The notes below the pieces were generated by a model. The model had not been told where the DNA came from and did no database searches. It saw only the letters and a program-made list of their open reading frames with translations. A stretch of DNA of 48,326 bases from an uncultured archaeon. GTDB taxonomy: Archaea; Asgardarchaeota; Lokiarchaeia; Sigyniarchaeales; SOKP01. This document shows, piece after piece, positions 1-48,326 of the stretch. Made by a program: the position numbers and the translations under genes. The stretch covers positions 1 to 48,326 of the forward strand of contig CAZOYD010000023.1 of assembly GCA_964583985.1 (NCBI GenBank), written 5' to 3'. Within the stretch, counting starts at the first letter, position 1. Each line of letters starts with the position of its first letter.

Positions 1-209
1 TACAAGTCTTTCAAGATGAGATGAATAACGAATATTACGCGCTCTTGTCTGATTTCCATCTCGATTTGATATTTCCCAAGTATTTGCTGAATGTCATCAA
101 GGCGGAATACGAGAGAAAATCCAAGGCAGACCAAGTATTGGTCGAATACCTTACCGTGCTTGAAGACACCTACATGACTCTTAAATCCGCACCAAAATTA
201 AAAGAATAA
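1..209 (+). CDS. 3' end of a hypothetical protein running in from the window edge
   Basis: Frame is open from base 3 (QVFQDEMNNEYY...) to TAA at 207-209 and is followed by a T-rich tract. Confidence 0.6.
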   Translation, partial: QVFQDEMNNEYYALLSDFHLDLIFPKYLLNVIKAEYERKSKADQVLVEYLTVLEDTYMTLKSAPKLKE

Positions 210-245
210 TTTTTATTTTATTTTTTGTTTTCCTTTTTTTTCCAA
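210..245. terminator. T-rich archaeal terminator region between convergent genes
   Basis: Runs of T (tttttattttattttttgttttcctttttttt) directly after the stop at 209. Confidence 0.45.
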
Positions 246-259
246 TTAATCATAAAAAT

Positions 260-1240
260 TTAAGATGGGATTTTTGCAATCCCGATTAAAAACCCTTGAT
301 GTTCAAAAACATCAATTTTATTTAAACCTACTTCGCTCATATCTTTATATAATTCCTCTACCGTAAATGTTCGATTAATATACGCTGCTTTATAAAGCTT
401 AATTAACTCGTTTATAAAAAGATTTTCGGATATTTTAATATCTGCTATTGATACTAGAATTATGTATCCATTAGGTTTAGTAACTCTGATAATTTCCTTT
501 AATATTTTATTTCGTGTCATATTGTAAAACTTAGGATTCTTTTTATATACCGGAATAAAGCTTGCATCAAAAAAATCCTCGCGTTCACGAAAAAGTCCTC
601 CAATAATTTCAGTATATCGATATTTAACTCTATTTTTATAATTTTTAGATTTATCTATTTCATTTTTTGAAAGAATATACATTTCTTTTGTAAAGTCAGA
701 GAGCTGATTTGCGATAGATAAAGGAACATATTCTGATAACCAGATAGATAGAATTCTATCAAAATGGCTGTTTTCAATTTTAGATAACATTTTCTTGAAA
801 AAATCATCTCGATATTCATTTGAGTCCATTATATTATTGTTTATCAAGAATTTTAACAACAATTGAGGAACATAATTCGTAAATTGAGTCGGATTTATCG
901 AAACTTTTCCAGTTTTGCCATTAGACGTTAATAATCCCCTCTTTTCTAACTTATCTAAGCTATAGTAAAAACTGCCAGTGGATAGTTTTTTAGATAAATT
1001 AATGAAATTATAGAATTTCTCTGAGGCTGGTGATGGCAAGCTTTTATCTTTAATTTCGACAACTTTTTCTTTAAATTCAATAAACTGCTTTACTTCATTA
1101 AATAAAGTGTGTCTTACAACAGGATTAGAATAACGCGTAAGAAATTGAAGTGTAATAATATCTGCTATGGATAAATCAGTAAAATCTGAAATTGTATGAT
1201 ATGAAGCATAGTCAATAAAAGGGTCATGTTTTTCTGTCAT
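260..1240 (-). CDS. Winged-helix (PadR-like) protein fused to a degenerate class I methyltransferase-like domain; putative regulator
   Basis: LSTGSFYYSLDKLEKRGLL resembles a wHTH recognition helix; C-terminal FFDASFI...ILKEIIRVTKPNGYIIL matches MTase motifs, but no GxGxG motif I. Confidence 0.55.
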   Translation of the reverse strand: MTEKHDPFIDYASYHTISDFTDLSIADIITLQFLTRYSNPVVRHTLFNEVKQFIEFKEKVVEIKDKSLPSPASEKFYNFINLSKKLSTGSFYYSLDKLEKRGLLTSNGKTGKVSINPTQFTNYVPQLLLKFLINNNIMDSNEYRDDFFKKMLSKIENSHFDRILSIWLSEYVPLSIANQLSDFTKEMYILSKNEIDKSKNYKNRVKYRYTEIIGGLFREREDFFDASFIPVYKKNPKFYNMTRNKILKEIIRVTKPNGYIILVSIADIKISENLFINELIKLYKAAYINRTFTVEELYKDMSEVGLNKIDVFEHQGFLIGIAKIPS

Positions 1241-1376
1241 AACATGATTCAGCTAATATATGTATATATAAAGTGTATAATTAAAAGGATTTAAGTTTTT
1301 CTAAAATTAGAAGAATTTTTCTCTTAATCGCGAAATTTATATATCGTAAATCATTCTTGAAATTAAAAAAAAATTT

Positions 1377-2711
1377 GTGAAAATTATGGAAAAAAGTTGC
1401 GAAAAATATTTAGATACACCTGAAGCAATTGGTTTAGATGGTATTGACTTAGAAAAATATATTATTGCTAGTTATATCATCAAAAGACCAAGAGGAATGA
1501 ATGTTAATTACCTATCACGATTTGCAGCTATTGAACAATCTACAGGCACTTGGGTAAGAGTTCCCGCAGAAACTGAAGAAGTAAGAAAGACTCATGTTGC
1601 TAGGGTACTTGGTGTATATGAAATTCCAACATACGAATATATATTACCCTCAAAGGACGATCTGAAAGAGAGATTATATTTTGTTCAAATTGGTTTTCCA
1701 ATAATAAATATAAAAGGAGACGGAATACCCATGCTCCTAACATCTGTAATTGGAAATATCAGTATTACACACGGATTAAAGCTCGTAGATTTAGCATTTC
1801 CAAAAGCTTATTTAGAAGATTTTAAAGGACCTAAGTTTGGCATAGATGGAATTAGAAAACTTCTGAAAGTCCCCGAAAGACCAATGTTGAACAACATGGT
1901 TAAACCTTGTACAGGCCATACATGTGAAGTTGCTGCTGATTTAGTTTATCAAGCAGCTGTAGGAGGATGTGACGTTGTAAAAGATGATGAGTTAATTTCC
2001 AATCCTTCATTTAACAGACTGGAAGATAGAATTACCGCTGTAATGGAAAGCATTGATAAAGCTGATTCTGAGAAGGGAGAAAAAACACTTTATACAATAA
2101 ATATCACGAGCCAATTACCAGAAATGTTTGAGTATGCTGATAAGATGATTGAGTTGGGGGCAAATGCCTTGATGATTAATTATCTAACCGCTGGTTTTGA
2201 AGCATTAAGAGCAGTTACCAAAGATCCGTCTATAAAAGTCCCTGTATTAGGACACATGGATTTTGCTGGAGCTTATATAGGCAGTCCGTGGACTGGATTG
2301 ACAAGCATGCTGGTGCTTGCTAAATTCCCAAGGATTTGTGGGGCAGATTCAGTTGTAATCCCTGCTCCATATGGTAAAGCAGAGATTTTGGATGAACGAT
2401 ATGAACAAAACTTAAAGGCATTAAGATACCCATTTCAACACATAAAGCCAACACTGCCAATGCCTTCAGGAGGAATTACTCCAGGTATGGTAGAGAAATG
2501 TATAAAAGAAGCAGGTACTGATATTCTTATTGGAAGTGGAGGTGGAATCCATAGTCACCCAGATGGTCCAATCTCTGGTGCTAAAGCTTTCAGGCAGGCA
2601 ATTGATGCAGTTATGCAAGGATTAGATATTCGCAAAGTAGCAAAAGATCACGAAGAATTAGGAAAAGCACTTGGTGTATGGGGTAGTGGAAAGACCCAAT
2701 TAATAGAATAA
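1377..2711 (+). CDS. RuBisCO-like protein (form IV RLP); ATG at 1386 is the likely start
   Basis: EQSTGTW, GPKFGIDG, VKPCTG, carbamylation motif DVVKDDE, PSGG and GGGIHSHPDG; loop-6 region reads VIPAPYGK rather than the HxGTxxGK of carboxylating forms. Confidence 0.88.
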   Translation: MKIMEKSCEKYLDTPEAIGLDGIDLEKYIIASYIIKRPRGMNVNYLSRFAAIEQSTGTWVRVPAETEEVRKTHVARVLGVYEIPTYEYILPSKDDLKERLYFVQIGFPIINIKGDGIPMLLTSVIGNISITHGLKLVDLAFPKAYLEDFKGPKFGIDGIRKLLKVPERPMLNNMVKPCTGHTCEVAADLVYQAAVGGCDVVKDDELISNPSFNRLEDRITAVMESIDKADSEKGEKTLYTINITSQLPEMFEYADKMIELGANALMINYLTAGFEALRAVTKDPSIKVPVLGHMDFAGAYIGSPWTGLTSMLVLAKFPRICGADSVVIPAPYGKAEILDERYEQNLKALRYPFQHIKPTLPMPSGGITPGMVEKCIKEAGTDILIGSGGGIHSHPDGPISGAKAFRQAIDAVMQGLDIRKVAKDHEELGKALGVWGSGKTQLIE

Positions 2712-2738
2712 TTATTATTTTTTCTTTTTTATTCAGTT

Positions 2739-3713
2739 TTAAAGCAATCCTTGTTCGAATTTTTCCTCTAGTTCTTGTAAAGATGTTTTTAATATCACTC
2801 TGGTTCCAGGTCTGAATTTTGAAATGTTGACTTTCTCTGCAATCAAATTATCGTGCAGATCAATTAATTGAAGTGATAGCATGTTTTTCAAGTATTCTAT
2901 CTCAATTTCATTACTCAGTTTATTATTGGATAAGTCTAATGTCCTTAATCGTTTTAATTGCATTAAATCCTTAATAGTGCTTATATTGTTATTAGCTAAG
3001 TTAAGTTTCTTCAAATAAGTTAGATTTAACAATCCCTTTATTTCTTTTATTGATTCTATGTTATATTTCCATCCAAAAGGTAATCCTCTAGTTTCAAGTT
3101 CTAAATCTGAAAGATTTAATTGAGTTACCACACCTAATTCTTCGTTAATTTCATAAGAGAGGTATTGATAGGAAAGAGAGAGTCCAAGAATTGTAATGTA
3201 ATTTAATAAAATGTCTGCCAGTTGGTTTTGTGTGAAGTATGATACCTCGTGCTTCAAGAGTTTTTTTATTACCACATCATATTTTTGCATAAAATCCCAT
3301 TCTTCATTAGATTCATTTAAAAGTTGATTTAGGTAATTGATGAAAGAAGGTTTTATACAATCATCTTGAATTTCTTTTAAAGTCTTTATTAATGATACTT
3401 GACAAGCATAAAAATTTTCATGTTGGATTGCCCAATTAATTAAATGAAGAGCTCTATGTAAGAATTTTTCCCGAATCATATCTATTGCAAATAATCTTAT
3501 CGTTTGGCTTGAATCTGATATAACTAACTGTTCCAATATCTTAAAATATGAATCATTCAGTCCCAACTTTTCAAAATACTTTAAAGCAGAAACTCGTAAC
3601 GTATCATCATCAGAATTTTCTATGAAATCAGTTAAAAATTCTCCTGTAGTTCGTTTATCTAAAAGATTTTGAAGATATTGCTCATATATCTTTGATGGGG
3701 TGAATATTGTCAT
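2739..3713 (-). CDS. HEAT-like N-terminal domain plus short LRR protein
   Basis: LEQLVISDSSQTIR HEAT-like motif shared with three paralogs; LKKLNLANNNI, LRTLDLSNNKL and LQLIDLHDNLI repeats. Confidence 0.8.
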   Translation of the reverse strand: MTIFTPSKIYEQYLQNLLDKRTTGEFLTDFIENSDDDTLRVSALKYFEKLGLNDSYFKILEQLVISDSSQTIRLFAIDMIREKFLHRALHLINWAIQHENFYACQVSLIKTLKEIQDDCIKPSFINYLNQLLNESNEEWDFMQKYDVVIKKLLKHEVSYFTQNQLADILLNYITILGLSLSYQYLSYEINEELGVVTQLNLSDLELETRGLPFGWKYNIESIKEIKGLLNLTYLKKLNLANNNISTIKDLMQLKRLRTLDLSNNKLSNEIEIEYLKNMLSLQLIDLHDNLIAEKVNISKFRPGTRVILKTSLQELEEKFEQGLL

Positions 3714-3714
3714 A

Positions 3715-4887
3715 TTATTGGAAAAATCGGTTGTGTTTTATTAACATCTCATCTAAAGTCTTTTTTAGTCTATTAAAAGGTTTTAAGGTACCAGAAAAAG
3801 GTGTATCAATAACATGCTCTATAAAAACATCCAAATAATCTTCTGTTATATTTAATTTCTCTAGATTCCCTTCAGATAACAGGTAGAGAAAAAAATCGTT
3901 TTTGTATTTTTTGAATGTTAAAAACCTATAATTTTGAAATCCTAACTTTACGGCAATCCAACGAGGGTATGCTCCAGTATTACCTAAAGTATTAGCTGCA
4001 ATCGCTTCTATTTTTGCTGTTAATAATGACTCGATCATTTCCTTTTCTTCTTCAAGACTTTCAGTTTCTCCAGGAAATTTAAGACCTAACTCGTTTCCTA
4101 AAAGTAACGATATAACTCCAATGGACATTGAGGATAATCCCAAATAGTCAATACGGAGTTTATCTTCCACAAAAGGGATTTCTTGATCTGAAAAAACATC
4201 ATGTAATTGTATATATTTATTAATAATAGCTCGAATCTGTGCTCCAAACTTTCGATCGATTTCGTGTTTCTCTAATTTATTTAGATTATTAACATCTTTA
4301 TCACGAACTAATTCTCCATAAAAATTAGCCATTTGTTCCAGAAAATACTTACCTTTTTTGTCTGGAAACTTACCGTAAATAATGTAGATTATTTCGTTCT
4401 TTACAAAGAATTGACATTTATCTTCCTCTCCATCTGCAGTAATGAGAAGCATCTGATCTAATTCTCCTCCCAATATACTCGTAGCTATATTATCAAGATT
4501 ATTAGTTAACTCCAATAAATAGACGAATTTCTCATTACTACAAAAAAGTTGTGTTCTCTCTGTGGAGGTGATTCCACATAGTTTAAGATATTCTTCATCT
4601 CCTTTAAGAGGAATTCTGTCATCCTCAAAGGAAAATTTGGTTTTTTCTCGTTTAACTCGCACTTTACCTTGAAATCGTTCTGATGCAACTACTGATTTCT
4701 TTTCAAAAGTTTTAGGTTGAGGTTTTATGTTTTGAACATTTCTTTCATCTACATATTCATATAAACCGGGCAAAAACTTACTACATTTGGGGCAGAGTTT
4801 ATCGGTAGGATAAGGTTTAATGACAACGTATCCACAATTCTGACATTTTATATTATCTTTTGGAACTCCAAATAATTGATTAGGAAT
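3715..4887 (-). CDS. Zn-ribbon plus tandem longin-like domain protein (extended to a putative ATT start)
   Basis: Frame stays open upstream of the TTG at 4773 through CQNC...CPKC to TGA at 4894-4896; ATT at 4887 follows GGGGTTGA; two beta-beta-alpha-beta-beta-beta-alpha-alpha segments. Confidence 0.6.
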   Translation of the reverse strand: MPNQLFGVPKDNIKCQNCGYVVIKPYPTDKLCPKCSKFLPGLYEYVDERNVQNIKPQPKTFEKKSVVASERFQGKVRVKREKTKFSFEDDRIPLKGDEEYLKLCGITSTERTQLFCSNEKFVYLLELTNNLDNIATSILGGELDQMLLITADGEEDKCQFFVKNEIIYIIYGKFPDKKGKYFLEQMANFYGELVRDKDVNNLNKLEKHEIDRKFGAQIRAIINKYIQLHDVFSDQEIPFVEDKLRIDYLGLSSMSIGVISLLLGNELGLKFPGETESLEEEKEMIESLLTAKIEAIAANTLGNTGAYPRWIAVKLGFQNYRFLTFKKYKNDFFLYLLSEGNLEKLNITEDYLDVFIEHVIDTPFSGTLKPFNRLKKTLDEMLIKHNRFFQ

Positions 4888-4993
4888 ATCAAGTCAACCC
4901 CACTAGATTAAAACAATATAGTTTGTATAGTTATAATCGAATAATAAATAATATCATGGATAATAAATATTTAGTTTTTATTATTAAAAGAAA

Positions 4994-6085
4994 TCATAGA
5001 TACTCGTTAGCAATATCATGAAATGCCGTTAAAAATTTGCTGTTGTTCTCTGATGTACTAATTGTTATTCTTAAATAGTTATAAAGATTAGGCATACTAA
5101 AATGTTTTACTAAAATCTTATGTTCCTTTAAATCCCATAAAAATTTAAGAGTTTTTGATTGGTCTTCATACCTAATAAATATAAAATTAGCATCAGATGG
5201 TAAAACAGATATTCCATTGTATTTTGATAGTTCTTCAGTTAACCTACTTCGTTCTGATTGTATTTTTTTATTTTGTTCATATACTTTATCTCGATGTTTA
5301 ATACAAGAAAGAGCTGCAATTTGTGCAAGATAATTAGTATTAAACGGGAGTTTGACACGGTTCATTTCTTTAATAATTCTCGCATCAGCTAAAGCATAAC
5401 CAATCCTCAAGGAAGCTAGAGAAAAACCTTTTGAAAAAGAGCGACAAACAATCAGATTATCGACTTTTTTTAGAAGTGAAAGACAAGATTTACTTCCAAA
5501 ATCTGCGTAAGCTTCATCAACTACAACAATACCAGAATAGGAATTACAAATTTTTTCAATAATCTCATTATCGAATGATCGACCATTGGGATCATTTGGT
5601 GAATTTATAAAAATTAATTTGCCGCTTTCTTTAAAAATTTCATCTGGTATTGAAAAATCTTCAGTTAGCTTAATTTCCTTGATCTTTGCGTTATATAGGT
5701 TAGCTAATACTTTATACAATCCATATGTAGGATAAAAAATTATGACTTCATCTCCAGGTTCAATGAACACTTTAAAAAGAATATCAAAAATTTCATCGGT
5801 TCCATTACCAATAAACACCGTATTGCGATTTGTTAATGTATTTTTATCTCGTAATAATTGATTAAGGATTGCTTTTCGTACTTCTAAAGCTAAAGGATCG
5901 GGATACTTGTTTAAATCTTCCGAATTATCTATAGCATCTTTTATGTCTTTTAATATTTCTGGGATAGGAGGATAAGGATTTTCATTTGAGTTTAATATTA
6001 CCCAATCTTCTTCATTTAATCGTTCAACGGGCTCATATACGGCATATTTTTTTAATGATTCTCTAAATAAATTCTCGATTTCCAT
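4994..6085 (-). CDS. hisC: Histidinol-phosphate aminotransferase
   Basis: LNSNENPYP, KYPDP, GNGTDE, SPNDPNG, VVDEAYADF and the PLP-lysine motif RSFSKGFSLASLRIGY. Confidence 0.88.
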   Translation of the reverse strand: MEIENLFRESLKKYAVYEPVERLNEEDWVILNSNENPYPPIPEILKDIKDAIDNSEDLNKYPDPLALEVRKAILNQLLRDKNTLTNRNTVFIGNGTDEIFDILFKVFIEPGDEVIIFYPTYGLYKVLANLYNAKIKEIKLTEDFSIPDEIFKESGKLIFINSPNDPNGRSFDNEIIEKICNSYSGIVVVDEAYADFGSKSCLSLLKKVDNLIVCRSFSKGFSLASLRIGYALADARIIKEMNRVKLPFNTNYLAQIAALSCIKHRDKVYEQNKKIQSERSRLTEELSKYNGISVLPSDANFIFIRYEDQSKTLKFLWDLKEHKILVKHFSMPNLYNYLRITISTSENNSKFLTAFHDIANEYL

Positions 6086-6220
6086 ACAATCAACCTAAAT
6101 ATTTTTATCGAAGACTGCCATCTCATATTCTTGAAAATGAGTATTATTTGTTTAATGAAATATTAGATTTTAATTTTTATCCTTTTCGGAAAACTCAATT
6201 TTTAAATGTGAGACCACTAT

Positions 6221-7162
6221 TTGTTTTATAAATATTACATTGAAATAACAGTTAGAGTTGAGATTGTCATTACATCTTACGCATTAATGTTTAACGTTCT
6301 TGAGGGTGGTGTTAGCGAACCAATCGAATGGAACAAAAACAATTTAACTGATGAGAGATCTATTATAATTTTGGATGAATCGAATCAGATTGTTTGGTTG
6401 TGGCATGGTTCTAAGCAAGGATTAGTAGCCAGAAGAACTGCTCTTAGACAAGCAGATTCACTCAAGGGTCATGGGTATACTGTTGGCAAAAGTATCATAG
6501 GTCGAGATCTTAAACAAATTATGGAAATAGATCAGAGAAAAATTGGGCGAGATCCAGCTACCGATGAGGTATATGGTAATTTAGAGAAATTATTAAATCG
6601 GGAAAGTAAACAATTGGAAAATTATGTTGTTACTTTTCAAATGAATGATGCTGAACCCTTAATATCTAAACCCATTCAACAAAAGCCTTCAATTTCTAAA
6701 CCCATTGAAGAAAAAGCAATAGCTAATGAAACCAAACCCCCAATAAAATCCATTGAGGAAGAAGCGCCAAAACCAATTGTAAAAGAACCGCATCATCCTG
6801 AGGTAAAAACTATATTTAAACCTTCCAGTGAATATGATGTATCTACTGATACACCAATTATTACAAAACCCACTCCAACTGAGGGTAAATTGCCTTCACA
6901 TGAAGAGACTTTAGCTCCAGCATTGCAAGCAAAAATTGGTTTTGTATTAGCAGGAATTTTAGACCATTATGATGATATTTGGGTCTCAAAAAAAAATGAT
7001 GGTAGTTATTCCGTGGAGATGATGGATGGTCCAATATGTCTTTTTAAAGTGTCAGAAGGAGAAAAGATCTCATTTTCACCCGATTCATTTAAAGGGATTT
7101 CGACTAATGTGAAATTGGAAATTCAAAAAAAATTCGTCTCTCTTTCCCAATTAATTGTTTAA
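6221..7162 (+). CDS. Single gelsolin-like domain, Pro/Glu/Lys-rich linker and small C-terminal domain (start uncertain: 6221, 6269 or 6287)
   Basis: LTDERSIIILDESNQIVWLWHGSKQGLVARRTALRQA fits the gelsolin/villin repeat pattern (L...ILD....WxG.......A...A). Confidence 0.7.
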   Translation: MFYKYYIEITVRVEIVITSYALMFNVLEGGVSEPIEWNKNNLTDERSIIILDESNQIVWLWHGSKQGLVARRTALRQADSLKGHGYTVGKSIIGRDLKQIMEIDQRKIGRDPATDEVYGNLEKLLNRESKQLENYVVTFQMNDAEPLISKPIQQKPSISKPIEEKAIANETKPPIKSIEEEAPKPIVKEPHHPEVKTIFKPSSEYDVSTDTPIITKPTPTEGKLPSHEETLAPALQAKIGFVLAGILDHYDDIWVSKKNDGSYSVEMMDGPICLFKVSEGEKISFSPDSFKGISTNVKLEIQKKFVSLSQLIV

Positions 7163-7227
7163 TTTTATAATTCTTTTTTTCTTACTTTTTGTTAATAATA
7201 TGAAAATTTACATCGATTATTATTAAG

Positions 7228-8994
7228 ATGAGGCAATTGAAATTCAAGGATTTAGCTGAACTATTTTCACGGTTAGAAAGTACTAGTAAAAGGCTTGAAA
7301 TGATTGAAATTTTATCAGAATTCTTCCAAAAATTAAAAAAGTCTGGAAAATTCGAGGATTTAGATAAAATTGTCTATTTATTACAAGGAAAATTGGTTTC
7401 AAATATTAAACAAGCTCCAAAAATAGGGATCGCTGAAAAAATGATAATAGAAGCATTATCCTTACATTCAGGAGTGCAGAATAGTAAGATAAAAGAAATT
7501 TTAATAAAAAAAGGAGATATCGGATTAACGGCTGAATACGTCTTATCAAAGAGAAAAAGACAAACCTCCTTGTTTGATTTCTCTGAAGACTCGCAAAAAA
7601 TTGAGAAGTCCCTTGAAATTCATGAAATATATTCTGCACTTCAAAAAATGTCGATAACAGAAGGAGCTGGTTCTCAAGATAAAAAATTAGGAATTCTTAG
7701 AAGCCTCATGAGAGAATGCTCTGCTTTAGAAATAAAATATCTATTGCGCATTATTACGTCTACTTTGAGAGTTGGTGTATCTACACTTACAATCCTTGAC
7801 GGATTAGCAATGGGTCTTACAGGTGATAAGGATAATCGAGAATTTATTGAAAGAGCATATAATCTTAAACCAGATCTTGGAGAAATTACAAAATTGCTCG
7901 TTGAGGAAGGCATGGATGCTATTAAAAAGGTTAACATAAGTATTGGAGTACCTGTAAGGAGTATGCTCGCATCTCGAGTTCCCTATGGAGAAATCATAGA
8001 AAAATTGGGATCACCATTTAAAGCAGAATATAAATTAGATGGTGAAAGGCTTCAAATTCATAAAGTTGGCAATAAAGTAAAATTATTTTCCAGAAGATTG
8101 CTGGAAATTTCAGATCAATATCCCGATGTATGCGAATTTGTAATACAAAATGTCAAAGCAGATAAGGTAATCGTAGAGGGAGAAGTTGTTGCAATGGATG
8201 TGTTTTATGAAAAAATGCTTCCATTTCAAGTCCTCAGTAGACGTCGACGTAAATATGATGTCGAAGATATATCAAAAGAGATTCCCGTTAGCTTATTTTT
8301 ATTTGATATCCTGCTATTAGAGAATGAATCATATATTGACAAAGCATTTCCCTTACGAAGAAGTAAGTTAGAGGAAATCATTGTTGAAAGGGATCAAATT
8401 AGGTTAGTAGAATCAAAATTGATTCAATCAACTGAGGAATTATTGGAATTCTTTCAAGTTGCGAGGGAAAAGGGAAATGAGGGCGTCATTGCAAAATCAA
8501 TTAAGGAAGATTCGGTATATCAAGCAGGAAATAGAGGTTTTCTCTGGATTAAAATGAAAGGCTTAGAAGGCGGGAAATTGAAGGATTCTGTTGATGTAGT
8601 ACTGGTGGGCGCATTTTATGGACGGGGGCGAAGAAAAGGAGTCTATGGTACTTATATTGGAGCCGTGTACGATCCTTTAAATAATAGGTATGAAGCATTT
8701 ACTCGCATAGCCTCTGGATGGACAGATGAAATAATGGACAATTTGAAAAAAGAGATGGCACAATATGAAGTCGATAAAAAACCAAAAGAAGTCAGTTGCG
8801 AAGATATTCCCGATCAATGGTTTCTTCCTAATGTTGTGATTGAGATCATTGGGGATGAAATTACCATAAGCGATAAGTTTCCTTCTTTGGGATATTCTTT
8901 AAGATTCCCTGTATTTCAACGGATTCGAACTGAAAAAGGTCCAGAAGATGCTACAACAGTTGATGAAATAAAGCAATTATACTTGGCTCAATAA
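7228..8994 (+). CDS. lig: ATP-dependent DNA ligase
   Basis: Motif I EYKLDGERLQ, EGEVVA, FDIL, EGVIAK, WIKMK and SLRFPVF; PIP-like QTSLFDF. Confidence 0.97.
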   Translation: MRQLKFKDLAELFSRLESTSKRLEMIEILSEFFQKLKKSGKFEDLDKIVYLLQGKLVSNIKQAPKIGIAEKMIIEALSLHSGVQNSKIKEILIKKGDIGLTAEYVLSKRKRQTSLFDFSEDSQKIEKSLEIHEIYSALQKMSITEGAGSQDKKLGILRSLMRECSALEIKYLLRIITSTLRVGVSTLTILDGLAMGLTGDKDNREFIERAYNLKPDLGEITKLLVEEGMDAIKKVNISIGVPVRSMLASRVPYGEIIEKLGSPFKAEYKLDGERLQIHKVGNKVKLFSRRLLEISDQYPDVCEFVIQNVKADKVIVEGEVVAMDVFYEKMLPFQVLSRRRRKYDVEDISKEIPVSLFLFDILLLENESYIDKAFPLRRSKLEEIIVERDQIRLVESKLIQSTEELLEFFQVAREKGNEGVIAKSIKEDSVYQAGNRGFLWIKMKGLEGGKLKDSVDVVLVGAFYGRGRRKGVYGTYIGAVYDPLNNRYEAFTRIASGWTDEIMDNLKKEMAQYEVDKKPKEVSCEDIPDQWFLPNVVIEIIGDEITISDKFPSLGYSLRFPVFQRIRTEKGPEDATTVDEIKQLYLAQ

Positions 8995-10367
8995 GAGATT
9001 TTTATACCGTTATCTTCTAATATTTTAAAACATTTTGGCGTTGTTGAAAATTTATTTCCTCCTATATAGAGTTCTTCTAGATTAGTGAGAGAAGCTAGTG
9101 AACTTGGTAAAGAAATAAGTTCATTTTGTGATAAATTCAAGTATCGTAAATTTTTTAAAAGCTTGAAATTCTCTGGAATATATTTTAATTTATTATCTTT
9201 AAGATTTAGTGAGGTTAATGATGTTAACTTACTTATTGACGTTGGAAGTTCACGTAATTCATTTCTTTCCAAATCAAAATCTTTAAGTAATGTCAAGTGT
9301 CCGATTGCATCATGCAGAGTAGTAATTTTGTTCCAACTCAAATTTAGAAGTTCTAAAGATTTTAACCTTGATATAGATACTGGAATGGTTATTAGGTTGT
9401 TATCATGGAGATTTAACTCTCTAAGTTTAGTTAATTTTCCAAAATCTTTAGGCAAGCATGTTATATTATTTAATCTAAGATTTAATATAACTAACTCACT
9501 TAAATTACAAAAAGATTCTGGTAAGTGTGTTAACTCATTTTTCCATAAATATAGTTCTTTTAAAGAACTTAAGTTACCAAAACATATCGGTAATTGATTT
9601 ATATTATTAACATTAAGATTTAGGTATTCTAAATCATTTAACATTCCTATCCAATTTGGCAGTTGTGTTATTTGATCATAGCGTAATGTTAATTTTTTTA
9701 AAGAAGTCAGATTTCTTATTGCTTCAGGAACTGAGGATAAGTTTTTAAAAATAAAATCTAACTCTGTGACTCTACAATCCGTAATTTCATATTTTAATCG
9801 CCAAATTACCTTTTTAAGGTATGTTAATGAGAAATAATTCATTAAAATAGCTATATCATCGGAAATTGAATTTTTTTGTGAAGTTGTTTGAAGGTAAATC
9901 TTAAACTTAATTTTAAAATCTTGATCAATGATATCATTCAGTTCTTGTTCCAAAAATAGTCTTGTTAGTTTGGAGTTTTCTTTATTAAGATCCAATAAAA
10001 ATTTAATAAGAGATTTTAAAACAGTTTCTAAGACTAAGTGGGAATCATCATTGTGAAGAACCCATTTCATTGGTTTATAAACCTTATCGTTAAAATTCGA
10101 ACTTAAAAATACTGCAGCCGCATTTCTAATGTTTTCATTAGAATCTGAAATCAAAAGGTTCTCAAAAGAGTTATATATATTCTCAGAGAGAGAGGCTATC
10201 TTTTCATTTATTTTCCAAAGATCTGAAAGTATTTTGATGCATTTTATGCGTTCTTTAAACGATCTACTATTTTCTATTAATGTAATTAGTTGTTCTAAAG
10301 CAGACTTTTTATCTATACGTTGATCGTTAAATTTCTCTAAAATTTTATCAGGCGCTATAGGGCCCAT
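8988..10367 (-). CDS. HEAT-like N-terminal domain plus LRR protein
   Basis: About 10 LRRs of 23 aa (LxxLxLxxNxLxxLP); FENLLISDSNENIRNAA motif. Confidence 0.9.
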   Translation of the reverse strand: MGPIAPDKILEKFNDQRIDKKSALEQLITLIENSRSFKERIKCIKILSDLWKINEKIASLSENIYNSFENLLISDSNENIRNAAAVFLSSNFNDKVYKPMKWVLHNDDSHLVLETVLKSLIKFLLDLNKENSKLTRLFLEQELNDIIDQDFKIKFKIYLQTTSQKNSISDDIAILMNYFSLTYLKKVIWRLKYEITDCRVTELDFIFKNLSSVPEAIRNLTSLKKLTLRYDQITQLPNWIGMLNDLEYLNLNVNNINQLPICFGNLSSLKELYLWKNELTHLPESFCNLSELVILNLRLNNITCLPKDFGKLTKLRELNLHDNNLITIPVSISRLKSLELLNLSWNKITTLHDAIGHLTLLKDFDLERNELRELPTSISKLTSLTSLNLKDNKLKYIPENFKLLKNLRYLNLSQNELISLPSSLASLTNLEELYIGGNKFSTTPKCFKILEDNGIKISY

Positions 10368-10429
10368 TATGAATAGGAAAGAATTTTATTTCAAATATCA
10401 AGTAGCTAAAAAAAGCAAAATATTTCAAT

Positions 10430-11929
10430 TTATTTGTAGACTACTAATCCCTTTCTTTCTAGGGATTTTAAAAAATCAGGAATTTCTACAATCGAGGTAA
10501 AATTTAAATCCAAGATTTTTAGATTTTCAAGCTGAGTTAAAGACTCGGGAATAGCCTCCAGGTGATTTCCCCAAAGATTCAATATCTCGAGAGATTTTAG
10601 AGAACCTAACCAACTTGGGAGAGTTTGGAATTTATTCCAGCTTAAATTTAATGATTTCAATTTATGTAATTTTTGGAAAGAATCAGGCAAAGATGTCAAA
10701 TTATTATTCCATAACAAAATGATTTCAATATTTTGAAGTTTTCCGATGTTTTTAGATAACTCAACTAAATTATTATCATATAATTGTAATTCTTCCAAAT
10801 TCTTGAGATTTTTAAACCAATTTGGAAGTTTATTTAACTTATTCCCTGCTAAACTTAACTTTTTAAGTGATTTTAGAGATTTTATACTTTTTGGCAAATT
10901 GATTATATTGTTTAAACCTAATTCTAAAACTTTTATTGATTTTAATCCTTTTAAACTCTTTGGAAATGTTTCAAGGATATTTCCGTGGAGATCAAGAAAT
11001 TCTAATTTTGATAAGTATTTCATTGATTTCGGTATGGAGCTTAAACGGTTTGATCTAAGATCTAGTGTTTTAAGATTTTTTAAATTATTTATCGAGGAAG
11101 GTAAATTCTTCAGCTTGTTGTATTTTAGATTCAAATATTCTAATGATTTTAAAGAACCAATAGAATCTGGAAGATTACTTATTTTATTATAGCTTAAGTC
11201 CAAATATCTTAATGATTTCAGGGATCCTAATGAATTTGAAATCCGTGTTAATCGATTAAATTTCAAGTCTAATTTCTTTAAATTTCTTAAATGGACTAGA
11301 TATTCAGGAAACTTAATTAAAACGTTCCAACCAAAAATATGGCTACTAACATCTGATAAATCTAATTCAGAAACTAAACAGTCTTTTATTTTATAATTAA
11401 TATGTCCATATTTCTTTTCCAATTCCTTAATAATGAAGAAATTAATCAAAAATTCCGAAAGTTCCAAATTGGAATAATTAGAAATAGTGTTGTTTTTCTT
11501 TAACTTATCTATTTCCTTTCTAAATGAACTTTTCTCAATTTTGTTAAATCTCTCTAATAATAATGACCTTGCATCATCTTTGGATATGTGACCTAAAATA
11601 TCAGTTATTGTTATTAAAGGGATTATTGAAACTTCATTGTTAAAAGCCCATTTAATTGGTTCATAAGTTTTATTTAGGAAATTAACTCTTAAAACACTCG
11701 CTGCCGCATTTCTTATGATTTCATGAGAATCAGAGATTAATAAATTTTCTAATAGACTAAAAATTCGGTCCTCTAATGCTCCAATTTGCCCTAATTTTGT
11801 GATAGCTTCAAATCTAACAAGAATGCTATCACTATCTTCAATTATTGATATAAATTGATCTATAGCGGTAATCTTATCAGTCTTGTTGTTAATGTAATCT
11901 TCATAAATCTTTGTGGGAGAAAAGGTCAT
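10430..11929 (-). CDS. HEAT-like N-terminal domain plus LRR protein
   Basis: About 12 LRRs of 23 aa; LENLLISDSHEIIRNAA motif. Confidence 0.9.
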   Translation of the reverse strand: MTFSPTKIYEDYINNKTDKITAIDQFISIIEDSDSILVRFEAITKLGQIGALEDRIFSLLENLLISDSHEIIRNAAASVLRVNFLNKTYEPIKWAFNNEVSIIPLITITDILGHISKDDARSLLLERFNKIEKSSFRKEIDKLKKNNTISNYSNLELSEFLINFFIIKELEKKYGHINYKIKDCLVSELDLSDVSSHIFGWNVLIKFPEYLVHLRNLKKLDLKFNRLTRISNSLGSLKSLRYLDLSYNKISNLPDSIGSLKSLEYLNLKYNKLKNLPSSINNLKNLKTLDLRSNRLSSIPKSMKYLSKLEFLDLHGNILETFPKSLKGLKSIKVLELGLNNIINLPKSIKSLKSLKKLSLAGNKLNKLPNWFKNLKNLEELQLYDNNLVELSKNIGKLQNIEIILLWNNNLTSLPDSFQKLHKLKSLNLSWNKFQTLPSWLGSLKSLEILNLWGNHLEAIPESLTQLENLKILDLNFTSIVEIPDFLKSLERKGLVVYK

Positions 11930-12012
11930 TCTAATTCAAAATCCTTTGAGACTATTATGTATATGGGTTCATTTCATTAATTTTTTACTTATCAAAAAGG
12001 TAAAATTAGATT

Positions 12013-13917
12013 TTACAAGATATATTTCGTTAAATCTAGTTCTTTTAATTTATATGTGGATGGTATCCCAGTTTCTTTTTCCCAACCACGTTCATCATAA
12101 TAATCCTCTAGTAATTGCTCGGCAATATCTCTATTAATTTTTACATTGCCATAGAAATCGTATAATTCAAGTTCATTTTCACCGTATTTCAAAGATTTAA
12201 ACCAATTTTTAGGGAAAGCGTCATCTTGTCGAGAAAAACCTTCCCTAACATTCATCAATTTCATGAGATTCCATGATCTTTCCGCTGCAATTCTTATTTC
12301 ATTAACACTTAAATTTAAGCCAGTTATTGCATTATAAAAAGATGTAATGAGCTCTAAACTATAAAATCTATTCATTTGTGCTCTAGCACATAGTCCAAAT
12401 GATGTCAATATTGTATACCAATCCTCTGAATACCGGGTTAATCTCCCAACGTTTATACCCATCTCTTTTTTGGGTGGTCGAAATAACCTATCTATAGCAC
12501 TCTCGGGGATTCCCATTCGGTTAAAATGCGATGTCATCTTTTCTAATCCCCCTCCTGCACCCACATAAGTTGGAGATCCTCCTGAAGCAACATGTGCCCC
12601 TTTTGGATTCACTATTTGCTCAAACTCCATAGTTCCTAGCTTCAAAAATCTTGGTTCAAAAACTACATCTAATCCTTTTACTATGAGCATTTCTTCTTCC
12701 AAATTTTCTTTGATACTTGCAATTCCTTTCCATCCATCAGCAAGTATATTCCCTATTCCATTTCGATGTGCTATGATCTCAATTAAATGTTCATAAGTCT
12801 TAAAGTCCTTTTTCCACTCAAATCCTAAATCTTTATCAGAAAGATAATTTAAGTCGATCATATTTGATATGAAGTCAAATAATGAGGTAATTGTAAGCGA
12901 GTCTAGTCCATATCGCCCTATTATGTCAAAAATTTTAACTGCTTCATCATAAGAGCTCAATCCATCAGATGTAAACATTAAAAAGGGATTAATGATGGAT
13001 GAAGTATAATTCAATAGCCCCGTAAATTTTCCTTCTCTTATCTCGAGGATGTCTTTATCAGCCATTGGGCAACTGGGGCATCCTATTCTTCTCTTCTTTA
13101 TATTTTTAAGATAATTACGATCGCTGCATTGCTTTGCTTTCTTTTTTTCTCCTTTTGCGTTTAATATCATTCCAACAGGTAAACTTCTCAACATTCCAAG
13201 TTCAATCCATGAATCTCTCTGAGGATATTTGCGAATTCTATCAATAAAATTAACATATAATTTATTGAATTGCTTTGGGTTAGCGATTTCGATTCCTTTA
13301 GTACCTTTAACGACGATTGCTTTCAAGTTCTTTGATCCCATTATTGCCCCCAAGCCACCTCTACCAAATGTTGAGGTTTTATCAATTAACGTGAGTGCCC
13401 CAAATACTTTATTCTCCCCTGCTTGTCCTATTGCGATAACTCCACAATCTTCATATTTCTTCCACATTAAATCTGTCGTTTGAACAATATCGAGCCCCCA
13501 TACTTTATCTGCATCAATTAAATCGATATGATCATCAAATATGAAGAGATATGTTGGTTTATCTGCTTTTCCAGTTAAAATTACATGATCGTATCCTGCT
13601 TGCTTTAAATGAAATCCAAAACTCATCCCTCCACAAACACTAGCAACTGCACCTGTAGCAGGAAATTTTGAGAGTCCGGAAGTTCTGGATGCTCCTGGCA
13701 TTATAGTACCTACCATTGGTCCAGTACCAAGTACAATTATATTATCAGCAGAAAATGGATTCGTTTTAGGTCTCATTCTTTCGACTCCAAGAAAGAAATT
13801 CATGCCAATACTCCCAATGAATTTTTTAACATCCTGGAGATTCTCTTTCAGAATTGAAATTTTTTGATCTGTGAGATTAATGTCTAGTATTTTTCCTGTA
13901 TATCCATACCAGTTCAT
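12013..13917 (-). CDS. Aldehyde:ferredoxin oxidoreductase (W/Mo-pterin AOR) family protein, atypical
   Basis: GYTGKILDINLT, LKQAGYDHVILTGKA, IGQAGE, GRGGLGAIMGSKNLKAI and YYDERGW. Confidence 0.88.
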   Translation of the reverse strand: MNWYGYTGKILDINLTDQKISILKENLQDVKKFIGSIGMNFFLGVERMRPKTNPFSADNIIVLGTGPMVGTIMPGASRTSGLSKFPATGAVASVCGGMSFGFHLKQAGYDHVILTGKADKPTYLFIFDDHIDLIDADKVWGLDIVQTTDLMWKKYEDCGVIAIGQAGENKVFGALTLIDKTSTFGRGGLGAIMGSKNLKAIVVKGTKGIEIANPKQFNKLYVNFIDRIRKYPQRDSWIELGMLRSLPVGMILNAKGEKKKAKQCSDRNYLKNIKKRRIGCPSCPMADKDILEIREGKFTGLLNYTSSIINPFLMFTSDGLSSYDEAVKIFDIIGRYGLDSLTITSLFDFISNMIDLNYLSDKDLGFEWKKDFKTYEHLIEIIAHRNGIGNILADGWKGIASIKENLEEEMLIVKGLDVVFEPRFLKLGTMEFEQIVNPKGAHVASGGSPTYVGAGGGLEKMTSHFNRMGIPESAIDRLFRPPKKEMGINVGRLTRYSEDWYTILTSFGLCARAQMNRFYSLELITSFYNAITGLNLSVNEIRIAAERSWNLMKLMNVREGFSRQDDAFPKNWFKSLKYGENELELYDFYGNVKINRDIAEQLLEDYYDERGWEKETGIPSTYKLKELDLTKYIL

Positions 13918-14153
13918 CCTTCATTCACCTCAATAATTTCTAGTGCCCCATATAAGCAATAACGTGCACATTGCCCACATTTATTGCATTCTTCTGAAAA
14001 ATCGATCTTTGGTGTTAATCCATAGATATCATGTAATCTAATGCGAGAAAGCGCCAAGGAATATTTTTCATTATATAGAAAGGAACAAGTCAGCTGGCAG
14101 ATTCGACAACCGACACATTTTTCCGGATGAATTAGAATTTCAGATACTCTCAT
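13914..14153 (-). CDS. 2x[4Fe-4S] ferredoxin-like subunit coupled to the AOR
   Basis: CVGCRICQLTC and CNKCGQCARYC; 4-bp overlap with the AOR start. Confidence 0.88.
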   Translation of the reverse strand: MRVSEILIHPEKCVGCRICQLTCSFLYNEKYSLALSRIRLHDIYGLTPKIDFSEECNKCGQCARYCLYGALEIIEVNEG

Positions 14154-14171
14154 AATAATAAGTAATTAGAA

Positions 14172-15674
14172 TTATATATTAACAGTTACCCCTTTACTCC
14201 GTAATATTTCTATTTCTTTCGGTGTATCTGTAAATTTATTAAAGTTAAGATAAATAGTTTTCAGATTTATTAGAGATTCGATTTCATCTGGAATACGCTC
14301 TATTTGATTACCCCATAAAATCAATAATTCAAGAGATTTTAGAGAATCTATCCACTTAGGTATTTCCTTGATATTATTCCAACTAAAATTTAGAGATTTT
14401 AGATTTTTAAGATATGAGATACAATCAGGTATTATTTGAAAATGATTATTTCTAAAATTTAGAATCTCTAATTGCTCTAATGAACTGAAAGTACCAGGAA
14501 GGTCTTTTAATTGATTATCATGGATTGAAAATTGTCTTAAATTTTTTAATGTATCAAACCAAATGGGCACTTCATTAATTAGATTATTTTCGAAATTTAA
14601 ACTGTATAATGATTTCACATTTTTTATAGTATCTGGAATATGGTTAAATTTGTTCCATCCTAATTCAAGTTGAGTTAAAGCCCCCAAACTATCCGTGTTT
14701 ATTAGAAAAGTTCTCATTTGATTATGATGTAAATCAATCAATTTTAGCTTTTTTAGATTACCAATAGAAAAAGGAATCGTGTTAAGAAGATTATCTCTTA
14801 GAATTAATGTTTCAAGATTTTGTAATTTATTAATGGTTTCAGGAACTCTTTTTAAACTGTTAGATTTTAGGTTAAGCATTTTTAATTTTGTGAAGGCTGA
14901 AATGGAATTTGGCAAATTATCGATGTCATTGTAACTCAAATCCAATTTTTCCAGTTGATACGCTCTATTTATTATTTCTGGAATTGTCTTTAAATGATTA
15001 TTACTCAAATCCAAACGCTTTAGAAAGGAGAGAGATAATATTGCTCCAAGTGAGTTAAATAACTGATTCAAACCTAATCCATGATAAGCTACATTCGATA
15101 AATCTAAATCCGCAATGGTGCCATTCTTATTGAGAGAGAATATCACACGCCCAAATTCCAGTTTCAATGAAGAAATTACAAGATAATTTATTAGAATTTC
15201 AGCCAACTCAATATTATTCAAATTCTTTAAATCTTGTTTTTCAATTATTTCTTTTAGGTTATAGTTGTACTTTTTTTTATGAAATTCATTGATTTTTTTA
15301 ATTAAAATTGACCGTGTTTTTTCATTATTGATTTCTGCTAAAGTGTTAATTATAGCTATCTGAACTAATAGGGATTTTTCATTTTGTAATGCCCAATATA
15401 TTGGTGGAATAGCTTGATCAATGTATAACTTGGATAATATTTTAGCTGATTGAATTCTTATTCTCTCATTATTATCTGAAATCAATAAATTCTCTAAAAA
15501 TATGAATAATTTCTTAGAATTTTCTTTTATTTCTGCTAAAGCTTTAATGCTTTCCAACCGTGTTTGGATATTCTCTGAATTTTCAATAATTGTAGTTAAT
15601 AATTCTACAGCAGATGCTTTATCTAAATCACCGCTTTTAACATCATTTAAAATTGCAGTCGGAGTGAAAGGCAT
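14172..15674 (-). CDS. HEAT-like N-terminal domain plus LRR protein
   Basis: About 12 LRRs of 23 aa; LENLLISDNNERIR motif. Confidence 0.9.
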   Translation of the reverse strand: MPFTPTAILNDVKSGDLDKASAVELLTTIIENSENIQTRLESIKALAEIKENSKKLFIFLENLLISDNNERIRIQSAKILSKLYIDQAIPPIYWALQNEKSLLVQIAIINTLAEINNEKTRSILIKKINEFHKKKYNYNLKEIIEKQDLKNLNNIELAEILINYLVISSLKLEFGRVIFSLNKNGTIADLDLSNVAYHGLGLNQLFNSLGAILSLSFLKRLDLSNNHLKTIPEIINRAYQLEKLDLSYNDIDNLPNSISAFTKLKMLNLKSNSLKRVPETINKLQNLETLILRDNLLNTIPFSIGNLKKLKLIDLHHNQMRTFLINTDSLGALTQLELGWNKFNHIPDTIKNVKSLYSLNFENNLINEVPIWFDTLKNLRQFSIHDNQLKDLPGTFSSLEQLEILNFRNNHFQIIPDCISYLKNLKSLNFSWNNIKEIPKWIDSLKSLELLILWGNQIERIPDEIESLINLKTIYLNFNKFTDTPKEIEILRSKGVTVNI

Positions 15675-15714
15675 TTATTGAATTCATTAGTTATACTTCT
15701 TAGATATAATTAAC

Positions 15715-17253
15715 TTAAATCCTTTCTATCATCATCCCACCTAGTATTATAGGTCCTCCAGTGGAATTATAAATTTTTTCTGCTCTCTTTAGTTTTGTTT
15801 GGGTATCTGCATATATTTTTAAAACAATTTCCCCCTCTTCTATTCTTGCACCTTGCTTTTTAAATATTTCCACGCCAGAGCTTTTGGAGTAGGGACATCC
15901 TGCAGCTTTAGCTATTTGGTTTATCAGTTTATTATTTACTTCAGTTATATGACCCGATTTAACGGCATAGAACTCCTTTTCATAAGGACCAATTTCTATT
16001 TCTTGTGGTTGAATATCGGGATTTCCTCCCTGTGCTTCAATTATTCTAACCATCTTTTCATAAGCTTCTCCAGAACGTAAGATTTCTTTTGCTAAAGTTT
16101 GCCCCATGCCCCTTTGAGCTTTTCCTCCCATCTCAAGTAAAATTCCCGCTAAATCTGTAGATTTTTCAATTAAAGAGTTCGGACCAGCAGAATAATCCAT
16201 GAGTAACGTAAGGGCTTCTTTTGCTTCTAATGCGGGACCAATAGTATGACCTATTGGTTGATGTGCTAATGTTAAGGCACATTCTGCTTCAATACCTACA
16301 TTTTTTGCGATTTCTTTGAAAGTATAAGCAAATTCTTTCCCATTATGTGCTGTAGGAAATTTTGTTCCAGGACCACAAGGAATGTCTAAAACAAGCTTTT
16401 TCACACCTAATGAAAGTTTTTTTGTAAGGATAGAAGGTATCATAAGTCCAATAGGATCCATGTGCAAAGGACGTTCAATTTCAATGAGAATATTATCTGC
16501 AGGAGCGGTATTAAGTGCCCCTCCCCAAATAATACATCCATTTTCCTTAGAAATGATTTCTTTTAGTTTATCATATTCAAATGCAACAGGTGCCAATACT
16601 TCCATAGAATCTGCTGTCCCTGAAGGTGATGTTATTGCTCTAGTAGATGACTTAGGGATCATTAAACCAGCCGCTGCAACAATCGGAACAATAATTAATG
16701 AAACTTTATTCCCTGGTACTCCTCCCGTGCTATGTTTATCAAAAACATCAGTTCCGAAGTTGAATATTTTCCCACTCCGAGCCTCTGCAAGAGTTAAAGC
16801 AGTCATTTCATCGTGATCCATCCCATTTATAGCTACACCCGTAATAAAAGCAGCTAATTCAATTCTTGATAATGAACCTGAAACAGCATCTTTGATAATT
16901 TTGTTTATTTCTTCCACTGCAAGTTTGCTTGCTTTTATTTTTTTTTGGATAAACATTAATGATTCCGGAGGATCAGCAGGCTTGATGGAAAGCATCATAT
17001 TTTCTTTAATATTTTTTTTTTCATTTAGTAAATCTAAAGACAACCCTATTTCTCCCGGTTTAACAATTGAATTCGAGTGATCAATTTCTAAAATAGCTAC
17101 CCAATATTTATTCTCGATGGATTTTGATTTAATATTTTTAATTCTTATTCTATCTCCTGCTTTTTGTCCTAGTTCTAATGAATCATCGTAATTTATGATA
17201 ACATCTTTCCTATTTCCAGGTTCATAATTCATTACTTTAACTTTTAATTTCAT
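15715..17253 (-). CDS. deoA: AMP phosphorylase (archaeal thymidine phosphorylase family)
   Basis: DKHSTGGVPGNKVSLI and KSSTRAITSPSGTAD; about 510 aa with the extra N-terminal domain typical of AMP phosphorylases. Confidence 0.9.
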   Translation of the reverse strand: MKLKVKVMNYEPGNRKDVIINYDDSLELGQKAGDRIRIKNIKSKSIENKYWVAILEIDHSNSIVKPGEIGLSLDLLNEKKNIKENMMLSIKPADPPESLMFIQKKIKASKLAVEEINKIIKDAVSGSLSRIELAAFITGVAINGMDHDEMTALTLAEARSGKIFNFGTDVFDKHSTGGVPGNKVSLIIVPIVAAAGLMIPKSSTRAITSPSGTADSMEVLAPVAFEYDKLKEIISKENGCIIWGGALNTAPADNILIEIERPLHMDPIGLMIPSILTKKLSLGVKKLVLDIPCGPGTKFPTAHNGKEFAYTFKEIAKNVGIEAECALTLAHQPIGHTIGPALEAKEALTLLMDYSAGPNSLIEKSTDLAGILLEMGGKAQRGMGQTLAKEILRSGEAYEKMVRIIEAQGGNPDIQPQEIEIGPYEKEFYAVKSGHITEVNNKLINQIAKAAGCPYSKSSGVEIFKKQGARIEEGEIVLKIYADTQTKLKRAEKIYNSTGGPIILGGMMIERI

Positions 17254-17344
17254 AATACTTCATAATAAGTTTAATATAGAGATATATAAAATTTAGGTTA
17301 ATTAAGTTTAATGTGCATAGTCTTAACATCTACTTGGATTCAAT

Positions 17345-18520
17345 TTGAAAAACTTAATTAAAAATCATAAAATTATTTCAATTATGGATAAATTTGAAAA
17401 AGCAAGTCAAATTCTAAAAGAGTTAGAAACAGATGGTTGGTTAATCATCTGTAATGAAGATAGTGATATAAATAGCTCATTCATGTTAGGTGTAGAATCC
17501 CATGCTAAGCATTATATTTATGTTGCAGCAAATGGTCAGCATGAAGTAATGGCTGTGACCATGGAAGCTCCAATGATAAAACGAACTCTTGAATCTAAAG
17601 GAATTAATGCAAAAGTGCAATCTTACAATTCATTTGGTGATTTGGAAACATTTCTGACACGAATTTTAAAGAATTCCAAAATTGCTCTCAATTTTGGAGA
17701 AAATGTTTTAGATGCTGAGGGTACTTCATATGCTGATTATCTTCGTGTAGGTGATTATACTTCAATAAAAAATTTAGGTCCTAAAACGAAATTAATTTCA
17801 GCAGCGCCTATTATCTATAAATTAAGAAGTGTTAAGACACCTGAAGAGTTAAAAGATTTAAGAAATACATGTAAAGCTACAATGGAATTGTTAGACGATT
17901 TACCTAATTGGGTAAAAGTGGGGATGACAGAAAATGATATCCGAGCAAAATTAGAATATGAATATATGAAAATTGGAAAAATAGCATTTCCATCAATAGT
18001 TGCAACAGGTCCAAATTCTGCGGATCCCCATCATAATACTTCTACAAAGAAAATTGAACCAGGAGTGCTTTTGATCGATACGGGATTAAAGATAGATGAA
18101 ATATGTTCGGATATCACTTGGACCTATTGGATGGGCAAGCCAACCGAAGAATTTGAGAAAGCCTATCATGCTCTTTATAAGTCTAAAATCGCCGCTAATG
18201 ACTATATGATTGATGGAAGCCCTAATTACCTCCCAGGAGTGAAGTGTAGAGAATCTTTAGCAAAAGATGGTTACGATCATGAAAAACTATTTTTCCATGG
18301 ATTAGGTCATTCGTTAGGTTTTGAAGCACATGATGTTGGAGAGAGAATGAGTTGGAAGGTTCCAAAACACTTCAAATTGAAAGAAAACATGGTTTATACG
18401 AATGAACCAGGTTTATATTGGGAAAATAAATGGGGTATTCGTTTGGAAGATGATGTAATTATTGGAAAGGAAAAATGCGAGTTGGTAACGCAAGTGCCTA
18501 AAGTACCTCTTATAATATAA
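17345..18520 (+). CDS. Xaa-Pro aminopeptidase / prolidase (M24B); ATG at 17384 is the likely start
   Basis: SADPHH, LIDTG...CSDIT, HGLGHSLG..AHD, TNEPGLY and GIRLEDD. Confidence 0.9.
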   Translation: MKNLIKNHKIISIMDKFEKASQILKELETDGWLIICNEDSDINSSFMLGVESHAKHYIYVAANGQHEVMAVTMEAPMIKRTLESKGINAKVQSYNSFGDLETFLTRILKNSKIALNFGENVLDAEGTSYADYLRVGDYTSIKNLGPKTKLISAAPIIYKLRSVKTPEELKDLRNTCKATMELLDDLPNWVKVGMTENDIRAKLEYEYMKIGKIAFPSIVATGPNSADPHHNTSTKKIEPGVLLIDTGLKIDEICSDITWTYWMGKPTEEFEKAYHALYKSKIAANDYMIDGSPNYLPGVKCRESLAKDGYDHEKLFFHGLGHSLGFEAHDVGERMSWKVPKHFKLKENMVYTNEPGLYWENKWGIRLEDDVIIGKEKCELVTQVPKVPLII

Positions 18521-18532
18521 AATTTTATTTCC

Positions 18533-19840
18533 TCACATCTTGATGGAATAAGGGAATTCTTGTGTAAATTCTATTAGATTCTGATCTGGATCATTGAACT
18601 TAATATTGAAAATAATCGTAAAATCTCCCGCTTCAGTTGGTTTGATACTCAGTTCCCATTTCATCTCTTCATTTTTCCTAAGAGAATATATTTGTTTATT
18701 AATAGTCCCGCGCATAACTTTTAATTCTTCTGGAAAATCAATATTAATATTTACATCAAGTGCCTCCCCTTCGCTTTTATTCTCAATAAGAACCTCTAAA
18801 GGAAAACTTTGTCCAATAAGGGGCGGTCTTAAGTTTTTAAGAGATAAATCTAATGAAGGAGGCGGAGAGATCAAGTTTGGTTTAATCACATCTGTAGTAT
18901 GAACAAAATAGAGAAGTTCATCCAACTCAAATGTTAAAGAAAATGGTCCGATAAAAGGTTCATCCATTTGAAAATGTGGTTTTAACACGAAATCTAATTC
19001 AATATCGGAACCAATAGTTATATCTATTGGTAGTTTAGGCTTTTTATTTATGGAAAGATTATCAGATAATTTGAAATGGAATTGAGTAATCCTTATGCTT
19101 TGCAATTCGTTTTCAAAAAATAGATCTTTAGATAATTGATAAAGAACACCAATTTTTACTGATATGGTCATGTTTATTATATCATTAGTGGTATATGAGG
19201 TTTTATCTAAAACAATCGTGGAAGTTAAATCTAAAAGGGAATTCGATATAAGTAATATTTTTTTTAACAATTTTTTTTCGATGGGAGTCAATTTAAAATT
19301 CTCAACATTTTCTCTAATTTCAGCAAGTAAGACTTTATTTTTATTGCGCAATACTATCGTCAAATCAGTAACAAGTTGAATTAAAGGAGAGTTTTTAAAG
19401 TAATCACCATCTACTTTTTTCTGATATTTTTTAATGAAATCAAGGCCTTCCTCTTGTTTCGATTCAATGCATGAGCATAGATAAACCAAAACTGGGAATA
19501 AAATAAAATTTATTTGTTTATCTGAATTTTTTTTTTCCTTAGATATTATATCTAATGAATCTCTATAAATTTTTTTAGCTTCAGTATAATTTTTTGCATA
19601 TAGACAACAATCTCCCGCTAATCTATTGAATGACACGGCATCTTCATAATTTTCCATTTCAATTTTTGTTTGAGCTCCATGAAGATAAGATAGTTTAGCA
19701 TTATCATAATCCTCCAATTTCATAAAGTTATTTCCTGCTTGGTAGAATGCTTTGCCAGATTTTTTAAATAATCGTGCTTTAAAAAAATTTTCCGCTTTTG
19801 ATAACTGGTTTTGAGCTTCAGTTCTTGGATCTTTTCCCAT
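18533..19840 (-). CDS. TPR/SNAP-like helical N-terminus plus two C-terminal Ig-like beta-sandwich domains
   Basis: Repeated A...Y/F..AG helical motifs in residues 1-100; C-terminal IGQSFPLEVLIENKSEGEALDVNINIDFP...WELSIKPTEAGDFTIIFNIKF. Confidence 0.6.
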   Translation of the reverse strand: MGKDPRTEAQNQLSKAENFFKARLFKKSGKAFYQAGNNFMKLEDYDNAKLSYLHGAQTKIEMENYEDAVSFNRLAGDCCLYAKNYTEAKKIYRDSLDIISKEKKNSDKQINFILFPVLVYLCSCIESKQEEGLDFIKKYQKKVDGDYFKNSPLIQLVTDLTIVLRNKNKVLLAEIRENVENFKLTPIEKKLLKKILLISNSLLDLTSTIVLDKTSYTTNDIINMTISVKIGVLYQLSKDLFFENELQSIRITQFHFKLSDNLSINKKPKLPIDITIGSDIELDFVLKPHFQMDEPFIGPFSLTFELDELLYFVHTTDVIKPNLISPPPSLDLSLKNLRPPLIGQSFPLEVLIENKSEGEALDVNINIDFPEELKVMRGTINKQIYSLRKNEEMKWELSIKPTEAGDFTIIFNIKFNDPDQNLIEFTQEFPYSIKM

Positions 19841-19961
19841 AATGCTTTTACTTACTTCGAAATAAATTGATTAATTGTTAAATTAAGTGAAAGATCAATT
19901 TTTATCTTTTTTCAAAGTATTAAGAAAAATAAAATAAAATAAAAAAAAATTCAGAATTGGC

Positions 19962-20576
19962 TTAAAAAGCCATTAAAATTAATAGGAATCCTACCATTAT
20001 GATTGTACCACTAACAGTTGATACCCAAGTAAAGATCACAAAACCAATGATGAGCACAACCCACCATGTGTAAGGAACTTTGATATCGATTTTATCGAAT
20101 AATGTTAGAAGTAAAATGATTGCAAATATAATTCCCACTATTGCAATTGCAATATATCCCCCCATAATAAACATTATTGACTCATAGATTGCCCAACATG
20201 CTCCAATTAACGTGACTATTTTAGAAGCAACATAAGTCTTATTCTGGCTTAATATCTCAATGATAGCAGCGGTAATTATTAAAATTCCTGCTAAATAAGA
20301 TGGTCCTACTAAATATTCAAAGAGAATTAGTAAGCATCCAATAATTAATAGAACCCACCAAATATAAGGAATCTTTAGTTTCTTAAAATCAATGATTTCT
20401 AATGAATCGAATATCACAAAGGCAATAATCAATCCTATAACACCTAACAAAATAGCTAACCAGTACGTTGTGTAGAAATAATTAATGCTATCTTTAATTA
20501 GAACTAATGTACCTATGAGAGCAACAACTCTGGAGGCGGTAATTCCAACTTTAGAGCTTTCACCCATATTTATCAC
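19962..20576 (-). CDS. Polytopic membrane protein with an internal two-fold repeat
   Basis: About 8 hydrophobic segments; ASRVVALIG/ASKIVTLIG and KIPYIWWVLLIIG/KVPYTWWVVLIIG. Confidence 0.75.
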   Translation of the reverse strand: MINMGESSKVGITASRVVALIGTLVLIKDSINYFYTTYWLAILLGVIGLIIAFVIFDSLEIIDFKKLKIPYIWWVLLIIGCLLILFEYLVGPSYLAGILIITAAIIEILSQNKTYVASKIVTLIGACWAIYESIMFIMGGYIAIAIVGIIFAIILLLTLFDKIDIKVPYTWWVVLIIGFVIFTWVSTVSGTIIMVGFLLILMAF

Positions 20577-20660
20577 TTTTTATAAATATTATATCCTAAA
20601 TCTGATTAGACTTAGAATATGAGTATAGCTAGAATTTATCGTATTTAATACTACCTATTA

Positions 20661-20683
20661 AAAGTTTGATAGGCTCAAACTTT
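20661..20683. repeat. Perfect 9-bp inverted repeat (terminator hairpin or operator)
   Basis: AAAGTTTGA-taggc-TCAAACTTT downstream of the SECIS and upstream of the membrane-protein gene. Confidence 0.55.
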
Positions 20684-20716
20684 AAAAAATTAAAAAATAA
20701 TGGTTAAAACATTAAC

Positions 20717-20786
20717 ACCGAAACCATTGCTTAATGATTAGTCTTCTTGTGACTACGGTTTTTTCACAAAAGTCATACTTATCGGT
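20717..20786 (-). ncRNA. Eukaryote-like SECIS element in the mvhD 3' UTR
   Basis: Minus strand reads AUGAC-UUUUGUGA-AAAAACCGUAG-UCACAAGA-AGAC: AUGA/GA core (20776-20773 and 20743-20742), 8-bp stem, A-rich loop and outer ACCGA/UCGGU pairing. Confidence 0.8.
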
Positions 20787-21248
20787 TTATTTCTTTTTTT
20801 TCCCTTTGACATCGTCCTTCTCTTTAATAGAGTCAGAAAGTCTCGTGGGATTGTTACCTAAATTTTCAATTACTTCTGAAATACGGGTCACTTCTTGTTG
20901 AAATCTTTGACCTTCTGCAGCACTACAGTGAAACATTTGGATTCGTTCTGGATTCAATCCCGCTGTTTTTAGGATCTCTTTGGTATATTCCACATTTTTC
21001 GCAGCAACGAGATTGCCAGTTTCATAATCACATTCACCTTCATATCATCCTGCGACAATAACTCCATTAGCTCCCTTTCCTATAGCCCTCATCATCAAAC
21101 TTGGCGTGACTCTACCCGTACAATTGATTCTAATCGGTCTGATGGTTGCAGGATATTGTGCTCGGATGGTTCCAGCCATATCTCCTGCTCCATATCCTCA
21201 TTTCCAACACATAAACGCAATAATCTTTACTTGATCTTTTACAGTCAT
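20787..21248 (-). CDS. mvhD: Hydrogenase iron-sulfur subunit MvhD/VhuD, selenoprotein with 2 Sec
   Basis: MTVKDQVKIIAFMCWK-U-GYGAGDMAG...IRINCTGRV...GANGVIVAG-U-YEGECDYETGN...GLNPERI; in-frame TGA at 21198-21200 and 21045-21047; GAGGT SD 9 nt upstream (alternative ATG at 21257). Confidence 0.9.
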
Positions 21249-21263
21249 ATTTTTCATACCTCT

Positions 21264-23234
21264 CTAAATTTCTTCAAGAATTGCATCTATTTGAGATTCA
21301 TATTGGGGTTCACGATAGTATCTAAGAGTAATAGCCTCAGAAGGACAATTAGACAAGCAAGACCCACATCCTCGACAGAGAATCTCATCTACATCTGCAC
21401 CGTCTGGTTTTAATGAAATCGCATTATAAGGACAATTTAATTCGCACAAACCACATTTTGCACATTTTTCCTTATCTACAGTAGCCCGAATCAGCATTAT
21501 CCTGTATTTATCTTTTCCCATTATACGGCTTACTGATGACGCGGCAGCTCTTCCTTGGGAAATTGATTCTGAGATCGATTTAGGACCTTGTGCTACTCCG
21601 GCTAATACAATACCAGGAATTTTTGTGTCAATTGGATTTAAACGTGAATGAAATTCCTTGAAAAAACCATCTTGACTATTTTCAAGCTTTAATAACTTTC
21701 CAATTTTCTCAACACCTTTTGCAGGCATCATTGCACAAGATAAAACCACTAAATCAAACTCGATTTCCTTTAAACCAGAACTTGAAAGAGTATTTTGCAT
21801 TATCACTTTAAGATTATGGGTTTCTGGATCTTCATTAATTTTCGAAATATTCGTCCGGACGTATCTTATTCCTTCCTTCCTTGAAGCTGTATAATATTCT
21901 TCATAATCCTTCCCAGCTGCTCTAATATCCATGTATGCTACACTGATATCTGCATCGGGATAGTGTTGTTTGATTAATTTTGTATTCTTAATTGAAATCA
22001 TACAACACACCCCAGCACTACAGTATGTTTGCTTATTTAAATCTCGGGATCCTACACATTGTATGAATAGTATGCGCTTTGGAGTCTTTCCATCTGATGG
22101 TCTGGCAAGATGTCCTACTGTCGGACCGTTAGGAGCAAGTAATCTTTCAAGTTTCATTTGAGTTATTACATTAGGATATACGTTATAACCTAAATAACCC
22201 GTTTCAGGCTCATATTCATCCCAACCTGTCGCTACTATGATGGTGCCTACTTTGATTTCTATAATCTCATCTTCTTGATTAAAATCAATAGCGTTCACTT
22301 CACAAGCTTTTTCGCATAATCCACATTTGATACATCTACTCATATCAATTTGAGCTTTTGAGGGAACAGCTTGAGCAAATGACACGTAAATTGCCTTTCT
22401 AGTATTCATGCCTTCATTGAATTCATCGTATCCATAGGATGGACAAACTTCAAAACAAGCTCCACATCCATTACAATCGCTCTTTACATACTTAGCTTTT
22501 TTTCTAATTTTCACATTAAAATTTCCAATGAATCCAGAAACATCTTCAACATTGCTGTAAGTATATAGGTTTAAATTGGGAGTTCGAGCTGCTTGAAGCA
22601 TAACCGGACCGAGAATTCAAATGCTACAATCATCAGTAGGAAAAGTTCGATCGAGCATAGCCATCTTACCACCTATTGTAGGGCTTTTTTCCACGAGATG
22701 CACTTCAAATCCCTCATCGGATAAATCAATTCCAGCACTCAATCCAGAAACTCCGCCTCCAATTATTAAAGCCTTTTTTGTTATATCAACTTCTTTTACA
22801 AGTATTTCTTCTAACAAACTGGCCCGAGCAACTCCAGATTTTATTGCATCTTCTGCGGTTTTTTGAGCCCCCACCTTATCTTGGCGATGTACAAAACTTG
22901 CATGTTCTCGAATGTTAACAAATTCTAAAAACGAAGGATCAATATTCATAGATTCAAGAACGCTTTTGAAAACGGGTTCATGAGTTTTAGGAGTACATGA
23001 TGCTACAACAAGGCGATTAGCGTTACTTTCATTCATTTTCTCTTTTATAAATTCCGCTCCTGGTTCAGTGCATAAACTGATATAATCTGATGCATCAACC
23101 ACATTAGGTAAGGTCTTGGCAAATTCAGCGAGTGCTTTAGTGTCAATGATTTCAGCAATATTAATTCCTCAAGCACAAACACTAACAAAAATCCGTATTT
23201 CTTCAGTATTTTTTGTAATCTCTGCTTCTACCAT
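21264..23234 (-). CDS. hdrA: Heterodisulfide reductase subunit A, selenoprotein with 2 Sec (656 aa)
   Basis: One frame from ATG 23234: RIFVSVCA-U22-GINIA (TGA 23169-23171), SCTPKTHE, NIREH, GGGVSG, DRTFPTDDCSI-U206-ILGP (TGA 22617-22619), QCVGSRD, YCSAGVCC and four ferredoxin motifs. Confidence 0.93.
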
Positions 23235-23421
23235 TGCATATTCTACCTTTTTATTTTTTAGATATCCTCCTACATTAATTACATAATATTTCAAAATATT
23301 TTTTACTTTTAAAATATCTTATGAGAAAAAATAATTTTAAATCAAAAATCTATTATATATCTTTTATAAGTTATCAATTTAAAAATGGTTTGATATTAAA
23401 AAAAAATAATTCGTTTTAATA

Positions 23422-23862
23422 ATGCTATTAAATTTATTTCAAGGAACTGGGAGCGCCTCAATGGGTGAAATAATTACTTACTCACTTGTTGCTGGGGTAT
23501 CATTTCTCTTTATGATATTATTTTTAAAATTAGGATTAAAAGTGGTTAAATCAAGGACTAAAAAGGGATTTAAATGGTTAGCTATAAGTATTATTATGCA
23601 ATTGTTTATGGTTGCCTTGTTAGCTTCTCCATTTATTCTTATAGGATTTGCAGGGGGATTTAATGATAAAGGTCCTTCGCCAGGTTTGATAATATTCGCC
23701 ATCATAATAGCAATATTTATGGATCTAAATATTATTAATATCCTTCATAAAACGGGATTGAAAAAAGCTATTTTATGTTTTTTTCTGATGATCGTTCCAC
23801 TCGTATTTGGAGGTATTATTGGGTTTTTCGTGGCGCAATTTAGGTTATTTATTCCAATCTGA
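23422..23862 (+). CDS. Four-helix membrane protein of unknown function
   Basis: 146-aa ORF with four hydrophobic segments. Confidence 0.65.
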   Translation: MLLNLFQGTGSASMGEIITYSLVAGVSFLFMILFLKLGLKVVKSRTKKGFKWLAISIIMQLFMVALLASPFILIGFAGGFNDKGPSPGLIIFAIIIAIFMDLNIINILHKTGLKKAILCFFLMIVPLVFGGIIGFFVAQFRLFIPI

Positions 23863-23864
23863 AA

Positions 23865-24791
23865 TTAATGTAATTTCACCATTTTATTTACGTCTCTATT
23901 CATCTTTTCAACTTCAAATCTTGCTGCTTTTCCGTATTGTGAAGGAGAGAACTGTTTATAATTGTTATATGCATAATTCACGTTTCTTGAAGAATTTATA
24001 ATTCCACCTAAACCTTGTTTATTAAAACATGATATTATATTATCCATTTTAGCTCCTTGGGCGCCATATCCTGGCATTAAAATAAAGGCATTTTTCACTA
24101 CTTTTCTAATTGCGTTCAATTCTTCTGGAAAAGTAGCACCGACAACAATACCTAAGTTATTGAAATTAGAGAACGTGGATAAATTTTTTCCCCATAAATC
24201 CACGAGTCTTGCCATTTGCATATAATTTCGTTCGAGCGTTATATTTTTAACCACTGCTTGGGTTACGGTCTTAGCAACATCTTGAAGGTTTATACTAAAT
24301 AAATCTTGGAAATCTTTACTACTCGGATTTGAAGTCTTCACTAATATAAATAATCCTTTTTCAGGATATGTGTCTAAATATGGTTGAATTGAGTCAATTC
24401 CTAAATATCCATTTAAAGTGCAAGCATCCGCTTTATATTCGTTAAAAGTTGAATCAGCATAGGCTTTCGATGTTGAACCGATATCATTACGTTTAGAATC
24501 CAATATGACTAATAAATCATTTTTATGAGCATATTTAATTGTGTCTTTTAATGCACTTATGGCACCATATTTTTCATAGAAAGCGATTTGCGGTTTGATT
24601 ACAGGAATCAAATCATACGTATTGTCAATAAGTGTTTTATTAAATTCAAATATAATTTTACTTGGATTCTTATATTCATCAATTAAATAAGTGGGAATGT
24701 GTACTTCATTCTCCAATGATGGATCAAGTCCCATACTTACTATGCTTTTCTTCTCATATATAGATTCAATTAAATTTTCAATAAAAGTCAT
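23865..24791 (-). CDS. pyrF: Orotidine-5'-phosphate decarboxylase (type 2)
   Basis: MGLDP, KPQIAFYE, DSKRNDIGST, LVKTSNP, VVGATFP, PGYGAQG and NSSR. Confidence 0.95.
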   Translation of the reverse strand: MTFIENLIESIYEKKSIVSMGLDPSLENEVHIPTYLIDEYKNPSKIIFEFNKTLIDNTYDLIPVIKPQIAFYEKYGAISALKDTIKYAHKNDLLVILDSKRNDIGSTSKAYADSTFNEYKADACTLNGYLGIDSIQPYLDTYPEKGLFILVKTSNPSSKDFQDLFSINLQDVAKTVTQAVVKNITLERNYMQMARLVDLWGKNLSTFSNFNNLGIVVGATFPEELNAIRKVVKNAFILMPGYGAQGAKMDNIISCFNKQGLGGIINSSRNVNYAYNNYKQFSPSQYGKAARFEVEKMNRDVNKMVKLH

Positions 24792-24821
24792 CTTTGTTCA
24801 AATCTTATTGTAACTTTCAAT

Positions 24822-24875
24822 AATAAATGAGAATTTTGCAAAAATAAATGAGATATATTTTAAAAATAAATGAGA
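24822..24875. repeat. Three direct repeats of AATAAATGAGA at 21-22 bp spacing upstream of pyrF
   Basis: Exact copies at 24822-24832, 24843-24853 and 24865-24875. Confidence 0.75.
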
Positions 24876-25086
24876 AAACCAAATTAACATTCCCTTGTTT
24901 ATTTTCATACAATTTTTAGAACTTAAAACCATAAATATAACCACTATTCCTTGATTTCTCAAATATCTCTTTTAATTTTATCTCAAATAAGCAACTCTCT
25001 CATTTGATTAAATCTTTTTATTCTTATTTACTTAAAGTACTTTTCATGTATATATCTTTTTCTAAGTAGAACAATTACTCAAAACA

Positions 25087-25302
25087 TTACTCAGATATAT
25101 TTACCCTTATATTTTTATTAGTAAAATTAATCTTTCCAAATACATATTCTAATAAGTCATTCCAAGAGGTAATTCCAGCATATTTCCAGTAACCCTTATA
25201 TACAGCATTTACAAGGTCACTTATCCCCTTATTTGTTAGCTCGCAAATTCTTTTTATTTTAAATTGAAAAAAATCCAAGGATATAAAATGCCAAGTCTTC
25301 AA
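25087..25302 (-). pseudogene. Probable gene remnant
   Basis: Short TTG-start ORF with a protein-like core (KGYWKYAGITSWNDLLEYVFG) in a long, otherwise non-coding AT-rich tract. Confidence 0.3.
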
Positions 25303-25451
25303 TAGAAATGTAAAAATATTTGTTAACTCTTTTAATTACATAGACGAATTATTTAAATAGTGATTATCGAACAATAAGCACTAAAATTGCTGAAGTGACT
25401 TAAAAACTAGAGTAAAGGATATTAAAGATATATAAAATTAAAATTAAGATT

Positions 25452-27545
25452 GTGATTTTTATAATGAATTCTAAAGGCTTATTTTTAGTTAGTCCAAACT
25501 TTGGGCATCCCAGAATATTGAATATTGACAGAGAATTAACCAAGCAAGACTTTAAAACAGATTTATTAATCATAACTCATATAAAGAATCCAGAAAAAGT
25601 AAAAGAATTATTAACTGACAATATAAAATTTATACCTATTTTTGAATATAAGTGGAAATTAGAGCATCTTCTCGAAAAAAGAGGATTAAAAGAGAAAACT
25701 AAGAATGTTTGGAAAAAAATAAAAACAATTTTCTCATTTACCACAAAAGAAAAAGGATTTGAAATTTCAATTGAAGAATTTGATAAATTTGGGAACAAAC
25801 AAGTAAAAGTTATAAAAATGAAAAAGATAGATTTAAAGAAAATAAAGCCTCGTACTTTTAGGGGAACTCCAATAATCCCTAAAATCGCAAACCTAAAATT
25901 AACAACTCCAATAAAGATAAATAGCTCAATATATATCGATGATCAATATTGTAAACCACAGAATTATTTAAAAAAATTAGAGGTGTTTGGTAATTTAGAA
26001 TATTTTTATACAATTACTTTAGAATTTAATTTAACTGATGAGATTTTAGACTTTTTATCAAATAGAAATTTCATTATGTTTGATATTTTATTTGTAAATT
26101 CTAATTTGGATAAAAAAATAAATTATCATGCGATTGTCATTTCGAAAAATGATTGGAGAAATATCAATATCGTGCAAGCTACTGATTTACATATAGCTAA
26201 AAGAAATGATGAAATGTTTAATAAAATTAATAATATGTATCGAAATCTTAGGAATAAAAATATCAAAAAAATGAATCAAATAAAAACTAATCCCCCAAAA
26301 TCAAATGATAAAGATGATATTAGAAAATCTCTTTTTAAAATTGATCTCTTATTTAAAAAAAGATTGATTAATCCAAACAATTTACTTAGAAAATTTGTTA
26401 AAATAATAAATAAAAAAGTTATCAATAATAAAATTGATTTTGTAATTATTACAGGAGATATTGTAGATTTTACCAATGTTGGATCATCAAATCATAAAAT
26501 TATTTTTGCTTATGAGAATAGTAATTGGAAAACTTTCAAAGATATTATCTTAAATATAGATCAAATTAAAAAAGAAGGTATAGAAAAATCAGAAGAAATC
26601 TTATGTCCTATCTTTACCATTCCCGGGAATCATGATTATCGACCTTGGCAATATGATTTAAATTGGGGAGGAATGTATAAAAGATTAGGTCTTAAAAAAG
26701 TTGAAGCTCAAGCATTAAAAGATCATTATTCAGCTTCTCCAATTAGAGCTATTTTAAAGAGTGAAAATGCATTGAAAGGATACTTATCAGAAATAAATGC
26801 TTCATTAGATTACTATTTAAAATTAGGCAATTTTTTATTCATTTTTTTAAATACAGGGGCGGATTGCTATAAAAAAATGACTGATTTTATATCAGGAAGT
26901 CCCTCTTTAACAGGTCTTACTCAGAAGCAAATAACATTTTTAAATAATCTTATTAAGACTATGTTTAATGAAAAGTTACAAATTGTTCTTTGCTTACATG
27001 CACCTCCCATAAATACAAGAGAGAAACGAGGTATCTTGAGTCGTATAAAAAAAAAATTTAAAAAAATTATAAAAATAAGATTAGATCAGTTCAGAGAATC
27101 AAAATTTAAAAGTCTAAAGAGAAAAAGAGAGAAAACACGTATTGATGATAAATTTAATATTAAATATGGAACGATTTCCTCTAATTGGGAGAAATTGATT
27201 AACTTTTGTTATGATTATTGTATTCTTACTATATCAGGTCATACACACATGTTAAATGAATATAGATTAAAAAAATCTTTACAAAATAGCTCTAACGATA
27301 AAAAAAAGAAAGATTCATCAATTGCAGTATTTTATGATGATTATTCTGAGATTTGCATAAATAATGTAAGTATTCAAAAATATAGTCCCTTCATAGTTCA
27401 GACTCCTGCCTTGGGATTGAGATCCTTTAAAAGAATTGGGAAATTAGGAGCATATCGAGAGATAATTATCAAAGATGGAACATTAACTTCATTTCAAGTT
27501 AATTATTTTTCAAATAATTATTTATTATCAAGGAAAAAGCTATAA
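25452..27545 (+). CDS. Large, basic calcineurin-like metallophosphoesterase
   Basis: All five motifs present: TDLHI, TGDIVD, PGNHDY, LHAPP and SGHTH. Confidence 0.85.
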   Translation: MIFIMNSKGLFLVSPNFGHPRILNIDRELTKQDFKTDLLIITHIKNPEKVKELLTDNIKFIPIFEYKWKLEHLLEKRGLKEKTKNVWKKIKTIFSFTTKEKGFEISIEEFDKFGNKQVKVIKMKKIDLKKIKPRTFRGTPIIPKIANLKLTTPIKINSSIYIDDQYCKPQNYLKKLEVFGNLEYFYTITLEFNLTDEILDFLSNRNFIMFDILFVNSNLDKKINYHAIVISKNDWRNINIVQATDLHIAKRNDEMFNKINNMYRNLRNKNIKKMNQIKTNPPKSNDKDDIRKSLFKIDLLFKKRLINPNNLLRKFVKIINKKVINNKIDFVIITGDIVDFTNVGSSNHKIIFAYENSNWKTFKDIILNIDQIKKEGIEKSEEILCPIFTIPGNHDYRPWQYDLNWGGMYKRLGLKKVEAQALKDHYSASPIRAILKSENALKGYLSEINASLDYYLKLGNFLFIFLNTGADCYKKMTDFISGSPSLTGLTQKQITFLNNLIKTMFNEKLQIVLCLHAPPINTREKRGILSRIKKKFKKIIKIRLDQFRESKFKSLKRKREKTRIDDKFNIKYGTISSNWEKLINFCYDYCILTISGHTHMLNEYRLKKSLQNSSNDKKKKDSSIAVFYDDYSEICINNVSIQKYSPFIVQTPALGLRSFKRIGKLGAYREIIIKDGTLTSFQVNYFSNNYLLSRKKL

Positions 27546-28004
27546 TCTAAAGTGATCATTAGTGACTTTCCAAGAAATATGAATTAGTATTAATATAATT
27601 AATGGTAGAAAAGATATGAATATAAATAATCCTATACTCGTTCAAGAGAATTAATTTATGGATTCGGAAACTTTAAGAAATTTATTTAATCGTGGTCAAA
27701 AACCAAATAATAAGAAAAATCATAAAAGCTAATTAGGAAACTATTATGGGAGAAAACAATTATTAGGGAGAATGGGCTCAAAATAAATAATCAGATAGTA
27801 GCCTGTATATTTATATTGAAATAGATTTTAATCCTATTCCAATTTTATACTTTTCAGACATTCCTAATTCATTTACTCTTCTTAATTGAATATATTTCTT
27901 TTATTTTATAAAATAAATTAACCTTTTATTTTGAATTATTATTCATAATATTTATAAGCTTTATTTTTCCTTAGTAATTATCAAATAAGAGGATACTTCT
28001 TAAA

Positions 28005-28385
28005 ATGAATAAATTTCTTGATTTCGATAGGAAAAAGAATATCATATATTATAATATATTTTTAGATGAAAATGAAATCTTAATAAAAATTCCTCTAATT
28101 TCAAAATTGGACGAAAAAGGTCATTCAAAGGACGTATCTATTGAAAATTTTGATTTATTTAGCTATAATAATCATTTTTTATTTAATTGTGACCATTATT
28201 ACCAATAAATGAAAACTAATGAGGAATTAAAGATTAAAAGAAGATTAAGAAATAGCAATCAACCCAATACCCAAGAAATTCGATATTGCTGTTTGGAAGG
28301 AGAGAATTTATTTTATGATAATATAGAATTAGAACATTTCACTAATGACATTAATTCGTCTCTTGTGAATATTGAGGAAAATTAG
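28005..28385 (+). pseudogene. Hypothetical gene split by an in-frame TAA, or two tiny tandem ORFs
   Basis: ORF 28005-28208 is followed immediately in frame by ATG 28209 to TAG 28385; GAGGA SD upstream of 28005. Confidence 0.35.
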
Positions 28386-28662
28386 AATTTTCTTTTTTAA
28401 AATTCAAATTCACGATAACTTCTGATTGAATTCTTGTCTAGAAAGTTAAGCCCGATGTTCCAATATCTTAAATAGCTCTAATAATCTTTCCGTATAATAG
28501 ATAACTTATCATAAAGAGTAATTATTGATACTTGCCATTATGAATTACCTTGATTTAAATCCATTTAAAATTAAAATATTTAAATAGGATAATTCAATAT
28601 ATTATTATGAATGATTATTCAAATAATTATTCAATTATCCAAAATTTGAAAAGGAGATAAAT

Positions 28663-28854
28663 TTGAAAAGTTATCAAGAAATAATTAAAGGAGATACTTT
28701 TAATGAATCTGATGAGTATTTTGTAGAAACACACTTATCTAAAATGTGTTGGGGCTGTGAGACTAAACATAATTCAGGACACATGGTTTGGGATGCCTCT
28801 AAAATGCGTAGAATATTCTTTTGTGAAGATTGCTTTAAAAAAATGAAAAAATAA
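28663..28854 (+). CDS. Small zinc-finger-like protein
   Basis: CWGC...CEDC; AGGAGA SD before the TTG start. Confidence 0.6.
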   Translation: MKSYQEIIKGDTFNESDEYFVETHLSKMCWGCETKHNSGHMVWDASKMRRIFFCEDCFKKMKK

Positions 28855-28905
28855 TGCACTAACACTAAAATTAAACAAAAAATAAGAATTGGGGTTACTT
28901 TTACG

Positions 28906-29274
28906 TTAGTAAATGAAAGTCATGAAGATTATCTGAAAGCGATCTATCTAATTTCAAGACATAAAAAGGGAGGGTGGGTGTCAAATTCGGAGATTTCCGA
29001 TTATTTAGGAATTAAACCCGCTTCCGTGTCTGGGATGCTACATAAATTAAAGGATAATGGTTTCATTATGTGGAAACCAAGAAGTTCTATAAGGTTAACT
29101 CAAAATGGAAAGAATGCTGCTACTCAGGTAATCAAAAATTATATAAAATTAAAAAAATTTTTCATAAGTATCCTTAAATTAGATGATAAAGATCTAATCG
29201 ATGCATTATGCTGTGGTATTGAGCATCACATTACACCTGAAGTGAGAAATTCCCTAGATAATTTATTAAACTAG
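28906..29274 (+). CDS. DtxR/MntR-family metal-dependent repressor (start uncertain, non-canonical)
   Basis: In-frame NESHEDYLKAIYLI lies upstream of the GTG at 28978; ISDYLGIKPASVSGMLHKL HTH, LTQNG and CGIEHHI. Confidence 0.85.
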   Translation, partial: LVNESHEDYLKAIYLISRHKKGGWVSNSEISDYLGIKPASVSGMLHKLKDNGFIMWKPRSSIRLTQNGKNAATQVIKNYIKLKKFFISILKLDDKDLIDALCCGIEHHITPEVRNSLDNLLN

Positions 29275-29330
29275 CTATTTATTTTGGAAATTTTATATAT
29301 ACTAGCTACTTAGAAAAACAAGCTTAAAAA

Positions 29331-29348
29331 TGTTAAACATCTTTAACA
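29331..29348. promoter_or_regulatory. Palindromic candidate operator
   Basis: TGTTAAA-catc-TTTAACA between the DtxR gene and the thioredoxin-like gene. Confidence 0.45.
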
Positions 29349-29384
29349 ATTAATTAAATTGTTTATTACAAATTAAAAAAGATA

Positions 29385-29681
29385 GTGAATGATATAAAAG
29401 AAGTGTCAGTTCTAATTTTAATTAAAGACGATCCCGAAAATGTTTGTGCAAAGTGTTGCAAAACGACACAAGTTATTGATAGAATGATGGAAGAAATAGC
29501 AGAATTTAAGGACAAAGTAAAGATTATATATATAGATACCAAATCAAAAGAAGATATTGATAAATTTAAAAATCTCGAAAGACCTGCAGTTATCATAAAT
29601 GATAAGGTGTTTTCTGAGGGACACATACCTATTATTAAAAAACTGAGCAGAGAATTATTCAAAATATTAAATTCAACTTAA
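29385..29681 (+). CDS. Small thioredoxin-like redox protein
   Basis: CAKC(C) motif; PAVIINDKVFSEGHIP resembles small redox-active disulfide proteins (Thioredoxin_3 type). Confidence 0.7.
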   Translation: MNDIKEVSVLILIKDDPENVCAKCCKTTQVIDRMMEEIAEFKDKVKIIYIDTKSKEDIDKFKNLERPAVIINDKVFSEGHIPIIKKLSRELFKILNST

Positions 29682-29741
29682 CAGTTTTACAAGTGAAAAA
29701 AAGTGGGATATTTATTTAGTTTTTAATGTTTTTTAAATGAA

Positions 29742-30653
29742 TTATTTACTTTTTTCGTCAAAATCAGTTAAATGTTTGAATCGTCCACCTAAAATATTTA
29801 CCATATCTGAGGGAACAATAATCCATGCGCCTTTTTCTTTCATTGATTCATATAAAATATTCATTGCACGTAAATTTAATGCAACTTCATCACTTTCGTA
29901 AATTTTAGCCGCATTTATGAATTTATTGGCAATTTGTTCTTCAGAACCGGCTAAAATTATCCGGGCTTGGCGTTCTCTTTCCGCTTGTGCTTGTCTGCTC
30001 ATTGCATCCTGTAATGCTGTAGGAATAATAACATCTCTAAGCTCAACAGCAATTGATTTTACACCCCATTCTTCCGTGCGTTCATCAATTATTCTTTCAA
30101 GTTCATGGGATATTTCTTCTCGCCCCACAAGCATTTGACTTAATTCTGTTTTTCCAATTATGTCCCGTAAAGAAGTTTGAGCTGCCCATGAAATCGCTGT
30201 CTGATAGTCTTGTACGTGGATAGATGCTTTAAACGCATCATTTACTTGCCAAAATAATACGGCATCTACATTAACGGGTACGTTATCTTTCGTTAAGGTC
30301 TGTTCGGCTGAAAAAGTAGTCGTTATAATTCTAATATCTAACGTGAAAGGTATTTTATATACAAATGGGAATAGCCAAAACATCCCTGGACCACGCATTT
30401 TTTTATATTTTCCCAATAATAATGTTGGAACCCGTATCCATTCGGGTAGGATATAAATTCCTGCCATTAAAAAGCCTAAGACTATTAAAATAATGACTAC
30501 TGTCAAAATTAAAATATTTATCGCAACTTGGAAAAATATATTTGCGATTACCATTCCAATTAAAACAATTAATCCAACAATAAAAAGAAAGTAGCCCACT
30601 CCACGTATTGAGTTTCCTCCTACTGAATATCGATTAAATTTATCTGACATCAT
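29742..30653 (-). CDS. SPFH/stomatin (slipin) membrane protein
   Basis: GPG, LTKDNVPVNVDAV, AQTSLRDIIG, WGVK..VEL and AMSRQAQAERERQA. Confidence 0.93.
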   Translation of the reverse strand: MMSDKFNRYSVGGNSIRGVGYFLFIVGLIVLIGMVIANIFFQVAINILILTVVIILIVLGFLMAGIYILPEWIRVPTLLLGKYKKMRGPGMFWLFPFVYKIPFTLDIRIITTTFSAEQTLTKDNVPVNVDAVLFWQVNDAFKASIHVQDYQTAISWAAQTSLRDIIGKTELSQMLVGREEISHELERIIDERTEEWGVKSIAVELRDVIIPTALQDAMSRQAQAERERQARIILAGSEEQIANKFINAAKIYESDEVALNLRAMNILYESMKEKGAWIIVPSDMVNILGGRFKHLTDFDEKSK

Positions 30654-30692
30654 AATTGTTTAAATGATTATCATCATTGTATAAAAATGTTT

Positions 30693-31793
30693 TTATAATA
30701 ATTTTAAACATTTTGCTAAACATCTATTAACACAGGCATTACAATTTATGCATTTTTCGAGATTTTTTAAATCAACCTTATTATCTTTATCATTAAATAC
30801 ATACAAATTCCTAGGGCATACTTCTATACACACCTTACATCCAATGCATTTTTCTCTCTCAATATTTATTTGTCCGTATGGTTGTAATGTATATTCACCA
30901 AACAGGAATTTCATTTTCTTTCCACCTTTCTTCCATGTCTTTTCACCTAATTCACTTTTATAGATGGGTGTTAAGCCATTAAAATCTTCTGCCATAATCG
31001 TAGTAATTAACAGAGAAAATGAAATATTCCATAGCAGATAGAAAAGATCAAAAATAATAAACAAATTAAATATAGTAATTAGTCCAAGAATTATCCCTTC
31101 ATAAATCCATACTTTTATTTTTCCTGTTCCTATGGGAATGCTTGGTAATAGTATCATTGACCCATAAATTATTATAACAAAAATCAAAAGTGTATCTAAA
31201 TAGAGTAATAGATTCAAAATTGGTAAAAAAATTGCAGTAATCCAATAGATAACTGAAATAAAAAGAATTAAGATAAAGAAATATAATGAAGCCATTTCTG
31301 CTCTGTGAGAGATAGGAAATCTTACTATTCTCTGTGCTTCTGACTTACTAAATTTTTGTTTTATAAAAGAAGGGATATCTTTAGCATATACGGGACCGAA
31401 CTTTATATCCCACTTTGTCTTTTTTTTAATAACGATTGGATCTATTCCGGGAGCGCTTAATTGGGGTATAATTAAAGTTCTATGAGAAACAAGATCATCG
31501 ATTCCGCTGGTTTTTATAATTGATAGGACAGAATCCGTATTAAAATCATCTCCGCACGCTCCACACCATACATTGATTCCTTTAGATGGAGCAACCAATA
31601 AATAACAGTCGAGATTCTTTATTGCTTTTAAAACTCGTTTTACTGTTAAATTAAAATTGCATGTTAGTAATACAGGACTTTCATTTGTAGGGTTTCCAAT
31701 TTTAATGAGGGTTGGTTCAACAGGAAAACCCGTCCATCTTAGAAAAAATCCGAGGAATAATTTTATTGACTCTTTTATACTCATTTTTCTCAT
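30693..31793 (-). CDS. Fused HgcAB-like protein: corrinoid-binding CdhD/HgcA-type domain, TM helices and 2x[4Fe-4S]
   Basis: IGNPTNESPVLLTCNFNLT, cap-helix GINVWCGACG, LIIPQLSAPG, FGPVYAKDIP, about 4 TM segments, CIGCKVCIEVCP and CINCNACVNRC. Confidence 0.88.
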   Translation of the reverse strand: MRKMSIKESIKLFLGFFLRWTGFPVEPTLIKIGNPTNESPVLLTCNFNLTVKRVLKAIKNLDCYLLVAPSKGINVWCGACGDDFNTDSVLSIIKTSGIDDLVSHRTLIIPQLSAPGIDPIVIKKKTKWDIKFGPVYAKDIPSFIKQKFSKSEAQRIVRFPISHRAEMASLYFFILILFISVIYWITAIFLPILNLLLYLDTLLIFVIIIYGSMILLPSIPIGTGKIKVWIYEGIILGLITIFNLFIIFDLFYLLWNISFSLLITTIMAEDFNGLTPIYKSELGEKTWKKGGKKMKFLFGEYTLQPYGQINIEREKCIGCKVCIEVCPRNLYVFNDKDNKVDLKNLEKCINCNACVNRCLAKCLKLL

Positions 31794-31817
31794 ATTTAAT
31801 AGTAATTATTATAACCT

Positions 31818-32480
31818 TTAGGATTGTTTTTTTTTCAACCTAAATAACTTTAAAGTATCTAATAAATAATATTTTTCTTCAATCAAAGAAAAATTATTAC
31901 TTTCAAGTCGTATTTCTATATTTCTCAATGATTTAGTGGTCAATTGGGACTTAAAATATGTGATAATTATCAAGGGAGTTCTTATGAAGAAATAAACAAT
32001 TTTTTTCCAAATTTTTTTAGGTTTCACCTCATCAACCAAAATAAATTCTCCATTATCTTTTAATATTCTATTGATTTGCTTTAAACAAAAATCCTGCTCT
32101 TCCCCATAAAATTCACTAAAAGATAAAATGGCGATAATTTTATCAAATGACTTATCCGAAAATTTTTCATCTAATTCTATAACTGGCATTTTAATAACTT
32201 GAATACTCTTAGTTAATCCTTCTAATTCAATTTTTTTTTTAGCAACTTCAAGCATTTTTTCCGAATTATCAATACCGGTAACTATTACTCCTTTTTTACC
32301 ACATAGAATAGCGAAGGTTCCTGTACCCATACCGATATCTAAAATTGTTTCCTTTTTATTTATTAAGTTATCAACAATATACTTGTTGATTTTAAGTAAG
32401 CGTCCTAATGTCAAATTCTTCATTCCCTTGTCGTATCTTTCTGCCTTCTTTTCCAATGCTTTCATATAAACATAAGACAT
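31818..32480 (-). CDS. Class I SAM-dependent methyltransferase (corrinoid-protein-associated, CpaM-like)
   Basis: ILDIGMGTG, GIDNSEKML, SFDKI and LKDNGEFILVDE; N-terminus MSYVYMKALE...YDKG...LTLG; 24 bp upstream of the HgcAB-like gene. Confidence 0.85.
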   Translation of the reverse strand: MSYVYMKALEKKAERYDKGMKNLTLGRLLKINKYIVDNLINKKETILDIGMGTGTFAILCGKKGVIVTGIDNSEKMLEVAKKKIELEGLTKSIQVIKMPVIELDEKFSDKSFDKIIAILSFSEFYGEEQDFCLKQINRILKDNGEFILVDEVKPKKIWKKIVYFFIRTPLIIITYFKSQLTTKSLRNIEIRLESNNFSLIEEKYYLLDTLKLFRLKKKQS

Positions 32481-32589
32481 TTAAGAATCAACTTTTTTAT
32501 ATAAATTACTTCTTTTTCTATATTATCTAAAATACTAATTTATTTATTTGCAGAATACTCTTAGGAAAATTAATAGTTCAATCTCATCT

Positions 32590-32895
32590 TTAATTTTTTT
32601 TGATTTCATTCTCTTTTTCTTTTTTTAATTCCTTTAACTTCTGCTTCAACGCTTTTTTTTTATTCTTGGTTAAAATCGAAATCTCTTTATTAAATATTTT
32701 TAAAATATATTTTAATTCAGAGATTCTCCCGTTTAAATCTCTTTTTTCCTTCTTAATAGAACCCATATCTCGATAATCTTGTTCATATTTAGAATAGATT
32801 TCATTGAGAACTGTATCGAATTCGATTGAAATTTTTTTTTGAATTTCAGCTTCCTTTTCCTTATATTTTTCTTCGATTTCATTCAAATTTGTCAT
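32590..32895 (-). CDS. Small charged coiled-coil protein
   Basis: 101-aa K/E-rich ORF with an ATG start. Confidence 0.55.
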   Translation of the reverse strand: MTNLNEIEEKYKEKEAEIQKKISIEFDTVLNEIYSKYEQDYRDMGSIKKEKRDLNGRISELKYILKIFNKEISILTKNKKKALKQKLKELKKEKENEIKKN

Positions 32896-33029
32896 AATTA
32901 TTATCTTTAGCCTAACTAATAAAAGTTTATTGAAATATTAGTAATATTAAATAACCATTCGATCTTGTTCTGTAACTGAAAAATATAAGGATCATTCAAT
33001 AAGAAAACAGAAAAGTCAAAAAAATCATA

Positions 33030-33053
33030 TTAACCGAATATCTATTCGGTTAA
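33030..33053. repeat. Perfect 11-bp inverted repeat
   Basis: TTAACCGAATA-tc-TATTCGGTTAA. Confidence 0.7.
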
Positions 33054-33062
33054 ATAAATAAT

Positions 33063-34721
33063 CTACAACCACTTTATTACGTAAAGTGGCCACTTTTTTA
33101 AAACACCTTTAGGGTATTTCCCACTTCTGACCTTATCTAGCATTTCTGACCGAATTTTCAAGAAATCCACTGGATCTTCTTCAATCAATTGAATTCCTAT
33201 CCCACCATCTAAAATACACTTTCTAAAATTATCATTCTTGACACAATTCAACAAAATTTCTTTAAAATTCTTTCGATTGATACATTCTGCTCCATAATTT
33301 GAATTCAATATTATCTTCCAGCTTTCATCTATACCCTTTTTGGGAGATACTAATAAAAGCAGATCAATATTTGATTTACTTTCAATCCCTAAGCATTTTA
33401 TTAACATGCGAGGATCTAAAATTTCAAAGGTATTAAAATTAAAGTAGTCACCGGCATAAACCGTATATCCTTTTTTTAAATGTAAATTTTCAGAGATTTT
33501 TATTGGATATTTTAATTGAAATTCTGAACGCAAAATTTTACCGTTAATTTGAGGGAGAGCTTGTTGATTTACTAATTGGATAACATCCCCAATATCTAAA
33601 TTGATAAATACTTTAGTATCATCAAATCGAGATATTAGAAGCTTTCCAAATTTACTGTTACTATCGGAAATTAATTGTTTTTTTCCTTTATATTCTAGTA
33701 CTGGTAAAGTTAAAGGAAATACGGTAAGAATATCTTTTTGTGAAATACCCTTAAGATCCTTATTTATTGTTGCTGCAAATGGTCCTGTCTCAGATGATAC
33801 ATATAAATTAGTAAATTTTTCTTCTCCTTTTTCCCATTTCATAAATTGACGGATTAAATCCCAATCTCTTGAAGATAATGAACTTATACTAAAAATGAGA
33901 ACTGCTTTTGATAATTTATTAGAAAGCAACTCCTGTATTTCTTTTGCGGCAGTTGTAACACCCTTTTTTTTAACTTTTAAGAGAAGTTTTTCTAACATCG
34001 GGTCAGGTTCAGGATCAACATCATTGAGGGATTTTTGTAACCCTATTTGGAATTTTTCTATATCTGCCCAACCAAGGATTGTAATTGCTGGAGCGGAAAT
34101 TACAGAGATATCATTTAATGATAATATTTTTGCGATGATGTTGAGATTTTTTGAAAATTTATATTCGAAAAGAGTATAATTCGAAGGTTTCATTATTGCT
34201 AACATTAATCTCTGGGAGAATTCGGAAGAATATAGTGAGATAAAATTGGTATTTTCTGTATTATTTAATCCATCGATATCAAGCCTTGAAGGGATAAAAA
34301 TTATTGCCGAGGATTTAGAATCCAATCCGCTCGATTCAAAAATTGCTTGCATTCCTGGTGCCCAATATAGTTTTACATTCTTTTTTGACATATGTAGCCA
34401 TTTTAGCGAATTTATATCATTATTTGTAGTGCCTGAACTATGACATACAATTAAGGGTTCGGAACCATGAAAATTTGCGAGATAATCATTAAGATCGATA
34501 GAAATTTTTTTAGAATCAGTTTTTTCTCTTTCTATTCTTTCAAAAATATCGGTTACTATAGCTAATCCTGAATTTTTTAAAATATAATCAATATAATCTT
34601 CTTTTGATGAGATATCTAACCATTTTTTCCAATTGGTAGGTTGAATTTCAGAAAATATTTTATTAAAAAGCAATTGAACCTTGGGATCAAAATCGTTTGA
34701 TATCAATCTATTATCTTTCAC
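33063..34721 (-). CDS. Divergent adenylate-forming enzyme (GH3 / phenylacetate-CoA ligase-like)
   Basis: P-loop HSSGTT...LK, NLYVSSETG and LDIGDVI correspond to the ANL/GH3 core motifs. Confidence 0.6.
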   Translation of the reverse strand: MKDNRLISNDFDPKVQLLFNKIFSEIQPTNWKKWLDISSKEDYIDYILKNSGLAIVTDIFERIEREKTDSKKISIDLNDYLANFHGSEPLIVCHSSGTTNNDINSLKWLHMSKKNVKLYWAPGMQAIFESSGLDSKSSAIIFIPSRLDIDGLNNTENTNFISLYSSEFSQRLMLAIMKPSNYTLFEYKFSKNLNIIAKILSLNDISVISAPAITILGWADIEKFQIGLQKSLNDVDPEPDPMLEKLLLKVKKKGVTTAAKEIQELLSNKLSKAVLIFSISSLSSRDWDLIRQFMKWEKGEEKFTNLYVSSETGPFAATINKDLKGISQKDILTVFPLTLPVLEYKGKKQLISDSNSKFGKLLISRFDDTKVFINLDIGDVIQLVNQQALPQINGKILRSEFQLKYPIKISENLHLKKGYTVYAGDYFNFNTFEILDPRMLIKCLGIESKSNIDLLLLVSPKKGIDESWKIILNSNYGAECINRKNFKEILLNCVKNDNFRKCILDGGIGIQLIEEDPVDFLKIRSEMLDKVRSGKYPKGVLKKWPLYVIKWL

Positions 34722-34783
34722 TATAATTTTTCTTATTGATAATAAACTTAAGACAAATTATAATCTTTACGTGCAATATTCAT

Positions 34784-36133
34784 TTAACTTGCGAATTCCT
34801 CAATGATATCATAAATTTCTTCGATTAAGGAATTCATTTTTATCGTTTTTTGCTTTTCATTTTTCATATTCTTTATCGTAACTTCCTCTTGCTCCATCTC
34901 TTTAGATCCAATGATCAATGAAATCAATACCCCTAATTCATTGGCTTTACTTAATTGGTTTCCTAGATTATTAAATCTATAATCTATAATGCAAGGAAAA
35001 TCCTCATCACGAATTAATCTTGCCAGTTTAAGAGCATATTTTGAAACTTTATTATTAATTGAAGCAATGTAGATAGTATCAGAATAGTCTTTATTTCGGA
35101 TTTCTTCTGGTATTAGATTATACGTTTTTAAGAATAAAGAAAGCATTAATGTTCCCATCCCAAATCCTGTTCCAGTAATTTTTTCATCTGAGAATAGGTT
35201 AAGTAAATCATCATATCTCCCACCCCCAAAAATACTTCTCCTATTTTCTGTACCCATGTCAAATACTTCATATACTATCCCAGTATAATAATCTAATCCT
35301 CGTACTACTTTGGGAGAAAAACTACAATATTTAGAGATGTTAGCATCATCCAAGAGCTTTATAAATTCATCGAGTTCTTTGTAACCTGCAGTATTGAAAA
35401 ATGAATCTGGAATGGTATCAAAATTTGATAGTAGCTCTTTTAAACTTTTAGCATCTTTAATCTTTTTGATCCCTTGTATAATAGATTCATCTTGGAAGGA
35501 TTCGATGATAAATTTTTCAAATTCATCTGCTTCGATCTTATCAGATTTGTCTAGGATTTTATATATCACGGGTAGTTTGTCTTTAGGTACCTTTAAAACG
35601 ATTTCACAAAGAGCATCTATAAATCTTCGATTGTTATAACAAATTTGAAATTGGTTCGGTTTGGCTCCAAATTGCTTGAAAATGTCAATAATTATGTTAA
35701 AGATTTCTAAATCAGCAAATAAACTCTCTTCTCCCAATATGTCGAAATTTATTTGCTTAAATTGTCTTTTACGTCCACGTTGAGGTCTTTCATACCTAAA
35801 ACACGTCGGAATGGAAAACCATCTTATTGGTTTTTTAAGTTCTTGACTTTTTTTTGCAATCATTCGTGCTAAACTAGGAGTTAATTCCGGAATTAAGATG
35901 AGTCTTTCGCCTTCTTTTTTCTCAACAAAAAATGACTGTTCATTAACCAGTTCTTCAGATGATTTCGCGGCAAAAATTTCAATAGGTTCTAATTGCGGAC
36001 TTTCGAATTCTTCGAAAGAGTACCGTTCAGCCACATCACGAATATTTTCAATAATCCAGTTAAGTTCTCTTAAATCATCCGGATAATATTCTTCCATTCC
36101 TCGTAAAGGTTCTGTAGAAAATTTTTTAGACAT
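34784..36133 (-). CDS. hisS: Histidine--tRNA ligase
   Basis: PELTPSLAR, FRYERPQRGR.RQF.Q, VRGLDYYTG, GGGRYD and a C-terminal anticodon-binding domain. Confidence 0.97.
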   Translation of the reverse strand: MSKKFSTEPLRGMEEYYPDDLRELNWIIENIRDVAERYSFEEFESPQLEPIEIFAAKSSEELVNEQSFFVEKKEGERLILIPELTPSLARMIAKKSQELKKPIRWFSIPTCFRYERPQRGRKRQFKQINFDILGEESLFADLEIFNIIIDIFKQFGAKPNQFQICYNNRRFIDALCEIVLKVPKDKLPVIYKILDKSDKIEADEFEKFIIESFQDESIIQGIKKIKDAKSLKELLSNFDTIPDSFFNTAGYKELDEFIKLLDDANISKYCSFSPKVVRGLDYYTGIVYEVFDMGTENRRSIFGGGRYDDLLNLFSDEKITGTGFGMGTLMLSLFLKTYNLIPEEIRNKDYSDTIYIASINNKVSKYALKLARLIRDEDFPCIIDYRFNNLGNQLSKANELGVLISLIIGSKEMEQEEVTIKNMKNEKQKTIKMNSLIEEIYDIIEEFAS

Positions 36134-36208
36134 GGTTTACAACTTGAGATCGTGAATAAGAATGTAAATAAGTGGTTTCAAATAATTTTTTCGATTCTCA
36201 CTAATTTA

Positions 36209-36242
36209 AATTCGATTTTATATTTTTAGTTATAATCGAATT
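36209..36242. promoter_or_regulatory. Inverted repeat in a divergent promoter
   Basis: AATTCGATTTTA-N10-TATAATCGAATT (11 of 12 complementary). Confidence 0.45.
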
Positions 36243-36267
36243 AGATTTTTACACAGAGTGAATAGAA

Positions 36268-37347
36268 ATGGATGAGGAGTGGAAATCAGACATATCAACC
36301 CCCGCACTTGTTTTAAATTATGATTTGATGTTAAAAAATATTAAAACAATGGCAAATTTTGTAAAAGATTCTGGTGTGAACTTGAGACCTCATCTTAAAA
36401 CTGCCAAGATGCCCATAATTGCTCATATGATATTAAAGGAAGGAGGGGCACATGGAATTGCTGTTGCGAAAGTAGGAGAAGCTGAAATTTTTGCTCAATC
36501 TGGTATAGATGATATTTTAATAGCAAATCAGGTCATTGATTCCGAGCAAATTAAACGATTAGTTATGTTAAACAAATATGTGTTAGTACGATGTGCTGTT
36601 GATTCTAAAAAGAATATTATAGATTTGGGAAAATATGCAACTCATGCAAATATTGAACTCGAAGTGTTGCTTGAAATAAACTTAGGACTGGGCAGAGCGG
36701 GTGTAGAGCCCGGTGAATCAGCTTTAGAATTAGCTAAATTTATACGAGATACTCCAGGAGTCAAATTAGTTGGATTACAAGGTTATGAGGGTCACTTAAC
36801 TCCAATGATGAATGTCGTACAAAGAGAAGCCATGACAAGGGAATGCATGGATTTGTTAATTGAGACAAAGAAATTGCTTAATGAAAACGGTTTTGATATT
36901 AATTATATTTCAACATCGGGGTCTGCTACTTATATGCATGCGGCTATGTGTAATGGGATTACGGAAATTCAACCAGGAACTTATGTATTTTCCGATGAAC
37001 ATCTATTTCGCGCCAATCCCATATTTGATATCGCAGTAACAGTATTGAGTACTGTTCAAAACCAAACTGGAAGAAGAGAATTCACGATTGATGCCGGAAC
37101 AAAATCAATTGCAACAGGAGACGGGAAACCAATTATCAAAAACTTTCCCAAAATTAAAATTCGAGTAATGAATGAAGAACACACTCAATTAAAAAGTATC
37201 GGTGCTGACTTAGAGATAGGGCAGAAAATTGAATTAATTCCCGCACATATTTGTCCGACAATCAATTTACATGATTACATACATGTAATAAAAAATAATG
37301 AATATTGTGGAAAGTGGGCTATTCTCGCTCGAGGTAAAAATTACTAA
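36268..37347 (+). CDS. Fold-type III PLP enzyme of the D-threonine aldolase / DSD1 D-serine dehydratase family
   Basis: TPAL, LRPHLKTAK, GLQGYEGH, EIQPGTYVF, IDAGTKS, NEEH and PAHICPT. Confidence 0.88.
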   Translation: MDEEWKSDISTPALVLNYDLMLKNIKTMANFVKDSGVNLRPHLKTAKMPIIAHMILKEGGAHGIAVAKVGEAEIFAQSGIDDILIANQVIDSEQIKRLVMLNKYVLVRCAVDSKKNIIDLGKYATHANIELEVLLEINLGLGRAGVEPGESALELAKFIRDTPGVKLVGLQGYEGHLTPMMNVVQREAMTRECMDLLIETKKLLNENGFDINYISTSGSATYMHAAMCNGITEIQPGTYVFSDEHLFRANPIFDIAVTVLSTVQNQTGRREFTIDAGTKSIATGDGKPIIKNFPKIKIRVMNEEHTQLKSIGADLEIGQKIELIPAHICPTINLHDYIHVIKNNEYCGKWAILARGKNY

Positions 37348-37361
37348 AAAATAAGATATAG

Positions 37362-37754
37362 GTGAATAATAATAAAATGGTCGATTTAGAACACATAAAT
37401 CCCGGTACCCCTGTTGCTGGACCATATAGTCCAGGAGTAAAAGTTGGAAATCTTTTATTCATATCAGGACAAGGTCCTAAACAAGGTGCTACAGAGATTA
37501 AAGAACAAACTTATAGTGTTTTAGAAAATATTAAAGCTATTGTTGAAGCAGCAGGAGGAAAAGTGGCAAACCTCGTACATATAAAGGTTTATTTGAGAGA
37601 TATGAACGATTTTGGTAAAATGAATAGAACTTATAAGAAATTTTTCGAAGATAATGGCATAACTGATAATTTTCCTTCAAGATCTACACTTGAAGTATCT
37701 GGTTTACCCGTAGCTTCAATGTTATTAGAGTTAGATGCCATAGCTTCAATATAA
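37362..37754 (+). CDS. ridA: RidA/YjgF-family enamine deaminase
   Basis: GPYSPGV, LFISGQ, VYLRDMNDF..MN, FPSRS and LLELDAIA. Confidence 0.88.
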   Translation: MNNNKMVDLEHINPGTPVAGPYSPGVKVGNLLFISGQGPKQGATEIKEQTYSVLENIKAIVEAAGGKVANLVHIKVYLRDMNDFGKMNRTYKKFFEDNGITDNFPSRSTLEVSGLPVASMLLELDAIASI

Positions 37755-37801
37755 TTCTTTTTTTATTTTAATATAGCATTGAAGATAAAAATTAGTATGG
37801 A

Positions 37802-38584
37802 TTAAAGTTTCATTTGTAATAGGTTCTGTAACCTTCTCTCTAAAGAAGGATGACGAGAGAAAAACGTATATCTAAATTTATTTTGCCTTTTTGTCGAATT
37901 ATTTAAAATCCAGAAACTTTTCGAAACATCAATTACTTTAAACTTCGATTCAGAATGCTCCATAAAACATTTAACCATCTTTACTAAAGCTGATGCTAAA
38001 GAGAGAGGATCTTTCGTATACTGAACACTTTTAAGATCGGCTTGAATTTCTCTCGTACGAGAAAAATAGGAATCTAACAATACACCAAAAGGAATCCATA
38101 GGTATCGGCTTATTATACATGAAGCTTTAATCCAAATATCTTTATTATAAATATGAAAAAGTTCATGAAAAAGAACAGCAATAACTTCTTTCTTTTCTAA
38201 ATTCTCAAATAAGCCAACTGATAAAACGATAGTATATTTCTTTGGATGATTGAATAAAGTAAACGCATTAGGCAACCCATCATCAAGCACTCCAATTTCT
38301 ACTCTTTTTTTTATCTTTAAAGCTTTATTCCATTCTAAAATATAATCATAAAGTTCGGGACATAAATCATAAGTAAGAATGGTAATTCCATTTCTTCTAA
38401 TTATTGATTTGCCACCAATTATATACCAGAGAATACCAAGAAGGAAGAGAGTTATATAAAAGACAATCATAAAAAAAGCAACTTCAATTTCAGAAAAAAT
38501 AATTGGAAATATAATTGTAATTAGAACATATGTAATAGTAATTAAGTATAATAATAAATGTCTACTCTTCATCAGTTTTACCAT
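37802..38584 (-). CDS. Membrane Zn-metalloprotease of the M56/M48 (BlaR1/HtpX-like) type
   Basis: Two N-terminal TM segments, PNAFT, HELFH (HExxH), REIQAD and HPSLERRL. Confidence 0.85.
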   Translation of the reverse strand: MVKLMKSRHLLLYLITITYVLITIIFPIIFSEIEVAFFMIVFYITLFLLGILWYIIGGKSIIRRNGITILTYDLCPELYDYILEWNKALKIKKRVEIGVLDDGLPNAFTLFNHPKKYTIVLSVGLFENLEKKEVIAVLFHELFHIYNKDIWIKASCIISRYLWIPFGVLLDSYFSRTREIQADLKSVQYTKDPLSLASALVKMVKCFMEHSESKFKVIDVSKSFWILNNSTKRQNKFRYTFFSRHPSLERRLQNLLQMKL

Positions 38585-38981
38585 TCTTAGATTGCTTTAT
38601 TTGTTTCAATTCTTCTAACAAATTATTTAATTCTTCCTTATTATAGTTTTTAGAGATTTCTTGAATTATTTTCATTGAAGCTTTATTCCCATAAGATTTT
38701 ACAATTTGACTCGCTAAGTTTTCTGAAACTTTCTTTTCAAAACGACTTTTTATCTCTTTTACCTTATAAATATAAAATAAACCACCCTTACCCTTATTAA
38801 CTTCCCGAGATAAAAAACCCTTATTGAATAATCGATTCAATGTCGTGCTAATAGTAGTTAGAGCAATTTCTCTCTCTTTATTAAGAGTTTCATATATTTT
38901 TCTTACTGTTGATGACTTATTTGACCACATAATTTGCATAATTGCAAGTTCTAATGGTCCTAGTTCAGATTTTACTGCCAT
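38562..38981 (-). CDS. BlaI/MecI/CopY-family repressor
   Basis: LGPLELAIMQIMW...TVRKI...IALTTISTTLNRLFNKGFLSR. Confidence 0.9.
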   Translation of the reverse strand: MAVKSELGPLELAIMQIMWSNKSSTVRKIYETLNKEREIALTTISTTLNRLFNKGFLSREVNKGKGGLFYIYKVKEIKSRFEKKVSENLASQIVKSYGNKASMKIIQEISKNYNKEELNNLLEELKQIKQSKNGKTDEE

Positions 38982-39033
38982 ATATTAATCCTCATTTGAT
39001 CAAAAAATGTGTCTTTTCTATTTCTTTTTGTTG

Positions 39034-39109
39034 TTCTATTGTAATAAATGTTTCTATTGCAGTAGTAACTTTTATAAAGAGATAAAGATATTACACTATT
39101 ACAGTCGAA
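39034..39109. promoter_or_regulatory. Three imperfect 16-bp palindromes flanking a TATA box; candidate BlaI-family operators
   Basis: TTCTATTGTAATAAAT (39034), TTCTATTGCAGTAGTA (39052) and CACTATTACAGTCGAA (39094); TTTATAAA at 39071-39078. Confidence 0.55.
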
Positions 39110-39148
39110 GTATCGATTTAATAAATAGTTAAATTAAAAGGTGAAAAA

Positions 39149-39382
39149 ATTATTTCTTTACCAATTGAAATAATAATACCTTTACTTCCATTATTAATTG
39201 CACAAATATTTTTTGTTATATTATGTATTATAAGTGTAGTAAATAATAAAGAAAAATCCAGGAATTATAAAATCGTTTGGCCCGAAATTATTGCCTATAT
39301 TTCATTTATTAACCCAATGCTTTACTACTTCTTAGGATGGGAAAAAATAGAGTTAAATAATATATTTATAAAAAGTGATTGA
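39149..39382 (+). CDS. Small PLDc_N/YxlE-like two-helix membrane protein with a putative ATT start (absent from the ORF track)
   Basis: IISLPIEIIIPLLPLLIAQIFFVILCIISVV...KIVWPEIIAYISFINPMLYYFLGW; AGGTGA SD at 39139-39144; in-frame TAA at 39122. Confidence 0.6.
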   Translation: MISLPIEIIIPLLPLLIAQIFFVILCIISVVNNKEKSRNYKIVWPEIIAYISFINPMLYYFLGWEKIELNNIFIKSD

Positions 39383-40343
39383 AATGAATTCAAACAAGAC
39401 AAATGAATTAATCGAGTTTCAAAATGTATCTAAGAACTATAAGAATCTATTAGCACTTGATAAAATTTCATTCATAATAAACAAGGGAGATGTTTTTGGA
39501 TATATAGGACCAAATGGAGCTGGTAAAACTACTACAATAAAGATTATTGTAGGATTAATTAGAGATTATAGTGGTATAGTTTACTTTAATGGGAAGGATA
39601 TATCCAAAAATCATTATCTAATCCATAAATTTATAGGTTATCATCCGCAAGATGCGGGATTTCAAGATTGGAGGACTGTAAACCATGTTATGTATACATT
39701 CGGGTTATTATCTGGTCTAAAGGGTAATGTTTTGGAGGATAAAATCCAAAAGACTTTAGATTTTGTTAATCTATTAGATGAGAGGAACAAAAAAGTAAAA
39801 TATTTGTCAGGAGGAACGCTTCAAAAATTAAGGTTAGCCCAAGCTCTTATCAATGAACCTGAGATTTTAATACTTGATGAGCCATTATCCGGTTTAGATC
39901 CGTCTAGCAGGTATCAGATTAAGAATCTAATAAAATTATTAAGCAAGCAGGGAAAAACTATCTTATTTTCTTCTCATATCCTCTCAGATGTTCAAGATGT
40001 AGCCAATAAAGTTGGAATATTGAATCGAGGAAAAATATTACGTATAGGAACACCTGAAGAACTGCAAAATGAATTCAATATTGGAAATGAAATTGAAATT
40101 GAATATGCTAATGATAATGAAATATTTCTGAACATAGATTCACTCGCATGCATTCAAACTATTGATAAATTAGCATCTTATAAACAAGTTTTACATTTAA
40201 AACCAGAGTTCAATTTAGATAGTGCAATTAATCAAATTTTAAGTTTTTTAATCCATAATAAATCCAAAATTCGAAATTTCAGGACTATTAAACCAAGCTT
40301 AGAAGATGTATATTTAAAATATGTAAAAGGTGATAATCAATGA
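39375..40343 (+). CDS. ABC-2 exporter ATP-binding protein
   Basis: GPNGAGKTT, LSGG, LILDEP and SSHIL. Confidence 0.95.
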   Translation: MIEMNSNKTNELIEFQNVSKNYKNLLALDKISFIINKGDVFGYIGPNGAGKTTTIKIIVGLIRDYSGIVYFNGKDISKNHYLIHKFIGYHPQDAGFQDWRTVNHVMYTFGLLSGLKGNVLEDKIQKTLDFVNLLDERNKKVKYLSGGTLQKLRLAQALINEPEILILDEPLSGLDPSSRYQIKNLIKLLSKQGKTILFSSHILSDVQDVANKVGILNRGKILRIGTPEELQNEFNIGNEIEIEYANDNEIFLNIDSLACIQTIDKLASYKQVLHLKPEFNLDSAINQILSFLIHNKSKIRNFRTIKPSLEDVYLKYVKGDNQ

Positions 40344-41002
40344 ATTTAAGAATCTTATTTGTTGATGAGTTAAAGGGTTTTTATAAGTCAAAAGTAATGT
40401 TGATATTATGGTTTGGAATGCCTTTCTTAACATTATTAATGCATTTCTTAAATCCAGATTTAGGAGAACTGCCTGTCTCAATTTTAGTAGCACTCCTAAT
40501 TTCTAGTATAGGTGGAACCCTTTCAGCCGCCCTTCTTAGCACTTCAATAGCAAATGAAAAATCGCATCATGTTTATGATTTATTCTTAGTAAAACCAGTT
40601 TCAAGATATTCGATTCTGCTCGCAAAATATTTTGCAGTATACTTATGTTTGATTATTGCTACAGGAATATCACTTATAACAGGATTAATCATTGATACAT
40701 GTACCTCTGGCAGTTTACCCGAGTATATAATACAAAATACTTTAGATTCTCTTTCCGTTAGTTTAGCGGCTATGTCAATTTCTTGTTCTATAGGAATATT
40801 TTTTGGAATCTTAGTATCGTCTGTTCCAGTAGCAGTTATTTTATCAGTATATATTGGCAATCAGGTATCTGCAGTTTCAATATTAACAACTACTTTCATC
40901 GACTTTATTAATCCTTCTATGTTTTCAATAATTATAGGGGTCATTACTACAGTGCTATTTATTGGAATATCAATAATCGTTTTCAATCGAAAACAATTTT
41001 AA
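40340..41002 (+). CDS. ABC-2 exporter permease
   Basis: Six TM segments, SIANEK...LFLVKPVSRYSILLAKY; ATGA overlap with the ATPase gene. Confidence 0.9.
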   Translation: MNLRILFVDELKGFYKSKVMLILWFGMPFLTLLMHFLNPDLGELPVSILVALLISSIGGTLSAALLSTSIANEKSHHVYDLFLVKPVSRYSILLAKYFAVYLCLIIATGISLITGLIIDTCTSGSLPEYIIQNTLDSLSVSLAAMSISCSIGIFFGILVSSVPVAVILSVYIGNQVSAVSILTTTFIDFINPSMFSIIIGVITTVLFIGISIIVFNRKQF

Positions 41003-41205
41003 CTTTTGAAAAAATTAGTTTTTTTTATCAAAATAAAATTGATATAAATCCTCTTTATTTTAGGATAAACAAACACAAGATTTACTTTAGAATATCTATT
41101 TACAGAAAGCTTTAAACTATTTTAAAGTATATGAAGAAGTACTTAAATCAGTACCTAAATATTTATTTAATAATAAAAAAAATTTAAAAAAAGGGATTAA
41201 AAATC

Positions 41206-43041
41206 ATGTCAAATGGATATATGGGAAAAATTTTATGGATAGATCTTTCGACTGAGAAACTTGAGGAAGAAGAGTTATCTGAAGAAATTTACCGTGATTA
41301 TTTAGGGGGATATGGTCTAGCTGCTAAGTTAATTTATGAAAATATGCTCGCTAAAACAGAACCAATGAGTCCAGATGCCATATTTGGTTTTTTTCCAGGA
41401 TTATTAACTGGTACAGTAGCACCTTTATCAGGTCGTTTTATGGTAGCGGGCAAATCTCCACTTACTAAAACATGGGGCGACTCAAACTGCGGAGGATATT
41501 TTGGTCCAGAGATTAAGAAGTGTGGATTTGATGCAATACTAATTAAGGGAATGGCAAATAACCCAAAATACGTGACAATTATAGGAGAAGAGAAGCAAAT
41601 AATAGATGCTTCAGATTTATGGGGTTTGGATGTTGTTCAAACAGAAAATTTGCTGAAAGATAAGTATGGAAACGTTCAAATTGCTAGCATTGGTCAAGCT
41701 GGCGAAAATTTGAGTTTAATTTCCGGAATTGTTAATGATAAAGCAAGAATTGCAGGAAGATCTGGTTTTGGAGCTGTGATGGGGTCCAAAAAGCTCAAAG
41801 CAATTGTTCTCAAAGGAGCAAAAAAGATTGAGGTTGCTAATAAGGATGCTCTCACCCAACATACAAAAGATTATAATGAAGGCATTAACAATGCTACCGC
41901 AGGTGGAATTGAGGGTTATAGAACATTAGGGACTACTATGGGAAATGAAATATTATTTCAAATAGGAGATACTCCCTGCAAGAATTGGGGGGGAACAAAA
42001 GAAGATTTTCCCCCAGAGAGGTTATCAAAAATATCAGGTGTTGAAATAGATAAATATAAACAAAAAGCATATGGATGTTTCGCATGTCCCGTTCGTTGCG
42101 GTGCAATTATGAAAGTCCCGGAAGTGAATTTAGAAGAAACTCATAGACCAGAGTATGAAACTTGTGCTAGTTTTGGACATCTATTACTTAACGACGATCT
42201 TATGTCAATATTTAAAGCGAATGATTTGTGCAATCGCGCTGGAATTGATACAATTTCAGCTGGAGCAACAATTGCGTTTGCAATCGAATGTTACGAAAAT
42301 AATTTAATTTCTAAGGATGATGTTGATGGATTGGAATTAACATGGGGAAATTCAGAGTCTATAATTGAATTATTAAATAAAATGATAAATCGGGAAGGGT
42401 TTGGTGATTTACTAGCAGACGGTTCTAAAATTGCAGCAGAAAAATTAGGGAGAGGATCGGAATATGCCATGCACTCAATGGGTCAAGAATTAGGCATGCA
42501 TTCGCCAAAATATTATAAAAATATGGGTACCACATTTGCATTTGATCCAACACCCGGTAGGCATACTACAGCAAGCTTGGATTTTTTTGTTATGGGCCCG
42601 ATAATTAAACCAAATGGATTGTTTGAAGGAATTATATTACCAAAAAAATTTAAACGCCCAGGGGAGGATAGGAGTGATGCTGAAAAACTATTTACTGAGA
42701 TAATGCAATTTACTAATAGTCTTGGACTATGTGAATTTGCTTATGTTTTTCAGAAATACCCCCTATTAGAATTAGTTAAAGCAGTTGTAGGATGGGACTT
42801 AGATATCGCTGAAGCGATTAAAATTGGTCAAAGAATTCAAACTTTGAGGCAAGCATTCACACTACGAGAAGGTATAGAGATTATTAAAAATAAGTTACCT
42901 GATAGAACAGTATCAGCAGATTATTTAGAAGATTATAGAGGATATTGCGAAAAAATCGGATGGAATCCAGAAACCGGATATCCTCTTGAAGAAACGCTAC
43001 AAAATCTAAACCTTGAGTTTGCGTTAAAAGATCTTTATTAG
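41206..43041 (+). CDS. aor: Aldehyde:ferredoxin oxidoreductase (tungstopterin AOR family)
   Basis: KSPLT, GRSGFGAVMGSKKLKAI, CFACPVRC, RPEYET, CNRAGIDTIS and SLGLCEF. Confidence 0.92.
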   Translation: MSNGYMGKILWIDLSTEKLEEEELSEEIYRDYLGGYGLAAKLIYENMLAKTEPMSPDAIFGFFPGLLTGTVAPLSGRFMVAGKSPLTKTWGDSNCGGYFGPEIKKCGFDAILIKGMANNPKYVTIIGEEKQIIDASDLWGLDVVQTENLLKDKYGNVQIASIGQAGENLSLISGIVNDKARIAGRSGFGAVMGSKKLKAIVLKGAKKIEVANKDALTQHTKDYNEGINNATAGGIEGYRTLGTTMGNEILFQIGDTPCKNWGGTKEDFPPERLSKISGVEIDKYKQKAYGCFACPVRCGAIMKVPEVNLEETHRPEYETCASFGHLLLNDDLMSIFKANDLCNRAGIDTISAGATIAFAIECYENNLISKDDVDGLELTWGNSESIIELLNKMINREGFGDLLADGSKIAAEKLGRGSEYAMHSMGQELGMHSPKYYKNMGTTFAFDPTPGRHTTASLDFFVMGPIIKPNGLFEGIILPKKFKRPGEDRSDAEKLFTEIMQFTNSLGLCEFAYVFQKYPLLELVKAVVGWDLDIAEAIKIGQRIQTLRQAFTLREGIEIIKNKLPDRTVSADYLEDYRGYCEKIGWNPETGYPLEETLQNLNLEFALKDLY

Positions 43042-43099
43042 ATCGTAATTTTCAAATTATCATTTCTTTTTTATTTAATTATAATAACAAGTGATTTTT

Positions 43100-43381
43100 A
43101 TGAATGTAAAATTTATTATAATGAATACTAGAGATAATTGCGCCACTGCTCTAGAGGATATCGATCAAGGAGAAGAAGTCGATTATAATGGAAAAAAATT
43201 CAAAATCAACCAATCAATCCCCCTTGGGCATAAATTCGCTTTAAATGATATTAAACAAGAAAAATATGTCATAAAATATGGTCAAAGGATTGGGATTGCA
43301 ACTGAGGATATAAAATTAGGAGATTGGATTCACACACACAATATTATAAGTTATTATTTGAAGGAGTTGCTGAATCAATGA
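43100..43381 (+). CDS. UxaA-family hydro-lyase small (SAF) subunit, SuyA-like
   Basis: DNCATAL, IPLGHKFAL, VIKYGQRIG.A and WIHTHN. Confidence 0.88.
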   Translation: MNVKFIIMNTRDNCATALEDIDQGEEVDYNGKKFKINQSIPLGHKFALNDIKQEKYVIKYGQRIGIATEDIKLGDWIHTHNIISYYLKELLNQ

Positions 43382-44565
43382 ATGAAGAATTCATGGGATA
43401 TGAAAGATCAAATGGCAAGGTGGGAATAAGAAATAAAATAGCCATCATTCCTTCTGTCGTATGCGTAAATCACATAGCCGAACAAATCGCTAATAAATTG
43501 GATGATGCTATAGCAATTAAACACCCTTTGGGTTGTGGACAATTTGGACCAGATTATAATAATACATTTCGTACATTAGTTGGATTAGGAAGTAATCCAA
43601 ATATATATGGTGTTGTTGTAATAGGTTTAGGATGTGAAAATTTAAAAAGTAGGGTATTAGCAAAAAATTTAAGGCGAACGAAAAAACCTGTTGAATTCTT
43701 TGATGTACAAGATATAAAAGGGGGGTCAACTGCTGCAATTGAACACGGAATAAAAATTGGTAATCAGATGAGACAAGAAGCAAATGAATTAAAAAAAGAA
43801 ACATTTGATTTTTCTAATTTGGTACTAGGTTTGGAATGTGGTGGTTCTGATTCAATTTCGGGAATTTCAGCAAATCCTACTGTTGGGATAGTATCTGATA
43901 GAATTATTGAATTAGGAGGGACTTCAATTTTACCGGAATTCACTGAATGGATAGGAACAGAACACCTACTAATTGAAAGGGCTATAAATGAAAGTGTGGC
44001 ACATAAAATTCATAATACAATCACGGGATTTGTAGAAAATCTAAAAGATCTTGGGATTGATTTCTTAGGAGTACAACCAACTCCAGGAAATATTGAAGGT
44101 GGTCTTTCAACTATTGAGGAAAAGTCATTAGGGAACATTGCGAAATCTGGGAAATCTCCGATCCAAGGAATTCTAGATTATTCTGAACCCCCAAATACTA
44201 AAGGACTTTGGTTAATGTTAGAACCGGGACTCGATGTTGAATCTATGACAGGATTGGCAGCAGCTGGTGCACAAGTGATTCTCATGACTACTGGAAGAGG
44301 GAGCCCTTGTGGAAATCCTGTTGCTCCAGTAATAAAATTATGTGGTAATCCAAAAACTTGTGATTGGATGGCTGAAAACATTGATGTAGATGCAAGCCAG
44401 ATTATAACAGGTGAAAAAACAATAGAAGAACTTTCAGAAATTCTATGGCTAAAAATTAAAAAGACCTTAAATGGTGAGCAAACTCAGGCTGAGAAATTAG
44501 GGTTTGAAGATATAGCAATTTGGAGAAATACAGCATCTCCATTTCAATACATGCATTGTAAATAA
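43378..44565 (+). CDS. UxaA-family hydro-lyase large subunit (altronate dehydratase / SuyB-like)
   Basis: GYERSNGKVGIRN, HPLGCGQ, GLGCE, ECGGSD, GNIEGGLSTIEEKSLG and TTGRG; ATGA overlap with the small subunit. Confidence 0.9.
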   Translation: MNEEFMGYERSNGKVGIRNKIAIIPSVVCVNHIAEQIANKLDDAIAIKHPLGCGQFGPDYNNTFRTLVGLGSNPNIYGVVVIGLGCENLKSRVLAKNLRRTKKPVEFFDVQDIKGGSTAAIEHGIKIGNQMRQEANELKKETFDFSNLVLGLECGGSDSISGISANPTVGIVSDRIIELGGTSILPEFTEWIGTEHLLIERAINESVAHKIHNTITGFVENLKDLGIDFLGVQPTPGNIEGGLSTIEEKSLGNIAKSGKSPIQGILDYSEPPNTKGLWLMLEPGLDVESMTGLAAAGAQVILMTTGRGSPCGNPVAPVIKLCGNPKTCDWMAENIDVDASQIITGEKTIEELSEILWLKIKKTLNGEQTQAEKLGFEDIAIWRNTASPFQYMHCK

Positions 44566-44573
44566 ATTTAAAT

Positions 44574-45875
44574 TTAGATAAATGGATTTTTATCCCTAAA
44601 TATCTTATCTTTATATGCTTCTAATGATGGAGGAGCTAAACCTTTTTCTGTCGCTTCTTTTTTCATTTCTCTTAAAATTTCACCAATATTTATAGAAACA
44701 GGACACCAGTGATAACAATTTTCACATCCAGTGCAGAAAAAAAGCCCATCCTTCATAGTAGCTTCAATTCCATTATGAATATAATCTCTGATTATAGCAA
44801 TCCCACCTAAACCATATTTTGAGGCAAATATGTTCCCAAACGCTCGTGATGCTGTACAAGGGAAAATGCATGACTTACAACCAATGCATTTTAAGAATTC
44901 CTTGTAGAATAGATCATCATTCGCAGCTTTAGTTCTCCAATCATCAACTAAAATTACGACCACCTCTTTTGCTCCATACATTCCTTGAACACTAGTCCCT
45001 TGGATATCTGATGTATTCGAAGGTCCTGATATAAGGCTTATATAATTATAGGACACATTATTGATTCTAGATTGTAATTTTGTAACTAAGACAGCGTCTA
45101 AAATGTTTGGCACAATTTTAGTGATTCCACATACAACGATATGTTTTTCGGTTGCTCGTGTTATAAGACTAATATTTCCTTCATTTTCTCCCAACACTAT
45201 TGTCCCATCCTCAGCAGATATAGCATTCGCGGATGTTAGAGAGACTTTTATATTATTTAATAACTCCTTTCTATAGGTATTTCTGAAATACTCTACTATC
45301 GCATGAGCTTTAGGTTCAAGATCAACGTTGTAAACCGCTTTAATCTTAGCTGCGATTTCTGCTTCAGTGAAATGAGCTCCAGGACCGACTTGAAAACTAG
45401 GTAGTTCATATTCGAATAATTGAACGAGGACATCACCTAAATCTGTTTCCTTGATTGTGATATTATTTTTTTTTAAGATGTCTATAATTCCAATGTCTTT
45501 TGCTTCATTAGATTTTGATTTATATAATATCTTATTATCTCCTAACTCCTCCATGAATATTTTTTGAGCCTCTTCGTTCGTTTTGGCATAAAATACCGTG
45601 AAATTTTTTTTCCGCATTATGTTTATGCATTTTTCAACATATTCATCCATGTGATCTACAAAATCTTCTCTCATTTTAATCAGGGTTTCACGATATCGAT
45701 CAACAAATTCCCTACTTGAATCATCATATAAATATTGTAAATCATGTTGTCTGGTTTTTATAGTACAAGCGAGTTTCCAAAAATCTCCAAATTGTTTTTC
45801 TAATGTCCCTTCTGTTTGAAGAATGTTAATCTTTTCTTTTACTTCCTCAAAGAGCTCTTTACCTTTTTCAGTCAC
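44574..45875 (-). CDS. LutB/LUD-domain Fe-S protein
   Basis: KSKS, ETDLG, ENEGNI, ISGPS.TSDI, CIGCKSCIFPC and CTGCENCYHWCP. Confidence 0.85.
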   Translation of the reverse strand: MTEKGKELFEEVKEKINILQTEGTLEKQFGDFWKLACTIKTRQHDLQYLYDDSSREFVDRYRETLIKMREDFVDHMDEYVEKCINIMRKKNFTVFYAKTNEEAQKIFMEELGDNKILYKSKSNEAKDIGIIDILKKNNITIKETDLGDVLVQLFEYELPSFQVGPGAHFTEAEIAAKIKAVYNVDLEPKAHAIVEYFRNTYRKELLNNIKVSLTSANAISAEDGTIVLGENEGNISLITRATEKHIVVCGITKIVPNILDAVLVTKLQSRINNVSYNYISLISGPSNTSDIQGTSVQGMYGAKEVVVILVDDWRTKAANDDLFYKEFLKCIGCKSCIFPCTASRAFGNIFASKYGLGGIAIIRDYIHNGIEATMKDGLFFCTGCENCYHWCPVSINIGEILREMKKEATEKGLAPPSLEAYKDKIFRDKNPFI

Positions 45876-46608
45876 CTATTGGATCAACTCCTTCCATTAT
45901 CTTTACTATAAAATCTTCAAATTTAATTACTGGTTTCTTGATTTGATTTTCATCTCTTACTCGATTTAATGCTGTATAACAAAATGGACAGGCTGTTAAT
46001 AAAACTTTACCGCGTTTTAATTGATCAAAAATTAAAACAGAGTTATGATCACTATTTTCTTTAAAAATTGAATAAACGCCTCCCCCAGCTCCACAGCAAA
46101 TACTGTTAGTTTTAATATTGTCCAATTCTTTGAGTTCTACATTTTGAATTGAATTAAGAATGGTTCTTGGCTCATCTATAATTGGAACAACGGCATTTCT
46201 CAAATGACACGCATCGTGATAACTGACCTTCAATGCTTTACCCGAGTTTTTAAGATTCAATCTCGAAAGGTTTTCTGGTTCTGCTATAAATTGAAGAAGA
46301 TGCTTTACATCAATATTAAACTCATTTCCTAAATATTGAGGATAATACTTGGTCAAATAATTATAGCATCCCGCACATATGGTAACGATTTCGGAAATAT
46401 CATTTGATTTGAACCAGTTGTTTACATATTCCACGTGAGCTTTTAATTCAGTATCATTACCAATATGATATGCTAAAGCACCACAACAAGGTACATCTTC
46501 AAGAAGTTCATAGTTTGGATCCAAGAATTTGATAATCTTTATAGCATTTTTACATGTTTCTTGATATCTCGTTGTTGATAAACAGCCTAAAAAAATTAAT
46601 TTTGTCAT
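45868..46608 (-). CDS. CCG-domain Fe-S protein (LutA/HdrB/GlpC-like)
   Basis: FLGC, PCCGA, TICAGC, YHDACHL, CCGAGGG and TACPFC. Confidence 0.88.
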   Translation of the reverse strand: MTKLIFLGCLSTTRYQETCKNAIKIIKFLDPNYELLEDVPCCGALAYHIGNDTELKAHVEYVNNWFKSNDISEIVTICAGCYNYLTKYYPQYLGNEFNIDVKHLLQFIAEPENLSRLNLKNSGKALKVSYHDACHLRNAVVPIIDEPRTILNSIQNVELKELDNIKTNSICCGAGGGVYSIFKENSDHNSVLIFDQLKRGKVLLTACPFCYTALNRVRDENQIKKPVIKFEDFIVKIMEGVDPIGD

Positions 46609-46818
46609 TCAAATATACCATCCTAACGATTATTTATAAGAGATTTTTGGAATTAAAATTAATTACGATTATATTATATTTTCGATATGCATTTAATTCA
46701 ATTCAGATTATGATCTTTAAATTTAATTTTATAAATACTTAATAATGAATAGATTGAAATTTATAATTATTAGAATATTTAATTCCTTAATTTGAATCAT
46801 CATTGGAGTGGATAAAAA

Positions 46819-47100
46819 ATTCCAAAATTATTCGACAATAAAGAAAAAAAATTCTCTTTATTTCTTAACAAAAATAGATGTGGTGGAGATCAGTGCTATA
46901 ATTGTATCGCTGTGTGTCCAACTGGAATTTTAGAGCCCGGAGATGAACTTAATATGAGGGTGGCATATCTACCTCGAGTTAAAGCAGGAAAAGAGGTGTA
47001 TTGCACGGGATGTCGTCGTTGTGAATATGCTTGTCCAGAATGGTGCATTTATGTGTTAGATGAAGAGGAAAAACCTTCAAATGAAAAAGCTAAAACGTGA
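46819..47100 (+). CDS. 2x[4Fe-4S] delta subunit of a 2-oxoacid:ferredoxin oxidoreductase, putative ATT start
   Basis: First cluster CGGDQCYNCIAVCP lies mostly upstream of the GTG at 46912; in-frame TAA at 46813; GGAGTGGA SD, then ATT at 46819; second cluster CTGCRRCEYACP. Confidence 0.8.
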   Translation: MPKLFDNKEKKFSLFLNKNRCGGDQCYNCIAVCPTGILEPGDELNMRVAYLPRVKAGKEVYCTGCRRCEYACPEWCIYVLDEEEKPSNEKAKT

Positions 47101-47116
47101 ATTGGTGATATAAACG

Positions 47117-48289
47117 ATAAGTGAAAATAGAAAACGATTTCTAGAACCTGGAAGGCATCTAATGATGGGTAACGTAGCAATGTCAGAAGGAGCTCTTTCA
47201 GCAGGATTAAGTTATTTCGGAGGATATCCTATAACACCGAGTACAGAAGTAATAGAGCATTTAGCTATAAGACTTCCTGAAGTAGGTGGTGTTTGCATGC
47301 AAATGGAAGATGAATTAGCTTCTATAAATTCTGTAATAGGGGCTTCTTTAGTAGGAGCTAAAGCCATGACTGCAACTTCAGGACCTGGTTTATCATTAAT
47401 GGTAGAAACGATTTCCATGGCTGCTAATTTAGAAATACCATTTGTATTTTGCGACGTCCAAAGAAACGGTCCCGGAACTGGATTTGTCACGGAACCACAC
47501 CATAATGATTTAGGATTAGTGAGATTTTCAGGGAATGGCGAGTTTCAAGTCATCGCGTTGGCTCCAATGACCTGTCAAGAACTATTCGACTTGACCATCA
47601 CTGCTTTTAATTTTGCTGAGACTTATAGGTGCCCAGTCTTCATCCTTTCTGATGCATATCTTGGACATCTTCATGAGATTGTAAAAATTCCTCCTAAAGA
47701 AGAAATATTAAAGAGAGTAATCAATAGAGAATTACCTAATCCCGAAGATTATGTGAAAAAATTCACATATATTGACGATATTAGTGGAGAAATCGTCATT
47801 CCAAAACCCCCTCAAATGGGAACTGATTATTGCCCGGGATTATTTATACATCAGCCACATAATTACGAGGGTTTACCAACCCCAAAACCGATGCAGTTTA
47901 TTAAATCAATAATGGATAAGGTAAACAAAAATAAAGATAAAATCTGTCTTACGGACAAATATAAATTAGATGATGCTGAAATCGTCATCATAGCTTATGG
48001 ATTGCCTGTACGGGCTAGTTATAGGGCAGTAGACATCGCAAGAAATGAAGGAATAAAAGTTGGAATTTTTAGGTTAATAACAGTGTGGCCATTTCCAGAT
48101 GAACAAGTAAAAGATGTGGTTAAAGATGCGAAAGCGATAATTGTACCCGAATTAAACTATACGGGAATTATCGCAGAACAAGTTGAAAGGGTTACAAAAT
48201 TGGAGACTCCGGTTATAAAGATTCCTCAAGTATGTGAATTTCATCATCCAGATGATATTCTTAAAGTTTTAAGAGAGGTGGCTAAATAA
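47117..48289 (+). CDS. 2-oxoacid:ferredoxin oxidoreductase alpha subunit (start ATA 47117 or ATG 47162)
   Basis: GNVAMSEGA, GYPITPSTE, QMEDELAS, TATSGPG, VQRNGPGTG and VPELN. Confidence 0.92.
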   Translation: MSENRKRFLEPGRHLMMGNVAMSEGALSAGLSYFGGYPITPSTEVIEHLAIRLPEVGGVCMQMEDELASINSVIGASLVGAKAMTATSGPGLSLMVETISMAANLEIPFVFCDVQRNGPGTGFVTEPHHNDLGLVRFSGNGEFQVIALAPMTCQELFDLTITAFNFAETYRCPVFILSDAYLGHLHEIVKIPPKEEILKRVINRELPNPEDYVKKFTYIDDISGEIVIPKPPQMGTDYCPGLFIHQPHNYEGLPTPKPMQFIKSIMDKVNKNKDKICLTDKYKLDDAEIVIIAYGLPVRASYRAVDIARNEGIKVGIFRLITVWPFPDEQVKDVVKDAKAIIVPELNYTGIIAEQVERVTKLETPVIKIPQVCEFHHPDDILKVLREVAK

Positions 48290-48326
48290 TGTCAGACATT
48301 GGACGGATGCTTAAAAATGAACAACC
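48289..48326 (+). CDS. Start of the next gene, probably the oxidoreductase beta subunit (truncated by the window)
   Basis: TAATG overlap with the alpha-subunit stop; MSDIGRMLKNEQ... Confidence 0.5.
   Translation, partial: MSDIGRMLKNEQ

Follow-up and report, generated by a model that had tools for sequence, protein, structure and literature searches.

A Loki-type SECIS element downstream of mvhD and its probable service to four in-frame UGA codons in an archaeal hdrA-mvhD operon

Introduction

The adjacent genes hdrA and mvhD (vhuD) of an uncultured Sigyniarchaeales archaeon each carry two in-frame UGA codons, and a single candidate SECIS element lies just behind the second gene. The question that this locus – part of a 48,326-nucleotide stretch of DNA, analysed in full and referred to here as the window – raises is whether one 3′ element can recode all four codons as selenocysteine (Sec), at distances of up to about 2.4 kb and across a cistron boundary, as an earlier note on this DNA had proposed. 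In no domain of life is it common for a 3′ signal to recode several stop codons spread over two successive genes. In Methanococcales there is usually one SECIS per selenoprotein gene, and some of these elements lie in 5′ leaders.

Elements of this kind have been reported for Lokiarchaeota, as the earlier note had stated. Mariotti et al. (2016, Mol Biol Evol; PMC4989117) find in all Loki HdrA-VhuD tandems a single lokiSECIS, which lies downstream of vhuD, and regard it as probably common to both genes of a polycistronic mRNA, where it would serve as many as six UGAs within ~2 kb; their text also states that HdrA never ends in UGA, and that existing SECIS tools fail on lokiSECIS elements. The shared arrangement is extended to 227 Sec-using Asgard genomes in the account of Huang, Xiao & Zhang (2024, ISME J; PMC11227280), where hdrA and frhD/mvhD 'almost always share the same' structure. 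The relevance of such elements to the origin of the eukaryotic selenocysteine system was pointed out in 2016 and generalised in 2024. Because the shared SECIS is published in both of these accounts, the present locus is a further instance of a known arrangement, and its hdrA-mvhD element is a new example and not a discovery.

Here, we confirm the arrangement on a larger set – 80 loci, with Cys-type paralogue controls and stop-codon usage – and add precise coordinates and further support for a three-way junction in the lower part of the element.

Results

Organization of the hdrA-mvhD locus

Both genes lie on the minus strand, as do all other features of the locus described below. The frame of hdrA (heterodisulfide reductase subunit A; 21264..23234), read directly, contains UGA codons at 23171-23169 and 22619-22617, which we read as Sec, and closes with a UAG at 21266-21264. 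Its product aligns over the full length with Methanothermococcus HdrA (5odc_A; E 3e-203) and contains Fer4 and FAD/NAD-binding domains (Pfam). Both UGAs fall in Cys columns of the alignment to 5odc_A, in which one of them occupies the canonical Sec site near residue 200. The second gene, mvhD/vhuD (hydrogenase delta subunit; 20787..21257), encodes a FlpD domain (Pfam PF02662; E 1e-42) and ends in a UAA at 20789-20787; its UGAs, at 21200-21198 and 21047-21045 and likewise read as Sec, both align with X (Sec) positions of 9sfi_K.

The stops and the intercistronic gap were also read directly. The hdrA stop is separated from the first mvhD AUG (21257) by the 6-nt, Shine-Dalgarno-like AGAGGU (21258..21263), or by 15 nt from the second in-frame AUG (21248), in agreement with the 6-15 nt of the earlier note, and short gaps or overlaps between hdrA and vhuD are also present at orthologous loci. 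Measured upstream from the AUGA of the candidate element, the UGAs stand at 2395 and 1843 nt (hdrA) and at 424 and 271 nt (mvhD). About 20 nt 3′ of the element are two U6 runs (20684..20697), found in a U-run scan of the sense strand, which by their sequence are likely to be an archaeal termination signal; the same scan found no such run at the hdrA-mvhD junction. A scan with bacterial-type promoter and terminator models, which are not meaningful for an archaeon, gave chance-level counts. The two genes would most likely be carried on one mRNA, whose 3′ end would be at the oligo-U stretch directly behind the element.

The assembly comprises 3.8 Mb at 31.7% G+C. The closest VhuD loci, with up to 92% amino-acid identity, all belong to Promethearchaeota (Asgard/Loki-type) MAGs, and the sequencing-run matches to the locus are all DNA contigs of salt-marsh and sediment metagenomes. 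The HdrA-MvhD module is greatly expanded in this genome: it has nine or more additional mvhD paralogues of the Cys type, and hdrA-like genes are numerous (contigs C1, C5, C7, C11, C13, C16 and C21), with three successive hdrA-like/mvhD-like sets at about 10-21 kb of C1.

A Loki-type SECIS follows mvhD

The complete element, as delimited by a covariance model (R1), by covariation and by constrained folds, is a 70-nt three-way junction at 20717..20786. In the mRNA the 5′ side of its core, AUGA (20776-20773), is placed 10 nt past the mvhD stop, and is followed in order by CUUUUGUGA, AAAAACCGUAG, UCACAAGAA and GA (20743-20742), the 3′ side of the core, in a 9+11+9 layout. Helix II is formed by CUUUUGUGA (20772-20764) with UCACAAGAA (20752-20744), in eight standard pairs and a basal C.A; this basal position is unpaired in ~40% of orthologues. 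The 11-nt apical loop AAAAACCGUAG (20763-20753; AAAAA...AG) is A-rich in its first five bases and has G, after A, as its last. The core, eight-pair stem and A-rich loop are thus where the earlier note had placed them. All five lokiSECIS features given in PMC4989117 are found in the element; the description there comprises AUGA, a 9-bp stem, an 11-nt loop (first five bases A-rich, AG end) and GA after the stem.

R1 was trained exclusively on 73 foreign vhuD-downstream elements, with the window left out, and matches the window at 20707-20790 with 75.9 bits (E 4e-15). A search of all Rfam families returned no SECIS, either at gathering score in the window or at E<=10 in 20400-23500, and the sole match, to sR5 inside mvhD, is due to chance. 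Scoring with covariance models, which the earlier note had suggested, therefore succeeded with the Loki-type model and gave no match with the eukaryotic SECIS models of Rfam.

The element is conserved. Among 74 aligned elements the UGA of AUGA is invariant and its first A is at least 90% conserved; the GA 3′ of the stem is likewise invariant in the alignment, and C comes next in more than 90% of elements. The exact geometry is present at 73 of 80 foreign Sec-vhuD loci and a one-base length variant at 7 of 80. Overall, 87.8-89.1% of cells are paired, and compensatory double changes – another of the proposed checks – occur in 16-17 of 17 pairs, and in 9/9 pairs of helix II. The observed pairing values were reached by none of 500 shuffles, and slid controls were 29-50% paired. 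The support for the SECIS is comparative and not thermodynamic: unconstrained RNAfold of the 3′ UTR yields a minimum-energy fold that differs from the SECIS stem (z -1.4 to -1.6), so that plain folding, also proposed in the earlier note, did not recover the hairpin. Unconstrained folding is uninformative for kink-turn RNA.

The distribution of the element across the genome shows a strict association with UGA-containing genes. A strict motif has six copies in the 3.8-Mb genome and none in 11 reversed or shuffled genomes; all six end ORFs with in-frame UGA, namely four HdrA-VhuD pairs, VhuU and a small membrane ORF, and copies of a looser motif lie behind PrxL and others. The element is present at 4/4 Sec-type HdrA-VhuD pairs in the genome (42-76 bits) and behind 0/9 Cys-type mvhD paralogues, where the best score is 13.8 bits. 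This pattern bears on whether the hairpin is something other than a SECIS – a terminator, an mRNA-stability element or a generic L7Ae-binding kink-turn. Its position at the operon 3′ end, just before the oligo-U runs, and its kink-turn-like GA/GA core would be in keeping with such roles. However, the occurrence of the element exclusively behind in-frame-UGA ORFs, its absence behind the nine Cys-type paralogues, and the combination of invariant AUGA, A-rich loop and fixed geometry, which are not terminator features, make these roles highly improbable. The element is confirmed as a Loki-type (Asgard type I 'eSECIS-like') SECIS.

Some variation was seen among related loci and genomes. The fourth HdrA-VhuD pair, at C60:15640-18163 (plus strand), has a VhuD that keeps the first Sec only, with Cys at the second site, and in its SECIS the stem is followed by AA and not GA; an AUGA_AA variant is mentioned in PMC11227280. 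Among 150 first-look candidates scored per genome, the vhuD-type model matches 17/17 congeneric genomes, with 3-10 copies each, and 0/12 genomes of three other families of the same order.

One element for four UGAs

With filters off, the next-best R1 match in the 48-kb window scored 16.9 bits (E 0.27), and hdrA, its leader and the gap were all without a match. The methanococcal GAA/A-type SECIS, which the earlier note had set apart from the present element, had no strict hits in 23400-20500, where a looser scan returned two sites, both A/U-only and no more than chance would give. Excess local structure was not found after either hdrA UGA (z +0.57 and -0.25), nor were covarying local hairpins found after the UGAs. 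In a de novo sliding RNAalifold scan of 49 non-redundant operons, the SECIS alone stands out as a covarying structure. The scan of the hdrA coding sequence that the earlier note had called for thus gave no second element of any tested kind.

Two local candidates were considered and rejected. The hairpin at 21193-21140, after the first mvhD UGA, has -20.8 kcal/mol and z -2.66; 82% of its pairs are kept in orthologues, and it was rejected because these pairs fall on invariant codon positions 1-2, with third positions varying without compensation, so that it is probably a by-product of coding. A 6-bp complement within hdrA (22007-22002 with 21969-21964), which emerged from the alignment-fold scan, likewise reflects codon conservation without compensation.

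These searches weigh on the possibility that hdrA is served by a separate recoding signal, not of a recognised type and situated in the coding sequence or leader, and that the 3′ element acts for mvhD only. The usual one-element-per-gene pattern of Methanococcales favours such an arrangement, as does the fact that recoding over 2.4 kb and across a stop/start junction has no known experimental precedent. Against this stand the absence of a second Loki-type match in the window and at 80 orthologous loci, the absence of a GAA/A-type element, the unremarkable local structure after both hdrA UGAs, the whole-operon scan that yields the 3′ element only, and the avoidance of UGA as hdrA stop. We regard a separate hdrA signal as unlikely; if there is one, it may be of an unfamiliar type, inside hdrA and devoid of conserved secondary structure.

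The avoidance of UGA is part of a broader pattern at the orthologous loci. Each of 80/80 foreign loci (hdrA, vhuD and flanks) has exactly one element, always just 3′ of vhuD, and UGA is used as the hdrA stop at 0/65 loci and as the vhuD stop at 19/80, although such counts overstate the independent support, because the orthologues are phylogenetically related. Such stop-codon usage would be predicted for an element that can act on an hdrA stop but sits too close to that of vhuD; the argument is that of PMC4989117, repeated here on a larger set. The same figures argue against a second possibility, that the hdrA UGAs are read without a SECIS – by context-dependent read-through, leaky Sec-tRNA or decoding by Cys- or Trp-tRNA – and that the element is for the mvhD UGAs only. 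SECIS-independent UGA read-through does exist in other systems, but a generally leaky UGA would not fit the contrast between vhuD and hdrA stops. Moreover, the HdrA paralogues of this genome that contain UGA are those upstream of element-bearing vhuD genes, and the Cys-type ones are without UGA. Reading without a SECIS is in our view quite improbable, somewhat more so than a separate hdrA signal.

One shared 3′ element is the best reading, because all published hallmarks are present and no second element of any tested kind occurs in hdrA, the gap or upstream. The conclusion that a single SECIS serves all four UGAs in both cistrons, as the earlier note had put forward, is accordingly well supported, by inference from comparative data. 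Taken as a whole – a Loki-type SECIS after mvhD/vhuD, hdrA and mvhD on one mRNA, and all four UGAs recoded by that SECIS – we consider this account probable. On such an mRNA, the single 3′ SECIS, together with a reader protein, an archaeal Sec-specific elongation factor and Sec-tRNA(Sec), would lead to decoding of the four UGAs as Sec; it would reach the hdrA UGAs 2.4 and 1.8 kb upstream and the mvhD UGAs 0.42 and 0.27 kb upstream.

A three-way junction in the lower part of the element

The conserved region extends beyond the published core, stem and loop to include a closing helix (helix I) and a side hairpin. Helix I pairs ACCGA (20786-20782) with UCGGU (20721-20717), and the side hairpin, of 7 bp with the loop AAGC, occupies 20739-20722. 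With helix II constrained, a three-way junction is predicted for 85 of 89 vhuD-type elements versus 31.5% of flank-shuffled controls. Among 59 more diverse elements from 17 congeneric genomes the junction is predicted in 42 and the side hairpin in 52. The side hairpin covaries, one pair, for example, being AU in 41 elements, UA in 21, UG in 8, CG in 7 and GC in 3, and a G in its loop does not vary within the vhuD set.

The sequences of helix I are wholly different between gene families, with complementarity kept. Its pair counts in the alignment (~80% paired) are too low, because MAFFT and the model misalign helix I in ~40% of rows, where the spacer to AUGA is one base shorter. Helix I was judged by constrained folds and by a test of cognate versus non-cognate flanks, in which cognate flank duplexes average -7.4 kcal/mol versus -4.6 kcal/mol for non-cognate ones (p about 1e-12).

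The literature models span the core, upper stem and loop only (as presented in PMC4989117 and PMC11227280), and neither the closing helix nor the side hairpin is mentioned in the main text of the papers of 2016, 2021 and 2024 or of a 2026 review, whose figures and supplements may differ.

Selenocysteine machinery

The genome contains the machinery for Sec insertion, part of it clustered on contig C27 (14433-20957). The gene for tRNA-Sec (C27:19492-19584) is about 200 nt from that for SepSecS (C27:19800-20957; 372 bits), and a SelB-like gene (C27:14433-15320), at 233 bits just below the bacterial cut-off, is about 4 kb away. A PSTK-like gene scores 158 bits over its full length, below cut-off, and SelD, at 184 bits, has one in-frame UGA. 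A long SBP2-like protein was not found in the genome, in which the L7Ae family is represented by two short ORFs of 123 and 127 aa; in the literature, SBP2 is likewise not found in Asgard archaea. An Asgard-specific hypothetical protein is reported in PMC11227280 to be encoded beside Sec genes.

Other selenoprotein candidates

Several further ORFs adjoin SECIS-like elements. A 148-aa ORF at C126:649-1092 (plus strand), with no Pfam match, has two adjacent in-frame UGAs (...HAD-U-U-ADN...) and is followed by a Loki-type SECIS at C126:1121-1155 (39.5 bits). Its homologues number 24 and come from 16 of 20 congeneric genomes. Every one of them contains in-frame UGAs (two in 23 of them, three in one), and several are directly upstream of model matches. 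Database entries for this family are mostly truncations of 114-118 aa, and it is not among the seven Asgard selenoprotein families as given in the text of PMC11227280.

A second ORF, at C52:7962-8162 (plus strand), encodes a 66-aa predicted membrane protein (...GGG-U-GC...), again with no Pfam match, and its UGA stop abuts the AUGA of a SECIS with 9/9 pairs (C52:8163-8197; 42.6 bits). Seven homologues in the genus have one in-frame UGA each, and five of the seven adjoin a model match; the ORF is a candidate small membrane selenoprotein. A 56-aa hydrophobic ORF at C9:23300-23470 (plus strand) contains, three codons ahead of its stop, a UGA that may encode Sec or be the real stop, and precedes a SECIS-like element at C9:23491-23525 (39.1 bits) with loop GAAAAACCUAG and a helix I that would be of A/U pairs only. 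Finally, a putative variant element at C7:63417-63498 (minus strand; 37.8 bits), with a GUGA core and irregular stem, lies behind a 37-aa zinc-ribbon-like ORF (CxxC...CxxC) that ends in UGA.

Discussion

The locus poses a question of mechanism, namely how, in a host that lacks SBP2, a 3′ element would act over 2.4 kb and past a cistron boundary; this instance is no more open to test than the published ones. From the lokiSECIS tandems of PMC4989117, as described in its main text, there is no essential difference: the gene pair, its order, the very short gap and the single element close after the vhuD stop are the same, as are the multi-Sec HdrA, including the site near residue 200, and an hdrA stop that is never UGA. 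The genome is another one, and the closing helix and side hairpin do not figure in that text. The Asgard type I element of PMC11227280 is described by a GA_[G/A]A core, an upper stem of 7-15 bp with up to two mismatches and a loop of 8-20 nt, all of which are matched here; that model consists of core, upper stem and loop, whereas in the present element a conserved three-way junction makes up the lower part.

The VhuD SECIS of Methanococcales and Methanopyrus (Wilting 1997, as cited in PMC4989117) lies behind the orthologous gene and is one element for two UGAs, and the two elements also have AUGA (5′ side) and GAC (3′ side) in common. As described there, it has an extra stem, and a GAA/A bulge with a G-C upper stem; the bulge was not found in the element behind mvhD, the reach of which would extend to the upstream cistron.

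Kink-turn cores with a third helix are known elsewhere. The k-junction of the TPP riboswitch (Wang et al. 2014, NAR; PMC4005666) is a three-way junction on a G.A/A.G kink-turn core, its third helix being coaxial with the C helix. The predicted secondary structure of the SECIS resembles it, with the third helix inserted opposite the AUGA strand; the likeness is in secondary structure only, and the function is unrelated. The SECIS may adopt a kink-turn or k-junction fold and would be recognised by a protein partner. Tentatively, and with more doubt than confidence, we suggest that the published Asgard SECIS model is incomplete, and that the closing helix, which is conserved, and the side hairpin, which covaries and has a conserved G-pyrimidine in its loop, make the element a k-junction. 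Its lower domain might then be the docking site of the archaeal SECIS reader, enabling recoding kilobases away and across a cistron boundary, and might later have been replaced by the eukaryotic two-helix SECIS with SBP2.

The earlier note had described the element as having eukaryotic SECIS grammar, and this is true in part. Location in the 3′ UTR and the proposed action at a distance are shared with the eukaryotic type I SECIS (RF00031, SECIS_1), and the likeness in structure is limited to the AUGA/GA core and the A-rich loop. In contrast, RF00031 gives no match, the upper helix is shorter here, and the 3′ strand carries an additional hairpin, between core and helix I, as a third arm. The eukaryotic element has two helices, I and II, separated by an internal loop, and is read by SBP2, whereas that described here has three arms, belongs to a host without SBP2, and would act from a polycistronic mRNA.

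Follow-up and report, generated by a model that had tools for sequence, protein, structure and literature searches.

HdrA, an electron-bifurcating subunit that contains flavin and iron-sulfur clusters, is known from heterodisulfide reductase complexes, where HdrA and HdrBC together reduce CoM-S-S-CoB. As a selenoprotein it was earlier known with one selenocysteine (Sec), near position 200 (PMC4989117). Mariotti et al. (2016, Mol Biol Evol) then described multi-Sec HdrA proteins in Lokiarchaeota, with five Sec positions and with hdrA and vhuD arranged in pairs: vhuD always lies directly downstream of hdrA, the hdrA stop codon is never UGA, and a single element named lokiSECIS (9-bp stem, 11-nt loop), found after vhuD only, serves as many as six UGA codons spread across about 2 kb (PMC4989117). 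The survey has been widened to 227 Sec-using Asgard genomes, in which no selenoprotein sequences are more abundant than those of HdrA and FrhD/VhuD, and these two have a SECIS in common; the positions of the multiple Sec residues in HdrA are not discussed in that study (PMC11227280). That Asgard archaea carry several Sec residues in HdrA, recoded from a distant eukaryote-like SECIS, has in other words been in print since 2016.

Here we describe an hdrA gene from a 3.8-Mb MAG of Promethearchaeota (Lokiarchaeia) with an estimated contamination of 5%. The gene lies in a window of 48,326 nt, the whole stretch of DNA that was analysed, which has a G+C content of 30%. Judged from its sequence, the region 21264..23234 of the window is one intact hdrA gene recoded at two UGA codons. 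The best explanation, to which we assign a probability of about 0.9, is that this hdrA is the first cistron of an hdrA-vhuD selenoprotein unit, and that both of its in-frame UGA codons, UGA-22 and UGA-206, are read as Sec by way of a shared downstream SECIS.

The hdrA frame and its neighbourhood

Translated on the minus strand from 23234 to 21264 with TGA read as U, hdrA is a single frame of 656 codons followed by a terminal TAG. Its only internal stops are two TGA codons, codon 22 at 23169..23171 (minus strand), within the CxU sequence VCAUGINIA, and codon 206 at 22617..22619 (minus strand), within the CxxU sequence DDCSIUILGP. The preliminary description had reported one frame split only by these two TGA codons, and its coordinates for them were exact. 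Under translation table 11 the gene is listed as two ORFs, 22617..23102, which starts on a GTG at 23102, and 21264..22601, with the N-terminus unlisted. Gene callers fragment hdrA in this way; the proper record would be a single selenoprotein of 656 aa within an hdrA-vhuD unit whose genes have one 3' SECIS in common. The AT-rich, ORF-free intergenic region at 23235..23421 (minus strand) is presumed to be the promoter and 5' leader of that unit.

Along its entire length the read-through protein shows homology to HdrA. The NCBIfam model HdrA2 matches it with 777 bits over profile positions 1-643 of 777, a score below the cut-off of 1100 bits because the profile also spans a fused MvhD part that is here a separate downstream gene. 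Residues 11-653 align with the crystal-structure chain 5ODC_A, which is HdrA of Methanothermococcus thermolithotrophicus (E = 3e-203), and Pfam identifies four Fer4 (4Fe-4S ferredoxin) motifs and a FAD-binding Rossmann motif. Gap-free alignments place C20 on Cys11, U22 on Cys13, and U206 on Cys197 of 5ODC_A, which bears out the earlier claim that both TGA codons fall at conserved HdrA cysteines. The column of U22 is Cys in all solved HdrA chains. U206, the predicted canonical Sec of HdrA, corresponds to Cys205 of M. marburgensis HdrA (8RVU, chain 8rvu_a) and to X (Sec), residue 197, of M. maripaludis HdrA (9SFI, chain 9sfi_A); Sec at the second site in methanococcal HdrA, likewise part of the preliminary description, is present in a solved structure. 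The segment C203-S-I-U206 aligns with the FAD-adjacent CxxC pair (Cys194/197 in 5ODC, Cys202/205 in M. marburgensis), with Sec replacing the second Cys. The N-terminal domain contains four Cys/Sec residues in all, at positions 20, 22, 55, and 80. AlphaFold2 applied to the single HdrA sequence gave a mean pLDDT of 32 and was uninformative.

Downstream on the same strand is vhuD/mvhD, a gene of the FlpD family (20787..21257, minus strand; 156 codons; Pfam FlpD, 145 bits). It begins 6-15 nt past the hdrA stop, and the second ATG (21248) is perhaps the start that is conserved. It has two in-frame UGA codons, codon 20 (21200-21198) and codon 71 (21047-21045). Each of them is aligned to an X (Sec) of M. 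maripaludis VhuD (9sfi_K), and U20 aligns exactly with Cys16 of M. marburgensis MvhD (9sw2_D). Owing to these two TGA codons, vhuD is absent from the ORF track. The gene upstream of hdrA, which shares its strand, belongs to the OMP-decarboxylase family. For two ORFs that lie directly downstream of the SECIS, at 18533-19840 (minus strand, 435 aa) and 19962-20567 (minus strand, 201 aa), Pfam gave no hit at E<=1e-5. The hdrA-vhuD pair is isolated within the window, and neither hdrBC nor mvhAG genes adjoin it.

UGA codons among orthologues and paralogues

The orthologue set comprised 81 sequences, namely the window and 80 orthologous loci of other assemblies; these loci share 75-93% identity and all come from MAGs of Promethearchaeota/Promethearchaeia (Lokiarchaeia-type Asgard). 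Codon 206 is TGA in 81 of 81 sequences, with no Cys codon among them. At codon 22, 77 sequences have TGA, three have TGT, and the one other sequence is truncated at this point. Such agreement goes well beyond what chance would produce. Exactly five columns of the alignment contain Sec: 22, 55, 80, 206, and 601. Column 55 has TGA in 32 sequences and a Cys codon (TGT/TGC) in 48, whereas Cys codons prevail in column 80 (77 vs. four TGA) and in column 601 (77 vs. two TGA). Neither TAA nor TAG was found at codon 22 or codon 206 in any of the 81 sequences, so that site 22 is TGA or TGT and site 206 is TGA only. Together with the full-length homology to HdrA, these counts support the di-selenoprotein of 656 aa proposed in the preliminary description. 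The combination of U22 and U206 is the commonest Sec pattern, occurring in 42 of 86 sequences.

Paralogues within the same genome carry both states of the two sites. Three further hdrA genes (45-52% identity) have TGA at both. One of them (L014, C13:36626-38548) is paired with a vhuD, after which the strict motif found no SECIS; another (L015, C11:13658-15589) has a third TGA, at column 80 (SAUTPRTH), and, like the last of the three (L016, C60:15691-17631), it is followed by vhuD and a lokiSECIS. Two Cys-type hdrA paralogues have TGC or TGT at both sites. Sec therefore alternates with Cys among the orthologues at codon 22, and at codon 206 the Cys form is found in these two paralogues and in solved structures.

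Two further features of the hdrA-like genes were observed. An in-frame TGA lies two codons ahead of the hdrA ATG (U-Y-A-M-V) in 31 of the 86 sequences (L029-L036 and others); it is presumably a plain upstream stop, although its position is curious given a SECIS on the same mRNA. The genome also contains clusters of fused or tandem HdrA-like ORFs of ~900-1160 aa (C1:10212-20770, C5:52573-55560, C11:2738-9192, and C13:46734-49880), in which the FAD domain, the N-terminal part, and the C-terminal part match in permuted order. One of these fused ORFs (L024) has both an internal TGA and an internal TAA. These ORFs are similar to the fused HdrA reported from ANME and acetogens (PMC9012536).

SECIS, Sec machinery, and decoding of the two codons

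A SECIS of the Loki (eukaryote-like) type is predicted at 20736..20783 (minus strand), with a core at 20776..20742 and a short flanking lower helix. The core consists of AUGA, a 9-nt stem arm, an 11-nt loop opening with AAAAA, a second 9-nt stem arm, and GA. No other match to this motif occurs in the window. The element is located 10 nt past the vhuD stop (TAA), at distances of about 2.4 kb (UGA-22) and about 1.8 kb (UGA-206) from the two hdrA codons. Its predicted fold has the expected hairpin and the short lower helix, at a stability (z = -1.6) that is not unusual by itself; eight of the nine stem positions are paired, and a C.A mismatch is found at the stem base. In most orthologous loci vhuD is likewise followed by this element, and 62 copies were aligned. 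Across these 62 loci all nine upper-stem pairs vary on both sides, and the covariation score is 0.515; shuffles scored 0.23 and slid controls no more than 0.14. The copies were picked by a motif that demands at least seven of nine pairs, and the figure of 89% paired positions is inflated for that reason; the compensatory changes and the fixed position of the SECIS are unaffected by this selection.

A second SECIS between hdrA and vhuD was considered and rejected, as the gap is 6-15 nt and the motif is single in the window. Positions 19500-24500, scanned against Rfam with E values of up to 10, yielded no SECIS family, only chance matches to CRISPR-DR and snoRNA families. To our knowledge, none of the Rfam SECIS models matches the eukaryote-like Loki element, and the null result was therefore not counted against the SECIS. 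In every orthologous locus the hdrA stop codon is TAA or TAG, never TGA.

The components of the Sec machinery that the preliminary description had named were recovered in the genome. It encodes a tRNA-Sec (59 bits, above the Rfam cut-off; ARAGORN anticodon TCA), SepSecS (372 bits) about 200 nt downstream of the tRNA-Sec, and SelD (184 bits), which has an in-frame TGA of its own. A PSTK-like gene scored 158 bits, under the curated NCBIfam cut-off of 290.5 bits. The EFSec candidate is located on the tRNA-Sec contig, 4 kb away; SelB is its best family (235 bits vs. 131 for EF-Tu), at a score slightly under the bacterial SelB cut-off. A second, weaker SelD/AIR-synthase-like match (L009, C123:3977-4528; 42 bits), also with an in-frame TGA, is possibly a second selD-type selenoprotein gene, and several selD copies have been mentioned for Loki genomes (PMC11227280).

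From these features we infer selenium insertion at both hdrA codons. An EFSec-type factor would bring Sec-tRNA(Sec) to UGA-22 and UGA-206 of the hdrA mRNA, and both would be decoded as Sec. The single eukaryote-like SECIS past the vhuD stop would direct both hdrA codons, acting over the distances given above and across cistrons, and the same element would also serve the two UGA codons of vhuD.

A narrower reading would have UGA-206 alone as Sec, with UGA-22 a real stop or part of the 5' leader and a protein that starts downstream and lacks the CxU motif. The weak conservation of residues 1-12 (39% identity) would fit such a downstream start, as would the GTG-started ORF that table 11 lists from 23102. 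Residues 23-44, however, are constrained like the remaining protein (81% amino-acid identity, 69% of changed codons synonymous) and yet the start codons all lie beyond them: after codon 22, an ATG, GTG, or TTG first occurs in frame at codon 54 or later in 47 of the 81 sequences, window included. A segment under purifying selection without a usable start implies that translation has to pass through UGA-22. In 77 of the 80 orthologues the ATG at 23234 is kept, and the three orthologues with TGT at site 22 show that this codon is translated. A start at codon 45 would moreover lose two of the four Cys/Sec residues of the N-terminal cluster domain. We consider it extremely unlikely that the protein begins downstream of UGA-22.

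The fragmentation of hdrA under the standard code, in a genome that is a MAG, could also point to a pseudogene, or to TGA codons that are assembly or sequencing errors, with the ORF fragments being real. Against this, about 80 independent assemblies share the identical two TGA codons, as do three paralogues within this genome, neither site has TAA, TAG, or a frameshift, and purifying selection flanks each TGA; as far as sequence comparison can tell, such a reading is effectively refuted. Sec/Cys ambiguity at UGA occurs in some systems, which leaves some room for read-through by another mechanism, either near-cognate insertion of Cys or Trp or a reassigned code. We regard this as very unlikely, given a complete Sec pathway, a conserved SECIS at the expected place, and the consistent avoidance of TGA as the hdrA stop codon, which fits a SECIS that would recode such a stop (an argument made in PMC4989117). 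The reassigned code, with TGA as a sense codon, was rejected outright: TGA is the ordinary stop of 5 of the 32 long ORFs in the window, and the code is therefore not reassigned.

Positions of U22 and U206 and comparison with known systems

The HdrABC-MvhAGD structure was reportedly solved in 2017, after the 2016 report of multi-Sec HdrA. In that report the HdrA Sec columns were taken not to be cluster ligands (PMC4989117). The HdrA structures that have appeared since 2016 place the canonical Sec in a Cys pair between the shuttle cluster and the bifurcating flavin. In HdrA, the N-terminal domain carries HA3, a [4Fe-4S] cluster described as the mobile “shuttle” of the low-potential branch (PMC6019823, PMC12350162, PMC13580544), and Cys197 of the partner HdrA has been described as one HA3 ligand (PMC9012536). 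In M. marburgensis, Cys202 and Cys205 of HdrA (C203 and U206 here) and Cys16 of MvhD are “conserved additional cysteines” between the MvhD [2Fe-2S] cluster and FAD, and an unidentified density is bound by Cys202/Cys205 (PMC13580544). A feature interpreted as a selenylsulfide lies between cluster A3 and FAD in the M. maripaludis protein, held by Sec197 and a cysteine (PMC13518236).

Any chemical role of the two Sec residues is inferred. U206 sits in the CxxU pair of the thioredoxin-reductase-like domain, beside the bifurcating FAD, and U22 in the N-terminal domain that bears HA3. The preliminary description called U22 an Fe-S ligand, a role that it may or may not have at HA3. If Cys197 of the partner is one HA3 ligand, then one of the four Cys/Sec residues at 20, 22, 55, and 80 is left over.

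In a profile-profile comparison, HdrA's N-terminal domain and VhuD align with E = 1.3e-4 and a probability of 54%, while Pfam FlpD does not match HdrA; the alignment suggests that the two are paralogous folds. C55 falls on VhuD C46 and C80 on VhuD U71, and a low-confidence extension places C20/U22 on VhuD C17/U20. Sec-prone columns are found at matching places, HdrA 22 and 80 with VhuD 20 and 71. We read MvhD Cys16, the “additional conserved cysteine,” as a non-ligand; U22 stands opposite Cys16 in the profile alignment and may for this reason be its counterpart, with no fixed ligand role. The full proposal is that U22, as the counterpart of Cys16, forms with U206 of the partner a Se-Se or exchangeable-ligand junction between HA3 and the bifurcating FAD. 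In such a junction, U22 could exchange with the partner-subunit U206 at the fourth HA3 coordination site during arm movement. We offer it as a possibility that is, on present evidence, rather unlikely.

If it were true, VhuD U20, HdrA U22, HdrA U206, and possibly VhuD U71 would line one thiol/selenol relay. Asgard HdrA would then be a natural “all-selenium” relay, with Sec columns 22, 55, 80, and 206 marking the relay residues. The relay in question is the step that recent cryo-EM papers call unsolved in flavin-based electron bifurcation, and knowing which HdrA columns hold Sec in Asgard archaea could help to locate it.

Among described proteins, the single-Sec HdrA of Methanococcales and Methanopyrus (M. 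maripaludis, 9SFI; PMC13518236) belongs to the same family and has the same architecture and the same CxxU Sec, U206 being equivalent to Sec197; M. maripaludis VhuD also has Sec at the same two positions as VhuD here. The methanococcal HdrA differs in having Cys at the N-terminal CxC site (VCYCG in 9sfi_A) in place of CxU. The methanogen SECIS is of the archaeal type (PMC4989117), in contrast to the eukaryote-like element found here, and the present host is a non-methanogen in which hdrBC and mvhAG do not flank hdrA-vhuD. MvhD/VhuD (FlpD) proteins for their part have a [2Fe-2S] cluster and a CxxU motif, whereas the HdrA domain has a [4Fe-4S] cluster and CxU.

The multi-Sec HdrA of Lokiarchaeota (PMC4989117) shares with the present protein a length of ~660 aa, the canonical Sec near 200, and the location of Sec at conserved Cys columns. 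Both have a same-strand vhuD directly downstream, one lokiSECIS, and an hdrA stop codon that is never UGA, and both the published proteins and the present orthologues have five Sec columns. In all essentials the two agree. One difference concerns HdrA.2 of that study, in which an extra Cys follows the C-terminal Sec; here, column 601 is followed by Pro or Phe. Because TGA occupies the CxU site in 77 of the 81 orthologues and in all four Sec paralogues, that site can hardly be absent from the five Sec positions of Mariotti et al. The N-terminal Sec, called the less familiar of the two in the preliminary description, deserves that name with respect to methanogens only, and not for Lokiarchaeota, where multi-Sec HdrA was published in 2016; U22 with U206 is the commonest pattern in the present orthologue group. 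Since the count of five Sec columns, a SECIS common to both genes, and the rule on the hdrA stop codon all reproduce the earlier report (PMC4989117), the finding is real but already known, and the two-Sec hdrA described here is a confirmed further example of published biology rather than a discovery.

Follow-up and report, generated by a model that had tools for sequence, protein, structure and literature searches.

The native function and the evolutionary origin of HgcA-type corrinoid proteins are a question in mercury biogeochemistry, and a fused relative of HgcA and HgcB in an Asgard archaeon bears on it. The window analyzed here, a stretch of 48,326 nucleotides, stems from a Promethearchaeota (Lokiarchaeia-type Asgard) genome. 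On its minus strand it carries a two-gene CpaM / HgcAB-like module: a gene for a methyltransferase (cpaM, product P0001) followed by one for an HgcAB-like fusion protein (P0002). A preliminary description had taken these genes, together with the SPFH/stomatin gene behind them (P0003), for a candidate uncharacterised methylation system. Which of the three genes belong together, is the fusion protein a mercury methylase, and what else could the module do?

Gene layout and family assignment

The three open reading frames are co-oriented on the minus strand, and their coordinates and intergenic gaps (24 bp between cpaM and the fusion gene, 39 bp between the fusion gene and the SPFH gene) are exactly as first described (Table 1). 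The protein families named at that stage, a class I SAM-dependent methyltransferase, a corrinoid plus 2x[4Fe-4S] fusion and an SPFH protein, were all matched by profile searches; the matches are strong, and the reading frames are not chance ones. P0001 scored 242.1 bits (cut-off 180; profile positions 1–215 of 216) against NF043040, the NCBIfam family CpaM, "corrinoid protein-associated methyltransferase", a hypothetical equivalog. It also matched Methyltransf_11/25/31 with E values of 1e-16 to 1e-17. P0002 reached 371.5 bits against NF043039, HgcAB-like fusion protein (cut-off 285; profile positions 2–349 of 350), and matched a CdhD-type corrinoid domain (PF03599, E 2e-16) and a dicluster 2x[4Fe-4S] domain. 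For P0003, the SPFH/Band 7 family PF01145 gave 116 bits (E 2e-33).

Table 1. Features of the locus, with positions in the window
Feature	Position	Strand	Basis
cpaM (P0001), class I SAM-dependent methyltransferase, 220 aa	31818..32480	-	NF043040, SAM motifs, AF2 model
HgcAB-like fusion protein (P0002), 366 aa: corrinoid-binding domain, 4 TM helices, 2x[4Fe-4S] ferredoxin domain	30693..31793	-	NF043039
Corrinoid-binding domain of the fusion protein, residues 19-160	31314..31739	-	PF03599 CdhD, residues 25-142
Cap helix N74-V-W-C77-G-A-C80-G81 of the fusion protein	31551..31574	-	Alignment of the family
Four transmembrane helices of the fusion protein, residues 161-269	30987..31313	-	AF2 model, hydropathy
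HgcB-like 2x[4Fe-4S] ferredoxin domain of the fusion protein, residues 301-366	30696..30893	-	Fer4 families
SPFH/stomatin-like membrane protein (P0003), 303 aa, neighbour outside the module	29742..30653	-	PF01145

The locus is an ordinary copy of a catalogued gene pair, since NF043040 and NF043039 are NCBIfam families curated as partners. The idea of a new system was accordingly dropped: NCBIfam already names the two partners CpaM and HgcAB-like fusion protein, and so do the GenBank records of relatives. The name CpaM was not found in the literature searched, and the fused hgcAB papers searched do not mention a methyltransferase partner.

The SPFH gene, co-oriented and only 39 bp downstream of the fusion gene, could complete a three-gene system in which a stomatin-like protein scaffolds the membrane corrinoid protein. 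We regard this as scarcely credible. Searches with P0003 by phmmer and tblastn found no homologue in any of the 105 related loci of the comparison set, including relatives at 80–87% identity; co-conservation thus fails, and the SPFH gene is a chance neighbour outside the module. In loci L035 and L019, the next matched gene after the fusion gene encodes a thioredoxin-like protein and lies 62 and 397 bp away, respectively, on the opposite strand; in the present locus the SPFH gene is located between the fusion gene and the thioredoxin-like gene. A T-run and a TATA-like stretch within the 39-bp gap also speak against a common system. Such TATA-like and oligo-T stretches near the genes are indistinguishable from the background in DNA of ~27–30% GC, so no transcription units are claimed.

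A wider operon that might reveal the substrate was sought by clustering the flanking open reading frames of the 105 loci. This returned lineage-specific neighbours only (ArsR; TetR with an ABC-2 exporter and HlyD; a PF04075-like protein; a PEMT/ICMT-like protein) and no universal third gene. Within the window, the pair is surrounded by housekeeping genes, and the scan of its neighbours identified no gene for arsenic or metal resistance. [quoted passage not shown]

The fusion protein and mercury methylation

In the AF2 model of P0002 (pLDDT 94.2), four transmembrane helices (161–189, 195–218, 224–247, and 250–269) lie between the corrinoid and ferredoxin domains. Hydropathy and the positive-inside rule place both domains in the cytoplasm, and the count of four helices puts them on one side of the membrane. 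A Foldseek search superposed the corrinoid domain on the large subunit of CFeSP (2ycl/4djd/2h9a) with an rmsd of 1.5–2.1 A over ~128 residues. In this domain, 41 of 142 columns reach a conservation of 90% or more, versus 1 of 109 in the transmembrane region. All eight cluster cysteines (316/319/322/326 and 348/351/354/358) are present, and the ferredoxin tail holds an extra one, C362.

The cap helix, first noted as NVWCGACG, reads N74-V-W-C77-G-A-C80-G81, or NVWCGACGD when extended by one residue. All 60 aligned family members have N74, V75, W76, and C77. C80 is shared by 40 of the 60; the rest of the alignment has G, T, A, L, or R at its position, and additional loci have E, S, V, or D. At position 82, where canonical HgcA has Lys, the fused family has G or D. 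The homologous fold and the conserved Cys suggest that P0002 binds a cobamide, with Cys77 as the probable ligand.

Given its homology to both HgcA and HgcB and its retention of the invariant NVWC cap-helix Cys, P0002 could be a functional mercury methylase in fused form. Several results make this highly improbable. The scores against the canonical families remained under their equivalog cut-offs, with 167.5 bits for HgcA (NF040863, cut-off 275) and 43 bits for HgcB (NF040864, cut-off 99). The cap helix does not fit the canonical pattern N(V/I)WCA(A/G)GK: it lacks the AAGK or AGGK ending and with it the Lys, whereas the canonical cap helices of 17 loci read NVWCAAGK (15), NVWCAAGH (1), and NVWCDAGK (1). 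In an alignment with 16 canonical HgcB sequences, P0002 ends 8 residues past the last cluster Cys and therefore has neither the C-terminal Cys pair nor an equivalent of Cys73 of the 'GVGC' motif. The absence of the vicinal pair, remarked on in the preliminary description, is thereby borne out, as is the view that P0002 is not a canonical Hg methylase. A fused-clade member from P. furiosus reportedly made no methylmercury when tested. HgcB Cys73 and the C-terminal Cys pair are described as critical for Hg methylation in PMC11588087, citing Smith 2015.

The phylogeny points the same way. The tree of the corrinoid domain comprised 81 CpaM-associated rows, 17 canonical HgcA rows and the long-branched L098, and a branch with an SH-aLRT of 100 parts the CpaM-associated clade from canonical HgcA and L098. 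P0002 nests within the former, in an Asgard clade of 33 rows (SH-aLRT 98), in a tree confined to HgcA-type sequences. Of the phylogeny initially proposed, against HgcA, fused HgcAB and CdhD/E, the first two groups are thus covered. Asgard members are reportedly a subclade of their own within fused HgcAB according to Lin and co-workers, as in our tree.

P0002 shares its architecture, the NVWC core without Lys and the clade itself with the fused HgcAB proteins described before (NF043039; Podar 2015, Gilmour 2018, Lin 2023). Nothing of substance separates P0002 and its Asgard relatives from that clade; C80 and C362 are extra, and missing in about a third of the family. With canonical HgcA and HgcB, P0002 has in common the homologous corrinoid and ferredoxin domains, the invariant cap-helix Cys as probable cobalt ligand, membrane anchoring and SAM as the likely methyl source, but here the domains form one chain, in which four transmembrane helices were found.

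The pairing of CpaM with the fusion protein

P0001 has SAM motif I as LDIGMGTG (GMGTG, where GCGTG is usual in the CpaM family) and keeps the family-invariant D71 and E151. With these SAM-binding motifs retained, CpaM is predicted to bind SAM; it may transfer a methyl group to the corrinoid. The family alignment revealed no conserved Cys of the ArsM type in CpaM, and no transmembrane segment was found in P0001. P0001 matches the family over its full length. As in almost all relatives, its gene immediately precedes that of the fusion protein, here with a 24-bp gap in place of the 4-bp overlap seen in many of them.

Across the tree, 78 of the 81 fusion-clade rows have CpaM encoded upstream on the same strand (often with the 4-bp overlap) or joined in frame to the fusion protein, whereas none of the 17 canonical hgcA loci has it alongside. 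A neighbouring CpaM is missing at three fusion-type loci, and the genomes of two of these show no CpaM above the cut-off. The co-occurrence test suggested at the outset gave a clear answer: among 300 Asgard genomes, ~135 have both families, on adjacent coordinates, while 2 and 3 have one family only and 160 have neither. The totals per family are ~137 and 138 genomes, of which ~135 are concordant. Natural single-chain CpaM-HgcA-HgcB proteins of 582–644 aa score above both cut-offs, and the tree points to at least three origins of the in-frame CpaM-corrinoid fusion. The pairing is close to obligatory.

For the complex of CpaM and the fusion protein, structure prediction gave a median score of 0.50, with 0.00 for the best control; of 80 solved complexes, 58 attain this mark, as do 2 of 110 mismatched pairs, and among the passes scores of up to 0.60 comprise just 7 of the 80 solved complexes plus both passing mismatches. 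At least 43% of contacts agreed between runs, and the partner pLDDT was at least 78. These models lend weak support to a putative complex. Together with the co-conservation of the pair across Bacteria and Archaea and the single-chain fusions, they uphold the earlier reading of the methyltransferase and the fused corrinoid protein as a functional pair.

A proposed methyl relay and its alternatives

Our preferred reading, held with modest confidence, is that CpaM and the fusion protein form a methyl relay module, from SAM via CpaM and the cobamide to an acceptor other than HgcB-delivered Hg(II), to which the SPFH gene is unrelated. Soluble CpaM would bind SAM and dock on the corrinoid domain, a cytoplasmic part of a fusion protein that is anchored in the membrane. 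CpaM would then methylate the cob(I)amide, whose lower axial ligand would be the invariant cap-helix Cys77. Co(II) could be returned to Co(I) by low-potential electrons from the C-terminal 2x[4Fe-4S] domain, which lies on that side of the membrane too. From Co(III), the methyl group would pass to an acceptor, probably an electrophilic or membrane-proximal substrate and not Hg(II) supplied in the manner of HgcB. The sequences show the gene identities, the architecture, the near-obligatory pairing with its natural fusions, and the lack of Hg-handling residues; which way the methyl group travels, that CpaM is the loader, and what kind of acceptor receives it are inferred.

The proposed module resembles the large subunit of CFeSP (AcsC/CdhE) and MeTr of the Wood-Ljungdahl pathway, in which Co(I) is likewise loaded by a separate methyltransferase and re-reduced by an Fe-S centre. 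CFeSP, however, is soluble and receives its methyl group from methyl-tetrahydrofolate via the TIM-barrel MeTr, whereas P0002 is membrane-anchored and partnered by a SAM enzyme with a Rossmann fold; a cap-helix Cys ligates the cobalt in HgcA-type proteins, unlike in CFeSP. As to the methyl source, purified canonical HgcAB takes the methyl group from SAM via methylcob(III)alamin with a Co-S(Cys) ligand (PMC11588087), which makes the SAM source assumed at the start plausible. Since canonical HgcAB methylates its cobalamin from SAM without CpaM (PMC11588087), a separate loader is not chemically required.

The nearest relatives of CpaM suggest another division of labour. The top structural match of its AF2 model (pLDDT 91.8) is yeast Coq5 (4obw, TM 0.78), and the best sequence family other than CpaM is UbiE/MenG (TIGR01934; 66 bits, below the cut-off of 158). 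These quinone C-methyltransferases share with CpaM the N-terminal YD-containing helix and the Rossmann core. CpaM differs from them in its own conserved insert 154–185 (P154, R167, P169, T174, and T182) and in being tied to a corrinoid protein instead of quinone biosynthesis genes. Because UbiE and Coq5 methylate small membrane substrates directly, CpaM could be a terminal enzyme and not a loader. It would then act without any relay on a lipophilic or small molecule, and the corrinoid/ferredoxin protein would catalyze a separate cobalamin-dependent step on the same substrate. Examples of such a step are a reductive one, a radical one, or a second methylation at an unactivated position. The conserved amphipathic helix of CpaM at 157–178, which could face the membrane, would suit this arrangement. 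We nevertheless consider sequential action rather unlikely: repeated in-frame fusion and near-obligatory adjacency fit direct hand-over better than membership in a pathway, the genes around the pair vary by lineage so that no common pathway is visible, and the neighbours in the window are housekeeping genes.

A further alternative makes a metal(loid) the acceptor. The module would then be a detoxifying methylase for As, Sb, Se, Te, or Bi, in which the Cys-ligated methylcobamide gives a methyl carbanion or radical and, in this clade, the C77/C80 CxxC motif and C362 bind the metal(loid). HgcA provides a chemical precedent, ArsR-family regulators lie directly upstream in some bacterial loci, and a TetR regulator, an ABC-2 exporter and HlyD flank the pair in Chloroflexota loci. 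These contexts occur in a minority of loci, however, and the neighbours scanned in the window are free of identified arsenic and metal-resistance genes. Of 60 sequences, 37 do carry both C80 and C362, but these residues are missing in about a third of the family, and their co-occurrence is explained by shared ancestry. Such a role for the family is distinctly unlikely.

Functional coupling of C80 and C362 found no support in the tree, where three independent contrasts gave one concordant and two uninformative cases. The proposal that the extra cap-helix Cys sets specificity fails as a family-wide rule, as C80, present in only 40 of the 60 aligned members, is a clade feature and does not define the family. 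For the Asgard clade in particular, we would give little chance to the idea that the CxxC motif (C77/C80) and C362 form a soft metal(loid) site beside the cobalt, making the module a SAM-fuelled, B12-dependent metal(loid) methylase. If true, it would be mechanistically distinct from ArsM and HgcAB and would supply the native role that has long been sought for the fused HgcAB clade.

A last candidate role is directed at halomethanes, with Co(I) attacking them in the manner of a reductive dehalogenase. The module matches canonical HgcAB in combining a corrinoid with a ferredoxin domain, and a 2026 preprint (10.64898/2026.04.26.720869) reports that heterologously expressed HgcAB dechlorinates CCl4. 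As the preprint deals with canonical HgcAB and not the fused clade, and the near-obligatory SAM methyltransferase partner, fused in several lineages, would be left unexplained, this role appears very unlikely.

No new principle follows from this locus, which is one more ordinary copy of a known pair. The fused clade to which it belongs is the sister of the mercury methylases and occurs in ~45% of the 300 Asgard genomes sampled and in many bacterial phyla. The CpaM partner, near-obligatory here and missing at all 17 canonical loci examined, marks the contrast between the two: a dedicated SAM methyltransferase almost always accompanies the fused clade, while canonical HgcAB can use SAM without such a partner.

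Gene layout and family assignment

The preliminary description had placed three co-oriented genes in the window (G+C ~30%). The ORFs were recovered exactly in place, on the minus strand, with intergenic gaps of 24 and 39 bp, and Pfam assigned a methyltransferase (P0001), a corrinoid/2x[4Fe-4S] fusion (P0002) and an SPFH protein (P0003) as described there.

Features of the window and related genes discussed in the text
Feature	Location	Strand	Description
P0001 (cpaM)	31818-32480	-	class I SAM methyltransferase (Pfam), 220 aa; NF043040 CpaM match
P0002 (fusion gene)	30693-31793	-	CdhD-type corrinoid + 2x[4Fe-4S] protein, 366 aa; NF043039 match
P0003	29742-30653	-	SPFH/Band 7 (Pfam), 303 aa
Thioredoxin-like gene	29385-29681	+	
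DtxR/MntR-type gene	28855-29274	+	iron-dependent repressor
Lys/Glu-rich ORF	32590-32895	-	101 aa; no Pfam family
Large ORF	33063-34721	-	552 aa; no Pfam family
Paralogous single-chain ORF, example	G076:C22:18703-20241		class of ~550-600 aa
L120, Promethearchaeum sp.	G005:C130:14910-15524		second CpaM-like domain, in a 564-aa frame
L098, Thorarchaeota CP070761.1	L098:5233-6969		methyltransferase/HgcA-like protein, 578 aa
CODH/ACS gamma subunit, window's genome (G000), contig C102	L002:463-1722		cut at contig end

In NCBIfam, P0001 was identified as "corrinoid protein-associated methyltransferase CpaM" (242 bits vs. a cut-off of 180) and P0002 as "HgcAB-like fusion protein" (371.5 vs. 285 bits). 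P0002 stayed below the equivalog cut-offs of true HgcA (167.5 vs. 275) and of HgcB (43 vs. 99). The CpaM and fusion models are named as each other's partners, and "HgcAB-like fusion protein" is also the name carried by the GenBank records of P0002 relatives; the pair is therefore already catalogued, and the locus is one more copy of a known, uncharacterised kind. A literature search found no description of the CpaM partner or its biochemistry. The nearest relatives detected by tblastn belong to Promethearchaeota MAGs (76-83% identity), and a homologue with 58% identity is present in the cultured Promethearchaeum syntrophicum MK-D1. These matches assign the window to an Asgard archaeon of Lokiarchaeia type.

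Co-conservation of cpaM and the fusion gene

For comparison, 105 loci from many bacterial and archaeal phyla were gathered, 31 via a protein query and 78 via a family alignment, with partial overlap. In canonical loci (n = 17), hgcA was unfused and followed by hgcB as a separate gene, a CpaM homologue was found in 0/17, and the cap helix read NVWCAAGK (15), NVWCAAGH (1) or NVWCDAGK (1). In fusion-type loci, a CpaM homologue (87-377 bits) either immediately preceded the fusion gene on the same strand, frequently with a 4-bp overlap, or shared its reading frame, and the cap helix followed NVWC[GAS][AST]x[GD], with Lys absent.

For the corrinoid domain, a maximum likelihood tree of 99 rows and 162 columns was divided by a branch with an SH-aLRT of 100 into a canonical HgcA side, comprising 17 rows and one long-branched Thorarchaeota protein, and an 81-row clade. 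CpaM was adjacent (68 rows, two of these at a distance of 1-1.8 kb) or fused in frame (10 rows) in 78 members of this clade, and the tree requires at least three origins of the in-frame fusion. The exceptions were L063, L071 and L079; no CpaM above the cut-off was found in the genomes of L063 and L079, and the L071 genome carries CpaM away from the locus. The co-occurrence of methyltransferase and fusion gene, listed as a check in the preliminary description, was borne out.

Across 300 Asgard genomes, the fusion model (E ≤ 1e-40) matched 137 and the CpaM model (E ≤ 1e-30) 138. According to per-family tallies and handle lists, these were the same genomes except for two fusion-only and three CpaM-only cases, and the matches lay at adjacent coordinates. 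Among representative proteins, single polypeptides of 582-644 aa exceeded both curated cut-offs.

A paralogous single-chain class occurs in the window's genus and family. It combines a CpaM-like N-terminus (~140 bits, under the cut-off) with an HgcA-like domain (~180 bits), the fusion-model match stopping short of the ferredoxin region, and it replaces or accompanies the two-gene form in many genomes of the genus; the window's genome holds the two-gene form only. The second CpaM-like domain of L120 (138 bits, under the cut-off), whose genome also carries a standard cpaM/fusion pair, probably belongs to this class. In the L098 protein, an HgcA-like domain whose cap helix reads NVWCAARG is fused to a class I methyltransferase domain of another kind, which scores only 39 bits against CpaM. 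The tree places this protein on the canonical HgcA side with a very long branch, and it may be an independent methyltransferase-HgcA fusion.

The stomatin, proposed earlier as the third gene of the system, had a homologue in 0/105 related loci, relatives at 80-87% identity being among those compared. The next matched gene after the fusion gene in L035 and L019 was a homologue of the window's thioredoxin-like gene, on the opposite strand (62 and 397 bp downstream); in the window, the SPFH gene is positioned between these two. On these grounds it was rejected as a module component and is a local neighbour.

Apart from the thioredoxin-like gene and the 101-aa ORF just upstream of cpaM, the remaining identified neighbours are housekeeping or unrelated. 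Five other Asgard loci carry close homologues of the 101-aa ORF (123-132 bits) within a few kb of the module, on the other side of it and on the other strand. The 552-aa ORF had a homologue in 0/105 related loci. In the DtxR/MntR-type gene, the first in-frame ATG/GTG/TTG comes only at 28978, after the conserved N-terminus (HEDYLKAIY), and the frame is open back to the preceding stop with no canonical start codon; the gene may use a non-canonical start or be split, or the sequence may contain an error.

Elsewhere, the module lies inside a block of TetR, ABC-2 permeases, ABC ATPase and HlyD (Chloroflexota L052, L054, L055) or directly downstream of an ArsR-family regulator (several other bacteria: L060, L079, L082), and Asgard loci have a PF04075-like protein and a PEMT/ICMT-like membrane methyltransferase as neighbours. 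None of these was universal among the related loci. Such lineage-specific contexts suggest that the module may serve export or detoxification in some of the lineages.

Anatomy of the fusion protein and CpaM

In P0002, residues 25-142 match PF03599 and residues 309-364 match a 2x[4Fe-4S] dicluster domain. Its AlphaFold2 model (60-sequence alignment, pLDDT 94.2) placed the cap helix at residues 75-80 and transmembrane helices at 161-189, 195-218, 224-247 and 250-269. Both soluble domains are predicted to be cytoplasmic from hydropathy and the positive-inside rule, so the ferredoxin domain could reach the corrinoid. At least 90% conservation was observed in 41/142 columns of the corrinoid domain and in 1/109 of the transmembrane region, which suggests that the latter is an anchor and not a conserved channel. 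A D270/G273/P276 motif after the last transmembrane helix is conserved. Foldseek returned first a computed HgcAB model from 2020 and then the CFeSP large subunit (rmsd 1.5-2.1 Å over ~128 residues); a sequence search found no experimental HgcA structure.

The 16 canonical HgcB sequences aligned mostly showed a GVGC motif (Cys73 equivalent) and a Cys-rich tail, most ending in CC, whereas P0002 has neither because its chain stops 8 residues past the last cluster Cys, in agreement with the vicinal pair reported missing earlier. HgcB Cys73 and Cys94/95 are described as critical for Hg methylation (Smith 2015, as cited in PMC11588087), and the fused hgcAB of P. furiosus is described as giving no Hg methylation (Podar 2015, as cited in 10.1101/2022.11.21.517362).

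The cap helix NVWCGACG was read at residues 74-81, as first noted, C80 and the invariant C77 together making up a CxxC motif. The suggestion that this extra Cys may set specificity was not sustained for the family as a whole: C80 occurs in 40/60 aligned members (all Asgard relatives of the window type and a few others), with other residues in the remainder, and in these alignments appears as a clade trait and not as family-defining. C80 and an extra C362 co-occur in 37/60 sequences, a coupling that draws no support from the tree, in which only three independent contrasts are available.

The P0001 model (pLDDT 91.8) resembled yeast Coq5 most closely (TM 0.78), and the best non-CpaM sequence family was UbiE/MenG, well under that family's cut-off. 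In a 40-sequence CpaM alignment, SAM motif I was intact, D71 and E151 were invariant, and a conserved insert (154-185) forms a long amphipathic helix. No cysteine was conserved in this alignment and hence no ArsM-like metal site.

A putative methyl relay

The best-supported reading of the module is a self-contained methyl relay. CpaM would bind SAM, the methyl group would pass to Co(I) of a cobamide with Cys77 as ligand, the ferredoxin in the same chain would re-reduce Co(II), and the methyl group would depart to an acceptor. The SAM route is credible since purified canonical HgcAB takes its methyl group from SAM, via a Co-S-bonded methylcob(III)alamin (PMC11588087). The same result makes a separate loader chemically unnecessary, and the rival explanation, in which CpaM has its own substrate, draws chiefly on this point.

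Complex prediction with both window proteins and SAM lends weak support to their pairing. The median score was 0.50 (best control 0.00), a value attained by 58/80 solved complexes and 2/110 mismatched pairs, although only 7/80 solved complexes passed with scores ≤0.60, together with both passing mismatches. Contact agreement between runs was at least 43% and partner pLDDT at least 78.

The genome also encodes a CFeSP gamma subunit (PF03599, 275 bits, and the FeS domain PF04060), so the organism uses corrinoids in the Wood-Ljungdahl pathway too. What makes the locus interesting is the question of what the fused HgcAB clade does natively.

Follow-up and report, generated by a model that had tools for sequence, protein, structure and literature searches.

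How does a gene begin translation when its reading frame offers no ATG, GTG or TTG ahead of an indispensable N-terminal element? This question is raised by a ferredoxin gene of an uncultured Loki-type Asgard archaeon (Promethearchaeota), where the first cysteine cluster lies between an in-frame TAA and the first GTG. The window analysed here is a stretch of 48,326 nucleotides (contig CAZOYD010000023.1 of assembly GCA_964583985.1, a 3.8-Mb, 138-contig metagenome assembly with about 31% G+C). The initial annotation proposed that this gene and at least three others among about 45 in the window start at near-cognate codons behind Shine-Dalgarno (SD) motifs, and that start selection is relaxed and SD-driven in this lineage, with systematic mis-annotation as a consequence. 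We find that its coordinates are correct and that its interpretation is supported, with corrections. Five intact genes in the window and at least several dozen genome-wide most likely start translation at ATT, ATA, ATC or ACG just behind a ribosome-binding site, such that gene finders accepting only ATG/GTG/TTG cut them short or miss them.

Results

Start columns of the five genes

The positions of the five genes and of their start regions are collected in Table 1. The 16S rRNA of the same assembly ends in the canonical GGATCACCTCCT, so that the expected SD sequence is a part of GGAGGTGATCC. The spacers of the five cases are 4-7 nt.

Table 1. Features of the five genes with proposed near-cognate starts, and of other frames considered, in positions of the window.
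Gene	Feature	Position	Strand
Ferredoxin	SD-like motif GGAGTGGA	46805-46812	+
Ferredoxin	GTG in another frame, opening 41 codons that overlap the 5' end of the gene	46808
Ferredoxin	In-frame TAA, followed by AAA	46813
Ferredoxin	2x[4Fe-4S] ferredoxin, delta subunit of a 2-oxoacid:ferredoxin oxidoreductase, proposed start ATT 46819	46819-47100	+
Ferredoxin	A-run	46844-46850
Ferredoxin	First canonical in-frame codon, GTG, the Val in the final Cys-Pro of the first cluster motif	46912
KorA	SD core GGTGA, 3 nt after the ferredoxin stop codon	47104-47108	+
KorA	TAA stop	47111
KorA	KorA (alpha subunit), proposed start ACG 47114	47114-48289	+
KorA	ATA, the next codon, with an 8-nt spacer	47117
KorA	ATG, judged to be internal	47162
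Zn-ribbon gene	SD-like GGGGTTGA, followed by a 6-nt spacer	4901-4894	-
Zn-ribbon gene	TGA	4896-4894	-
Zn-ribbon gene	Conserved 390-aa protein with an N-terminal Zn ribbon and no Pfam family, proposed start ATT 4887	3715-4887	-
Zn-ribbon gene	First TTG, after the Zn ribbon	4773	-
Small membrane gene	SD core GGTGA	39140-39144	+
Small membrane gene	Small two-helix membrane protein upstream of an ABC ATPase, proposed start ATT 39149 or ATT 39152	39149-39382	+
DtxR	Opening of the frame	28855
DtxR	GGGGTT	28891-28896
DtxR	DtxR-family repressor, probable start ACG 28903	28903-29274	+
DtxR	EDYLKAIY helix, encoded from about this position	28924
DtxR	First canonical codon, GTG	28978
HdrA-like gene	Frame that lacks a start	22617-23168

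For the ferredoxin, we retrieved 66 loci around KorA homologues, of which 54 Asgard loci carry the same ferredoxin upstream. At the column of the window's ATT, the codon is ATT in 44 loci, ATA in 6, ATC in 2, ATG in 1 and GTG in 1, with an in-frame stop lying 0-2 codons upstream in 25 loci. In 24 loci there is no canonical codon at all between that stop and the first Cys, although in about half of the loci an in-frame TTG or GTG lies inside the SD-like motif or a few codons downstream, and those loci alone would not force a start at ATT, ATA or ATC (ATH). What is conserved upstream is not protein but a DNA motif, GAGTTGA or a close variant, which ends 5-7 nt before the column in the 40 of 54 loci where our pattern found one, and whose own reading frame relative to the gene varies. 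The ATG-bearing and GTG-bearing loci use the same motif and spacing. An alignment of 235 nt upstream among close relatives shows a conserved AT-rich block resembling a promoter and short 5'UTR, in which the single ATG is not conserved. In addition, Pfam 4Fe-4S (Fer4) models cover residues 16-89 of the ATT-start protein, so that a start at GTG 46912 destroys cluster 1. This is the signature of a start codon column, and ATT 46819 is hence most likely the start.

For KorA, all 56 loci conserve, as protein with synonymous variation, a 16-residue extension ending in KRFL..G.HLMMGN, which argues that ATG 47162 is internal; the Pfam POR_N domain begins at residue 25. Six codons before KRFL the loci have ATG (38), TTG (7), GTG (2) or ATA (2, from two other lineages), and the window alone has ACG. 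The context ttggtgatataa is identical in a 95%-identical orthologue, where ATG follows it: that locus reads ttggtgatataaATG where the window reads ttggtgatataaACG. The start homologous to the ATG of the relatives is thus ACG 47114, at the same 5-nt spacer, and not ATA 47117 as the initial annotation proposed. As this start lies 13 nt after the ferredoxin stop, coupling to upstream translation may help it.

Of 20 orthologues of the Zn-ribbon gene, 12 have no canonical codon before the Zn ribbon, and 11 of those have an SD-like motif followed by ATT, ATC or ATA at the column that begins Ile-Pro/Ser-Asn. A more distant orthologue has ATG.

The small membrane gene and the DtxR gene are recent losses of ATG, judged against their closest orthologues. 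The same-genus orthologue of the small membrane gene lies in the same position before the ABC ATPase gene, has aaaaggtga, 9 nt and then ATG, and encodes a homologous two-helix protein, whereas the window has the same SD followed by ATT ATT and no canonical start before the C-terminal part of the ORF. This ORF has detectable homologues in only 2 of 39 other family genomes searched, and its match to Pfam PF13396 (PLDc_N) is weak (E 1e-3, below the family cut-off). The DtxR orthologues examined have a canonical start, mostly ATG, about 7-12 codons before the EDYLKAIY helix, and the closest reads ATG ACG GAA GTT AAT GAA where the window reads TTT ACG TTA GTA AAT GAA. ACG 28903 is the best candidate, and the Pfam Fe_dep_repress domain starts at residue 5 of the ACG-start protein, but this is the least certain of the five cases and gene decay is not excluded.

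A genome-wide test of near-cognate starts

To determine whether these cases reflect a habit of the genome, we scanned both strands for GGTGA followed by 4-8 nt and a codon that opens at least 100 codons, has an in-frame stop within 10 codons upstream with no canonical start in between, and has no canonical start in the next 6 codons. The hits per occurrence were 34/481 for ATG, 3/139 for GTG, 8/430 for TTG, 13/852 for ATT, 7/662 for ATA, 4/401 for ATC, 2/118 for ACG, 3/165 for CTG, 0/599 for AAG and AGG together, 8/3849 for A/T-only control codons and 15/14472 for all other sense codons. ATH codons (24 of 1915) are therefore enriched over other sense codons (OR 12, p 1.6e-13) and over the A/T-only controls (OR 6, p 1.5e-6), and ATH, ACG and CTG open long frames at rates like those of GTG and TTG (1.0-1.8% against 1.9-2.2%), compared with a background of 0.10%. 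Eighteen of the 24 ATH hits have a 6-nt spacer, the same optimum as ATG with 17 of 34, while background hits would be spread evenly over the five spacings. The hits begin recognisable N-termini, including those of CutA, a small-GTPase P-loop, receiver domains of response regulators, TFB, TrmB, a thiolase and an M20 peptidase. For the thiolase, the ACG aligns with the ATG of two orthologues, and another genus has ATT there.

With an energy-based SD, the excess over background is about 36 ATH and 8 ACG/CTG starts among 3166 long ORFs. As short genes such as the ferredoxin are excluded from that count, we estimate that at least 1.5% of genes, and likely 2-3%, start this way, rather than the roughly 10% seen in this window. 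Independently, 68 ORFs have at least 40 codons without a canonical start, where about 12 are expected by our own calculation from base composition, although many of these ORFs have a same-strand open frame ending nearby and may be split genes or simply preceded by an adjacent gene. In 0.8-Mb samples of two complete genomes from another family of the order, ATH hits were 3/444 and 3/457, against a background of 0.25% and 0.16%, and neither enrichment is significant (OR 2.7, p 0.14; OR 4.2, p 0.06). The habit may be weaker there, or the sample may be too small.

The start column of aIF1

One of the ORFs with a long leader, on another contig of the assembly, is the SUI1/aIF1 gene (Pfam PF01253), which encodes the factor that proofreads start codons. 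In 24 loci of the window's family, the column six codons before the first Cys of the Zn knuckle is ATT (22) or ATC (2), behind a conserved AGGTTGTGA and with no canonical codon before the knuckle. In other families of the order the corresponding column holds ATA, TTG, GTG or ATG.

Discussion

Here, we propose, on the basis of metagenome-assembled sequence and with a probability of about 0.85, that these are ordinary, intact genes whose translation starts at a near-cognate codon (AUU, AUA, AUC, sometimes ACG or CUG) placed about 5-7 nt behind an SD sequence that pairs with the 3' end of the 16S rRNA. This is based on the start column swapping among ATG, GTG, TTG, ATH and ACG between orthologues, on in-frame stops lying directly upstream of that column, and on an SD spacing that is the same as for ATG starts. 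We infer that the SD places the 30S subunit so that the near-cognate codon sits in the P site, and that the initiator Met-tRNA then tolerates a third-base mismatch (second-base for ACG). The SD-like motif of the conserved cases (GAGTTGA, AGGTTGTGA) does, however, have an internal mismatch to the anti-SD, and the initiator tRNA was not found in this assembly by ARAGORN, by an anticodon-arm pattern or with the Rfam tRNA model, only 22-23 tRNAs being detectable. We draw a distinction between the weak starts that are old, namely those of the ferredoxin (nearly all of the roughly 54 Loki-type loci examined), the Zn-ribbon gene and aIF1, which are conserved over a family or more and look like maintained, possibly regulatory, use rather than plain sloppiness, and those that are recent changes in this genome, namely ATG to ACG in KorA, ATG to ATT in the small membrane gene and the loss of ATG in DtxR.

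Could the missing ATGs instead be sequencing or assembly errors, or the genes pseudogenes? The 138-contig metagenome assembly and the fact that three of the five cases are unique to this genome would allow for this, but the ferredoxin, Zn-ribbon and aIF1 starts recur in dozens of independently assembled genomes, which excludes it for the conserved cases. For the unique cases it is implausible, as all five reading frames are full-length and well conserved (the closest KorA relatives are 94-95% identical in protein), and random errors would neither pick start codons three times in 48 kb nor give the sharp 6-nt spacing peak seen genome-wide. Equally improbable is a short upstream exon with an ATG, joined by removal of a roughly 30-nt bulge-helix-bulge (BHB) mini-intron. 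Of 122 ORFs with a leader of at least 30 codons and no start, 68 do have a same-strand open frame ending nearby. However, although no folding for a BHB was run, stops abut the ferredoxin start column in relatives, the conserved element directly before it is the SD-like motif at fixed spacing and not coding sequence, the single ATG-bearing and GTG-bearing orthologues use the same column and motif, and the position of KorA so close behind the preceding stop leaves no room for an exon plus intron.

For the lineage-specific cases, a start at the next canonical codon (KorA ATG 47162, DtxR GTG 28978) would give shortened proteins, functional for KorA and probably dead for DtxR. In support of this, ATG 47162 has its own SD-like GGAAGG (dG -5.5) and lies before the POR_N domain, and GTG 28978 follows a strong SD-like GGAGGGTGG (dG -10.5). 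We consider it unlikely, because the KorA extension is conserved as protein with a start at one column, and because the SD-like stretch before GTG 28978 is the conserved KGGW coding motif, present in every orthologue, while a start there removes the first helix and part of the DNA-binding domain. Nevertheless, as only this genome carries the change in KorA, DtxR and the small membrane gene, a downstream start or gene decay cannot be fully excluded for these. A start of the ferredoxin at GTG 46808, reaching the ferredoxin frame by a frameshift in the A-run, can be all but dismissed, since this GTG is part of the SD-like motif and is absent in relatives, which have GAGTTGA, and since the position of that motif relative to the ferredoxin frame varies between loci.

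To our knowledge, non-AUG starts have not been described in Asgard archaea, as full-text literature searches found no report of them. The nearest described systems are bacterial, namely E. coli infC (IF3) and pcnB and the S. aureus genes infC, cvfC1, ccpN and citZ (PMC4705826; PMC13009471), the four S. aureus genes having AUU/AUA starts behind extended SDs that run at about 10% of AUG efficiency (PMC13009471). There too, a near-cognate AUH codon at the optimal distance behind a strong SD is conserved between species and interchangeable with AUG, and the gene of the fidelity factor itself carries one. Bacteria, however, have only a handful of such genes per genome and use IF3, whereas here there are dozens of genes in an archaeon whose initiation factors are of the eukaryotic type (aIF1, aIF1A, aIF2), and ACG and CTG are also used.

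What might the weak start of aIF1 mean? Bacterial IF3 is autoregulated through its AUU start (PMC4705826), and eukaryotic eIF1, the homologue of aIF1, through an AUG in poor context (Ivanov et al. 2010, as cited in PMC6237735 and PMC4705826). In the aIF1 gene the weak feature is the codon itself, as in bacterial infC, and not the context. In addition, aIF1 is reported to make Saccharolobus solfataricus 30S complexes reject AUU (PMC4705826; PMC6237735), so that the components of a feedback loop exist in archaea, although in that system AUU is rejected when aIF1 is present, while here it is the apparent natural start of many genes. We infer a negative feedback like that of infC, which is plausible. 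More tentatively, and somewhat less likely than not, third-base stringency may be constitutively low enough in this family of Lokiarchaeia that AUH behind a good SD is a regular start codon class, on a par with GUG and UUG, with the cell setting that stringency through aIF1 and a fixed set of genes (the OFOR ferredoxin, regulators, aIF1) being tuned by it. Frequent near-cognate initiation, and an AUU start on aIF1 itself, bear on how start-codon stringency and its feedback control evolved between bacteria (IF3/AUU) and eukaryotes (eIF1/context).

Our findings also bear on annotation, since the Asgard proteomes used for eukaryogenesis studies are mostly predicted with ATG/GTG/TTG-only gene finders, and a few percent of genes would be truncated, mis-started or missed, including metal clusters, Zn ribbons and DNA-binding helices. 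Contrary to the systematic mis-annotation suggested initially, the outcome depends on the pipeline. ATT, ATC, ATA and CTG are permitted starts in NCBI genetic code table 11, and some NCBI entries for this ferredoxin already begin MPKL, which is the ATT read as Met, while others begin at in-frame GTG or TTG codons and others are truncated to 55-65 residues and lack cluster 1.

Not every approach separated near-cognate starts from background. Energy-based SD scoring of all leader codons gave only a weak signal, as few ATG genes here have a strong SD (21% at dG <= -6) and neighbouring codons share the same SD, which is why the GGTGA-plus-spacer test was used in its place. A codon-usage log-odds model had too little power (0.1 nat per codon) to call short coding leaders, and upstream nucleotide profiles of the first ATH after a stop were confounded by the periodicity of in-frame stops. 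GGAG-type motifs at 6-11 nt showed no ATH enrichment, and a perfect GAGTTGA motif is not special to ATH genes, as it also precedes ordinary ATG, GTG and TTG starts. Finally, a sixth frame in the window that lacks a start is not a near-cognate case but the continuation of an ATG-started HdrA-like gene read through TGA as selenocysteine.

Additional features of the window and the assembly

The aIF1/SUI1 gene has no ATG/GTG/TTG for 61 codons, and its conserved start is ATT or ATC behind AGGTTGTGA in all 24 loci of the family that we examined. Upstream of the ferredoxin start, a stretch of about 85 nt is more conserved among relatives than the flanking intergenic DNA. This stretch contains AAATACTTAATAA and TTTATAATTATT, and is probably a promoter plus a regulator site for the OFOR operon.

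An apparent further start-less gene in the window was found to be one of three pieces into which standard ORF calling splits an HdrA-like flavoprotein of 656 residues. The full-length protein reads through two in-frame TGA codons (positions 22 and 206, in the motifs VCA-U-GINI and DDCSI-U-ILGP) and is presumably a selenoprotein; a tRNA-Sec (anticodon tca) was found in the assembly using ARAGORN. Only 22-23 tRNA genes were detectable in the whole assembly by ARAGORN or Rfam RF00005, many of them with predicted introns, and no tRNA-Met was found. The tRNA genes are probably heavily interrupted.

Of 122 long ORFs in the whole assembly that have at least 30 codons without a canonical start, 68 have a same-strand open frame ending within about 120 nt upstream, which is compatible either with split genes (through mini-introns or frameshifts) or with adjacent operon genes. 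One example is a proteasome-activating-nucleotidase-like N-terminal piece of only 128 codons on contig C42. Within the window, an altronate/galactarate dehydratase-like gene has its second and C-terminal domains in one ORF, while a separate, overlapping ORF of 96 codons lies upstream and may be its N-terminal domain in another frame.

Coordinates of additional features in the window and on contig C19 of the same assembly
Feature	Sequence	Position	Strand
HdrA-like flavoprotein	window	21264-23234	-
Altronate/galactarate dehydratase-like gene	window	43091-44565	+
ORF with its second and C-terminal domains	window	43306-44565	
Upstream overlapping 96-codon ORF	window	43091-43381	
Conserved stretch upstream of the ferredoxin start	window	46725-46800	
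aIF1/SUI1 gene	contig C19 (locus L130:673-1011)	about 34272-34610	-
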